Shown here: piece after piece, positions 1 through 64,000 of the stretch
Numbering within the stretch: the first letter of the stretch is position 1
Layout of the letters: the number at the start of each line of letters is the position of its first letter
Assembly: GCF_037042905.1 (NCBI RefSeq)
Contig: NC_087255.1
Location: 12,028,001 to 12,092,000, forward strand
Direction of reading: 5' to 3'
DNA length: 64,000 nt
DNA from: Lytechinus pictus
Taxonomy: Eukaryota
Made by a program: the position numbers and the translations under genes
Notes under the pieces: generated by a model
Databases searched by the model: none
The model's input: only the letters and a program-made list of their open reading frames with translations
What the model was told of the DNA's origin: nothing

Positions 1-352
1 ATCGTAAAGTTGAAAGTTTATGTATTAAACTAATGAAACCTGATTATAAGGTTAAACAAGTTTACCGATAGTCTTGCCAGAGTCTTAGGTCACATGATCG
101 ATGTCAAAGGTCCTTTAGGGTCGATGAATCTAGTATTTTTTAATGTTATTCATCCTAGTTGATTTCAAAATCAGCACTACTGCTGTATTGAATTATGAAA
201 TGCAGATGAGACTGCGGTGACACAACATTTGCTCCTGCGACATTTGCTCCTGCGACATTTGCTAGGCCTTAATATCTCAGAAGGCATAGGGTTTATTTAG
301 TTTCCTAGGTTAGGTTTTATTTTAGACTTAACGAGACTGCCAGAGGCATTCC
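1..352 (+). mobile_element. 3' part of a non-autonomous Helentron-like (HINE-type) element, copy A
   Basis: Colinear with 4281-4448: ATGATCGA.GTCAAAGGTC...TAGTATTTT and the terminal GCAG..GAGACTGC..GAGGCATTCCAC. It is split by the 216-332 insertion. The HINE class is inferred from the CACTTGTT end of copy B and the AGGTCA-rich body. Confidence 0.55.
216..332. mobile_element. 117-bp DNA-transposon fragment with 8-bp target duplication GAGACTGC
   Basis: GAGACTGC occurs at 208-215 and 333-340. The insert starts with tandem ACATTTGCTCCTGCG, whose reverse complement ends the related fragment at 19765-19787. Confidence 0.65.
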
Positions 353-1353
353 ACAGGAAAATAGTGGCCTGTGAAATTATGAGCCTCCCAGGCCTTGCCC
401 CCTCAACTGCGGATGAAGAGCTTGGCCCAGTCAGTTTTTTTTTAATATTTAGTTTACATTACAAGTAGATTCTGGCTTGGAGAAGGTGGCCTGTGAATTA
501 TGTACCTACCGGGCTTTGCTCCTTAAACTGTAGGTGAACGGCCATGCCCATTTAGATTATGTGTCCTAAGTTTGTAGTTTACATAGTTTTAGTAGATTCT
601 GGCTGGGAGATGGTGGCCTGTGAATTATGTGCCTACCGGGCTTTGCCCTTTAAACTGTAGGTGAACGGCCATGCCCATTTAGATTATGTGTCCTAAGTTT
701 GTAGTTTACATAGTTTTAGTAGATTCTGGCTGGGAGATGGTGGCCTGTGAATTATGTGCCTACCGGGCTTTGCCCCTTAAACTGTAGGTGAACGGCCATG
801 CCCATTTAGATTATGTGTCCTAAGTATGTAGTTTATATAGTTTTAGTAGATTCTGGCTGGGAGATGGTGGCCTGTGAATTATGTGCCTACCTGGCTTGCC
901 CCTTAAACTGTAGGCGAACGGCCATGCCCATTTAGATTATGTTCTGTATTAAGTTTGTAGTTAACATAGATTTAGTAAATTCTGGTAGGGAGATGGTGGC
1001 CTGTGTATTATGTGCCTACCAGGCTTTGCCCTTTAAACTGTAGGTGAACGACCAGGCCCAGTCAGATTTTTATTTTTATTTCATTAAATAGTTGACACAA
1101 CACACAGTTTTAGTAGATTCTGGCTGGCAGATGGTGGCCTGTGAATTATGTGCCTATCGGGCTTTGCCCCTTAAACTGTAGGTGAACGGTCAGGCCCAGT
1201 CAGATTTTTATTTTTATTTCATTAAATAGTTGACACAACACACAGTTTTAGTAGATTCTGGCTGGCAGATGGTGGCCTGTGAATTATGTGCCTATCGGGC
1301 TTTGCCCCTTAAACTGTAGGTGAACGGTCAGGCCTGGTCAGATTTTTGATGTT

Positions 1354-1465
1354 TTAAGGTCAAGTCCACTCCAGAAAATGTTGATTTGAGTAAGTAGAGA
1401 AAAATCAAACTAGCATAACGCTGACAATTTCATCAAAATTGGATGTAAATAATGACATTTTCGCT
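1354..1465 (+). mobile_element. Left-end fragment of TTAA-flanked (Kolobok-like) MITE
   Basis: TTAAGGTCAAGTCCAC..AGAAAATGTTGATTTGA..AAAATCAAACT..CATAAC.CTGA.AATTTCATCAAAAT.GGATGTAAA matches 36200-36330. Confidence 0.75.
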
Positions 1466-1481
1466 ACCTTAGGGTAATCTG

Positions 1482-1638
1482 GGGGGCGTTTCATGAAAGG
1501 ACTTGTCGGACGTTTTATCCGACAAGTCCCATTTTATCCGACAGTTACGATAGTAACAGTACCTCTCAGCCAATCAACATCAGAGAAAGATGTCAGATCT
1601 GACAACTTGTCGGATGAAAATGTTGATGAAACACTCCT
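1482..1638. mobile_element. Short MITE with CWG flanks (PIF/Harbinger-like)
   Basis: TIRs GGGGGCGTTTCATGAA / TTGATGAAACACTCCT; flanks CTG and CAG; internal inverted CTTGTCGGA / TCCGACAAG. Confidence 0.75.
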
Positions 1639-2003
1639 CAGGTATCACTTTGGCCTGTGAATTATGTGCCTACCAGGCTTTGCCCCTTAAACTGTAGGTG
1701 AACGACCAGGCCCAGTAAGGTTTATTAGTATATTTTTGTTGTTTACAAGGTTTTAGTGGATTCTGGCTGGGAGATGGTGGCCTGTGAATTATGTGCCTAT
1801 CGGGCTTTGCCCCTTAAACTGAAGGTGAACGGCCATGCCCAGTTAGATTATATGTTCTAAGTTTGTAGTTTACATATTTTTAGTAGATTCCTGCTGGGAG
1901 ATTGTGGCCTCTGAATTATGTGCCTACAGGGCTTTGCCCCTTAAACTGTAGGTGAACGGCCATGCCCAGTTAGATTATGTTTCTTAAGTTTGTAGTTTAC
2001 ATA

Positions 2004-2508
2004 TATGCTTTTCACACTGCATTTCCTTAACCCCATACTATCCTTAACCCCGGACTATCCTTAACCCCATACTATCTTTTTTCGATTCACACTGTCTTTC
2101 TTAACCCTATACTATTTGCTTAGCCGGGGTTAACGCCTTAACCCCGGGCAATCACACAGCTCATAAATATTGATGATTTTACCATACAGAGCGCGATTAT
2201 CGTGCAATTTCGACTTCTGTGATTGGCTAATGCTTAGCCCCACTTATGCTTAGCCCTGTTTCGTTTCACACTGCATCTCTTGGCACCGCAATTGTGCTAG
2301 CACCACAATAAGCCGGCTAACCTTGCTTTTTTGCAGGGCCAGATAGTACCGTACTATTTACCGTGCTAGCCCACTTTGCTAAAACGTAGTGTGAAAACGA
2401 AGTGGGCTAAGCTTAACCCCGGGAAATTGGTGGGGCTAAGACCCCCCCCCCCCTTAGCCCCACCAATTTCCTGGGGTTAAGGAAAAAAAGTGCAGTGTGA
2501 AAAGCATA
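2004..2508. mobile_element. 505-bp MITE with 3-bp TSD ATA (Harbinger-like)
   Basis: Perfect 18-bp TIR TATGCTTTTCACACTGCA / TGCAGTGTGAAAAGCATA. ATA is duplicated (2001-2003 and 2509-2511), and removing the element restores the satellite unit TTTACATAGTTTTAG. Confidence 0.9.
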
Positions 2509-2871
2509 ATAGTTTTAGTAGATTCTGGCTGGGAGATGGTGGCCTGTGAATTATGTGCCTACCGGGCTTTGCCCCTTAAACTGTAGGTGAACGGCCAGGC
2601 CCAGTCAGATTTGTATTTGTTTGCTTTGCCCCTTAAACTGTAGGTGAACGGCCAGGCCCAGTCAGATTTGTATTTGTTTATTAAATAGTTGACATAATAC
2701 ATAGTACTTTAAGTAGATTCTGGCTGGGAGATGGTGGCCTATCTATTATGTGCTTTTGCCTTTAAACTGTAGGTGAATGGCCAGTCCCAGTCAGTTTATA
2801 TTTTTGTAGTTTACATAGTTTTAGTGGATGCTGGCTGGGAGATGGTGGCCTGTGAATTATGTGCCTACCGG

Positions 2872-3406
2872 GTCGCTTTTATTGTATTTCTCGCCATTGT
2901 CTTTTTTTACCATGTTATTTCTTTTTTTCACCAAATTAGGTATTATTTGGTTGCCATGGCAATGGAATGAGAGTGTATTTATACATTAAGCAAAAACCAC
3001 TCCTATGTTTAACACCCTACAGGCAGGGAAAATGAAACAAAAAACAGATTCTACAACTTTTAATCAAAATTTTTACTTTTCTGGAGGAAAAAATAAGCCG
3101 TTACCATGGCAACGGGCTAATTGGAACCAATTTGATGATCTTAAGTAATTTTTAATTTCATTTGTATTTAATTGGAACCCTGAAATCAATCTATTGGCTA
3201 ATTTATATCATGTTTATCTACCATTTACAGGGCAATACATACCATTTTTGATAAATTAATCCGTTGCCATGGCAACGGTCGAAGACGGCATTTATAAATT
3301 TGGCAACAAGCAGATTCGTAATCAGCACCCTAAAAATAGGGGGATAAGCACAAAAAATCAGATTCTACAGAAAATTTTTGGAATTTTTACTACTTGCCGC
3401 CTACTA
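2872..3406. mobile_element. One-ended DNA-transposon fragment inserted in the satellite; superfamily uncertain
   Basis: Interrupts the unit between CTACCGGG and TTTGCCCC with no TSD. It ends GATTCGTAATCAGCACCC...CTTGCCGCCTACTA and contains three GTTRCCATGGCAAY motifs. Confidence 0.55.
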
Positions 3407-3679
3407 TTTGCCCCTTAAACTGTAGGTGAACGGCCATGCCCATTTAGATTATATGTTCTGTTTTAAGTTTGTAGTATACATAGTTTGAGTGTTTTGGTAG
3501 ATTTTTGGCCTGTGAATTATGTGCCTATGGGGCTTTGCCCCTAAACTGTAGGTGAAAGGCTATGCCCAGTCAGATTACTTTATGTTCTGTTTTAAGTTTG
3601 TAGTATACATAGTTTTAGTAGATTCTTGCTGGGAGATGATGGCCTGTTAATTCTGTACCTACTGGACTTTGCCCCTTGG

Positions 3680-4448
3680 CAACGGCAGTATCTTCAACAT
3701 TGAAATCTTAACCAGGGTTAAGTTTTTTGAAATGTCATAAAAAGTGAGAAAGTAAGACCCTATTTCTCATTACATTTTTAAAAACTAGTTTACTGGAAAC
3801 CAGTTTGGAAGATCGCTTTGCTAGCATTCCCATTTGATCACCCGAAAGTGGTTTTCAAAATCACTTCACGTAAAGCGATCTTGTTGCTATGGGAACGCTC
3901 TCAGTTGGGTGACACGTTTCGCGCAAGATTTAAAAACACAGCTTAGGCATTCTACACACAGCGTGTGGAGTAGCATGCTCACAATGTATGAAGATCGCTT
4001 CCGGAGACCGGTTGTGTCCTCACTCTAGAACCAGTTTAACGAGGCAAAGCGATCTTAAAAACTACATCGCAAGCTGGTTTTATGAACTTGTTTAGAAGAT
4101 CACTTCCAGGATTGCTTCGATCGTTCTCATTAGATGTTAAACTAATTTCCACTATACTGGTTCCCAGTAAACTAGTTTTAGGAAGGTAGTGAGAACAATG
4201 TCCAAATGAATCTAGTTCACAAAGCTTAGACCTGAGGGTAATCAGGTATCACTGATCATTTTCCACAAGTTTCAGGTTGCATGATCGAGGTCAAAGGTCA
4301 ATTAAGGTCAATTAACTTAGTATTTTACTATCATATCGACAATGTTTTTTTGTGAATGATTATTTACCTTAATTGTTTTCAAAGTCTGAACTGCTGCTAT
4401 ATTGAATCGCATAATGCAGGGAAGACTGCGGGAGGCATTCCACTTGTT
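3680..4448 (+). mobile_element. 5'-truncated HINE-type element, copy B, with a nested MITE
   Basis: Same family as 1-352. Ends GGAGGCATTCCACTTGTT and contains AGGTCAAAGGTCA at 4288-4300. Confidence 0.55.
3756..4202 (+). mobile_element. MITE of the AAAACTAGTTTACTGG family, copy 1
   Basis: Imperfect TIR GACC.T.TTTCTCA / TGAGAACAATGTC with subterminal AAAACTAGTTTACTGG / CCAGTAAACTAGTTTT. Colinear with 18022-18447 (inverted) and 48865-49282. Confidence 0.85.
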
Positions 4449-4540
4449 CATATTTTATTCTCAATAAAATAATCGTTGTTTAAACTGTTAAAACAACTAC
4501 TGCAAGGTTCATATAGTAAACAGCATTGCATTAGATTTTA

Positions 4541-4625
4541 AACAGTGTTTATACTGTGTAATATCAGCACTACACTTTAAATGTTAAACAGTGTTTATAC
4601 TGTGTAATATCAGCACTACACCTTA
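4541..4625. repeat. 46-bp tandem duplication
   Basis: AACAGTGTTTATACTGTGTAATATCAGCACTACAC occurs at 4541 and 4587. Confidence 0.85.
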
Positions 4626-6222
4626 AATTTTAAATAAACCTTGATTGGCTGTGGTTAACACTCATTTAACAATTCGATTTAGCTTTAATTTCTTGCTGAC
4701 TCTTGATTTATTTTTTTCTGTGAACAATAAATCATAAGAGGCTTGAACCAAGGCTAGACGCAAACAGGTGTCCCAACACTCCGATATCATTCAATTATTG
4801 TATTCATCTCTCGCTTCCCTTTATATAATCATATCTCTGACAAGTTGATAATATTCTATACTTTCCCTTGCCATGTGGTATATTCCAGTCTTGTGCTGTA
4901 GCAGCCAGGGGCTGGCAATTGCCCTGATCTAAGTGGATCAAATATTCTTGTGAATTTGATCAAGTCGGTGCCTTCTATTGATAGGGTCTGTGTTTTCTTT
5001 GGTGCGTGTTGACATCGTCGAAGTGACTTGACCTTCTTTGTATGGATAACAGTCGATGATTAGCAGCCGTTGTAATGCACTTACGGTCCTTAAATGATAC
5101 TGCATTAATTTCCAAAATGCTGACTCTTCAAAATGATCTTGTATCTTGGTCAAATCAAGACAAGTCACAGAAACCTTAAATGTTTTGTCCGATACATTAC
5201 ATTTTGTGAGATGGTCCTTGAGATTATCGATGCATTTATTTCTTTAAAAAAAATGTAATTGATTATATTTCATTATTATGGTACTATTACATCAGAGTAC
5301 CCCTCTCCCATGTGTTCAGTGCTTTTTGTAGTAATGTATTAGAATGATTAATCCTTTAATTCTCCAATATAGGAAACAATAAAAATACAAAGCATAATAG
5401 ATTTCCTGCATAAATATCGTTTTGATGAAAAAAATGGTCTATAGTTTATCAGTATATTTCTTTCATTTTAGGTTTCTATCACAGGTTTCATTGTTAATGC
5501 AAAGTCACGGCTTATCAAATTGAATATTTGAACCAATAGCCTAAGTGCTAGGTTAATTGTAATTTGAAGAAAAATAATCAAGTGTTCAGTTCTCTGTCTT
5601 CACCTTTACCTAGAGCTGTCATATCTAACAAAATTTTCATCTTCATCAAAATGGCACATTGAGTATGATATTTATAATTCAAAACAGTAACTGTTACCTG
5701 CCAAAATTACGAAATGACCAGCCATGTCATTGAATTTAAAGATGTGCAGGCTCTCTAAATGATGGTGTCGCCTAATTTTATTATTAATGTAGAGAGGAAT
5801 GACAAGGAACAGGGGTATCTGGTTTTCCTGATGTGATTGTATTTTCACTATATCATTGTATTTTCAAAAGGATGAATCGTACATGCACCTGCTTTATAAA
5901 TGTCGGATTAACCCCAAAAAGGTGTTAAGATATATAAAATTAAATGATAGCTATTGCTACAATCCAGATACTCCATCACGACATGTCTTCTTCCAATATC
6001 TTTGAATTATTCGAGTGAAATTCAGTTACATAAAATGGTCAATACCAGTTGACCCTCCTTTTTTCCTAACCATTCCCAGAGTATGACCCTGTTGGCTGGC
6101 TCCTTTGCGAAATCTACGGCTGCACAGGTATTATATCACCTGCTACCATCCTGTCAAATTGCCCTCCAAAAATTTGGAAACTGTTTCGCCCCTCCAAAAC
6201 CTGGAGCGCTTTGAGGGACGTT

Positions 6223-6316
6223 ACCTGTCACGGCATGTATGTTATTGGTCATTAGTTCTTGGTAGAAAGTGGGATAGTGGACACCCCTCGCGGATACAAG
6301 GTGTTCTATGAGTCAT
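6223..6316. promoter_or_regulatory. Candidate cis-regulatory module, copy 1 of 2
   Basis: ACCTGTCA, TTATTGGTCATTAGTT, GGGATASTGGACA, AGGTGTT and TGAGTCAT occur in the same order as at 10081-10176. Confidence 0.5.
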
Positions 6317-6428
6317 CCAAGGTGATGGTGAAAACTGGTTCTGCTGTAACCTGATGAAAACAACTTGGTTCCTCCGAGGGAATACCACAGTGTGAGTAAA
6401 GTTTACGCCACTTGACAAAGGCAATCAG

Positions 6429-6568
6429 GGTCGCATTTCATGATACAAATAGTTTGTGATTCTCTCTGACTGTTAATGTTTTGAGCTACTAAAATTCTTG
6501 CATCTAATTGGCTTAGAGTAAATTTTGTCAGTGAAAATCAGCCACAAATTATTTTGTGAAATGCTCCC
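6429..6568. mobile_element. Degenerate CWG-type MITE
   Basis: Ends GCATTTCATGA / TTGTGAAATGC; internal ATTGGCT, as in 56373-56512. Confidence 0.5.
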
Positions 6569-7019
6569 TCGGGCTGTTCTAGTGAATTCTTTCTCCTCTT
6601 GTCAACTGTTTAGAGAAGCCTAGATAAAGCTTTGAAAATATTAACTACTGGAATTGGGTTATCTCTGTTCATAGCTTATTGAAATTTCAAAATTCAGTAG
6701 CAACAGGTTGAAATGAACGTTGTGTTACCTGCTTATATCCATAATTGCTTATATTTGGTAGCTAATGGATGTTAATGCATTGTTTTTCAGTAGGTTCAAT
6801 TTGTGTTCTTGAAGAGGAGGGGACTGTGATTTTGAACAGGAACATAATTGCATTATCTAGTTACTATAAGGAAATGATTTTATTTAAAATGTGTATCACT
6901 AGGTTCTGTCAACCCAGTGCTCTTTTTTTATTTGATAGAAATTTCAGTCTCTTTGAAATAGACAAGGTTTGTAAATAATAACATTAACAGGAGGAATCTC
7001 TGGATCTTTAAAGTCTAGT

Positions 7020-7785
7020 CATCACTTAAATTTGGTACCACAGAAGTTCACTTAAGTTTGGCACCACAGCAGTTTGCCTAAGTTTGGTAGCACAACAGTG
7101 CTCCTTAGTTTGGTAGCTTTGTTCACCTAAGGTGTGCACCACTGCAGTTTACTTAAGGTTGGAACCGCAGCCGTTCACCTAACTTTGGTAGCACAGCAGT
7201 TCACTTAACGGTTAGCAAGCAGCAGTTCACTTAAAGTTGGTGCCACATGAGTTCACTTAAGTTAGGTACCACACCAGTTCACCTAACTTTGGTACCACAG
7301 CAGTTCACTTAAGGTTGGAACCGCAGCAGTTCACCTAACTTTGGTAGCACAGCAGTTCACTTAAGGTGTGCACCACAGCAGTTCACTTAAGTTTAGTACC
7401 ACACCAGTTCACTTAAGGCTGGCAATGCAGCAGTTTACTTAACATTAGCAATGCAGCAGTTCAACTAAAATTGGTACCACCGCAGTTCACTCAAGGTTGG
7501 TACCACAGCAGTTCAATTTAGGTTAGCACCACAGCAGTTCACGTAAAGTTTTTGCACTTCACTTAAGTTTGATACCTGAACAGTTGATAATAATATGTTC
7601 CATTTGTATAGTGTAGCTACTAATAATTGCATGTACTCTACTGCGCTTGATACTTGGTACAATATTATTATTGAAATCAGTTCAGTTAATGTTGTTACCA
7701 CAGCAGTTCACTTAGGTTTAGTACCACAGTGGTTCACTTAAGTTTGGTACCTAATTACTTCTCTTAAGGTTGGCACCACAGAAAT
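7020..7785. repeat. Minisatellite, 26-bp unit CAGCAGTTCACTTAAGTTTGGTACCA
   Basis: CAGCAGTTCAC recurs at 7298, 7324 and 7350. An AT-rich interruption lies at about 7580-7690. Confidence 0.92.
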
Positions 7786-7789
7786 TTGC

Positions 7790-9070
7790 TTTGAGTAGGC
7801 TCTAGTCAGCTAATGCCATTTGCTTCTTAATCTTTAGATCGCAGTGTTTTAGTGGATACTGATTAGTAAATGCTCATTTGCAGTCTCTGAGTGGGCCATG
7901 ACAAGTTAAAGGGGAATCCAACCCAAATAAAAACTTGTTTTTATAAGAAAAAGAAAAATCAGTCAAGTTGATACGTGAAAGTTTGAACAATATTGGACAA
8001 ACAACAAGAAAGTTATGAATTTTTAAAAGTTGTAAATATTGGTAATCACTATACCCATGGAGACTTCAAATTGGCCGCATATGGGATGTCATAGTGATGT
8101 AAGGCAAGGACTACTCTTCCATGTACTCCAATACATATTATGCCTAAAATGTCATTTTTCCCAAAAGTTTTATTTCAAATTATATTTTTCATTCATGAGG
8201 ACATAAAACAATATACTACCTGGATTATATTTAGATTGCTGCCCCAGGGGAATGGGTACTTAGGAGAAAACCACAAATCCCTGATAATAAAGTACATGGC
8301 CTATAGGAAAGTTGTCCTTGCCCCTTGTCATAATTTACTTACCCAGTTGCCAATTTGAAATCGACATACTATTAGTGATCTCAATTTTAAAGCAGCTATA
8401 ACTTTCTTATTGCTTGTCCGATTTCTTTCAAACTTTCGCCATTCTGTTTAATTTATTTTTCTCCTTCCCAACACAACATTTTATGGCCAAGGCTGGATTC
8501 CCCTTTAATGCCGTCTGCTTCTCAGTCGTAAGATAGCAGTCTTTGAGCGGATTCTGATCAAATAATGCCCTTTGCTTCTAAATCTTTAGGTAGCAGTCTT
8601 ACAGGGGGCTCTAATCAGTTAATGCCTTTTTGCTTCTAAATTATTAGCAGTCTTTGTGTGGGATCTGATCAGCTAATGCCCTTTGCTTCTAAATTTTTAG
8701 ATAGCAGTCTTTGAGTGGGCTCTGATCAGTAAATGCCCTTTTGCTTCTTTTTTATTGCAGTGTTTGATTTGGCCCTGATAAGTTATTTCCCTTCTATTTC
8801 TACACCTTTGATACATGTAGCAGTGTTTGAGTTGGCTGTTATCAGCTAATACCCTTTGCTTCTAAATTTTAACCTAACAGAGTCTAAGTGGGCTCTGATT
8901 GGTTAATGTCCTTTTGCATCCAAATTTTTAGATTTTAGCAGTCTTTAAGTGGGGTTAGTTAACTCTTTCCTTCTAAATCTTGATATAGCAGTCATTGAGT
9001 GGGCTCTGACCAATTAATGCCCTTCTGCTTCTAAATCTTTAGATAGCAGTCTTTGAGGGGGCTCTGATCA
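7790..9070. repeat. Tandem repeat, about 57-bp unit
   Basis: Unit TAGCAGTCTTTGAGTGGGCTCTGATCAG.TAATGCCCTTTGCTTCTAAAT; anchors at 8534, 8591, 8645 and 8702. Split by the MITE at 7910-8504. Confidence 0.9.
7910..8504. mobile_element. 595-bp MITE with TTAA TSD (Kolobok-like)
   Basis: TTAA|AGGGGAATCCA...TGGATTCCCCT|TTAA, inserted at the TTAA of the 57-bp repeat unit. Confidence 0.88.
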
Positions 9071-10080
9071 CTACTTCCAGGTGAATGTCCTGTATAATTT
9101 GAAAAGCTTACCACAATGAAATCGGAAAGTAGCTATTTGGAGATATTGAGAATAACTTGAAGATTCATTGCATATCTCCTGTGGGTATTGTGAGTAGCAC
9201 TGTCCTAGTTCAGCTTAAAATGAAAAAAAAAACAAGACGTTACAATTTATAGGAATTAATAAAAATAAATAAATAAATAAACCTTACATTAGATGTTTAA
9301 ACCATTTGAAAAAGTTTATTTTGTAGTGTTTGATTAAACTTCGTTGTTCAAACTAACAAGTACTGTCTTCATTGTTCAAACTAACAAGTACTGTAAGTTT
9401 CTTATAAAAACAGTTCTGTATAACATTTTAAACATCGTTTGTAGTTTTTATCTAAAAACAAGAGACATAGTAGTCATATATATGTATTAATATATAGTTT
9501 ATTCAAAATCATTATCATTATCATCATTATTATTATTTTAGAAATTGTATAACTGCATTTTCTGTGGCATTGATTACTAGTAATGGTTCTCTGTAGAATG
9601 GTACATTTTGGTGTCGATTCCATTGATAGCAGTTTTGTGAGTTGTAAATTTCTGTTTTCTTTGCATTAATCTTGCTGTGTGATTTCTGTTTCGGTGTCAT
9701 ATCTATAGAGAAAAAAGTATTCCCCATTTAAATATTTATGATAAGATTGTTTCCAGCATATTTCTTTTTGATTTCAGTGTCCTCATTCTTCTTTAAGAAA
9801 TGTTTGATAATTTTCTTGGGCTTTCAACTCTCAACGCATACATAGATTTCTATTCATGGAAATCATGAATGGAAACAATGAGTCACTACTTTGTAACCTT
9901 CCTCAAATATTCATGAATAGAACCTTTAGTATAGTTTCAACGTGCCAAGAACTTTTCTCTCTTGGGTAATCGCATGGAAGAAAAACTTTTCTCCATACGA
10001 TACTGCTAGGTAGGTTTTAGGGGGAAAAAAGAAAGGAATAGGTAGTTTATCACAAGAGAGCCCCTATTTGTAAGTATGTG

Positions 10081-10176
10081 ACCTGTCAATGTGTCTCTCT
10101 TATTGGTCATTAGTTATGTCCTGAGGGATACTGGACATCAAACCTTGTTTCCTATCTCAGGTGTTTGGTGAGTCAT
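10081..10176. promoter_or_regulatory. Candidate cis-regulatory module, copy 2 of 2
   Basis: Same five motifs and order as 6223-6316; two of the four spacer lengths are identical. Confidence 0.5.
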
Positions 10177-10651
10177 AGCCAGAGAATCTCATGAATACAT
10201 TCCGATACACCTAAGGATAGAAAGATGGACCCATCGCTAATCTTTATTAGTGAGCCAAGTTTACTGATTGATAGAGAGAAAAAGATTTGCTCATCTTAAC
10301 CGATACATGAACCTGAATCGCCTTTCCGATTAAAAGAAAGAAAATAGATGGATTTGATGAACGGAGACAGTTTTTTCTTGATACTTGAGGGATTTGGAAG
10401 TGCGTTTCCATTGGTCAGTACAGGTGCTTTCATTGATAGTATGGAATTTAGATCTATACGTGGATGTTTGGTTGAATTAGTCATCAGTAACTTCCTAAAG
10501 CTGTGCTTGTTTTTCTGATAGTTCATGTCCTTTAGAACTTGTTGGATATTCATTTCCAAAGATTACATTGGAAGTTCTGATGTAGAAAGAACGCAAAAGG
10601 TTGGTCTGAAAGAGGTGAAGACAGATAGAAGTAGGAGGGAGGGTCATTCAG

Positions 10652-10922
10652 GGGCCCGTCTTATAAAGAGTTCCAATTGATCCAATCAATCGTAACTCTA
10701 TGGAAATCCATCAGTGTCATAATTTTTTCTACAGGAAATTTGCAAAATGTGCTTTGTAAACAAAGGAGATCACACCAAATTGTCAAGAAATCAATGAATT
10801 TATAGATACACATTCATATCTAGAATCTTTTTTTAACAAACATGCATTTTATATGTTGACTTTGCTGGCTTTCCATAGTTGCGATTGATCCGATCAATCG
10901 CAACTCTTTGTAACACAGGCCC
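10652..10922. mobile_element. 271-bp CWG-flanked MITE
   Basis: TIR GGGCCCGTCTTATAAAGAG / CTCTTTGTAACACAGGCCC. An inverted copy lies at 62422-62694. Confidence 0.88.
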
Positions 10923-11846
10923 CTGGAGTCAGCCACCCTTGGTAAGAGGGAAATGACGAGTAAAATACATAATGATGAAAGCCACACTCTAAAAATGCAC
11001 CTACATGTACTAACAGCTCATGTCCTTAGGACTTGTTGGAAATACATATCCACATCAGACTCTAAAAAGGTTTCTAGTGTACTTCAAAGGTCGACCCAGC
11101 TTTCAGAAAACGAATAGAAGATACCAACTTTTATGTCTTGCATTTGACTAAATTTTGATTTATAATTTCTCTTCTTTCCTTATTGTTATTTTGACTTTGT
11201 TTTATCTACTGATTTATAAAAGGAGCTGAAACATTTGACGTTCAGCTTCCTGGCTTTATCATATAAAATATTTCGATTTGTTCAAATCAGTCTTGGCTAT
11301 GTAAACTAAGATTCAGCATCATTTTAAAATTAGTAGGAGAATGCAAGTACTGTCTCGATGCTGATTGGTCAAGTCAGGTCATGTGAACAGGCATTTATCC
11401 TCCCTCGAGATTAACTCTGGTGATGAATGTAAAGTTCTTTTGAAATGATTTGGTTAGTTGATGGATACTTTACAATGATATCAACCAATCATAAAAAAGT
11501 AAATATTGTTGAAATATTGCAGAAGTAAGATGTTTTCTTTTTGCTCCTCTATTTATTTCTTCTATTTCTAGTTATGGGAGATTATTTTCTTTTAAAGTTT
11601 TGACCTTTTGTCATCAGTTTTCTCAGGTGTGACTTAGCAAGTATTCCCCTTTTCAGAAACCAGCTTGTTTCTTTAGATTTAGTGGTAATAATGATTGAAT
11701 ATGATAATCACATTCTTTATCTTATATTTTATATCCACTCTTTATCTCAACTTGTATTCCATTCTTTATCTGACCTTTTATTCAATTTTTTCACTGTTTT
11801 ACAATCTATCTCTGAAGGAAAGTTCCCTAAACTGAGTTGACACCTG

Positions 11847-12005
11847 GTGGGTGTTTCATAAAGCTGTTCGTAAGTTAAGAGCAACTTTAAGAACGACTGG
11901 TGATCCTTTCTTGTGGTAATTGGCGATGGCTTAGCGCGTAAGAAAGGATCACCAGTCGTTCTTTAAGTCGCTCTTAACTTGCGAACAGCTTTATGAAACG
12001 GCCTC
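11847..12005. mobile_element. Near-fully palindromic (fold-back) CWG-flanked MITE
   Basis: Arms of about 65 bp: GTTTCATAAAGCTGTTCG...GGTGATCCTTTCTT / AAGAAAGGATCACC...CGAACAGCTTTATGAAAC. Confidence 0.88.
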
Positions 12006-13272
12006 CAGGAAAAGAGATCTCAGCAACCTAATGTCCATTATAAAAAAAAAGTTATTGGTAATCTTCAAACATGTGCCCTGTCCATGATTAAATCAACACA
12101 TACCATATAGCATCGACAGGTGAGAAAGCCACATGGAAAAAGAAGCAGAAAAATGAAGGATAATGTTCCATTTTGATAAATAATTCATTGTCTTTCACGC
12201 AGGTGACAGAGTCGATATCTAATTGTGATCATTTATCCCCTCTGCAGAAAGTGAACTTAAGCAAACCTATCCATACTGTATTAACAGGTGATGGTTTTTA
12301 CATCAAAGTGAATATTAAGAGTGAACCTTGATGAACTTGTTAGTAGTCAATAACAGGTGAATAAAACTCTCTTTTTAGTTTGAAGAGGGATGGATGTTCT
12401 TAGTTTCTTTGACAAATGTGGGCATGAGTCATTCGGTTGGAATTAATTCTACTTGTGTCACCTGTAAGGTAGCCTGAGAATGTATAGCAGGAATCGATGA
12501 CTTTGTACAGCAACCTACTTTACAAGTCTGACTCATCAAGTTCAAAAACTTTTCTTTTCTCTGTATGTTTCTCACATGCCCCCCTCTCTCTCTCTGTGTG
12601 TCTTTCCATCTAGCTACCTATCTATATATATATATACTTTCATGATTGTGGTTGCGTCATTAGCTAGTGTTTATGACATAACAATGATGTCCTCACTTAC
12701 GCAATGATATCTACAACCTGCGCGCGCCTCAAGTATGCTTTCATTAAGATAGTGATGCTTTTTTAACCTGCATGTTTCTATGACTACCATAATCATGAAT
12801 GCATCTATTATTTCCATATCTTGTCACTGTGAGCTTTATTGTATCCCTGAAGAAGACGTGGGATTTACGTCAAAAATTTGGACTTGGAAATAAACTCTGT
12901 TGGAACTAGTATAATGCATTACCTCTTTGCCTCTTTTATATATATAATATGTAATATATATATTTTAAAAGAAAACAGAGCATAGCTCTAAAAAATCAGA
13001 GGCAAAGTATCACTGACAAAAATGTCAACTTTGTCTTTCATTTGAGCTGAGCTCAGTTTTCTTTAAAAATCTATGACTTTGATTTGTTTACGGCACTCTT
13101 CTACCACTCGTGTGTATAATATTAACTTGATTTTATATAGCTTATCTAGATTCTTGTATTCTTTAGTTGCCAAGCAACTTGAATTGTATTTTTATAATAT
13201 AAAGCTGTCTCCCATGCCCCAGTGTGTCCTGCTCCTTATACTTTACTGTAAAGTTGACTTCTTCCTTTATAT

Positions 13273-13734
13273 GTGACCTGCCACCTCAAAACCAACAATT
13301 AGTCGACCAAAAGGAATATTGAGATTTTTATTGAGCTTGAAAATTCATGTCCTAAGCTTTAAAATGATATATAATATGTTAAAATTGACCAACAGTAACC
13401 ATTACAAGTACTTGATTGAATACAGAGGAAATTCAGCAAGACCTTAAAAAATAAGGAAGAAACAAAGTTTGAAGTTTAGGGTTCACTCAAGCATGAGATG
13501 TGCATAAATCTCAGTGAAACTTCCAATCAGTCTGAAAAAAAATAGTGTCCAAGAAACTCTTGTATCTTTTCTTTTATTCAACTTCATGACTTCAAATTTT
13601 CACAGTATGAAGAAGAATAATTGCTCTTTCAGATAAGCTATTTTTTCAATTTTTGGTGTTTGGAGACTAAATTACTGCTATTCACAGAGAACCTTATCTG
13701 GCGACTTATTGGTGGTTTTGGGATGGTAGGTCAC
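13273..13734. mobile_element. MITE with ATAT flanks (possibly Sola-like)
   Basis: ATAT|GTGACCTGCCACCTCAAAACC ... GGTTTTGGGATGGTAGGTCAC|ATAT. Confidence 0.75.
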
Positions 13735-13925
13735 ATATTTTCAAGTAGCTTTTGTATTAGATGATACAAAAACTTTTAGTACTAATTTTAGTTACTAAAT
13801 TTAGTTGTGCATTGTGTTTGACAAAGTTCACTAAAGGTGAACAAGGAAGACCAATTATGTGCAGAAAATATGAGTTTTGGGCTTCGAAAGGCAAAGGAAC
13901 ACTCCATTTTCTTATCATGGATTAA

Positions 13926-14304
13926 AGTGATTGGTTAACATTGGTTTGACTTTTAAAAAATATGAGCTAGAAGGTCACACTTGTCACCTGTGTCTGTGAT
14001 ATGTTATAAAAATGAAGCCCAGAAAAAATTGCGTTCGAAAATAATTATTTAGTGCTTCAAAAATTGAAATATAAAGTGACCAAAAACACCATCTTAATTT
14101 CATCCCATACACTTACGTGTACTATTTAGGCGTCTATAAGACGCCTATTTACAAAATCTGGGTTTGCCTTGTAGTTTTAGCTTTTCATTCTCAATAATGG
14201 TTGTTTTCAGGGTTTATTAGTTCTAATACATGCACTTGTACACATGTTTCATCTTGGTTTGAGAATTTTTTAATTCGGATGCTCACAAAGTTAAAACAAT
14301 ACCT
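13926..14304. mobile_element. TTAA-flanked MITE with imperfect TIRs
   Basis: TTAA|AGTGATTGGTTAACATTG ... CAAAGTTAAAACAATACCT|TTAA. Confidence 0.65.
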
Positions 14305-14586
14305 TTAATGTCACTGCCAACCTTTTCATGCTAGGCCCCCTCCCCATTCACCTGTATAGGTTCACAAGTTTTTCAACAAATGCATTGTGTTTCATTCTTT
14401 TGACCAGACCATCTTTGGCCAAAATTTATTGTCATCGACCCTTTCAATGAAGGTGTAGTTCTTCTCATGAAGTCCCACATATTGGTTTTACTGGTAATGC
14501 TGTGTTACGCCAAGATGCACACGATAAATCAAAATGACATAGAAATGTACCCTTTAGGTAGAACTAACACACCTACTCTACCTCTG

Positions 14587-14990
14587 TGACTTGAGAAAGT
14601 TTTCTTTACATGTTTGCTTTCACCCTTTTCACATAGAAAAGAAAACCTGCTCTGCAGTTCAAATCCATTTATTCCACTTCTCAAGACATGTACTGTATGT
14701 AGTAAAAAAAACAAAAAAAACATTGCAAAACCAATTGTTGAAATTACACAGGATGGTGTTGAACAGGCACCAATGTGTTGAACTAACATGACTTGAAAAA
14801 GTTTTTTCTACATGTTGGCGCTCTTTCTTTTCACATAAAAAACAAAGAAAACCTGCTCTGCAGTCTAAACTCATTTATTTCACTTCTCAAGACATGTACT
14901 GCATATTAAAAACATTGCACAACTGTTGAAATAACTACACATGATGGTGTTGAACGAGCACTGATGTGTGTTGAATTAGCACCATGTGTT
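14587..14990. repeat. Two diverged ~202-bp tandem units within an AACAC-rich TE remnant
   Basis: TGACTTGA.AAAGTTTT..TACATGTT..AAAACCTGCTCTGCAGT..CACTTCTCAAGACATGTACTG occurs at 14587 and 14789. Confidence 0.8.
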
Positions 14991-17900
14991 TAACTCTGGT
15001 GTAATTGATGTGTCTGGTGTGGTCTTCTCTTAACACAGACCAGCGTGGTTTTAACACCAAACTTTATCAATACTTGAAAAAAATAATTTAAGCAATGTAC
15101 ATGCAATTTACTAATCATGAATTATAATCAAAATAAAATCACAAATATTCTTCGGCAACTTTGACAACCACCCTTTTTGCCATGTATTGTCTTCATGATA
15201 GGTAGTTAAGTAAAGGATGCTGTCTTTTATCAAAGGTTCAAAAGTTGATTGTGAAATGGTGGATTCTCATCGAGATCCAGAAAGAATAGCCAGGTGAGAT
15301 GATAGCAACACCTTCCCCGCTTCATTATATCACCTGTTCAAAGCCAGAAGGTAGTATGTTCTTTATTATTAAAGGTTAGGTTAAATGTCTTTCTGATTTT
15401 TAAAGATAAGATAACACCTGCATCGTCTCACCCTCGGGTGGAGCGAGGAATATCATTGTCACTTCCTTCGGCTCTTTGGTTGTATGCCCTTCGACAGCGG
15501 GACAGCATCTCAGGTAGGCTGGGCTTATTTCATCTTCCTTACTACCAGTCTTACCTCACCTGTTACCGTCGAGGGGACAAGGCCTGTCAGGACGGGAAGC
15601 TACCCGATGGTTCATGGCCTTCCAGTCTTTCCTTAACTATAATTGATGTTTTATTGAGTGAAACGCCACCTTCCCATCATGCCCCGTCTCCTACGCTCCC
15701 ACCGAACACCCTTCTCCCGCTCGCGATTTGCATCCCCCCTTGGTAACGGAGGTTTGTTGAATAATGGAGTGAGCGTGTTACCTGGATGCCAGGACCAGAA
15801 GCGACACACCTGCGGATGAGGTGTTTGCGTTTGGACTAATTCGTCTGCCCATTGGGTTTAGCCGATCATCAATCATCATTGCCTATTCCTTGTGTCATTG
15901 TGACGAAACCGGGCTCTCAGGTGTGAAAATAGGCCGTGGTTAATTGATGACTTTGGGCTGATGGGGGCCTCAAGACACCCCCTATGCTTGGCTTCCACTT
16001 CCTGGAGGTACACCAAGCATGTTCACACAGCCGTCATAAGACGTTGATGTTGGGTGATGTCTGTGTAAACATGTCTCTTTGCTTAGTAATACGCTACAAA
16101 ATTGGTGTATTGCATGCCATGTTATGAACAATCTTGTTCTGTTTTTTTGGCAGTTGGATGAAAGCAACATCTAGCTTTCATCAAAAACAGAATTGATTTC
16201 ATACATTCATATCATAACATGTAATGATAAATAAAAATAAATGAATTCATTGAATAATGTCAAACATGAGTGAATAAAATATAATTCTTGATGACAGATA
16301 TGAAGTATGAATGCAAGGTTTACTGACAGAGAGTGATCAGAGGTAATTAACCCATTGCCTACTGGATACGGGTGGCACCTGTATAAAGTGAATGGGTTAT
16401 TACAGAATTCAGTAGTCAACGGGTAAAATGACATCAAAGAGAAGATCATGAAACTATCCAATGGAAGCATGCTGTAATTATCTGGAAATGATGGAAAGAA
16501 AAGAGTTAAGAAAATGATTTCATGTCACTTAATGTTTATTAATTATCTGTTCAGAGCCTAAGAGCGGAACATTATTTTGTTATCCTACCCTAGAAATCTT
16601 AGGAAAAATATAATTTAAGATGTATGATGAAGGAATCAAACTGTGCGAAGAATGGCAATGATTGACACGTCAAATGAGTTCATTGAATCAATGGCGAAAT
16701 GTCATGAGTCATGGACCTGTTTCTAAGAAATAATGACATGCAGTGATCATCTTCATCTTTCATGTCAGTCATCAACCATCGGAGATACTGCATGGGGGAG
16801 ATTCCGATTCCCGGCTCCTGTGGCCCTTACATCTTTGATTAAATCCAGTGCGGTAATGCAATCAGACATCACTGGTTCTTTTCCACAGGTGTTTATCGCT
16901 CCAGATCATGCTATCCCCTCGCTGTTTATTAAGACGGGTCTTTGTTTTATTCATGGGGTAAACCGGCACCTACACAACTTCTCCTTTATCTCCCGTGCCT
17001 TCTCTCCTCAAGATTTCATTTCAACTCTGCTCTCTGTCTCTCTTTTCTCTCTCTTTCTTCCCCTCCTCCTCTGTCTCATTCCTATTCTCTCTTTCTGGCC
17101 CTTACTTCCCCCTGTATCTCTGTCTCTCTCCATTTGTATTCCTGACTGGTCCTGCCCCTTGTTTCTTTTACTTCACCTCTCCCAAGTTCTTCCTCCCATA
17201 CACACTTTGTTAAACACAGCTTTTACATTTTTCTCTGTGTGTTTTTTCTCTTTCTCTGTCTCTCACTCTATCTATCTCTCTTTGTTTTCTCTCTGTGTCT
17301 TTGATTAATTTTTCTGCCTTTTCTACAATTTTTCTCCCCCTCCCTCTCTAAATTCACATTAAAAATACGCATTTTTAGTTTTGCTGATCACGATTGTCTT
17401 TTCATTTGTATCATCTACTATACCTTTGTATGTATGATCCATCCTTGGCACAACTTGATTAACCTCAATTTATTCCACTGTAATTACTCTAAACATCTTG
17501 TTTACCTCTCTTTCTCTATCTGTCTATCATTGCCTCTCTCGAAATCGTTTAGCCCGTTTCTATGCTCACATTACCCTATACATCAAGATAAACTCCCACG
17601 GGATGCCTATAGCCCGGATGATCTCCTACGGGGGAAACATGCTATGAAATTACTTTAGGAAACACAATAGATCCACTTATGTCTCTTGTTTGCTTCAATA
17701 TCCTCGCCCGCTTTGTGTGTGATGGGACAAGACTTTATGAAACAGTGGGGGTGTTTGTCACATTTTATAAAAATAAAAGGACAATTACAAGAATTGGTAA
17801 GGTTTGAAACCTGGGGGCCGGTATCTCAAATGTGCTGATACAAAAATAGTTATTTCTGAGAATTCCCACGGATTATACTTAACATTTGCAGACTTGTTGA

Positions 17901-18021
17901 TAGATAAAACAACAGGCATTGAATGATAAACGAGACACAAGCTACCTGTCATTGATTAGAGGGCTAAGGCTTGGTTTGGGTCATTTAACTATTTTAGATT
18001 TTATCCAGCTTTACATAGAGG

Positions 18022-18447
18022 CTAAAACTAGTTTACTGGAAACTAGTTTAACACGTAGTGAGAACGGTCGAAGCGGTCTTGGAAGCGATCTTCCAAACCA
18101 GTTTGGAAAACCACCGCGCGATGTAGTTTTCAAGATCGCTTTGCCTCGTTAAACTGGTTTTAGCGTAAGTGAGGACACAACCGTTCTTCGGAAGCGATCT
18201 TCGCACATTTTGAGCGCGCTACTCCACATGACAGGTGTAGAATGCCTATGCTGCGGTTTCGAATTTCGCGCGAAACCTATCACCTACTGAGAGCGTTTCC
18301 ATAGCAACAAGAGCGCTTTACGTGAAGTGATTTTGAAAACCACTTTCGTGTGATCAAGTGGGAACGCTAGCAAAGCGATCTTTCAAAGTGGTTTCCTGAA
18401 TCGGTTTCCAGTAAACTAGTTTTAGAAAGCATAATGAGAACGGCCTC
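18022..18447 (-). mobile_element. MITE of the AAAACTAGTTTACTGG family, copy 2 (inverted)
   Basis: Reverse complement of 3756-4202; ends TGAGAACGGCCTC. Confidence 0.85.
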
Positions 18448-19593
18448 ATAGTTGAAAGCATTTGTCTGCAGGCACATGAGCAACCTAAAGATTCTGAGCC
18501 TATATCTTTTATTACTTATTGTTTTGTAGGGGACTGATGAATGCCTTGATAATACAGATTAGTCTGCTCCTTCTATTAGGCGAATAATTACAACCAATCT
18601 TTTTAAAACAGATTCTACAAAGCATGTGTTATTGACCTCTTTTATGTCATATTTGCATAAATCCAAGAGATTTGACTTTAGTAGAATCACTCATTTACCA
18701 ATACTTGAGTTAGTTTTGAACCAGGAACCTTACTTGGTAGAAGCATGACTGCGCCACTGAGAAGGATTTTGTTGGTTCTTGTCAAGCTTGACAGGTAAGA
18801 TCATGTATGGGTCTCATAGTAATGAGGAAAATGGAAAAGCTGAGAGGCATACAGGTATTTTAGATAAAGATGGTTGGAGTTAAAGATTTCTTTACAATAC
18901 AAGAGATGAGAAAGGAAATGAAAGGGATGAAAGAGATAGGAAAGGAGGAGGAGAGAGTGAGAGTGGAATTATAGACAGATATACAGAAATAAAGAGGAAA
19001 TTCAGAAGTTTTGCAAAATAGTGAAAGGAGAAAGTGACAGAAAGAGACAGTGGTTTGAGTAGTTCGGGCAACAGAGGGGGGGGGGGTTGGGAGGTAGACC
19101 AATCAATGCCAAGTCTGTACTTTAACGCGGAGATGTTTGTAATCTTTATTTACCTTATAGCTTTGTAAGGCAATCTTTAAAGGTTCCTGAGAGCGTCGTT
19201 GAGAGGGAACCTTTGTTAGGTTACAACCTCCTGAGGGCAGGAACATGCAGGAACATTTATGACGGTCCAAGTAGCCCCCAGGTGGTGGAAAGAGAGTATG
19301 GATGACCCTTGTGTTACCCAGAATGCCTTGCAGGAGTCAACGGCTCCCTGATCGATGATGGACTACCTGACATTTGGTGAAGTAAATCATTGGAATCCCT
19401 TAAGAATCTCACCTCTACGTGGTTGTAATCAGTGAAGGCAGAGGTTGAGGACCTCATTGTTTAAATCATCGTCTGCTGGAACCGGGGGCTTATCCTCCGA
19501 CTGTTAACTATTAAGATGTGCATTTCCAAAGATTTCCTACCAGTGAAAATCCGAACTGTAGATTAAAGAATGGTAACGCATTATGTACTACTA

Positions 19594-19787
19594 GGACAAA
19601 TATGCTCTTCGGCTAGTTGCTCTGAAGATATAAGGGGAGATTTAGAGTTTGGTTTTTGGTTAAGAAACATGAGAAGATTAGGATTTAGGACATTAGGTTG
19701 AGGTATGGTTGAAAAACAATTGTATGTTTGGCTTAATGCATTTTCACTAGAAGCAATAATTTTTGCAGGAGCAAATGTCATGGAACC
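19594..19787. mobile_element. Degenerate DNA-transposon remnant (GACATTTGCTCC family)
   Basis: Ends GCAGGAGCAAATGTCATGGAACC; TTAGG/GGTT-rich interior like 216-332. Confidence 0.5.
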
Positions 19788-20206
19788 CATGCAAAGAACA
19801 AAACTAATGATGAAATTGATTGGTGGAAAACCAATGCCAGACATAAAATTCCAAAATTTAAGGCAAGACCACTTTTCTGTAGGGCACATATCTATATTAC
19901 AGCACAAATAGACAAAATATAATAAAAGGCACTAATAAATCTAAACCCAGTCAATAGGAAATCCGAAGCTATGGCCTTGGTGGCTTTGGGTAAATTTATG
20001 CATCAAAATGAAATTTTATTATTCATGAGGCATTATGATTTTAATTTTTTTTATTTTGATAAAATGAGAGTCAAGATTCTTCTTTACATCAACTGTGGGA
20101 GGGGGAGGACGGTAAATATATCATTCACCTGTACATGTACAGCAATTTCTTTAGATTTTGGGTCTCTCTTGAAGGTAAGGGATGACCTTCTCCCATGGGC
20201 AACTGA

Positions 20207-20366
20207 ACAGAATTTGAAATTTGAGGCAGGGGGGGGGGCATGTACCCCTTCCCCCAGGATCGCCATCCATGCCTGTTCTATAGGCTGCTGTACAGAATTT
20301 GAAATTTGAGGCGGGGGTGGGGGGGGGGGGCATGCATCCCATTTCCCCTGGATCGTTGCCCATGCC
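20207..20366. repeat. Duplicated ~85-bp hAT-MITE-like end
   Basis: ACAGAATTTGAAATTTGAGGC(G)nCATG...GGATCG...CCATGCCT occurs twice in tandem. Confidence 0.65.
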
Positions 20367-22228
20367 TCTTTTTATTCCAGGTTAAGCATGTGTCAATGGG
20401 TTAACATTATATAGCTTGAGCTGCAGATTTAAGATCTAAGAAGTGTGTGTTGAATGAACAATTAGCACGAATGCTGTCTGTACGTGTCAAGAGCTCATCT
20501 CTCTTTGTTTCACAATGATTTGCTTATGGTCTGAATTTTTGTTGCTTATAACACCTCCACTTGCCAGCCAATATTGGGCTATGGTATTTCTATTCTTCAA
20601 AATCTGATCTGATTGTTGACCCCATTAGGAACACCCTTTGCATTTTTGATGAGTGTTGACCTGAATAGCATGAGGTTTAGGCACCCGTTCCATTTCATTT
20701 TTCAGTTCTACTTAGTGCCGTAGATGAATAATTGAGGTTGGAGTTTCCCCTTCATTGTCGTGCAATTCAAATTTCTTTTTTAGGCTCTTTACATTTTGAC
20801 AGACGCATTGCATTTCATTTCATATCTATTTCCGCCAAATAACTACAGAGTTTTCACATTTGAAAATCGTTATGAGAAACATGATTAAAAAATAGAAATA
20901 TACCAAGTTAATACACATATTAAAGTAGTTGAATGATATGAATAATCATGTGAAGGTATTAACTGTATTATGCATGAATGTGTGTGAAGGCTAGCTCGGT
21001 AGGGAAGTGACCTCATAATCGGATGACCCAGGTTGAATATCAAGAATTTTTTTTTTTTACATCAAATCCCTTATTTCCACAATATAAAATATAAATATAA
21101 TTATAATAGAGGGTATTCAATACAATTATGAATAAACAGAATATAAATATCACATCAATTTAGCTAATGTAGGCCCTTTGGCAAGAAAGTTATTACATAA
21201 AAAGGGATTAAAGTGATTGTTTACAAATATTCTAGTCATGTTACTTATATCTGCCTTATCAGTCAAGGTAAAGCAATGTTAAATCATAAACTGCATTATT
21301 AAGGAGTTCATATCTACCCCTGATAAGAGACCACTGCGATGCACACTGCTCATTTGCAATCTTAATATTTTACCTCATCTGATGATAAATTGTTGTATAC
21401 AAATAAACACACATATTTCTGAAATCCTTTATGGAAAGCAAAAGCAATATTTGGAGTTTTGTTGATGTGCTATATTGTATTTGTTCAAAAGAAATCTTGA
21501 ATATTAAGCTGAAGCAACTGCATTGAAAAACGATTAGAACACTTGACTATTTACTGTGAGGAACACACATCATTAGTGTTAAAAACTAAAGCATAGTGTG
21601 AAATAACACCATATAGTATTAAGATAAGAAGAGAATCTGTTTTAACAACACCAATGGGTGTTGAACAAACACCAATGGATCTTGGACAAGCACCCTTTAT
21701 TTAACACTGGTGTAAAATTGTTGGTGTTGTCCTTTCTAAACACAAGTGATAAAGTTTATGTATCGCTCTGTGTGTTCATATCTTAATGGTATGATTTTCA
21801 TTACTTTTCTTGTTGTTTTTTCACCATAATCTTTCTTTCTTATTGTAATAGATATTCTTTCCCAAAATTGAACAAATAAACTTGTTTATTCATACATTTC
21901 TTGTTATCATGGCATTTCACCTCTTGAAATTATTTCCTGTCATAAGTGTGTTTGTATTTATCAGGGTTTTGGTGACATAAGAAGGGAAAAAAGGAGAACA
22001 TTGAAGATTCAAATCACAACATCAGACTGTTATTTAAGGGTATGCCTATCTTTAATGTCTAATCCCAGACAAACATGAACATTCATGTCACGTTGTGTAA
22101 TTGTTATCAGTACAAGGCTTGTATTTAATGATGGCTTGAAGACGAGACATGGAAGGGGATCTCCTTCACTCAACACCCCTCCTCCCTAGAGACAGCCATA
22201 AGGATTAAGGCCCGTCTTACTCACCCTC

Positions 22229-22695
22229 CCACACACACACACACCCACACCCTCTCCAGTGCACACTCCCACACACACACTTCCTATACTAATGTGAAAA
22301 CGGTCCCTAACACAAGCACTCACATACACACACACACACACTCGGCATTCTCATTAATCCTTGCAAGACCTGTCTTGCCCCCATACACACCCACATAAAC
22401 TCGCCTGTACGTACTCACCCACACCGCCTACAAACACCATCACACACTTCCCCACACGCACCCACACACACATGGTATCATCAATGTATGCACGACATGC
22501 ATATACGTCTTACCCTCACACACCCCCACCCACAAAAGTCTGCCCTACACACACCCACACACCTTTCCATACATACATACACCCACACACACACAACCCA
22601 CATTCACAAAGCATCCTCCCTAAGTGTACGCAAGACCTGCCTTACCTTCATACACCACATACACACTCCTCTAGCACACACACCCACACACACAG
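22229..22695. repeat. Degenerate (CA)n microsatellite region
   Basis: Multiple CACACA runs. Confidence 0.9.
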
Positions 22696-24071
22696 GGCAT
22701 CCTCACTACTCTGTGTATGCAGGAAGTGCATAGAAAAGGTCAAGAGTAAAGGAGTGCGTGGGGACCAGTGGTAAGAGATTGCCTAGGGGGTGCATCTCCT
22801 AGACATGGGGGATAGACAGACATAGGTAATAAATGGAGATAACCTTAATTTGGTGTGTCATATTTTAAAGGGTGAGGTCAGCTTTTAACAATCACCTTAT
22901 CCCACCTGTTGATATATTTGGACATGTTCGGAGATGTGTTTTATGTAACTCAAGTGAAAATTAAATCAGATATAGAAATGAGTTTATTGTCATTCTCAGT
23001 TGTTGCTTCATGTGTCTACAGCACGGCGTATTCTCCACCATTGTCGGTTATTTTAACCTGATTGAAAAATACCTAAAATTCAGATGAATAATTTCGATAC
23101 TGCATTAGCTATGATAAACACTGCGGTATACGTAAATTCAGTTTATTGTTATGGCATATTGACTTATTCTGACAATGACTCAACAACTAAATGACTCAAC
23201 AAATGCTAGGAATGAAATATCAATATGCCGTATTGAATCACAGCTAGAGAGAGGTCAATGACCAGCTGATTGTTTACAGCACAATGCTGATACTAATCCC
23301 CCCAGATTAGTAATCCCACCTACTCTTAATTCCTCCTACATCCACGTTTATTCATACTCTTGTATTCATTTCACCTGTTCCGGCTTCTTTCCTTCTTTCA
23401 AAATGATAATAGGAACCTTCTAATATGGCCAATATATCACTAATTGAGTAGGATGATGCGGTTTTAAGGAGGAACTAGACAGCATTTTTAATATCTTTAT
23501 TTTCATCCTCTGGCATTACCAATGCATATAATTCCTGCAGTAAGTTAGATTAGTGTTGTCATAGATCATAAATACTGTATAATCAGTGTATTTGTGTGTT
23601 TTTCCCCCATATTATTATCTTTGTTACTTTACGTTTCTTGTGTTGTGTAATCATATTCACAAACTAAAAATATGTAAGTAATTTCCAACATGTATGTAAA
23701 AGATGGGATACTACACAAGATATGTGACAACATGCTAAACAGTGTATTTGAAGTTCATTACAGTGATGTTGTTGAAAGAAAAAAAAATCATTCGGAAAGT
23801 CTTCTAAAAACTGCATGAATACAGGCCAACATAAATGAATAAGGATCATAACATTATAAGGTACAATTAATATTGAATTGCAAAGTGAGAGGAAAGAAAA
23901 CTAAATATCTGATGATTATACAAATATACAAGCAATATTAAGTTATTTGTGAAAATATATAAATATTGGATCCTGCAAATCAGTCAATGATGTAAAAGTG
24001 AATGCTGCATGTTATCTCTCTTTTGTCTGAGGTAACCTGTGAAATTTATTTTGTCTTGTTTTTATTTGTAG

Positions 24072-24105
24072 GCATATAGTAATCTTAACCTCAAATTCGG
24101 CACAG
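24072..24105 (+). CDS. Candidate 34-nt internal micro-exon of an unidentified host gene
   Basis: Acceptor TTTATTTTGTCTTGTTTTTATTTGTAG| and donor CAG|GTATGA. Two frames are open (AYSNLNLKFGT or HIVILTSNSAQ). No homology recognised. Confidence 0.4.
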
Positions 24106-24752
24106 GTATGAGTGGAGTGAATGTCAAATTCAAAATTTGTTTTGTCCTTGTGAAGACCTATTGATGATGTTCAAATTGTGATCAATCATTTGTGTACATA
24201 TGAAAGGGCATGCGTAATTCCTCCAAGTCTTCTCTCGCAGTTCTTTTATTCAACAATTCAGTGAATTACTCATCCCAACATGATCAGTATTATGTGTGCT
24301 TGATTTGGTCCTGTGCTTTCTTAACAGAATGAATTAGTCTCTTGAGTTGACTTGAGCATTTATTTCGGGCGCGGTGATGGCGGTATGTGGATGGAAATAG
24401 CTCTTAGTCCGATTTGATTTTGCCCCCGGGCCGAGATTTGTTTAGGGTACAGTGAACAGTGACATGGGTTCTACTTGACCTTGAAAAGACAGGAAAAAAA
24501 AGAAAGGTTAGAAGAAATCTATAAATGAAAGGTTGAAACAAAGAAATGATATGTGTAGAGTTGACGTTTGTTCATTTGTTTGTTGAGTTTTGGAATATTA
24601 ATATTAGCAACAAGTCTGATACCAATAAGATAAAAATAAATACAAAGATTTATTAAAGCTGTAGTTCTAAATTACAAAAAGAAAACATTTAAAATTGATG
24701 AAACAACATAAATTGTTGCATTATTTGAAGCAAACAAAGAGAACATAAATTG

Positions 24753-25068
24753 ATAATAATGATAATAATAATAATATACAGTTCTTGTATAGCGCATATC
24801 ACATTATGAATAATGTCTCTATGCGCTTCCAAAGGACTTGGATATTATTACCCCAGCTGTAGCTTGGCAGCCGTAATTACTAAGACTACAGCGCACACGC
24901 ATTTCAAGGAATAAATTCCTGCCAGGTACCCATTCACCTCACCTTGGTTGAGTGCAGCACAATGTGGATGAATTTCTTGCTGAAGGAAATTACGCCATGG
25001 CTGGGATTCGAACTCACGACCCTCTGTTTCAAAGTCAGAAGACTAATCCACTGGGCCACAACGCTCCA
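24753..25068 (-). mobile_element. tRNA-derived SINE with (ATT)n tail
   Basis: A box TGGCCCAGTGG and B box GAGTTCGAATCC; central CCACATTGTGCTGCACTCAACC.AGGTGAGGTGAATGGGTACC; head near-identical to 47954. Confidence 0.9.
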
Positions 25069-25096
25069 CAAGATAGAAGGGGGAAATAAGTTAAAC

Positions 25097-25284
25097 CAAT
25101 GGTGGATCCCGGGGGGGGGGGGGGGCACAGATGGCCCGTGCCCCCCTTTGAGAAGCAAAATTAAAATTTGTACTGTAAGAATGCCTTTGAAAGAGAAGTG
25201 TGCCCCTCCTCTTTTAAAATGAAGACCTTTTTTTTTCTGTGGAAATATGTGCCCCCTTTTTGGAAAATCATGGATCCACCCCTG
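25097..25284. mobile_element. hAT-like MITE
   Basis: TIR CAATGGTGGATCC / GGATCCACCCCTG; degenerate 8-bp TSD AGTTAAAC / AGTCAAAT; an inverted relative lies at 35460-35717. Confidence 0.75.
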
Positions 25285-26119
25285 AGTCAAATGTATAAAT
25301 TTTGAAATGAAGAGATAACATTGGGAAATGAGATGAAGGGGGTTGGAAAGAGGGTGGAGCAGCAAAAAAATATGTTAAATGCTTTTTTATTGTTATGCCT
25401 CTACTCAACTTTATTAACAATAGCAAAAGCTGACTATGATGGGCAATATACATATCATTAAAGTGTTAGTAAAAAGTAGTTTCAAGGAAGTCCTACAAGC
25501 AAATCAACGGTCAAATATGAAAGAAATGTATGAAAATTAAACATGAGAACATGTTTACAAGATTTAATATTGATGAAATAATTCATTGCCTATGAGGACT
25601 AACAGAATATTGATATGAATGCATATATTTCAAATTGTTATCCCAAGCACTGATGTCACAGTTTCAGTGCTTTATGTAAGGTATTGTCCTAATGAAATGG
25701 CATGAATTACTCCTCACCTCGCTTGAGTTCATGGTTCTTTTCCCCCAAGTTGTCTATAATCTGTGGGAGCAAAGAAGATTTTTCTGTTAGATGGTGATGG
25801 TGATGATGATAGCATTGGAAAGTGCTCACTGAGTCAGATGTAAAGCCCGAGGGGAGAAGATTTGCTGCTAGTTATAAATGTGAAGTGAAAGTGGAATGTC
25901 CTTGGCCATGAGATTGGGAAGATGATGATGATGGGATGGGAGGAGGAGGAGGAGGATGGATGAAGTTTGATGGGATCGGGATAAGATGGTTTGAAGGTTA
26001 TGAGAGTAGACGTGCTGGTTCAGTTTTCAATGTCATGTCAAGATGTCGAAGGCATGCAGTGCTTACCTATGTGGATGACAGTAAATCTTTGTAATGTGAG
26101 GATCTTGATAAATGAATTC

Positions 26120-26207
26120 TTACGATGATGATCATGATAATGGCCATTGTGTCATGTTGATGATGATGGTGATGATTGTGTCATTATGATATTGATGGTG
26201 GTGATGT

Positions 26208-26243
<36 letters not shown>

Positions 26244-26295
26244 GATTAGTGATGATGTTGCTGGTCATGATGATGATGGTAATAGTGATGGTGCT
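26120..26295. repeat. (GAT)n microsatellite
   Basis: Pure GAT run at about 26208-26241 with degenerate flanks. Confidence 0.95.
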
Positions 26296-26330
26296 GAAAA
26301 AATATCTCAATGGGTTTGATGAGAAAATAG

Positions 26331-26478
26331 CAGGGGCTGCGGAACGGCTTTGAAAGTGCGGGGGCTGAGCCGAAAGTGGGGGGGACTGACCATGCAAAAA
26401 ATCATAATCAGATGGTCATTTTTACGTATTTGTACACGATTTTGGAAAAAAAAGTGACCGCCGTTTCCACTGCCCGTG
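26331..26478. mobile_element. hAT-like MITE, internally deleted
   Basis: Imperfect TIR CAGGGGCTGCGGAAC / GTTTCCACTGCCCGTG; no TSD seen. Confidence 0.5.
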
Positions 26479-28709
26479 CATAGAGGGTAGTGATGATGAA
26501 AGTTATATGAATAAGATGGCTCATTTATTTTTCAGTAGCATGATACTGTCTCTGATTGCTATTCTGGTTGTACTTGATAAGATGATAATAAGTTTTTTTG
26601 CATGATTATAGTATAATTGTGCTGAAGTGTAGATATTACCCAAGCATATATAGTTTCAGGAGGAAAAACATGAACAGTCTTATGCAGTTTGAGTTGTTGA
26701 AAAGTTGGTATCATATAAGGAGAAATTATCACTATAGAGCCACACTTAAAGTGTTATTGAAGACATGCTAAGTGAGTATTACTGATTGAGCAATGATATG
26801 GATTTCATCGTTTAAACTTAGTGACATTCAGATGAAAGTAGACTATACCGAGGCCGAACATGTCGATCATGTTAACCTAACAGAACACTCGGTAAAGAGA
26901 AGGGGTTCTAGAATTTGAATAAGATGAATATCAAAGAAGGTTTTCCAGGCTTCTGTTACAGGCATAAAACAAATTTCTTGAAGATGGCTTCCTGCGATGA
27001 GTGTGGTGGAGGATGCCCGCTTTAGTTTGAGGAGGAAATATGAGCGCCCTCTCTGATTCAAAAATTCAGATGATATGTACATCTATCAGAAAGAGTCAAT
27101 AGAAGCTAAACTGGACTTTTAATGAGGGTAGAAAGGAAAGTCAATTACAGTTGACCGCTTTTGTTCCAGATCGCAGTGTGCACTTGCACGGGCAGTGGAC
27201 ACTTGATATGTAATGTATTCGGGAGGCAAGCCGAGAAAAGAGAAAACTGATTAGACTGAAACCGATTGGATTACGTTCCGTTCCATTTGCATTTAGCTGG
27301 ATCAGAGTTTGAAGAGCTTCTTACAATCAGAAGCGAGAAAGAATTGATAGAAAAGGGCCATTGATACAAGGTGTTTCATTCCTTCTTACAAATCATATTT
27401 AGAAATTGGTTCAACGGTGCACGCCACCGTTTTCTCACGCGATTCTTTTCATAATGCCATGTTTGAGATGAGACTGCGAAGAGTTTGCAAATTCCTCTGG
27501 TAATGTCCAGATGAAAGTCGAGCTTTGCTGCCAATGAATTCATCTTCTCCTCGATATTTGGTCTCGCTTGGTTTCACTCCGTGTTGTCATAAACTCTTGA
27601 CAGCGCGCGTTCCATCCATTAACGCCATTTCTGCTCACTTTCCACTTGCATATGCATGGCTTCTGCATGAGGGGGGAAAAGCGCTGGAAATAGATGAGCA
27701 AACATTATCTCCAATACTCTTAACAATAGTTCTGGTCTTTGAGTAAGGACAGTAACCGCTATTTCCTTGACACGTAAGTTTACCAGTGGGGCTGTGTAGA
27801 CAGAGAAAAATAGGTTGTTGAGGATGCAAAGTGCAGTATTTGCATTGAATGCGGGACGCTGTGATGCAAGCTACCGCATCAAAGGAGGTGCTTTCAGACC
27901 TACTAAAAAACAGAAAGTACTTGTTATTCTGTGATCTTGAAATCTACCCCAAGCTCCCAATCTATCCCGATCAGAGAATAACAAGTGTTTTTACAAGTGT
28001 GGGAGCAAATTACCCTATAATATGCCCAAGGAAATACCTAGTACATACTTTTCAACAGTACTTGTCAAAGAACTTACCCTGGGATTTTTAGAAGGTCCCA
28101 GGTATTCTTGCAGTTTGAAACCAAACAACAAGCACTTTCGTATTCCGGTGATTACATCTATCCCAGTTGCCGTAGTCACTCGGGTTGCTATCTTCCTGAG
28201 CTTGCCATTTTGAATTGTGCACCTGATTTGCTTCTCCAACCATACTGCACTGGGAACCGTTTCTCGAAAGGGTCTTGTTTTGGTGGGCATGAATGGAGAA
28301 ATAATTCACTGGTATTTGAGGCCTGGACGTGTTCTCATAAGATGACTGGTATTTTGTAGCTGAAGTTGGTCTGAATGCACCCAGGGACTTGTACAGTGCA
28401 ATTATCCTCAGATTCTTGAAATGAGCTACCAAGTGACCTACATTTTTTTTCTCTTGGTCAATATGACTGAATTTATTTTTCCCACCTAACCGTGTCAGAG
28501 AAATAAAGAGCTGATTTTTTTTCTTTCTCTTTTTTTTCTTGATTCTGTCAGCAACGCAGTACACTTGGATAGTTCATCTATTTTTTTTTGTCTTTAAATA
28601 TTTTTTGATGAAGAATGCACTGCTGTTAGATTGATTTTTGGTTCAAAAGAGAAGGAATATCTCTCTTCTCCTGTAATTCACTCTTTTTGGCACTTATGCA
28701 TGAATTTTA

Positions 28710-29181
28710 GGGCCTTTTCACCCGAGAATCTTGAATCATCAATGTGATGATGATTGCAATTAGAATCATTGTACCATTCACACGTTCACTCAAACTGTGA
28801 TTTGAATTCAAATTCCTGAGCGAAGGTCGTATTGTGTCCTTGGTGACTTGTCAATCAAACCCAAACAAACCACTGCATCGCAAAAAAGAAACTACAATGA
28901 GTGCATGACAATTGTAGTATCTACGGAAGTGCTTGAAAGGTTATGTGAGCTCCGCCCCTCAAAAAATGTTTGGAGGTCAACCCTTTCAGACGTAAAATTC
29001 GTACCGTGATTTGAGTGAAGCTTAACTGGAATTCACCTCCGGAGTAGAATTTGAATTCGTGATTGTGATTAGCGTTCTTGACTCTAGTTAGGTTTCACAT
29101 GTGCTAAAAATTCGTCACTAGAATCATTTTTCACTAGAATCATCATTCAAATTACGATTTTGGTACCGTGTGAAAGGGCAG
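28710..29181. mobile_element. 472-bp MITE with TTA TSD (Harbinger-like)
   Basis: TTA|GGGCCTTTTCACCCG ... CGTGTGAAAGGGCAG|TTA; repeated GAATC / GAATT motifs inside. Confidence 0.75.
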
Positions 29182-32167
29182 TTAGTCAGACTCAAATCTT
29201 TTCAAAACATCCCTGATGTAAAATTTCCAAATGTTTTCTACTATTATTTATTTAGCCAGTTGAATTGTATTCAATGTATGAATAATTTATGATGTTCTAT
29301 AAAAAATACCCTCAATTTCCTAGTATGCTACAAGTTAAATCTTGGCTATATAGTGAGGGAAAAGGACTAGTATACAGTGAGAAGTATTTCAATATTACTT
29401 ATTTGGTGTGGAAGTCGAGTTTATTTAATTTCTATTTCTGCTTACTTTAGAGCCAGAAGATCTTCAAAACTTGCTATGCAATAGATGACCTTTTTTTTCT
29501 CACAAGATGAGATACTCATACGTATCGACTTCAAGTAAAAATATGTCTTGTGTAAGTTTAAATTTCCTTTCACCTGGTGTGGCTTGTTTGAGGCTAGAAG
29601 GGCCTTATTGTAAACAAATACAAGGACATAACGTCTTTCTTTTTCTCGAAGCCTCTTAAGTTGTGCTGATTAGCGATTGGCTGTAATTCAATATACACAC
29701 GTAGACTGGATGTTGCTAAGTCCCATAGTTGGGCTTCCCTCTTGTCTTTATCTCCTTGAAGCATGTGAATTCTTTGAAATGTTACCTGGGCTTGGTGGAT
29801 TTAAGTTTGGCAGTGAGATTGGCAGGCTGAGGCTTTAATGAGCAAGGTTTCTTGAAAGGAAAGACAGAAAACCTAGCCACATGTCATAGTCTCAGGTGTA
29901 GCACATCTGTAGAAATCGAGAGGATGCTGAATTCGGAGGAATCTAACCATTCGTTTTGATTTGTTGCTCGGTCCGATCGATACGCCACGGAGAGAGACGA
30001 GGAGAGAGAGACAGCCAAACAAAGGGTTATCAAGAAGGGTTGTTTGGCCAGAACTTGGGGCATGGATGCCGGGAGAGAGGGGATGAAATACACACCGGTC
30101 CTGTAACAGAATCTTTTGAATGAGTGTGATTAGATTGGGAAACATCGAGTTATTGAGTTGAACTGTTGCACATTTAAATGAGGTAATATAGCCAGCGTAG
30201 TAGTAATTACCCTTTTTAATAGTTGTAATAAGCTAACCTTCATTGCTTATACTCTCATGTATCATGCTATAGCTTCGAGAGATGGACTAGTTTTAGCATC
30301 CAGTCACCAAAATATGTTCCAGTGATTACTATACATGCCTTAATCTCTGAAACTAGATTTACAGTATACTTTATGATTAAATGGGAAATATAATTCTATT
30401 CCTTTTGGTAAATTTTATTTTCTTTGTGCAAGCATCCTAAGCAATGATTGCTCTTTAAAAAATGTATTCTTTAGTATGGATGACAATTTCCTGTTCAAAG
30501 TATCTGACGTATTCATGAAACATTTCTTTCAAAAGGAAATTCGTCTTGATTGTGGGACTCCAAAGTTTCATCACATTTGAAAATGATTGTAGTACCCTCA
30601 GACTGCCCATTGATTATTTCATACCTTGTTGAGAATTTTTGTAAAATGAAGACAAACTTTAAGATACACTTCTGATGCTATTCATTATGAATGAGTTTGG
30701 TAGTCTATACCTTACCCATAAAGTAACTGGAATGCTTTCAAGGAAAATAAGTTGAATTCAAATGAAAATTGAAGATTCGCTGAGGTTTTAATGGGAGACT
30801 AGCTACCACTATTGGAGGGTTGATGCAGTAAGTCTTAATCCATTCTTCTATCGATCCCATGCTGCCTTGTGGGTGATTGGCGGTATGCCTTATACCAGCG
30901 CGCACCGTCAGCTGCCGTTAGCTAACTCATTGTTCTTCCATCAACGATACTCTCACTACCCATTGTGCCGGTTCCCTCTGCCATTCTCATTCAGTTTGGA
31001 GCAGTGTTTATGCAAACGAGATAGAGGGACCTCGGGCCCAAAATATGACCACTATGAAATTAGCCAAATTGAGACAGGAAGGGAAGATAGATTCCAGCGG
31101 AGTTACCTTATCAGTATGCTTGTAGGATACGAATGAAAGAAGGAAAAGGGAGTTCAGAAAAAGTTGACAGCTGTGTAATCAAGATGAGACAATTAAAATC
31201 TATTTCGAGACAATGAATTTGAGTGAAATCAGAATATTATGGAATATATAGCCTTGTGTTTCCTGGATGCTTGCTTATCTCTATGAACTCATCCCCTAGT
31301 TCATTACTTCTTGTATTTTTGTATCTCAGAACAATGCATTTTATTTTTTGTAGATTTTATAGAAGATTTTATGCACTCCAAAAGCATTCTTTTAAAGAGC
31401 TGGTTTGACAAGTTTTGTCATTATTATGGAGTAGAATGTATCCCTTATTCTAATACATTGATTCGATCATTATTAATATGCATTCATTATAACAAATATT
31501 GCAAACAAAGTAGTTGCATCTTATCATGACAGATTGAAGGAAAGAAAAAGTGAGAAAGAAATGGAGAAAGAAAGAGAGATAGAATGAAAAGGGAGAAAAT
31601 GAAAAACAGAGACCAAGAAAATAAGAGATATAGAGAGATGTTGAATTTCACCCCGGAATGTCTCCATATGATAAATTATCTGGCTATTTTCAATTTCTGT
31701 TTAGATCTAACTTTATTCCTTGGTCACATCTTAAACACCATTTATTCATGAAAGAAATATTTTTGCAGTGCATGTTAAAAAGTTTTCCTGGAGTAGATAT
31801 GCAGAGAACTTGCCTGAGATGGAAATGTATGTATTAGTATTTCAGGCCCAGTGCATCCGTCTCCTTGGATTCCATCTTACCCCTATGCTTGATTACCGCA
31901 TCCTCATCATTAGAATAACAGTTTGATGTGAGTTTGGTGGGATGGAGGAAAGGTCAAGCTATTTCAGACTTCCTACAGCCCTCAAGTAAATCAGGGACAG
32001 ACACTGGTAAATCAATAGCGACGGAATTTATGAATAATTGAAATTAGAAGAACTAACAGCATCTGAGGAGGAGAGTTAAGAAAGGTAATTGGGAGGTCAG
32101 ATGGAATCGCTCCTAGATTACACTCTTTACTTTCTAATTTCATTCCTTAATTTCATGTGCATTGGGA

Positions 32168-32425
32168 TATAATAATAATAATAATAGCTGGATTTATGTA
32201 GCGCTTGCTATTATTACCCCGGCTTTAGCTCGAGCTACCATCACCGGTGCTCAGTGCATGCAAGGAATTAATCCTACCGGTTACCCATTCACCTCACCTG
32301 GGTCGAGTGCAGCACAGTGTGGATAAATTTCTTGCCGAAGGAAAACATGTCATGGCTACGATTTGAACCCACGACCCTTTGTTTGAAAGACGAGAGTCAG
32401 AACCACTAGACCATGTCATGCCCAC
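32168..32425 (-). mobile_element. tRNA-derived SINE
   Basis: Head TGGTCTAGTGGTTCTGACTC..GGGTTCAAATC, the shared central domain, AAAGCCGGGGTAATAATA, then an (ATT)n tail. Confidence 0.88.
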
Positions 32426-32533
32426 ATATGCATAGCTATGTGTAAATGTGCTGTTAAAAATGTTATTCTTTATTCTTCTTATTTATATATCTTTATTCTT
32501 ATTATTGTTATTATATCTTTAGTTTCTCCTAAT

Positions 32534-32832
32534 TGTGGAGCATTGTGGTCAGGGCCCCGTTGCATAAAAGTTACCATTATGGTCACTTTGCTATCCAATG
32601 GTGATTACCATGGTAACGCTGATCAACAGCCAATCAAAATCAAGGATTCCGTGCAAGTTACCATAAAGTTACCATAATAGTAACTTTTATGCAACGGGGC
32701 CCTGATGGTTTTCACTCTTGCCTTTTGAAAGTGAGGGTTTGGGAATAATTTCCTTCAACAAGAATTTATTCCACATTGTGCTGCACTCAACCCAGGTGAG
32801 GTGAATAGGAACCCGGCAGGATTAACTCCTTG
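32534..32832 (+). mobile_element. Degraded SINE interrupted in its A box by a MITE
   Basis: GTGGAGCATTGTGGT[MITE]...AATTTCCTTCAACAAGAATTTATTCCACATTGTGCTGCACTCAACCCAGGTGAGGTGAAT. Confidence 0.75.
32553..32701. mobile_element. 149-bp CWG-flanked MITE
   Basis: Perfect TIR GGCCCCGTTGCATAAAAGTTAC / GTAACTTTTATGCAACGGGGCC; flanks CAG and CTG. Confidence 0.9.
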
Positions 32833-35139
32833 TTATAAGGGAACACCAGACTTTGCTGTATAAGAGAGTAGCAGAGTTTGTAAAATAAAATAATTTGATG
32901 TTTATTTTGGTACTTCTGTTAACCAATTTGATAATCATTCCTCTGGAAATGGAATTTTCAGATGAAAATGATTCTAAATTTCAAATAGTCAAATTTACAA
33001 GGCGATAGGAAGACATTTATTATGTGATACCCTGTGATGTTATCTTTATATTCAGTGCATTATCCCTGGCATGATTTTGCTTTGTGACTACCTATTGCAA
33101 ATTTAGCTCTGTATGTATATATAGTTCAAAATTTTCAGAAAATGATCTTGCTGAACGATATCTGTTGTTATTCCCTCATGGTGCCTACTATATGTGTCGT
33201 TACGGAGCAAGACATAGCCACAAATAGACCAATGATAGAAGAGGAGGGGACGATAACCTGATAAATATATTCCTTGGAGGCTTTCCAGTGGTTGGTGCCA
33301 GTCTAATACATGCAAATTCCCAACAAATTTACTCCCCATCAGGGGTAAATAAATACCCCATTATTGTGCAATATGCTTGGCAGGAAACCCCGCGACCTAA
33401 ATTTCTCCCAAATCCGATTTTCACTCTCGAGTCGCAAGAACCCACACCCACCCGGCAGCCACTGCCGCGACCACAATTGGTCCGTAATCACGGCAGCGAT
33501 TGTTTGGCGGCTTACACATCATAATCGCGTAGCAATAGTATGTCTGAAATAACAGCCAAATTGGCACTGATGCCTTTATTATATATATATCCTCTCTCTC
33601 CCTCCCCCTCACGTCTCTGACTGCCTTACCAACCGCCTGCCAACCACTCATAAGCTAGCATACCAGTATGGGGGTTGATAGCACAAAAGTGCAGGCAGCG
33701 GCCCTTTTCCAAGATCCATTCGGGAGTGATGCTGTAGAGTGGGCTGTCTCCAGACCATTTTGCCGCTCCATTCTGGCCATTGTCTGCAGTACAATCAACG
33801 CAAAATCAGTGAAATCCGTTATCTAGCAGGCACTGTGGGATAATGCTGTTTGACACGTCGAAGAGTCGGCCAAAAGCAAACCTATAACCAACCACTCAAT
33901 ATCATCCAGCTATCATCGACCATTAGATAGCTATCAGAAGAGTATTGAAATGCCATCATTCTTAAGATGTTTGTTTTGTGAGGAATTGTTATGAGCATAG
34001 AGAATGTTTGTCACTTGGTTGTAGACGAAGAAAAACATAAACACTAGCAAATTTGCTCTGAGCCAATCAGATGCAAAGATTTCAGTAGCTTATAACAAAC
34101 TAGTCAGGGAAAATCTCTGAATATTTGTTTTATGAAATGCTCCCACTTATTTGCTATTTTATCTCTCTAAAGAGTTTTATTTAATGGATTTTCCACTGCT
34201 GAAAAACATGCAATTTTAAGATGACAAAAGAAATGGACATTCAAAATTTCCCAGTGAATTGTGGGACTCATACATATAACACACATTTACCAAAGGAGTA
34301 AAATGAGAGAGAAATATGAAAAGAGAGAGGGAAATAATGATAAAAGTAAGAAATAAATAAAAACAGAAATTGATATTTACTGAATTGATATAGATAAAAA
34401 AAAAACAATTTTGCCGGATTATTGAAAAGAAAAGAAGAAAAAAATCAGTATGTTCACATCAGCTGAAGATTACATCTTTTATGTTCATAATAACAGAGAA
34501 AAATATTATGAAATCCTAATCTTACATCTTAAGAAAAGAAACAATTTTTTTTTTGTAAAGATAATGAATAGTAACAAATTTTAATACCTTCATTCATAGA
34601 AAATGATATAATGAGATAGAAAAATACCTCCACCAAAAAGGAAAAGTAATAAAATTGCAGATGAATTACTATGAAGGGAGGGGGGTAAAATGAAGGGTTA
34701 AAAAATGAAATATTAGTCATTACTGAATTTAAAGGCAAGCTCAGAAAAATAAGATGACACTTCGTCACCTTCCGATGTTGTATACTGCCAGCTAGGGTCA
34801 GCTAAACGTCAGAGGTTATAACAATGCCTGTTTGCTACCAGTGACAGTATGCCAAGACAGAGTGTGATATGTTTGTGAATGTTCAAAATTCTAGATTGTG
34901 GCCCAACCACTCAAAAAGCATGAATTATGTGAATGATTTGTCAATATTGTGATTCTCGATGAGTTTTCAAATTTTTCTTGAAAAACTAGATATAGATATT
35001 TTTAAAGCGTAATATATCATGCATTGTTGAAATAGTATCACAGTTTCTGAGATATATCTCCATATGTTTGGTTTTTCTAGTTTTTTTATTTCCATGTGTT
35101 ACCACATGCTCATACTCATACATCAGCAGTATTTTATAT

Positions 35140-35410
35140 TTCTGTTTCTGTTTTCTGTTTATGGTAACTCCCGTAGGAACTCGGCAGGACAGCATTTTGC
35201 TGGTAGACGCCAAGCTGGTATATAACCAATTACCTATAGGAAAAATTTTACATCTAGGTTTATCAGTCATAATAGCTGACCTTATAGATGACAGATATTA
35301 TTTTTGGGCCTTTTTTTTCAAAGTGGAGACAATGGCAGAGTGGGAGTTTGAACTCACAACCTTACGATTATGAGTCCAATGCTCTCACCACTGGACTACA
35401 CGACCCGTGT
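35140..35410 (-). mobile_element. SINE with tRNA-Met-like head and (AAACAG)n tail, copy 1
   Basis: Minus-strand head GTCCAGTGGTGAGAGCATTGGACTCATAATC..GAGTTCAAAC; colinear with 38133-38403. Confidence 0.85.
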
Positions 35411-35459
35411 TGCTGAAGAATGTTGATTATCCAGAAGATGAAGAAGTTTTCAATGGACA

Positions 35460-35717
35460 CGGGGGCAGATCCAGGATTTTTCGAAAGGGAGTGGGGGGGC
35501 ACATTTTCCCGAGGAAAAATTTGACAAGCAAAAAAGGGTTTCAACCAAACATTAAGGGGATTTCGTCTACAAAAAATTTGACAAGCAAAAAAAGGTCTTT
35601 CGAAAGGGGGGGGGGGCACACTACTGTTTTAACAGCATTTTTACATTACAAATTTTAATTTTGCATCTCAAAAGGGGGGACACTGGCCGGCTGTGCCCCC
35701 CCCTTGATCCGCCAGTG
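35460..35717. mobile_element. hAT-like MITE with perfect 8-bp TSD AATGGACA
   Basis: AATGGACA|CGGGGGCAGATCC ... GATCCGCCAGTG|AATGGACA. Confidence 0.88.
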
Positions 35718-35886
35718 AATGGACATATCTCTGAATATACAAATATGCAACCAAAAAGTATTGATATCATCAGAATTAGTCCATCCTTTCCTTCTGCAGT
35801 TTTCTGTCTATGCAAAAGAAGAAAAATTATGAAAATGTTAGGCTCTGTATAGGTTTTCATTTTTAAGACAGAGATGAGATAACCAG

Positions 35887-36015
35887 TGGCCCGTAACACA
35901 AAGCTAAACAATGATCGTAGAACATTTTTCTACAATTGATTCCATTGACTACAATGTACACTTAGCCATAGAAATCTAGCGTACGATCAATCGCTATTCT
36001 TTGTGTTATGGGACC
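35887..36015. mobile_element. 129-bp CWG-flanked MITE
   Basis: CAG|TGGCCCGTAACACAAAG ... CTTTGTGTTATGGGACC|CAG. Confidence 0.8.
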
Positions 36016-36203
36016 CAGGGGATTGTGTCCCTTGTAGCCAGTTTTCACAAATAAACTAAATATGAATCCGAAGATCAAATTCAAAGGTAACTTTCAACAA
36101 TCTAAATGCTTATTTGGGAATTGCATTCTATTTTTATTCTATATTTATGCAACTCCTTTGCAGCCTGCCCTAACCACTTCTCTGAATCTCACTATTATAT
36201 TAA

Positions 36204-36560
36204 AGGTAAAGTCCACCCCAGCAAAATGTTAATTTGAATAAATAGAAAAAAAATCAAACTAACATAACACTGAAATTTCATCAAAATCGGATGTAAAATA
36301 AGAAAGTTATGGCATTTTAAAGTTTCGCTTATTTTTCACAAAACAGTGATATGCACAACTCAGTGACATGCAAATGAGTCAGTCGATGATGTCCATCACT
36401 CACTATTTCTTTTGTTTTTTATTGTTTGAGTTATACAATATTTCATTTTTTTACAGATTTGACCATAGGGACCGACTTGACTGAACCATATAGTATTAAA
36501 CAACGCTAATTTCATATGTTCAGGGAGGAATTAATTACTTTTTCACTTGACAATGAGGAG
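36204..36560 (+). mobile_element. Left part of TTAA-flanked (Kolobok-like) MITE, ending at a SINE
   Basis: TTAA|AGGTAAAGTCCACCCC...; shares AATTTCATCAAAATCGGAT with 1354 and 61107. Confidence 0.75.
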
Positions 36561-36562
36561 AA

Positions 36563-36903
36563 CTATTTATATAGCGCTTTATACATCGGAACGACGTGTC
36601 TAAGCGCTTTACAGATATATTATTACTCCGGTCATCGGATTCAATCAGTCATTCCCGCACACAATGTGTGCACATCCTCCACTCCCTGGGGAGTATTCCA
36701 GTCAGTCGCCGGTGAGGCGCACAGAGTACTGGACAAGCTACAATGACTCACATCCTACCAGGTACCCAATTAGCACCTGGGTCGAGAGTGGCAAAGTGTA
36801 GATTAACACCTTGCCAAAGGACGCCAGACCGAGGTGGGATTCGAACACACGACCGTCTGTTTACAAGGCGAGAGTCAGAACCACCACACCACAGCTCCTC
36901 CAC
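36563..36903 (-). mobile_element. tRNA-derived SINE (same subfamily as 49373)
   Basis: Head GGTTCTGACTCTCGCCTTGTAA..GTGTTCGAATCCCACC; tail CTGTAAAGCGCTTAGAC..CGTTCCGATG..AAGCGCT.TATAAAT. Confidence 0.88.
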
Positions 36904-38132
36904 ACAATGATGTTTAGATGAAGACATGTTGGGAAGATCTACCTTACCAATAAGGAAGTAATAATACTCTAATTGAGGCTGCTTCTTAATCATCTCACAC
37001 CATTGTTTGCTTTCCTTTGAATTAACGAGAGGGGATTGTAATATCATGTCGGCTGTCCATCTCAATGTGTCTTGATGAGGATGTCGGAAGCCACGCTCTC
37101 ATTTCGGTTTTAACTGTCGGGAGGTGTTATAATGCAGTGGTTTTAATTTCCTTTCTACCTCTAATCTTACTCCATCTTTTGATTGTCGTGTGAAATGATG
37201 TCCTCCGTCCAAAAGCAGTCCCATCTTAGTCCTAACTAGTGTAAATTGGTGCTTCTAAATTCATTTTTAAAAAATTGTTGTTTTAATTGAAAAACATTTG
37301 ATTTGCACATCAAATTCCATGACAAAAGAATATATTCTGGCTATTTCAGATAAAAGAAAAATTTGTCAGAAAGGGGTAATATCTTCTGAAAATAGTGCTT
37401 ATTTGAAGGTACCAATACCCTTTCTCTTTAGTAACTTTGATTTTTATATCAAAACACAAAAGAAGGTATTTTTATTGTACCCAAAGATGGGAATCCATTA
37501 CGAAAAATTTATGTTTTTGAATTGTCATGAAAGCTGAAATAAAAATGAGTGGTTATTGCTACATCTATTGAAATGTGAGTGAAGTCCACCGTCTTCTCCA
37601 TTTAACTTGTAAAAGTGGCGTTGATGAGAGGTTTCCACCAAGATTCCTGTTCTGGAAAGAAGATTTGATTAAAGAAAACAAAGCACCCCATCAAGCCGAT
37701 TTAGAGTGTGATAATTCGGCATCTTTAATTTCCTCTCCCAGACTACGTCAATCCATCATCATCTCAAAATATCCAACAAGAAAGGATTTGGTCCGTAGTT
37801 AGTCCACCAAACTGTTTGGATGGCTGATAGCGTGTCATCGTTAAACTTCACACAGCCTGAGCCTTACAGGTGTGTTGACAAGAATTCATTCTAGACGTTT
37901 TCTTTTTTTTATCTACATTCAAATTCAATTTCTGATTTTGAGTATCAATATTTCAAAAACAAATAAAAAGTGGGAGGATGTTTTTAAAAAGTGTAACTGA
38001 CTTGAGAACACATGATTTTAGTCCTTCTGTCGATGATATTTAATTAGATGTTGCTTTATAAGTATTTGGGTTATTCAGTGATTAATTTGTCCTAATATTG
38101 TGTTTTCTTGGAATCCTGTGTCCTTCTTGAAT

Positions 38133-38403
38133 GTTTCTGTTTCTGTTTCTGTTTGTGGTAACTCCCGTAGGAACTCGGCAGGACAGCATTTTTTGCTGGT
38201 AAACGCCAAGCTGGTATATAACCAATTACCTTGGAAACATTTTACGTCTAGGTTAATCAGTCATAGTGGCTGACGTAATAGACGACAGATATCACTCTTG
38301 GGCCTTTTTATCAAAGTGGAGACAATGGCAGAGTTGGGATTCGAACTTACAACCTTGCGATTATGAGTCCAATGCTCTAACCACTGGACCACATGACCCG
38401 TGT
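38133..38403 (-). mobile_element. SINE with tRNA-Met-like head, copy 2
   Basis: Colinear with 35140-35410; B box GTTCGAATCC; (AAACAG)n tail. Confidence 0.85.
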
Positions 38404-41400
38404 TATAAAGTTTTTCTTTGTATTTCATTTTGCAGAAAACTGAAGATCCTGTCTAATTCAAAGACTTATGCATGTAAATCTGGACCCAGTACCACAAAGT
38501 TTAGAGGTTGATTAAGGGGCTTATTTTTTATTGATTGCATTGATCATTGTGTCTGATCAATTTTAAAAATTGGCCCCATGATCAATCACAAAGCTTTATG
38601 TATAAGGGACCCAGGAATGAACCCAAATACTCTTTCAACCATGTACATTTTTGTTGTTGTTGTTTGTTTGTTTACCGAGTGCGTCATCCGCCCATTATTA
38701 CAAAAACAGTTATTTTCATCAAGCATTTGTCAGTTCCTGATAGAATGAGATTTGAACCATTAGCGCTTGTTTACAAATGAAATGAACAGGTGAATTTCTT
38801 TCCCTTCTTAGAAAAAAAAAAACTAAATTAGCCATCCACTTTGTTATCTTTTATTTCAAAAGCACCAAATACCTGTCTTTCCTTCCTCTGAAGTTGTAGA
38901 TTCAAGTTCAGTGGTTTTGAATTCCTTACCCCCTCAGGTGTTGCATCACCTTTTCAAACTTTGCAGGTTTTCTTTTTTCTTTTACTCATGGACTAATGTC
39001 CCCTTTGGCATACCGCCACTGTGACATACTCCTTTTTCTATGTTCCTCTATACCGATGATCAGCATTAAGAGACACCCGTCCCCCTCTCTCCCCCTTTCT
39101 CTCCCCTCTCCTTTTCCCCCTCCCCCCCTCTCTTCTCTTTTTAGATTTCTATCTTTCTTCAAGAACCTTCAAGATGAGCTTACCAAGGCCCCCATCACCA
39201 CAAAGTGACATTGAAAGACAGGTAAATACCCCATGTTAGACATAAGATGAATTTAATTTGGTTGTGGTTACGTTTGTGGCTGTTTAATGAGTCAGTTGAA
39301 GACATAGAGGAACATTACCTAGGGTCTTACCTGTAATGGGTCTATATCCATTCTACCTGATATTTTCTTTTGAAGCCGTCTTTTTTTTAGGGGGCTACTG
39401 TGAGGCTGAGTAACATTTCTGATGGATGTGTGATAGGTATGCGATCATGTTCTCTCTTCAAAAGCAGAGGGGTGATTAACCAAGAAAAGACAGTTTAGTT
39501 GTTGGATGCTCAGGTTTTTCTAGGGGTATTAGATATGATAATGACGGTGAGTTTAATTTTTATTTATTTCTTTTATTTATTTGGTTTAATACATAGATAC
39601 ATGATACAAAGGTCCAAGGACCGAAATGAACATGTTTACAAAAAAAAGTTACAACATAATCGTAGATGAAAATTAATAGAAACAACAAAAACAGACTACT
39701 GAACATCGAACAAAAAATATAAATGCATTCAACAAGAAAACTATTATTAACATATTAACGAAAGTCAGTATAAGAGTAAAATTATTATAGTATATCAAAT
39801 CATTGCAGTATTGTACATTTTACTTGAGCAGAAAAAAACCAATTACAATATGAAAGGTTAATGAATGAAAAATACTTGGAGGAATAATGGAGAAGATCTC
39901 CCAGTCTCACTTGTAAAAAAAATAGGAAGAGAGAGGTTGAAAAAAGAATGCTAGAAAAAGAAAGAAAAGGGAGAAGACAGTACATCGAGACGGAGAGAGG
40001 GGTGATAGAAAGAAAAAAGATATAGAGAAAGAAGGAGGGAGACGGCGAGAGTGAGAGAGATCAATTGCTATCACAAGATTTGGAAAAGCTGAATTTTGAT
40101 ACCAGCTCATTTTGGTATCAAACTCATATCTGTCAAAGTACGACACTCTCGTGTCTGGTTGTTATTCATTCAGCAAATGAATATAATGCTTGAATATTAA
40201 GAAAAAAGAAACTTGACAAAATAATGAATTACTGGACTTCCAGTGCCAGAAATGATGTACTAAATCGATTTGGCAATAAGCCTTCAGTATTGGTTATAAA
40301 CAAAAAATGATTTATACAAACAATTAATATTTACTAGTTGGAGAAGTCTGCCGTAAGTATGTCATAACCCACCGACCCTAATTTTCATGCCATTTTCTAC
40401 ATTTTAATTTCATTTTACAAATAACACTGATAAACATCGGCAAACAGCTCGTGCAGTAGAACACTGTCCATATTTCAAACAGGATACACTGGGGCTTTAA
40501 CAACCCTCAATCAACTTGAAAAAATATTTTTTTAAATGTGCTCAAAGCCTTGCAAAACCAAATGTATGCAACAGATCCTTTCAGGCTTTATCATATTAAT
40601 TTGCAAATATCAACAAAATGAATCTCACTTGAAAGTTATATTAGTTTACTTATGCAATGATTGAAACAGTTTTGCAAAGCATTTCTTGTGTTAAACGATC
40701 CTCAAGTTGAAATAGTGATGCGTGTATTGATTGCCAAATATTTACATAACATTTGTTTACTTTTAACATGATGTATATGTACTATTATTGATGACCACTA
40801 AATATCGGTAGTGAAGATTCACCACCCCCCTCCCTCAGCATTCTCCTGATGATAGATGGTAGAAAGATAAATACAGCTGGATATCCACTTTCAATCAAAA
40901 CCGATGTGCAAAAAGCTGAACTAAGTTGGCAACTTTTTAGTCGACGGGTTTACCTGACACCACTGCACCGAGATTGATTGGCCGGATGCGATCCAAGGAT
41001 TGGTGGCAATGAACGGTCGGTCTTTGGGGGTTGAAGGATTGATTTTAGATTTAACTCTTGGTGTGTTTCTTTTAAGGGTTTTTAAAAAAGTCTGGTCAAT
41101 TCCATTAGGTATTTGTTCTTCCTAGATACGATGATAATGTTCTCAGTTTGTTCTGTGATGTTGTGATCTTGAGCTGTTTCAACAGCTTTGGTGGGTAGAC
41201 TAACAATATTCATGTTCTCCATGGCTGAATATTGATTGAAGTTTATCTCGATTATTCAGCAGATATTTTGTGCAATGTGTGAAGTGCTCCTGCAACCTCC
41301 AAATACCAAAATAAAAATTAAAGAGAGAAAGTTTTGATAAATTGAAGAGAAATATTCAAGCCCCCCCCCAAAAAAAAAGTGTTTTACTTTGATGAGTGAT

Positions 41401-41421
41401 TATAGTATTCTCAAGAGACAC

Positions 41422-43497
41422 TATTTATTTATTTATTTATTTATTTCTGATATTTTGACAGGGTAGCCCATTCACCAATAAGTAGTGGTCTTCCATGGGG
41501 CCCTGAATAACAATCAACATATTTACAAAATGCATAACGTATGTACAGAATGTTACAGCATTAAGATTCACATTAGGATTTGAATGTAAAACGAAACATT
41601 AACAAACTTAGCAGCAAACAAAACGCAGACGGGCACTCGTTTGACGTATAATAAAATATCAATAAATCAAATTAATTAAGAAGGAAATCTTGAAAATACT
41701 GATAATATACACCAAATCATCAAGGTCATGCTAACACAAAATAAGCACAACAGTGGATGTTCCGCAAGTTATTTATAAATTACAAGTTCTTTTAAACATT
41801 CTCTTAAATGAAATGACAAATGGAGCTGTTCTAATTGAATTATCAAGCTTATTCCATTCAAATATTGAAGATACGATTGGACTACACTTATAACAATCAG
41901 TGCGAAACTTGGGCACGCGTAAATATCCACTGTCTCTCTGTCTGGTATGATGTTCATGTACATCATTTGGATTGGTTAAGTTTACCTGAAGGTAAGAAGG
42001 TGCTAAATTATGAACACATTTAAATATCATCAAAACGTGACTGAGCTCAAATCGTTTGTCTAGTGTCATCCATTTAAGACTTGTGAACAAATCAGCCGAC
42101 GGTGTGTCGTATGTCTTGTTCAATATAATTCTTGCAGCCCTCTTCTGAATTTTTTGCAGCTTAATTGTATGGGATTGAAATCTATTCGACCATACAGCAG
42201 AACAGTAATCAAATCTCGGCAACACTAAACTGTTATAAAGCAACTTTAAGGACTGCACAGGCAAAAAACTTTTCGCTCTCTTTATTATGCCAATGCTTTT
42301 CTGAGTAAGTTTACATACATTTTCAATTTGTTTTGACCATTTCAGTTCTTCATCTATCAAAACTCCTAAGCATTTGGTGAATTGAACTCTATTTATCAAA
42401 TCACCGTTTAACGAAATCGTGAAAGAATCTATTTTCCTGAGATTAGCACGAGAACCTATTATCATGACACAAGTTTTTTCAGTGTTGAGGACGAGCTGAT
42501 TATCTTTAATCCATGCCATGACCTTGTTTAATGCAACAGTTAATTTTTCTTCCAAAACTGTCGCATCATTCGCACTGACGGTAAGTGTCGTGTCGTCAGC
42601 GTACATATCTATAATACCTTCATGAATACATTCAGGTAAACTATTAACATATATTGAAAATAAAAGGGGACCTAGAATTGACCCTTGTGGCACGCCTAAT
42701 TTGACGATTGAAGGGTGCGATTTGGCTCCTTTGAATTGTGTCACTTGTTGTCGATCAAATAAATATGATTTGAACCAAGTGATAGTCCTCTTACTACAAC
42801 CAATGCAAGTTAATTTCTTTAAAAGCAGCTCATGGTCCACGGTATCAAAGGCCTTCCGAAGATCTATGAACGCAACTCCAGAAATTAAATTGTTATCAAT
42901 GTTTAACGTCCACTGATTTACAAGTTTTGCAAGGGCAGTAGTTGTTGAATGCATAGGCCGAAAACCAGATTGATTTGGGTGTAATAAATCATTCACGTCC
43001 AAGAATTCACTTAGCTGTTGGTGAACAGCCCTTTCTAAAATTTTACTCACGATTGGTAATATAGAAATTGGGCGGTAATTATTCAGCGAAGACATATCAC
43101 CAGATTTAAATATTGGTACTACCCGAGCCTTTTTCCATTCACGAGGAACAACTCCAGTAGTAAGGGATTTGTTAATAATATCACAAAGGGACTCTGCGAT
43201 AACATTTTTTGTCATCTTTAAAAGTTTGCAGCTGACATGATCTTCCCCAGTTGATTTATCTATACTCAGATTATCAAACTGTTTCAAAACAAAATCTCTA
43301 GTAATCAACTCTAGCTCAAATTGATAGTGAATTGAACCAACATTTGTATCATCTTCTACTTGAACTCTCTGTTGAGACGTATCCCTTTGCAGGTCCTTAG
43401 TAATATTAGTAGCATTTGAAATGAAAAATTCATTAAATGCTTCAGCAATATTTGCATTGCCCGACACATCTGTTCCATCTACGTTTATTAATTTATT
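41422..43497 (-). mobile_element. 5'-truncated non-LTR retrotransposon of the L2/Crack/CR1 group
   Basis: RT ORF, a ~325-bp 3' UTR ending in a CAGGGCCCCATGGAAGA...GGCTACCCTG stem, and an (AAAT)n tail at 41422-41446. Confidence 0.93.
41773..43467 (-). CDS. LINE ORF2 fragment: reverse transcriptase plus C-terminus; endonuclease domain missing
   Basis: 564 uninterrupted codons with YRPISILP, QSGFR, DLRKAFDTVDH, GVPQGSILGPLLF, YADD and KCLGV motifs. The GTG start is an artefact of truncation. Confidence 0.95.
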   Translation of the reverse strand: MSGNANIAEAFNEFFISNATNITKDLQRDTSQQRVQVEDDTNVGSIHYQFELELITRDFVLKQFDNLSIDKSTGEDHVSCKLLKMTKNVIAESLCDIINKSLTTGVVPREWKKARVVPIFKSGDMSSLNNYRPISILPIVSKILERAVHQQLSEFLDVNDLLHPNQSGFRPMHSTTTALAKLVNQWTLNIDNNLISGVAFIDLRKAFDTVDHELLLKKLTCIGCSKRTITWFKSYLFDRQQVTQFKGAKSHPSIVKLGVPQGSILGPLLFSIYVNSLPECIHEGIIDMYADDTTLTVSANDATVLEEKLTVALNKVMAWIKDNQLVLNTEKTCVMIIGSRANLRKIDSFTISLNGDLINRVQFTKCLGVLIDEELKWSKQIENVCKLTQKSIGIIKRAKSFLPVQSLKLLYNSLVLPRFDYCSAVWSNRFQSHTIKLQKIQKRAARIILNKTYDTPSADLFTSLKWMTLDKRFELSHVLMIFKCVHNLAPSYLQVNLTNPNDVHEHHTRQRDSGYLRVPKFRTDCYKCSPIVSSIFEWNKLDNSIRTAPFVISFKRMFKRTCNL

Positions 43498-45146
43498 AGA
43501 GCATTTTAGAGCATTTTAAGTTCTATTGTGGTTAGTTTCAATTCATTCACCTTTAAAAGATACTTATATTATATTGGATGGTTCAGAATGGAATACCAGA
43601 AATATTCCAGAAAAGTTCTGGTTGCTACTATGGAAAGCCAAATTAAACACAAATCTCTAACAATTTTAATTTATCAGCACATGTTGCCCTCAATTAAACT
43701 GTTGCAATTAACATCTAAAATACAAAAAGCAAAAGATGTTCAAAGTTCATGATTGTGGAAAAAAAAAACTTTTTCACATAACATTTCAAATGTTTTTTTT
43801 TCACCAATAAAATATGAGGAATTAACACAGTAAAATAATTAAAAAAACAATGTATTCACAAGGTTTAAACATTTTTGGCTTCCCATAAGTTTAGCAAAGA
43901 CATAGACCATGGACTTCAAAATAAAGACAATATTATATCTTTACAGTATGATTTAAAGTTTTCCCATCTCTGCTTTCAGATACAGAGAATTAAAAATGAT
44001 GGTGCCTCATTGTAAGGGGGGGAGAGACATCAAAAAGTTTTCTGTTTTTCATCCCAACTCCCTTACATCTGCTGTACGCTCACTGCAAAACTAGATTCTT
44101 GATTACACCAGATCTATGAATTATTGATTGAATGATGATATGTAGTTGATATATGAAACAAGAGGCTGTTATAGTTGATGAATAAAGTAAAGGTAGTTCA
44201 TATATTTTGTGATGAGTAAGCAGACTCACCTGTTGGGATGTATAGAGAACCACCTGTTGGATGCGGAATATCCAATATCCCTATCAGTATGCTGTTAGCA
44301 TCTCAGAGATAGGCCTCCATGTAATACCAGGAATCTGCTGATTTACATTATCACCAATGAAATACAAGAAACAAAACGAATGATGGTGAACTGTACAGAG
44401 TCGTAAAGACATTAGCTCTTTGTGGGATCGTCGGAGTAAGATACCTTCTTGCGCTCAGGGTGAGATGTGTAATGGCTTCCGCTCTTGCATAGGTGTGAAG
44501 AATAAATGAATTGTGATGGATGAGTTCCATATCTTTTAGTTCTCGGAAACGGCTCAGGTACTTCGTCGGTCGGTCTTCATTCAAATGTGGCTTATGAACT
44601 CGGGTTTGAACTTGACTGAAGGTGTTTGGTATTGGAAATCTTGCCCTGTTCAAACCTGTTTGGATCAACATAAAAACAAATTTGCTGATTAAGTCTGTTG
44701 ATGGTCTTCTATCTACTTCTTTTCTTAATAGCACTTTGAAACATAATGTACAAAGTGCTTTATAAATTTTGTGTATTATTATTATTCATTTGATCATAAT
44801 CGTTCATATTGATCGATGAAACATTGAAATAAGCAATTGAATAAACATTGAAATAAGCAATTGAATAGGGACGGGAAAATGAAAAGTTAAAATGGTTGCT
44901 GTGCTGGTAGTGATAATAAAATAACTTTTGATTGCATTTCTTGTGGAATACTGAGAAGGTTTTGATATAGATCTACCTGTTCCACATCTGATATTGATAC
45001 CTCTCTCTACCTAATCTACCCCCCCCCTCTGCCTGGTGAACTTTGGTTTACCTGCTATATTCCTTCCATTCTTACCCCAAGGTATAAGCTGGTATATGCA
45101 CACCAAAATCAATGTTTCTGGTAACAGGTGCAACATAGACAAATAC

Positions 45147-45390
45147 ATACACTCTGAAAACTTGTCAAAATGACTAGATGACTTGTCAGGTACATGTAAA
45201 TGTAGTGCAATTTATCTGTCTAGTCATAACTCGTAGTCTTTTCTTGTCAGATATAGCTGCTTTCTCGTGAAATGCGACCCGGGAAATAGTTTAAAAACGG
45301 CTTTAGAAAAAAAAAAACATCAGTGGCACCCAGCTGACCTTTTAGTCATTTATAGTTAGTCATTTCTAACTTGTTTGTTTTAAGAGTATA
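45147..45390. mobile_element. CACT-ended MITE remnant
   Basis: TACACTCTGAAAAC / GTTTTAAGAGTATA imperfect TIR; recurring TGACTA / TAGTCA motifs. Confidence 0.45.
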
Positions 45391-45502
45391 AGAATGCTTG
45401 TTCACTTATGAATACTATTTTCTAGTCAGAAAATACTGCTAACTAGTCAAATGCCACTAAAGGTATTAAAAATGACTTAAGTATCAGTTGCATCCAGATG
45501 AC

Positions 45503-46420
45503 TTTTTTATACGCCCGTCTCGTCGGGACGTATTATGGTATTACGCTCGGTGTCCGTTCGTCCGTCTGTCTGTCCGTCCGTCTGTCCGTTAACTTTTCCT
45601 TGTAAACGCGATAACTTCAGTTTAATTTAACCTAGGCTCATATAATTTAATATGTATGATACTAGCATTAATCATGGGAAGCCTATTGATTTTGAGGTCA
45701 AAGGGTCAAGGTCACAGTGACCTATTTTCATCATACCCTTCTGCAGTCCTTGTAAACGTGTTAACTTAAGTTGAACTTAACCTAGGCTCATATAATTTAG
45801 TGTGTATGATACTAGCATGGGTCCCAGGAAGCCTATTGATTTTGAGGTCCAAAGGTCAAGGTCACAGTGACCTATTTTCATCTTACCCTTCTGCAGTCCT
45901 TGTAAACGCGATAACTTTATAAGTTGAACTTAACCTAGGCTCATATAATTTGGTGTGTATGATACTAGCATAGATCCCAGGAAGCATATTGATTTTGAGG
46001 TCAAAAGGTCAAAGGTCAAGGTCACAGTGACGTATATTCATCGTACCCTTCTGCAGTCCTTGTAAACGTGATAACTTCAGTTGAACTTAACCTAGCCTCA
46101 TATAATGTGGTGTGTATGATACTAGCATGGGTCCCAGGAATCCGATTGATTTTGAGGTCAAAAGGTCAAGGTCACAGTGACATGTTTTCACCTTACCCTG
46201 TTGCAGTCCTTGTAAACGTGATAACTTCAGTTTAACTTCAACTGTAGGCTCATATAATTTGGTTTGTATGATACTAGCATAGATCTCAGGAATTCTATTG
46301 ATATTGAGGTCAGACAGTCAAAGGTGAAGTCGCCACCTTCCACTTTTCTTGCTTGAACGATATCTCCCATTTTCCGCTTTACAGGCGGGCGTATTATGTG
46401 CTCGCCTTAGCGACAGTGTT
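45503..46420 (+). mobile_element. Complete HINE (non-autonomous Helentron; Tsp/CvA/DINE-1 architecture) with five ~150-bp core repeats
   Basis: 5' T run; subTIR ATACGCCCGTC with adjacent IR CGGGACGTAT; (GTCC/GTCT)n; cores anchored at 45601, 45751, 45901, 46061 and 46211; 3' subTIR GGCGGGCGTAT; hairpin TCGC-CTTA-GCGA; terminal TT. Confidence 0.88.
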
Positions 46421-46884
46421 CATTTATTAATTTGTAACTAGTATTAAGTGTGTAGAGGGCAACGATTCTAACGATTCTATAGTTTCTCATATATATCCCT
46501 TTCACATACCAAACTCTACCTTGACAAAATCGCCAATAGTTATCTCAGCTTTATACATTGAATACTGGTAAAGATGAAATACAGCAATCTCTGAATTGGA
46601 AGACAGAGATTTTAAAATGAAGGGTCAGTATGAGAAAATATTTAAAGTGAACCGTGTGGCACAAGACAAGTATTTTTAATATAAAATTTTAAAGTATGTT
46701 TTTTTGAGAATATGGATAAGACCGTGAAGGTGTAAAAGGGGCTATGGGATCACTGTACCAAGTCCATGGAGTGAAGAGATTATAAGAACAAGGGAAAGGC
46801 AATGCTAAAGAGAAAAATCAACAGGTGTCTGAACATTTGTAGGTGAAAACAGAGAACAGTATACTAGAGATGGAAGAATGGGTG

Positions 46885-46983
46885 GATGATGACGATGATT
46901 ATGATGGTGGTGATAATGATGATAGTGATGATGATGGTGGTGATGATGATGATGGTGGTGATGATGGTGATACTGATGATAGT
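46885..46983. repeat. (GAT/GGT)n microsatellite running into a gap
   Basis: Trinucleotide repeats visible directly in the sequence. Confidence 0.9.
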
Positions 46984-47327
46984 NNNNNNNNNNNNNNNNN
47001 NNNNNNNNNNNNNNNNNNNNNNNNNNNNNNNNNNNNNNNNNNNNNNNNNNNNNNNNNNNNNNNNNNNNNNNNNNNNNNNNNNNNNNNNNNNNNNNNNNNN
47101 NNNNNNNNNNNNNNNNNNNNNNNNNNNNNNNNNNNNNNNNNNNNNNNNNNNNNNNNNNNNNNNNNNNNNNNNNNNNNNNNNNNNNNNNNNNNNNNNNNNN
47201 NNNNNNNNNNNNNNNNNNNNNNNNNNNNNNNNNNNNNNNNNNNNNNNNNNNNNNNNNNNNNNNNNNNNNNNNNNNNNNNNNNNNNNNNNNNNNNNNNNNN
47301 NNNNNNNNNNNNNNNNNNNNNNNNNNN
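46984..47327. other. Assembly gap (344 N)
   Basis: N run between (GAT)n and GA-rich repeats. Confidence 1.
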
Positions 47328-47953
47328 TGAGAAAAAGAGAGGGAAAGATAAAGATGGAGAGAGAGAGAGAGAGGGATCTAGAAGACGACGACAACACCGT
47401 GACTCAGCCAACAAGTGTTGATGATTCATGGTTGAACCTCTTACAAACTTTTCAGCCCAAAGTCCTCATCTGGCTCTCTAAAGTTAATATCTGCACTACT
47501 TGAGAGAACACCCAGTGAATTAATGCTCAAAGTTTATGTGAGAGGGCTTGTTAAGAATGGGAGAACTGCAGGCAGGGTCCCTCTTGTGTCCGTGAGTGAG
47601 TCACGGGGTATAAAGTGATCATTAATAGGCACACAAATAGGACAAGAATCAGATAAGATTGCCGGTTATATCATGAAGGGCTATACATCTTACAAGACAT
47701 ACCTTCAGCTTGCTTCCCCCTCTCATTTTTTTTTGGGGGGCGGTCCTTTTTCTACTGTCTACATCTATTTCACATGCATAATTTCCTAAAGCTCAACTTT
47801 CCATTTTTTTTTCTCTCTCTCTTTCTATCTGCCTGTCTCCTTTTCTCTTTCTCACCCTCTTCATCTCTTTCTCCTTAGCTCATTACATTTATATTTTGTA
47901 TGTTGCCCTCTCTTCCTGTTGAGCGCTATCTCTGCAACAATCTTGCAATGTTT

Positions 47954-48245
47954 GGAGCGTTGTGGCCCAGTGGATTAGTCTCCGGACTTTGAAACAGAGG
48001 GTCGTGGGTTCGAATCCCAGCCATGGCGTAATTTCCTTCGGCAAGAAATTTATCCACATTGTGCCACATTCGACCCAGGTGAGGTGAATGGGTACCCTGT
48101 GGGAAGAAATTCCTTGAATGCTCGAGCACCCGATCAAGGTAACCGTGCTAAAGCCGGGGTAATGATATTAGCAGGGCCCACTGGAAGAACAGTTATCGGA
48201 ACTTAAGTGGCTACCCTGGGTAAATATGCCGTTATTATTATTATT
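47954..48245 (+). mobile_element. Full-length tRNA-derived SINE with L2-like tail and 7-bp TSD AATGTTT
   Basis: A and B boxes (TGGCCCAGTGG, GGTTCGAATCC); AATGTTT at 47947-47953 and 48246-48252; (ATT)n tail. Confidence 0.92.
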
Positions 48246-48864
48246 AATGTTTCACATACTATTTCAAATTATTTTTCTTTCTCTCTTCTCCTCTCTCTCT
48301 CTTTATATGCATTTATATTTTTCTGTGCCCCTCTTCTTTCTGCCTTTATCACTGGCAAACTCCTATCTTTCATGATCTTCCTCCCCCTCCCTCCCTCTCT
48401 CTCTTTCTCTCACTCCCATTCCTTATTTCTTTGCCTTCAAGTGACCCATTTTCCCCAATGCCTCTCCCTCTCTAATTTATCAGAACATTCGTGTTTTAAA
48501 CTTGATTGACGTTCTTGGATGTTAGAGAATCCGTCTACATCCCCATGAAGTGGGTTAAGGTATCATAGCCCCGCTCCCTCTGACCTACTTGATAATTAGC
48601 CCCCTCTTGTGTTTGTAATGGGATCATGTACAGGTATCATATTAAACTGGGATTATGTCTATTATCGGAATGGATTTGTGATCTAGTGGAGTATGGAGTG
48701 GCTGGTGTAGTGGTCTTGGTACACCTGTCTAGGATGTATGGAGAGTATGACGTTGACCGCGTTTTATTCCAGGGTGTTTCATATAGGTTGAGGAACTGGA
48801 ATGTAGGTTGGATTTGAACATATTGGTCTCTGTCTCGTGTGTGATTGAGAGCTAGAAAGACTTT

Positions 48865-49282
48865 GACACCGTTCTCATTTTACTTTCTAAAACTGGTTTA
48901 TACTGGAAACCAGTTTGGAACATCGCTTTGCTACCGTTCCCATTTGATCAGCCGAAAGTGGTTTTCAAAACTATTTCACATAAAGCAATCTTGTTGCTAT
49001 GGGAACACACTCAGTGGGGTGACATGTTTCGCGCGAAACTGCAGCGTAGGCATTCCACATACAGTGTGTGGAGTAGCGCGCTTGAAATGTTAAAAGATCG
49101 CTTCCCGAAGAATGGTTGTGTCCTCACGCTAAAACCAGTTTAACGAGGCAAAGCGATCTTCAAAACTACACCGCGAGGTGGTTTTCTGAACCTGTTTGCT
49201 CCAAGACCGCTTTGACTGTTCTCATTACACGTTAAACTAGTTTTCAGTAAACTAGTTTTAGAGCGGTAGTGAGAACAATGTC
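48865..49282 (+). mobile_element. MITE of the AAAACTAGTTTACTGG family, copy 3, 3-bp TSD TTT
   Basis: TTT|GACACCGTTCTCA ... TGAGAACAATGTC|TTT. Confidence 0.87.
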
Positions 49283-49372
49283 TTTGTTTCTATGAGAGGT
49301 AGATAATGCCGTCTCATCTTTTACACTATTGGTTGATGTTACCTTTACATTACATTGATCAACCTGAATACC

Positions 49373-49725
49373 TGTGGAAGCGCCTTGGAGTAGCGGTTCT
49401 GACTCTCGCCTTGTAATCAGAGGGTCGTGTGTTCGAATCCCACCATGGCCTAGCGTCCTTTAATTGGCAAGGCGTCAATCCACTTTTTGCCACTCTCCAC
49501 CCAGGTGTTAAATGGGTACCCGGTAGGATGCGAAAGCCTATGTACTATGCCTAGCAATTGAGTCTTGGAAGTCTTGTTGGAATGCTCCCCAGGGAGTGGA
49601 GAAGGTGCATACATTGTATGGGGGCATGCAAGGATCCGATGGCCGGGGTAATAATATATCTGTAAAGCGCTTAGAGACATCGTTCCGATGTGTTAAGCGC
49701 TGTATAAATGCAGATTATTATTTTT
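49373..49725 (+). mobile_element. tRNA-derived SINE
   Basis: B box GTTCGAATCC; CACCCAGGTGTTAAATGGGTACC; same tail as 36563. Confidence 0.88.
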
Positions 49726-50636
49726 ATTAATAGCTTAAAGGACTTTGTAACCAGCTGAGCAAGAATTTCTACATTTCCTGTGTATATACTGTACATTGCT
49801 GCTAAAGACTCTTTTACAAAAAATAAGTATGTGTGTACAAGCAAGTATTGTTTCCACTTCAGTCTGATATATAGTCTTACAATTTTTTTACCACAATAAA
49901 TTATTAAAATAATGAAATCAAAAGGAATATATCCCAATTTATTGACTCCACTCACTTTCCACAACAAAACAATAACTTGATTGAATATTTTATGTTTAAT
50001 AGAAAACTAGTGATAGAAAAAGTATGAGTCAATCAAACATTGTTTGTCTTTGTAAAAGAGAAGAAATTTGCCGGAGATGTACAGAAATGGGAACAATAGC
50101 CAGATGTTGGCCATGCAATGCTCAACATCGAAATAGAAAGAAGTAAAAAGTGAAAACCAGAAATGAAAACTGTATTTGAATAATTCATGTCGAGAGGTAT
50201 GTGTCATTTTGATCACACCAAGCTGAAAAGAATTAACACTCATACAAAATTCATCCCCATCACCAAATCATCTCATTATTCCCCCAAATTATACATTCTT
50301 GTCCTATCCCGTATTGACCAACAATCGTAAATTCTGAGAGATATACCGCACTGCCAGCCATCTCCATGCTAGATACAAATTCTTTCTTTCCTATACCAGG
50401 CCGGCTAGCTAGCTAGCTAACGGTGGCTGAGGCTGAGCGGCAATGAATTATTCAAGATAAGATTGGCTGCGGCCACTTCACCAGCATCCAGCCGCTACTT
50501 GTACAGCTCTTCAAGAATTCTCATCAAGGTATTCCGCTCTTCTTTCTCCTCTGTCCCCTCCCCCCTCCCCCCCCCCCGATTTCTCCTATTCCATCTGCCT
50601 GTATATATTCAATGTTCTCTTCTCACCACTTTCCCT

Positions 50637-51020
50637 GGTTTATTTCCAATTCGTCCAATGCCAATTCATCCAATTGCCAACTCGTCTACTATCATTTGGT
50701 CTACCATCAGTACGTCCACTATCCACATAGTCTACTTGCCAATTCATCCACTCACCATTTCGTCTAATAACCAGTTGGTCCAAAAGCCATTGAGTACATA
50801 TACCATTCGGTCTAATTGGACTCGGTGTTCATTGTGCAAAATGAATGAAAATGAAATGGATATTAGACCAACTGGTTATGAGACGAATTGGTCATAGAAG
50901 AAATGGTGATGAGACAAAGTGATTATTAGACTAAATGGTTGTTAGATGAAATGTTGATGGATGGAATGGCATTAGACTAAATGAAAGTAGACCATGTGGT
51001 GAGTGGACAAGTTGGCAACC
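50637..51020. mobile_element. Fold-back element built from short CGTCTA / GGTCTA subunits
   Basis: Left half has TCGTCCA / GTCTAC repeats, right half the complementary TAGAC / GGAC repeats; ends GCCAACTCGTC / GACAAGTTGGC. Confidence 0.6.
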
Positions 51021-51024
51021 CACA

Positions 51025-51182
51025 TAAGGTGAATGGGTACCCGGCAGGATTATTTCCTTGAATGCATGAGCGCCGAAAGGCAGCTCGAGCTAAAGCCGGG
51101 GTAAAAACGATAAAAACAACGTGCTTCGGAATAGAATATTTCTAGATAGATGGCACTATATAAATGCCTATTATAATTATTG
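51025..51182 (+). mobile_element. 3' half of a SINE
   Basis: AGGTGAATGGGTACCCGGCAGG..GCTCGAGCTAAAGCCGGGGTAA followed by a distinct tail and TATT repeats. Confidence 0.8.
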
Positions 51183-54100
51183 GCAGTAGACAAATTGGCA
51201 ATTTACCCTTTTCCCTCCCCTTTGTGTCTATATCTGTCTCCCTCTTTCTCTCCCTCTCTCTCTTCCACAACCTCTTTCTCTCCTCTCTCTGTCTTTCCTC
51301 TTTCCATCCCTCTCCATCTCCCTTCATCTCTCTTCCCTGTATTTCCCTCTCCCTTTCTAGCCACCTTTTTCTCCCATTTTATCAATATTTTGTTTTCCAC
51401 ATCAGATAAAAAGAAATATAACAGAAAAAAAGTATACAAAAAACATATATAGACAGAGATTCAGAGGATAGCCCACTTCACCAATGTTGAAAGAGCATTT
51501 CTATTCTCCCTTGGGGGTCCTTAAATAACAATTTGATAAAGAAACTTTTCCCCCACCTCCCGTTGTTCAAAGTGAGGACCATATGTCTGTCTGTCTATTG
51601 TTCAATCAACGTATTTTGATGTTCCCTCTTTCTTTTATTCTCTTTCCCTTTCTCAATGTCTCCTGCATCGTCTTTGAAAGAGAAAGAAACAAAAATTGTT
51701 TTTCAGTTCTAATACATTTTAGCTGCATGTGCAATCAAACTTGAATAGAATTACCTGAAGGCTGAAACTTATCCATCAGTGGTTATTTGAGATTTTATGT
51801 TTTCTTGTTTATTCCAAGTTGAAAAGGTGATTTGGGAAAAATCATTTATAAGATAAATTAGTACTTATATCTTCTGAATGGTGCAAGATGGTGATTTTGA
51901 TAACTATCAGTTGCCAAATATGTAAGAAATACATGCTGTAGCATATTAAAAAAACATCCGTTTTGATAAGTTTTCAACACAATATTGTGATGCAAGTAAT
52001 TTTTAATTCAGACACCTAAAGGGTTTTCATAGGATTATGTTCATATCCTAATCATTTTTTAGCTATTAGGGGTAAAGTATGGAGACCCCCTCCCCCCCCC
52101 CTCTCCTCTCTGTCATTAGTAGGGGCCACTACATGACCGATCTATCAAGTTCAAAAATATCCTTCACAGTTTTCATATTTGCTCCATTACACCTTAACAC
52201 CATGTTAACACCGATCTTTAGTATAATTGTTCACTCATCTTTAATGAAATAGTAATTGCATCAATTAATTATTTTTGATTTTTTTTATTACTTTGAGAAC
52301 GCAGACCTGGATTGATGTTTGTTAACTTTAAAAAGTAAGATTACTCTAAACATTCTCCGAATATAGTTATCAAAATGCTTTGATTTCTCTGAACCAATGG
52401 GTTTATTCACAGATCAGCATAATTGGGTCCATTTCAAAATGTTCATTCAAAATTCATTCCCTACTTTTAAACTTATGCATTAATAAGTTTCAAATATGCA
52501 AGATCGTATTTTTTTCTATTCTTCATTAAGATCCTTTAAAATATATTTTTTATTATTCATCATATTGCAGTGGACAGTGTTTAATATTCTGCAATTAATC
52601 AGATTTTTCCTATCAGTCCAGCTAAGATGGCTGCTTTAATATTGCATACGCTATATCGGACACTGTCCCTGCATAGAAAAACAAAACAATAAATTATTCA
52701 AAAAATGGAAGGCCCTCTCGTATTGTCAACGCCTGCCTGTCTATCCAAGTGTGTAAGCTGTGTTAGGTTAACGCCTCGTAAAAAGTCCTTGTTATTTCGT
52801 TTGTTTTCATAAAACTGCTCTCAGAGATCTGCAGAACATTTATGGTGTACTAGTATCATATGTAGTGTCAGTGACCGCCGATTCCCCTTTTGGATTTTAA
52901 TATACATGTAAGTTCTACCAAGGAAGGATAACGTGCTTGACTTCGATTGAACTCTTTTCTTTTTTATGGGAGAGTATAACTTCTGAATGTTATGTAGCAC
53001 ATGGGATTTGTATAATGACTTTTGTTATTACGTTATTTGAAAGTATTTAAGTGCTAAATATTGAATGCATTTCTTATGCATTTATTTTATGCATTCAATC
53101 GTTATTTTTTTTTAATTAATTGTTCGATGTAATTTGAGCTAGGAGCTAAGTATTATGCATTTTATTCACACATCTTTCGAAGCATGCTACATGCCCATCT
53201 GTGCTCACTTTCTTCTCTTCATTCTCACCATCCATTAAGTCTTTTTTTTTCTTTTTCCCTCTTACCCCCTTGTCATTCCTCCCCCTTAGTTCTAATTGTC
53301 ATTGGTAATAATTACTGTGCTTATGGAACACCCTTGATAAGCAACTGGCGCTTTTGTTTGGTATCCCCCATATTCAATTCAATCACTAAAAATCCTCAAG
53401 CAATAAGACTGGAATACGAAAACAAATAGTTCTTGCAAGAACACATTCTTTATACACATTTATAAATACTTATTTTCTCTATTTCCGATATGCTTGTCTC
53501 TCTACAATTGTTCTGCTGTCTGACTACCCCCCCCCCCCCCACCTAACCTCCCCCTCTCTCTACCCCCCTCTTTCTCTCTCTCTCTTTCTTTCTCTATCTT
53601 CTACTTTCCATGCTTATTTCATAGAGCTATTGCTTATTTCATTAAAGAACCCAAATGCTTGACCACATGGTGCGTCCTTGCACCCCCTTCTCAACCTATT
53701 TCTTGTGTCGGGGTTTGTAAGATGGGGTTCATTCTGTATTTTCCTCCCATTATTGTGCCTGCTATCTGGTGGAGACAGTTCAATGGGCTCTGTTGATTTA
53801 TCATTCAATCATGAATATAATGGGAAGACTTACTGGTTGTACTCGTTTGTAATTAGATATGCCTCATCTGTTCTCTAGTTCTGGGTTGTGTTGAGATTTG
53901 TTGTTGTATATTGTTTGTAAGCCCCTCAGTTTCATGATGATTTTTCTTTTAAATTTTGCAGCCAGGAAAGCTGAATTACCATTGAATTTACATTCTATAC
54001 ATTTGAATTGCACATATGCATTAGGGAATTTTGATTACAATAATACTACTAATTTGAATTCACTGTAATGATACAAATTTCAAGTGACAATTCCAATTCG

Positions 54101-56372
54101 TAATACTAATTTCAGTTAACAATTCACAATACCATTTCAATATACAGTAACAATTTTATTAAACAATAAATATGATTATGATACATATGTTGAGTGTGTA
54201 GAAAATTAGAAACTGGATATTATAGTCATCAAGATTGTTGTGGGTGGTGTCAGAAGTGCTAAAGAAAAAGTGATGATGGAGACGGTCAGTGATAAGTAAA
54301 TAAAGCTGTGTCAAAGAATTTTTTCAAAAATTATTTTTAAAAAGAAGTACAAGTGATGCAAGATGTGATTCTTCTGAGAGTGAAATTATTCATGGATATG
54401 AGTGGAAATTTCACTCTTCAGGGAACTCAAGAACATTATCACCCTGATATAGTTCATTTTTAAAATCTTTAATTAGGGAATGAATAAGGGGAAAATCCGA
54501 ATAGTTTTCATGAATAATTATTTAGATAGATTTAAAAGACTGTTATTAAACCAATTGATCCAATTGGTTTAGAAATTAATAAAAGTGATGTAATTAGCTC
54601 TTAGTATTTTAACTTTTACATGAATAAGAATCATTTCCTCTGTGTGATATTCTCATGAAATTTTACCCAAACCAATAGTTTTTTAAAGGAGATTTCCTTT
54701 TCATTCTCTTCTGGGTTCTCCTTTTCTCCCCCCCCCCCCTCCCTTCAAAGATTTCAAAAGTTCCATCAATTCTTTCCTGATTAGAATATAATATGTGCAA
54801 ATATCTGAGAGGGAGATGTATGAAATTGATACCTTGATCGGGATAGAATGGCAAGAAATGTTGGTTATAAAATCTGCCTGTATGTCTGTATTTGACTTTG
54901 CCCCTAGCTGCGCTGTAAAGTCCCTACCATAGCCCATTAACCCTCAGATGTAGAGAGTACCCTGATCAAATCGCAGCCGATAGTAATACACCTGGAGGCC
55001 TTTGCACGCAGCGTTGCTAACCACATGCACGTACACGGCCCCCAATTCGTCACCCTCTTATGGCTTAGACTCCGGCATATGTACACGCCACCGCTCGAGT
55101 CTGCCCGCGAAATGGAAGGCATCCCTCTTCCCTCACCTTGCATCTAAATAATAGCTCAATGTCTGTGACAATGGGAGATTAGTAGCCCACCCCGCCCTCC
55201 TCCATCTCTTTCTCACGACGACGAAGAAACCCTAATAAGCTTCCCAGCCTGCATCCAAAATTCAAGTGCCCATTAGATGTCCCTCCAGCCCATTTAGAAC
55301 ACCGAGAAGTGTCAGAAATGAGACGGGGGCGATGGAAGGACCTAAAGAGGGGCCTCCCCGCCTCTATCATCCCTGCATCCAGTTTGGTGAACTCCTTTCC
55401 AGGTCAAACATGATTATATATAATTCTTGTAGCATTTGTGGTCTTTCCCTTTAGCAGGCATTTAGCTGGGTCAAGTGGACGCTGTATCTTGGTATAGATG
55501 ATAGTATTTATGGGACGGACTGGGTTTCATCTCCCACCCATCGAGAAGGAATATTTTGTGACACTTAGGGACACCTTACACACTTCATGCGCTCCACCTT
55601 TTAGAGTGACAGGTTTTATGATTGCTCTTATTCCTATATTCTCTCTCGCTCTATCTCTCTCTTCCTTTCCTTTTTCTCTCGCTTTTGTCTTTGTCTTATT
55701 TTTTGTATCATAACGCACTCATGATCCTGTTTAATTCTTTTTGCCAATTTCCTGTCATTTAGTCATTCCCTATATTTCTTTTACTCCTATGTTTTTCTTT
55801 TTTTTTCTTGCTGACTTTTTAGCTGCCAGTCCACATAATTTCTGTTACTCTTTCATCCTTTCTCTCTCATTCTTCTTTTATTATATTCATACCTTGTTTC
55901 TCTCTCTCTCTCTTGTCTCCATTTATAAGTACCAAGAAAGAGAGAAAGAAAATTAAACATTTGAAATTATATAGAATGGAATATGTACAGTATATATATT
56001 TATGTTTCTTAATACTTTGAATTACTTGCAACGACTCAATACCATTATCTATTCTGTTATTTGGACATAGTGTTTCGCCTTCTTTTCTGATTCATCGTTT
56101 TACCTCTTCTTATCCATTTTTCCCCAGTGCCTCATGAAGTGAAATCTAACCTATGTTTTGCTACGATCAGCTCTGATCAAGACCAAGTCATAGTTGTATT
56201 TAAGTTATCATGTGAAGTGATGAGCTATGTGTCATCGTCTATGAGTTGGGTCAAGTGACCCACAATGCATCATGTTATCATGGTAACCATGCAGAGGATA
56301 GTCAGTCTTGTTGGGTGTAATAGTTCTCGAGCCAGTCCTTGACGTATCTCTCTATGTAACGATCAGATAACA

Positions 56373-56512
56373 TGGGGGGGGGGCATTTCACAAAGTAATC
56401 TGTGATTTTGAATGATGACTGTGATAGGCTACTGAATTCCTTGCTTCTGATTGGCTAAAGCAAGTTTATGTATTGGAAGTTACCGTCAAGATACTTTATG
56501 AAAGGCTCCCCA
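56373..56512. mobile_element. Degenerate CWG-type MITE
   Basis: GGGGCATTTCACAAAGTA / TACTTTATGAAAGGCTCC; internal GATTGGCT. Confidence 0.6.
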
Positions 56513-59500
56513 GTTATACCTTTATGATTGCTCAGCAGGCCCTTGATTCTTACCTATTCTTTTTTTTTCTTTTTTCCCCTTTTTTCTCTTTTTATTAAAC
56601 ACAATACTTGCCCAGGTTTTAGTGTTGGATGTGTTTGATTTAGATTTACTACTGTACTTTGTATTTGTCATATTGGTGTTTAAGTCCAATACTGCGGTGT
56701 TGTATATCCTTGAATATTCTGTGTTCATGTGTAGATTTTTTTTTTTTGGAATAAACTTTGTTGATTGATAATTTTGTGTTTTTGTTTTGAAATATTTTTA
56801 CTCCAATTATTTCCAAGACTTTTATTTCATTTAGATAATCTTAGAATTCTATCTCATGATAAATCGTGTGATAATGCATCATACAATATGATGATGCATT
56901 CACCATCACAATGTACCTAACAATATTACTAAGAACAGGATTTGACTTAACTCAAGGTTGCATCATGTCGCCATTTTTCTTCTTTCTCTCTGTCGCTCTC
57001 CCTCTCTCAGTGATTGGGATATTGGTGTTTTCTAACAGTGTTTTTTAAAAGTTACTCATAAACTTAGTTTATAAAGATCCATTTACAAGGCAACACTGAA
57101 GCCAAGATGTCTCTGAGTACTGTGATGGAATAACTTTTTTTCTTCAAATATTAACCTGAAATTGTGACAATGATCGATCTTTGATTCTTGTTTTTTAGAT
57201 AAGGCTTTGGCGTGAGCTTCAAAGAATGAAGATTTTGATAAGGCTCCGCTCTATAAAACGCTATCACGAGACAGATAAGTGCCCCATGAAGCACACTACT
57301 TCGGTACATCAACCAGATAGAGGGGAATGGGTAAAAATACAGTATAAACTGGCCGCCCGGCTATGCTCATTCGTCAATGTCGGGTTCGCGTCGCCATCGT
57401 CCCACCGCACGTCGTCTGAAGATCCTACATCACACCGAAACAAAAGGGAGATAAAATTGGAGCAAATCTGAGTGATCACAAAAAGGGGGGGACAGTTTTA
57501 TAGGGTAAGTGGTGTGCTTGCCATCGGCGAGGGCATGAATGATAATGGGAGAGGGATGAAGAAGAAGATGATGATGATGATGAATAAATGACCGTGATTC
57601 GCCACGAGGGGAAGAGACCTGCTTTTGTCGTTTGTCGTTGTCGGCCAGCCACAACGCTGGACTCTCAGCCTCTCTCTTTGGGACTTCCTGTACACAAAAG
57701 TGAAAGATAACGAGGTCTAATTGACACATGCGCGCTGGGGTAATATTGATGCAGTAAGATGCGCATTTAGGCACCAACCTCAGATGGATGGGAGCGCAAT
57801 GAAAGCACTGTTAACATACAAGCTTTCTAGTGCTCAGCAAACTCTCTTTGGCACCCCAGTCTTGCTTCAATCATTTTATCTTAGTTTCCGTCTTCCTTTT
57901 CTTCTCTCTTGTTTCGTCTGCTCTATTTGTCATAACCCTCGTTCATTGTGTAATGTAACAGAACGTGTTTTATGAGACGCTGATACTGAATCAACAAAGT
58001 AGTTACCAATTCAATCGATCGTTCTTTACTACATTGCAAACACTTCATTATACTTTTTTTCTTCTTCTCCATCTCTGACAATCTGATATGGCTCCAGCCT
58101 TAAAATGTAAACAGTTTTTTCCTTTAATATATATTTCTATTTCATTACAATGAATGATGTTATGATTCCCATCTAGAAATAACCTAGGTTGTACAATAAG
58201 AATTGATTTTGAAACTTAAAACATGAATTATTTCCTTTGAATTACCTTTTGCTCAAAATCTTCACCTTCCTCTTCTATTTGTATTATGTATTCCTGCTTA
58301 TCAACTTTTGAATAATTATGATTTCTATATTTGATTGTCTCAAAAGGAATTATTCTTGGTTTTGTAATAATAAAATCTAAATTTTAAGCAAAAGACATGT
58401 CAGAATTTTATGATTGCTTATCTTTTTTTTATTCCAGAAATATGTGTAGGCCTATCATCTTGACCTAGTCATATAGAAGTGACTATTATACCAGTTTTGC
58501 CATCCAATGCTAACTACCATGGCAACAGTTTTCACCAGCCAATCAGAATCAAGAATTTCATGTTAGTTACCATTGGATGGCAAAGTTGTCATACACAGTA
58601 AACATCGCTGCTTAAAGTGATTATACAACGCCGTTTACTATATGAACTTTACAATAGTTATTTAACAGTCTAAACAAGTGTTTATAATCTTAAACAACAT
58701 GTAGTTAAATTGTTGATAATCTACAGTAAATTAAGCATGTTTATTTATAGCAGTTGTTTAACATTTTAAAATCTTGTTTAAAATTGTAAACAACAAAGTG
58801 TTAGTTTGAATATTTAATCTTCAGTAAACCAAGCATGGTTGTTTAAACTATAAAACAACTATAATACTGTAAATTTCATATACAGCATGGTATAAATTCC
58901 TTAACAGCATTTTTACTGTGTGATAGTAACTTTGATGCAACTGGGTCCTCGTGGTGTGGAATATATTCTTTCCCTTTGACACAGATCTCGTGGTGGACTA
59001 TTCCTTGCTGATTGGAGACGCAGCAATCGGCAATCAATGTAAATGATGGATATGTTAAGACAACCCCGTTTAATCCATTTGTCAATGAGCGTAGCGTTTA
59101 AGTCACCTGTCCAGGTGGACTGGGGCTTGCCTCTCTCTATCTCTTTCTCTTTCTTTCTCTCTCTGTCTTCTACCATCACACACACACACACACATTCTCT
59201 CTCTTTCTTTCTCTCATTACTCTCTTCTCTCCCCCCACACACTCTCCCCATCTCTCTCTTATACCATTGTACCCCATCTAGACCTCTAAGAATCTCTCCC
59301 CATTGCAACTCTTGGGGCAGAAGCTGGACCAATACTCTCTGTTACAAAACTATTTCTGTCAAATCCATATTCATGCCAGAAGGCATCTTCATCATTTCCT
59401 TAGATATTTTGTAATAGATGTAGGTTTCCAGCTATTGCATATGACAACCATACAAAAGTATTATAAGAGGCTAGTTGCTCCCCTTTCTGTCTTTTTTTTT

Positions 59501-61106
59501 TTGCTGTTATTCTTTGTATGTTCTCATGTTTGTTTGAATGATATACTTCTATACAACAGTTTCAGATTTGTTACCAATGTTTATGTCGTTTGGTTTGCAA
59601 ATTCCGATCTGAGCAGGTCTCCTTGCTTGTAATGAATTCTCCCTCGAATCCTTTCAATCACTCCCAAATTCTTTACTTGAAGCTCTTGTCCTATTCTTCA
59701 TGATGTAACATCATGAAATCTCTTTTCTTGCCCGTTGAATTTCCCATGGAATAATTGCTCAAAGATGGATTCAAGAGCGAAAGAAGAGGACACTGCCTTC
59801 ATTCGACTGAACTCTTTTTTTTTCATCCTCTCTACTTTAGGTCTATTAGAATACCATAAATACTGTATAAGATCTCCATAAAAGCGTTCATCATCCATAT
59901 TCCCTTAATCCTCTGCAGGGTCTTTACGTAGTCGAGGTGGGACAATTTAGTTTGGCAATTCCATCTTTTCTGTCATGTGTTGAATTATTCCACGGTTGTT
60001 TCATTTCTTCCATCTTCCATCCATAATTCAAGCGGGGAAAGTAAATAAACATAAAGCATGGATATCAAGTGACTTTTGATGGCCCTTCAAGTCCGCCAAA
60101 AACCGTTTGAATAATTTACCGCCGCTTCTTCTTTCCCCCACCGTCCCACTTCCTCCAGAAACCCAAAACTTTCTCTCCGAGTAGCTTCTCTATGACATCC
60201 TACACCCCTCATTCTAATTCTATAATACTTAAAAAACAACTCATTGCTTTGACTTTATAATATGAATTCTCTAATACATTTTCTCCTTCTGTATCTGTAA
60301 TTATTCTATCGCTTTTGTGGGAAGGCACTGTTTAATACCTTTTTTTTGGGGGGGGGTATTAAGAAACGGATTCTATTATTTGTAATGATTGGTAATTCCT
60401 TCAAGAAATTCATTTCAAAGTATGACAATTTTATTTAAAAAATTAGAAAATCAAGATGAAAATGGATGTGAATGTTATCTGTTGGATATGTTTTGTTTTA
60501 ATATGAAAAAAAAATCTTTATTCGTTTATTCAACTTTTTATGTTTAACTGTTACTAGTAACTATCAATGTTGAGCTATTGCCAAGGCCAGTAGAAGCGTT
60601 TGAGTATGATTAGGTTGATATAAAAGTTTGCTCATGGATATACCTTTTTATCTCTTTCTCTCTTTCTCTCTCCTCTCTTACAAAATGAGTTCATCAGTTT
60701 TGACCATGAGTTGCCATCTTTCTATCCCCCCATCCCCCCCGGTCTCTTCTCTCTCCTCTTTCTCTCCCACTCTCTCCCTCTTTTCATTCATCTTTCTCTC
60801 TCTCCCTCTCTTCCCCCTCTCCCATTTGTCTTATATCCAACCATTAATTTCTCCATTAAGAGAAAATAAAAAAGATGCATGAGCATGAATGCATTGACAG
60901 TTTTCATACCTCTGGTCTTCACCCGTCAATGATGTAAAAGTCTCTCTACAAAAAAAAAACGACCTTTCTGAAAATTGAGCCATGTATCGACTTGGATGGA
61001 AATACAGTCATTTAAGTGAAGTGCCAAAAGTGTCCAGTGGTTCATTTTCTGATGCACAATGCAAGGTTGACTGAACCTGCCAATCTTCCTGCGCTTCTCC
61101 TCTTAA

Positions 61107-61711
61107 AGGGATGGTCCGGGCTGAAGATATTTATATCTAAATAAATAGAGTAAAATTCACAGAGCAAAATGCTGAAAATTTCATCAAAATCGGATAACAA
61201 ATAACGAAGTTATCGAATTCTAAAGTTCATCAATATTTTGTGCAAACGGTTATATGCACATCGTCATGAATATTCATTAGGTGGGCGGATGATGTCACAT
61301 CCCCACTTTTCTTTTTTTTTAATGTTATTACATGAAATCATAAATGTTTCTTTTTTTCATACATGTGTAAATGATGTGTCTCCATAATGATGAAATAAGT
61401 TGCAGCAATAAATAACTAATGCACTTAATCAGTTGTCAATCCATTTGTTTTAGTTCTTAGTAGAAAATTTTTGAATGAACATAATTTCATATAATAAAAT
61501 GCAAAAGAACAAGTGGGGATATGACATCATCAGCCCACCTAATGAATATTCATGAAGACATGCCTAGAAGTGTTTCACCGGAATAATGCAAATTTTAACA
61601 ATTCAATAACTTTTTATTTGTTATCCAATTTTAATCAAATTTTCAGCATTTTGCTCTGTGAATTTTACTCTATTTATTGAGATAGAAATATCTCCAGCCT
61701 GGACCATCCCT
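61107..61711. mobile_element. 605-bp TTAA-flanked MITE with ~200-bp TIRs (Kolobok-like)
   Basis: TTAA|AGGGATGGTCC.GGCTG ... CAGCCTGGACCATCCCT|TTAA; the arms stay complementary through GAATATTCATTAGGTGGGC. Confidence 0.9.
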
Positions 61712-62421
61712 TTAAATACATGGGAGATATACCAACCAGCCGGTGGCGGATGAGGAGAGGAATCGACTCAGATGAACCTGGTTTCACAAAGAACTAGTTC
61801 TTTGAGGTCATAGAAAGGGCATCTCTCTTTTATCTGATTTGTCAAGTTAGGAATGCATTTAATTAGTGAATAAATATATTTTTCTTTTTCTCTAATGCTT
61901 ATTCATTACATCGTTATGTATATTGGTTATGTGGACTTCATGAATAAATTTAAAATTGAAATGAAATTATCTATCAGAAAATGATACAAATCCTCTAGTA
62001 AAAAAAAAAATCATCAACAAAATGTTGCATATTTAGTACATTCAAATATAGACTGAACTTATTTCACAGACCAATAAAGGGGTATGCTCTCTGTGCAATA
62101 AGTGATCCAATTCAAATTGAAGTACAAATGAACAAGCAAAAACACTTAATAATTTCATCAATTATAAAATTAGTTGAAAATGACAAAGTGTGTATGTTTG
62201 AAGATTTGAATTATTTTGGTCAAACAGTTCTTTCCATTAGCAAGTTTTTGCAACCACTACTCAGTCGCTTTCTGGAACATTGAGAATCTATTGAAAATGC
62301 CTCTCCAATCACAATAAACAGGTTAGAGATCATTGTCGAAAATTGGTGAACTGGGACAACAGATCGTCCTAAAATTCGGAGCTGGCAAAAATTGCAAATA
62401 TGTGGTTTGTCCAGAGTCCAG

Positions 62422-62694
62422 GGCCCCGTTGTACCCATAGAGTTACGATTGATCCAATCAATCGCAACTATGGAAAGCCAGCAAAGTCAACATATGAAAT
62501 GCATGTTTGTTCCAAAATAATTCTAGATATGAATGCATATCCATAAATTCATTGATTTCTTGACAATTTGGTGTGTTCTCCTTTGTTTACAAAGGACATT
62601 TTGCAAATTTCCTGTAGAAAAAATTATGACACTGATGGATTTCCATAGAGTTACGATTGATCGGATCAATCGTAACTCTTTGTACAACGGGGCC
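62422..62694. mobile_element. 273-bp CWG-flanked MITE (inverted copy of 10652-10922)
   Basis: CAG|GGCCCCGTTGTAC ... GTACAACGGGGCC|CAG. Confidence 0.88.
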
Positions 62695-63129
62695 CAGGAC
62701 GACACTGCTATTTCGATTCACCGATTTTTGACAAAGGCTGCTTTGTCATGAAGGGCTTTTAATAGATTCTCAATGTTCCAGAGAGCATTTGAGTAGTATT
62801 TGCGAAAACTCCTTATTATCTTCATAAATATGCATTGAGCAAGCATCTCCATTCATGTGAGTGAAAATAATACTGGACCAATCAGAGTGTTGTTTGTGAA
62901 AACGGGTCTGTGGCAAACTTGTGTATTTCAGTAGGCCATTGGCCTTGCAATTATTAACCTATTTACCTCAGCTACACACTTGAACAGTCTCCAGAGAAAA
63001 CACCTTTCAATAGGCCTATATCCAATCTTGTCAATAACATTTTCCCTCCCCCCTCTTTCCATCTGTCTGTCTGTCTCTCTCATTTGGTCTCTTTCTATTT
63101 GTTTGTTTCTGTTTCTCTTTGTATGAAGA

Positions 63130-63372
63130 TATGAAATAAATATTATTTCATATAATAACATAAGTAAAAGGAAAGCAGGGACATTACATCATCAGCCCAC
63201 CTAATGAATATTCATGACAACATGCATAGAACTGTTTTCACAAAATATTGCTAAATTTCAAAATGCAATTTGTTCTTAGTTATCAGAATTTTATGATATT
63301 TTGGCATTTTGCTTGGTGAAGTTACTCTGTGTGTTTTGGGTCAATTTATTTTCGGCCCGGGAACCCCTTTAA
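63130..63372. mobile_element. Right arm of an older copy of the 61107 MITE family
   Basis: CATCATCAGCCCACCTAATGAATATTCATGA ... GAACCCCT|TTAA. Confidence 0.75.
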
Positions 63373-64000
63373 GGTATCACATATTCATTTCCAGAGGATT
63401 ATCTAAAATGTTATAAGCCAATCAACATTCCTTTTCTTTCTGATACACCTTTTTACTTCTCCTCATTTTTTTTTCGTAAAAGAAACAATCTGATTCTTTG
63501 ACTCACTTAGTAATCTGTCCATTCTGTAACACCTCACTTTTGTCTTCTTAAAAACGGAAAACCTTTTGAATTATTCATTACAGAGTACACTTGAGTGTGA
63601 GAGCTCGTCTCTGAAATACTTGCCCATGTAGTCTGGAGTCCTCTTCATATATTCTTTTTTTTTTCTTCAGTGCTAGAAAACTTGTTGCATTTTCTACCTT
63701 ACTTTATCTGCAGGTGGTTTCTTGGAAAAGGTTTTCCCCCACCTTTTTTAGTAGATGTCTTTTGATCGAGATGAGCAAAGCAGTTGTTTTTGTAAAGATA
63801 CATTTCTTTATAAACCAGTGGGATTTTGATTTTCTGTCTTCAAAATATATGATTCTTTCCAACCATTTTACAGATTTTTTCAAGTTAAAGATAAACGCAA
63901 ACTTTGAAACAGATGTTGTAAAGCCAAAAACAGGCAAATCTTGTACAAGGAATATTTTTTTAATTTATTTCAATTTAATATTTCAAAAACACATTAAATA

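What the first reader, a model, noticed from the sequence alone, without database searches (positions are those of the whole stretch)
6223..10176. Duplicated ~95-bp module: five motifs conserved, spacers scrambled
Seen: 6223-6316 and 10081-10176 share, in order, ACCTGTCA - 11 nt - TTATTGGTCATTAGTT (16/16 identical) - GGGATASTGGACA (12/13) - AGGTGTT - 3 nt - TGAGTCAT. The spacers and flanks do not align, and there is no TIR, TSD or tail. Known motif matches: TGACAGGT (TALE class, Meis/TGIF), CCAAT (NF-Y), CTAATG (homeodomain), AGGTGT (T-box/ZEB) and TGAGTCA (AP-1). Inference: an old local duplication kept by selection on binding sites and spacing, i.e. a shadow-enhancer pair that displays its own grammar. 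This is the strongest unexplained structure in the window.
Basis: partly seen in the sequence, partly recalled or inferred. Interest (0 to 1): 0.72.

Follow-up and report, generated by a model that had tools for sequence, protein, structure and literature searches.

The report
Unique paired noncoding module, likely regulatory
Two ~185-base noncoding stretches 3.9 kb apart share six short, almost identical blocks in the same order while everything between the blocks is randomised; the pair occurs nowhere else in this 812-Mb genome and is most simply a duplicated protein-binding (enhancer-type) element, but no activity, target gene or deep conservation could be shown.

Summary
The five blocks sit exactly where stated, and I found a sixth block about 75 nt downstream in both copies. 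Block positions match at 64 of 67; everything else matches at 32%, close to random.

- **Not chance within this window.** A chained-block log-odds score gives 60.8 bits against a simulated maximum of 46, so E is about 4e-5 to 1e-4 per window. That still means about 10 chance cases per 250,000 windows, so chance is not fully excluded at scan scale.
- **Not a transposon.** BLAST, gapped patterns and a sequence profile find only these two copies in the genome.
- **Not a known or structured RNA.** Rfam gives nothing and the consensus folding term is only -2 to -3 kcal/mol.
- **Not coding.** Frames break between the copies and neither ORF has a homologue.
- **Not an assembly artefact.** DNA contigs of a second, about 5% diverged taxon label run through both copies at single-copy depth. 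The stretch around copy A appears to be the least diverged part.
- **No transcript evidence.** Two putative RNA runs have no contig on either module.

Best reading (confidence 0.5): an old local duplicate of a cis-regulatory module kept by selection on binding sites. "Shadow enhancer pair" is plausible but untested. It would be a new member of a known kind, of modest interest.

The parts
6220..6406 (+). Module copy A, blocks B1-B6: 6223-6230, 6242-6257, 6271-6283, 6299-6305, 6309-6316, 6392-6406
   Evidence: Sequence read. HSPs and chain. Single copy in the genome. Local GC peak of 0.47. It lies in the stretch 5989-6404, which appears to be the least diverged part against the second taxon label.
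10078..10264 (+). Module copy B, blocks B1-B6: 10081-10088, 10100-10115, 10125-10137, 10159-10165, 10169-10176, 10250-10264
   Evidence: Sequence read. HSPs and chain. Single copy in the genome. Covered by a single-copy DNA contig of the second taxon label (record 28).
6992..7817 (.). 26-bp satellite array between the two copies (later filling, not part of the module)
   Evidence: Repeat families D1 and D2.
7782..9080 (.). 57/111-bp satellite array between the copies, interrupted by a high-copy foldback element at about 7906-8508
   Evidence: Families D3-D6. Inverted self-match 7906-8141 against 8508-8284. Summed contig depth 20,000-870,000 at 7901-8608, against about 45 for single-copy DNA.
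9250..9544 (.). Short repeat with inverted ends (MITE-like) between the copies
   Evidence: read laying flags skipped repeats at 9250-9289 and 9498-9544. Inverted repeat I5.

Best explanation
The two ~185-nt stretches are paralogous copies of one noncoding DNA element made by an old local duplication. Removing the satellites and MITEs that later filled the gap would shrink the 3.86 kb between them to roughly 1.2 kb.

Neutral positions have since been randomised by substitutions and small indels. Six short blocks of 7-16 nt, their order and their approximate spacing have been held by purifying selection.

The most likely reason is that the blocks are binding sites for sequence-specific DNA-binding proteins, so each copy is a cis-regulatory module (an enhancer, or possibly a promoter-proximal or boundary element). 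Several blocks read like common consensus sites. This comes from memory and was not tested:
- TGAGTCA, bZIP/AP-1
- TGACAG, TALE homeodomain
- AGGTGT, T-box
- CCAAT plus a TAAT core

**Shown:** homology, mosaic conservation, uniqueness in the genome, presence of both loci in a second taxon, and absence of coding or structured-RNA signals.

**Inferred:** selection on binding sites, regulatory activity, and a shared target gene.
For: - **Order and spacing.** Six collinear blocks in the same order and orientation, with net spacing exactly conserved from B2 to B6.
- **Chance.** E is about 4e-5 to 1e-4 per window, and the reversed-sequence control gives no comparable clean chain.
- **Clustering of matches.** 64/67 in blocks against 32% elsewhere, permutation p<1e-5.
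- **Uniqueness.** Only two copies in 812 Mb by 16-mer, gapped pattern, BLAST and profile. The third exact 16-mer, on C13, has no other blocks above the background seen at 27 control loci.
- **Not RNA.** No Rfam family at E<=10 on either module. Folds are no better than shuffles, and the consensus folding term is -2 to -3 kcal/mol.
- **Not coding.** Frames are not open in both copies and neither ORF tested has a homologue.
- **Second taxon.** Single-copy DNA contigs span both loci. Divergence appears to be about 2.2% in 5989-6404 against about 8.0% just upstream (Fisher p=2e-4), with 5-12% in the other contigs.
- **Literature.** Short, high-identity patches (median 18 bp) are what duplicated shadow enhancers retain in Drosophila (preprint PMC13345019).
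Against: - There are no functional data of any kind: no accessibility, reporter or expression data.
- No candidate target gene was found. The only recognised coding sequence in the window is a LINE reverse transcriptase, and no homeobox gene lies on this contig.
- With only two sequences, perfect blocks with random spacers is also exactly what a chance chain of words looks like. The expected number of chance cases over 250,000 windows is about 10.
- The divergence contrast around copy A rests on my reading of how a truncated table was cut, and the compared taxon is too close (about 5%) to resolve individual blocks.
- There is no extra homotypic clustering of the motifs around the modules.
Confidence: 0.5

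Rival explanations
1. Chance. An exact 16-mer repeat is expected about once per 64-kb window. Here a few further short words happen to line up near it, and a reader scanning very many windows picked the most striking case.
For: A lenient chain statistic is not significant (observed 47, null maxima 38-50). Local Smith-Waterman gives an extrapolated E of about 0.7 per window. The better statistic still predicts about 10 such cases per 250,000 windows and about 0.15 per genome for pairs within 10 kb. Perfect blocks with random spacers are what chance chains look like.
Against: E is about 4e-5 to 1e-4 for this window. There is no clean chance chain above about 53 bits in the reversed-sequence control. 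B1, B2 and B6 lie on exactly the same diagonal. The stretch around copy A appears less diverged than its flanks in a second taxon, which is independent of the paralogue match. BLAST gave E=1.5e-5 in an 8 x 12 kb search space.
Confidence: 0.12
2. The blocks act at the RNA level. The two stretches would be paralogous pieces of a noncoding transcript or of alternative first exons or UTRs, with short protein- or RNA-binding motifs. Block 6, which starts with GTGAG, would be a conserved 5' splice donor.
For: Block 6 starts with GTGAG in both copies, preceded by AGT or TTA. Unstructured RNA motifs would also give blocks with free spacers. The RNA runs examined were few, and their RNA label is only a guess.
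Against: No contig of the two putative RNA runs lies on either module; their contigs lie only on the high-copy repeats. There is no Rfam hit and no conserved structure on either strand. The 8 nt conserved just beyond the GTGAG, at what would be intron positions +8 to +15, are not typical of a splice donor.
Confidence: 0.13
3. A neutral relic of a mobile element. The two stretches would be either the two LTRs of a dead LTR retrotransposon (direct repeats 3.9 kb apart) or two old insertions of one extinct family.
For: They are direct repeats in the same orientation at an LTR-like distance. The interval is full of repeats.
Against: No other copy exists in the genome by any search. There is no TIR or TSD. 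The interval holds satellites and MITEs, and a 70-aa stop-free stretch scan found nothing protein-like there; no gag/pol search was made. Neutral decay would be uniform, whereas matches are clustered with p<1e-5.
Confidence: 0.04
4. A duplicated small protein-coding exon. On the - strand, B5 gives ATG followed by Thr-His. On the + strand, the B3-B5 indel of +6 nt keeps the frame, which ends at the TGA in B5.
For: In copy A one + frame is open from 6087 to 6308 and one - frame from 6424 to 6242. The B3-to-B4 indel is a multiple of three, and the single B3 mismatch gives a conservative change in either strand's frame (my reading).
Against: Copy B has stops or frameshifts in every such frame: the indels of -4 and -2 are not multiples of 3. 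The spacers show no amino-acid similarity. The + ORF has no homologue in 5.8 billion clustered proteins and the - ORF has none in 1.84 billion representatives. There is no Pfam hit for the + strand stretch.
Confidence: 0.02

Closest known systems
Shadow (redundant) enhancers that arose by duplication of an existing enhancer
   Same: Two nearby noncoding elements share short, near-perfect patches and little else. In Drosophila, 13.3% of shadow sets show such enhancer-body homology, with a median aligned length of 18 bp at 93% identity. Duplication signatures of any kind are found in 18.3% of fly sets and 33.9% of mouse sets (preprint PMC13345019).
   Different: Those sets are defined by measured activity and a common target gene. 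Here activity, target and expression are all unknown. Six ordered blocks with exactly compensated spacing is also more than the single short hit typical of that survey.
Duplicated conserved non-coding elements (dCNEs) of vertebrates
   Same: Both are paralogous noncoding elements that keep core sequence long after duplication and are read as cis-regulatory modules. The term and its use appear in PMC1896008 and PMC2781166, which were listed but not read. The rest of this comparison is from my own knowledge.
   Different: dCNEs are longer and are conserved across vertebrate classes. They sit beside paralogous developmental genes that arose by whole-genome duplication. This pair is tandem (3.9 kb apart), sits in an invertebrate, has no known gene partner, and has no demonstrated deep conservation.
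Sea urchin cis-regulatory modules found by interspecific sequence footprinting (Strongylocentrotus versus Lytechinus comparisons; from my own knowledge)
   Same: Both show patches of conserved sequence of about 10-20 nt, set in DNA that no longer aligns and in which indels are common. Such patches are taken as transcription-factor sites and tested by reporter injection.
   Different: Here the footprint is between paralogues within one genome, not between orthologues, and no reporter test exists.
LTR pair of a decayed retrotransposon
   Same: Direct repeats a few kb apart.
   Different: The pair is single-locus with no family. The interval holds no long open frame. Conservation is mosaic, not uniform.

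Membership tests
Duplication-born shadow enhancer pair | Sequence homology between the two elements beyond chance | tested here: met
   The chain score is 60.8 bits against a null maximum of 46, giving E of about 4e-5 to 1e-4 per window. The reversed-sequence control agrees.
Duplication-born shadow enhancer pair | Each element has enhancer activity or open chromatin | not testable with these tools
   No ATAC/DNase or reporter data can be reached with these tools.
Duplication-born shadow enhancer pair | Both act on the same target gene with overlapping expression | not testable with these tools
   No gene was recognised in the window. No homeobox gene lies on contig C11.
Conserved non-coding element | Preferential conservation in other species compared with flanking DNA | tested here: inconclusive
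   Contigs of a second taxon label cover both copies at single-copy depth. Substitutions appear to be about 2.2% in 5989-6404 against about 8% in 5651-5988. The per-base table was truncated, and the taxon is only about 5% diverged.
Transposable element or dispersed repeat family | Multiple copies in the genome | tested here: not met
   The exact 16-mer occurs 3 times, and 1-mismatch hits equal the reversed-pattern control. The three-block gapped pattern occurs twice. BLAST finds only self-hits. The profile R1 finds only the two copies, with the next hit at E=3.9.
Transposable element or dispersed repeat family | Terminal inverted repeats, target-site duplication, LTR structure or coding remnants | tested here: not met
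   No inverted repeat brackets either module. The interval contains no stop-free stretch of 70 aa or more that looks like a protein; it was not searched against gag/pol models.
Structured non-coding RNA gene | Match to a known RNA family | tested here: not met
   Rfam at gathering threshold gives 0 hits in the window. In E-value mode up to 10, nothing lies on either module.
Structured non-coding RNA gene | Stable secondary structure conserved between the copies | tested here: not met
   Fold z-scores are +2.5, -0.8, +0.85 and +0.83. The RNAalifold folding terms are -2.25 and -3.19 kcal/mol over 199 columns.
Structured non-coding RNA gene | Transcribed | tested here: inconclusive
   Two runs guessed to be RNA have no contig on either module. 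There are few runs, they are contigs only, and short or rare RNAs would be lost.
Protein-coding exon pair | Open frame kept in both copies, with protein homologues | tested here: not met
   Copy B is interrupted in all frames. No homologue was found for the + ORF or the - ORF, and there is no Pfam hit for the + strand stretch.

The most novel reading that the evidence does not exclude
The pair is a very old tandem duplicate of an invertebrate cis-regulatory element. It would be older than the saturation of neutral sites and therefore shared by distant sea urchins. Six binding sites and their net spacing would have been held independently in both copies, making it a natural paralogue footprint that shows directly which bases and which distances an enhancer needs.

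Alternatively, it could be a pair of boundary or tethering elements bracketing a block of satellites.
Probability: 0.2. Interest if true: 0.55.

Novelty: new member of a known kind. Interest (0 to 1): 0.3.

Why it matters
If the blocks really are selected binding sites, the two copies footprint each other. The 67 conserved bases and the compensated spacing (-4, +6, -2 nt, net 0 over 150 nt) give a ready-made set of motif and spacer mutants for a reporter test of enhancer grammar. Earlier notes of this scan call the organism a sea urchin, which I did not verify; zygote injection assays are routine in sea urchins. The pair would also add a case of enhancer birth by local duplication outside flies and mammals. 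As it stands it is an untested candidate in a stretch with no recognised gene, so its present value is modest.

Tried and rejected
- **High-copy or decayed TE.** Rejected.
- **Third genomic copy.** The exact 16-mer on C13 (L003) looked at first as if it shared GGGATA and TGGACA-like words. Against 27 control loci carrying 1-mismatch 16-mers it is ordinary, at 5 or fewer shared 6-mers.
- **A larger duplication unit.** The weak collinear matches 5368-5495 / 9248-9376 and 4473-4560 / 9369-9450 are not collinear with each other and fall in a MITE-like repeat. The flanks match at 33-35%.
- **Known or structured RNA.** Rejected.
- **Coding exon.** Rejected.
- **Fetching orthologous DNA through spurious ORFs.** No record was found.
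- **Homeobox neighbour.** None on contig C11.
- **Literature search for the block sequences.** No paper holds them.
- **Simple statistics.** The sum of exact 7-mers and local Smith-Waterman do not separate the module from chance. Only a log-odds chain with a junction penalty does.
- **Motif clustering and CpG.** There is no homotypic motif excess around the modules. There is no CpG island, only a local GC rise.
- **CACAGTG heptamer.** It occurs at 6386-6392 in copy A only and is not conserved, so I treated it as coincidence.
Full report
**1. The observation**

| Block | Sequence | Copy A | Copy B |
|---|---|---|---|
| B1 | ACCTGTCA | 6223-6230 | 10081-10088 |
| B2 | the 16-mer (16/16) | 6242-6257 | 10100-10115 |
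| B3 | GGGATA[G/C]TGGACA (12/13) | 6271-6283 | 10125-10137 |
| B4 | AGGTGTT | 6299-6305 | 10159-10165 |
| B5 | TGAGTCAT | 6309-6316 | 10169-10176 |
| B6 | GTGAGnnAAGTTTAC (13/15) | 6392-6406 | 10250-10264 |

- Both copies are on the + strand. The spacers (A/B) are 11/11, 13/9, 15/21 and 3/3 nt.
- B6 is new. A k-mer diagonal scan and an HSP chain found it. It follows a spacer of 75 nt in A and 73 nt in B.
- B1, B2 and B6 lie on the same diagonal (offset 3858). B3 lies at -4 and B4/B5 at +2. The three indels cancel, so B2-to-B6 is 150 nt in both copies.
- Outside the blocks identity is 42/132 (32%) even after MAFFT optimisation. Composition alone predicts 27%. The outer flanks match at 33-35%.

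**2. Is it more than chance?**

The answer depends on the statistic, and I report both results.

- An exact 16-mer repeat is expected about once in a 64-kb self-comparison.
- A chain score that simply sums exact 7-mers does not stand out: observed 47, maxima of 18 simulated windows 38-50. Local Smith-Waterman is also unimpressive.
- A log-odds chain scores matches in bits and charges 10.2 bits per junction. It gives 60.8 bits, or about 58 for the six core blocks.
- In 225 third-order Markov simulations of 16 kb the mean was 32.8 and the maximum 46.0 bits.
- Gumbel extrapolation gives E of about 4e-5 to 1e-4 per 64-kb window and about 0.15 for all same-strand pairs within 10 kb in the genome. 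It also gives about 10 per 250,000 windows.
- In a control on the real sequence (the window against its reversed, not complemented, self) every chain above about 53 bits was low-complexity CT/CA sequence or a mirror artefact.
- BLAST gave E=1.5e-5 in an 8 x 12 kb space.

I conclude that homology is very likely for this window. Because the finding was picked from a very large scan, I leave about 12% for coincidence.

**3. Mosaic versus uniform decay**

Given homology, the matches are far more clustered than uniform divergence allows. Fifty-nine matches lie in runs of 6 or more, against a permutation mean of 14 and a maximum of 56 in 100,000 permutations. A neutral old duplicate would not look like this. 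One caveat applies: with only two sequences, perfect blocks with random spacers is also the signature of a chance chain, so sections 2 and 3 are not independent.

**4. Not a repeat family**

- The genome is 812 Mb and the window is C11:12,028,001-12,092,000.
- The exact 16-mer occurs three times. One-mismatch hits (53) equal the reversed-pattern control (60).
- The B3-B4-B5 gapped pattern occurs only at the two sites, and the control gives 0.
- BLAST of 241 nt around each copy finds only itself at E<=10.
- A sequence-only covariance model built from the two copies scores them at 99 and 96 bits, and the next hit is at E=3.9. Only 150 of 9,634 first-look candidates were scored, so this is a lower bound.
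- The third 16-mer site, on C13, carries no more block words than 27 control loci.
- No inverted repeat or target-site duplication brackets either copy.

**5. Not RNA structure, not coding**

- Rfam finds nothing in the window at gathering threshold, and nothing on either module at E<=10.
- Single-sequence folds are no better than shuffles (z = +2.5, -0.8, +0.85, +0.83).
- The consensus folds of both strands have folding terms of only -2.25 and -3.19 kcal/mol over 199 columns, and they leave the conserved blocks unpaired.
- Some frames look suggestive in copy A: a + frame is open from 6087 to 6308, a - frame from 6424 to 6242, and the B3-B4 indel is +6 nt.
- Copy B is broken in all of these frames, because the other indels are -4 and -2.
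- The ORFs of copy A have no homologue, neither the + ORF in 5.8 billion clustered proteins nor the - ORF in 1.84 billion representatives. Pfam finds nothing on the + strand stretch.

**6. Reads**

- The run search returned two coded organisms.
- DNA contigs of organism B cover the whole 5.3 kb at single-copy depth of about 40-48. Record 21 covers 5651-6404 with 36 substitutions and no gap. Record 28 covers 9606-10647 with 50 substitutions and 13 gaps.
- Both loci therefore exist in a second taxon label about 5% diverged, so the pair is not an assembly artefact and predates that split.
- The table of differences was truncated, but 27 of record 21's 36 substitutions are listed at 5701-5988.
- If I read the truncation rule correctly, only 9 substitutions fall in 5989-6404. 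That is 2.2% against 8.0% (Fisher p=2e-4), while the other contigs show 4.8-11.6%.
- This points to constraint around copy A, but it is coarse and rests on an assumption.
- Two runs guessed to be RNA have contigs only on the high-copy repeats (6485-6661, 7547-7723, 7901-8608, 10556-10900) and none on either module. That gives no evidence of transcription, but it does not prove silence.

**7. Surroundings**

- The 3.86 kb between the copies is mostly later filling:
  - a 26-bp satellite at 6992-7817;
  - a 57/111-bp satellite at 7782-9080, split by a very high-copy foldback element at about 7906-8508;
  - a MITE-like repeat at 9250-9544.
- Without this filling the copies would be roughly 1.2 kb apart.
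- Both modules sit on local GC rises (0.47 and 0.40 against 0.28-0.34 in the flanks) without a CpG island.
- The window holds no recognisable gene apart from a LINE reverse transcriptase at 41776-43515 (-).
- None of the 117 homeodomain matches in the genome lies on contig C11.
- The flanks could not be fetched.
- Earlier notes of this scan call the genome a sea urchin, and one says Lytechinus pictus. I did not verify this.

**8. Explanation**

The best reading is an old local duplicate of a DNA-level protein-binding module in which the blocks are binding sites. It is a cis-regulatory module pair (confidence 0.5). The narrower claim of two shadow enhancers of one gene would be nearer 0.3.

The transcription-factor names (AP-1/bZIP for TGAGTCA, TALE for TGACAG, T-box for AGGTGT, CCAAT/TAAT in the 16-mer, a Fox-like GTTTAC in B6) are consensus resemblances from memory and not tests. 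The motifs show no additional clustering around the modules.

| Rival | Confidence |
|---|---|
| RNA-level motifs or alternative first exons, with B6 as splice donor | 0.13 |
| Chance | 0.12 |
| TE or LTR relic | 0.04 |
| Coding | 0.02 |
| Unassigned | remainder |

**9. Comparison with what is known**

- Enhancers born by duplication are a known kind. A 2026 preprint reports enhancer-body homology in 13.3% of fly shadow sets, with a median aligned length of 18 bp at 93% identity. It finds duplication signatures in 18.3% of fly sets and 33.9% of mouse sets (PMC13345019).
- Vertebrate duplicated CNEs are a related concept (papers listed but not read).
- This pair has the sequence signature of such elements. 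None of the functional features that define a shadow enhancer pair could be tested.
- I therefore file it as a candidate new member of a known kind.

**10. Verdict**

Interest is modest (0.3) until cross-species, chromatin or reporter data exist.

Noticed in passing
window 7906-8508: Foldback-type element with long inverted arms (7906-8141 against 8508-8284, 65% identity). It is inserted into the 57-nt satellite. The summed contig depth is 20,000-870,000 against about 45 for single-copy DNA, so it is a very high-copy MITE-like family.
   Followed up: partly
window 6992-7817 and 7782-9080: Two different satellite arrays lie back to back: about 30 units of 26 bp, then units of 57/111 bp. Contigs of the second taxon label cover the start of the 26-bp array (up to 7387) and part of the 57/111-bp array (8603-9210).
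   Followed up: partly
window 10651-10899: High-copy short element with inverted ends (10698-10719 / 10857-10878). Many contigs end at its borders or join there on opposite strands. The contig of the second taxon label stops aligning at 10647, so the insertion may be lineage-specific.
   Followed up: no
window 11843-12009: Long near-perfect hairpin: 70-nt arms, 91% complementary, 27-nt loop. It could be a MITE or a hairpin-RNA source.
   Followed up: no
window 41773-43467 (-): Open 564-aa ORF with a reverse-transcriptase domain (RVT_1, E=2.5e-39). This is a LINE copy whose RT frame is open, and it is the only recognisable coding sequence in the window.
   Followed up: partly
window 364-3725: Cluster of repeated units of about 300-400 nt, for example 487-835 against 1651-1999 and 848-1172 against 3360-3677. 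In addition, 3764-4162 recurs inverted at 18026-18440 at 82% identity.
   Followed up: no
L003 about 1501-1516 (G000:C13:21732677-21732692): The only other exact copy of the 16-mer in the genome. Its surroundings share no more block words than control loci, so it is a chance match.
   Followed up: yes
window 9398-10022: A contig from a run of the window's own organism label differs from the window at 22 positions and 11 gaps in 625 nt. This implies very high within-species polymorphism, which limits what a comparison at about 5% divergence can show.
   Followed up: no
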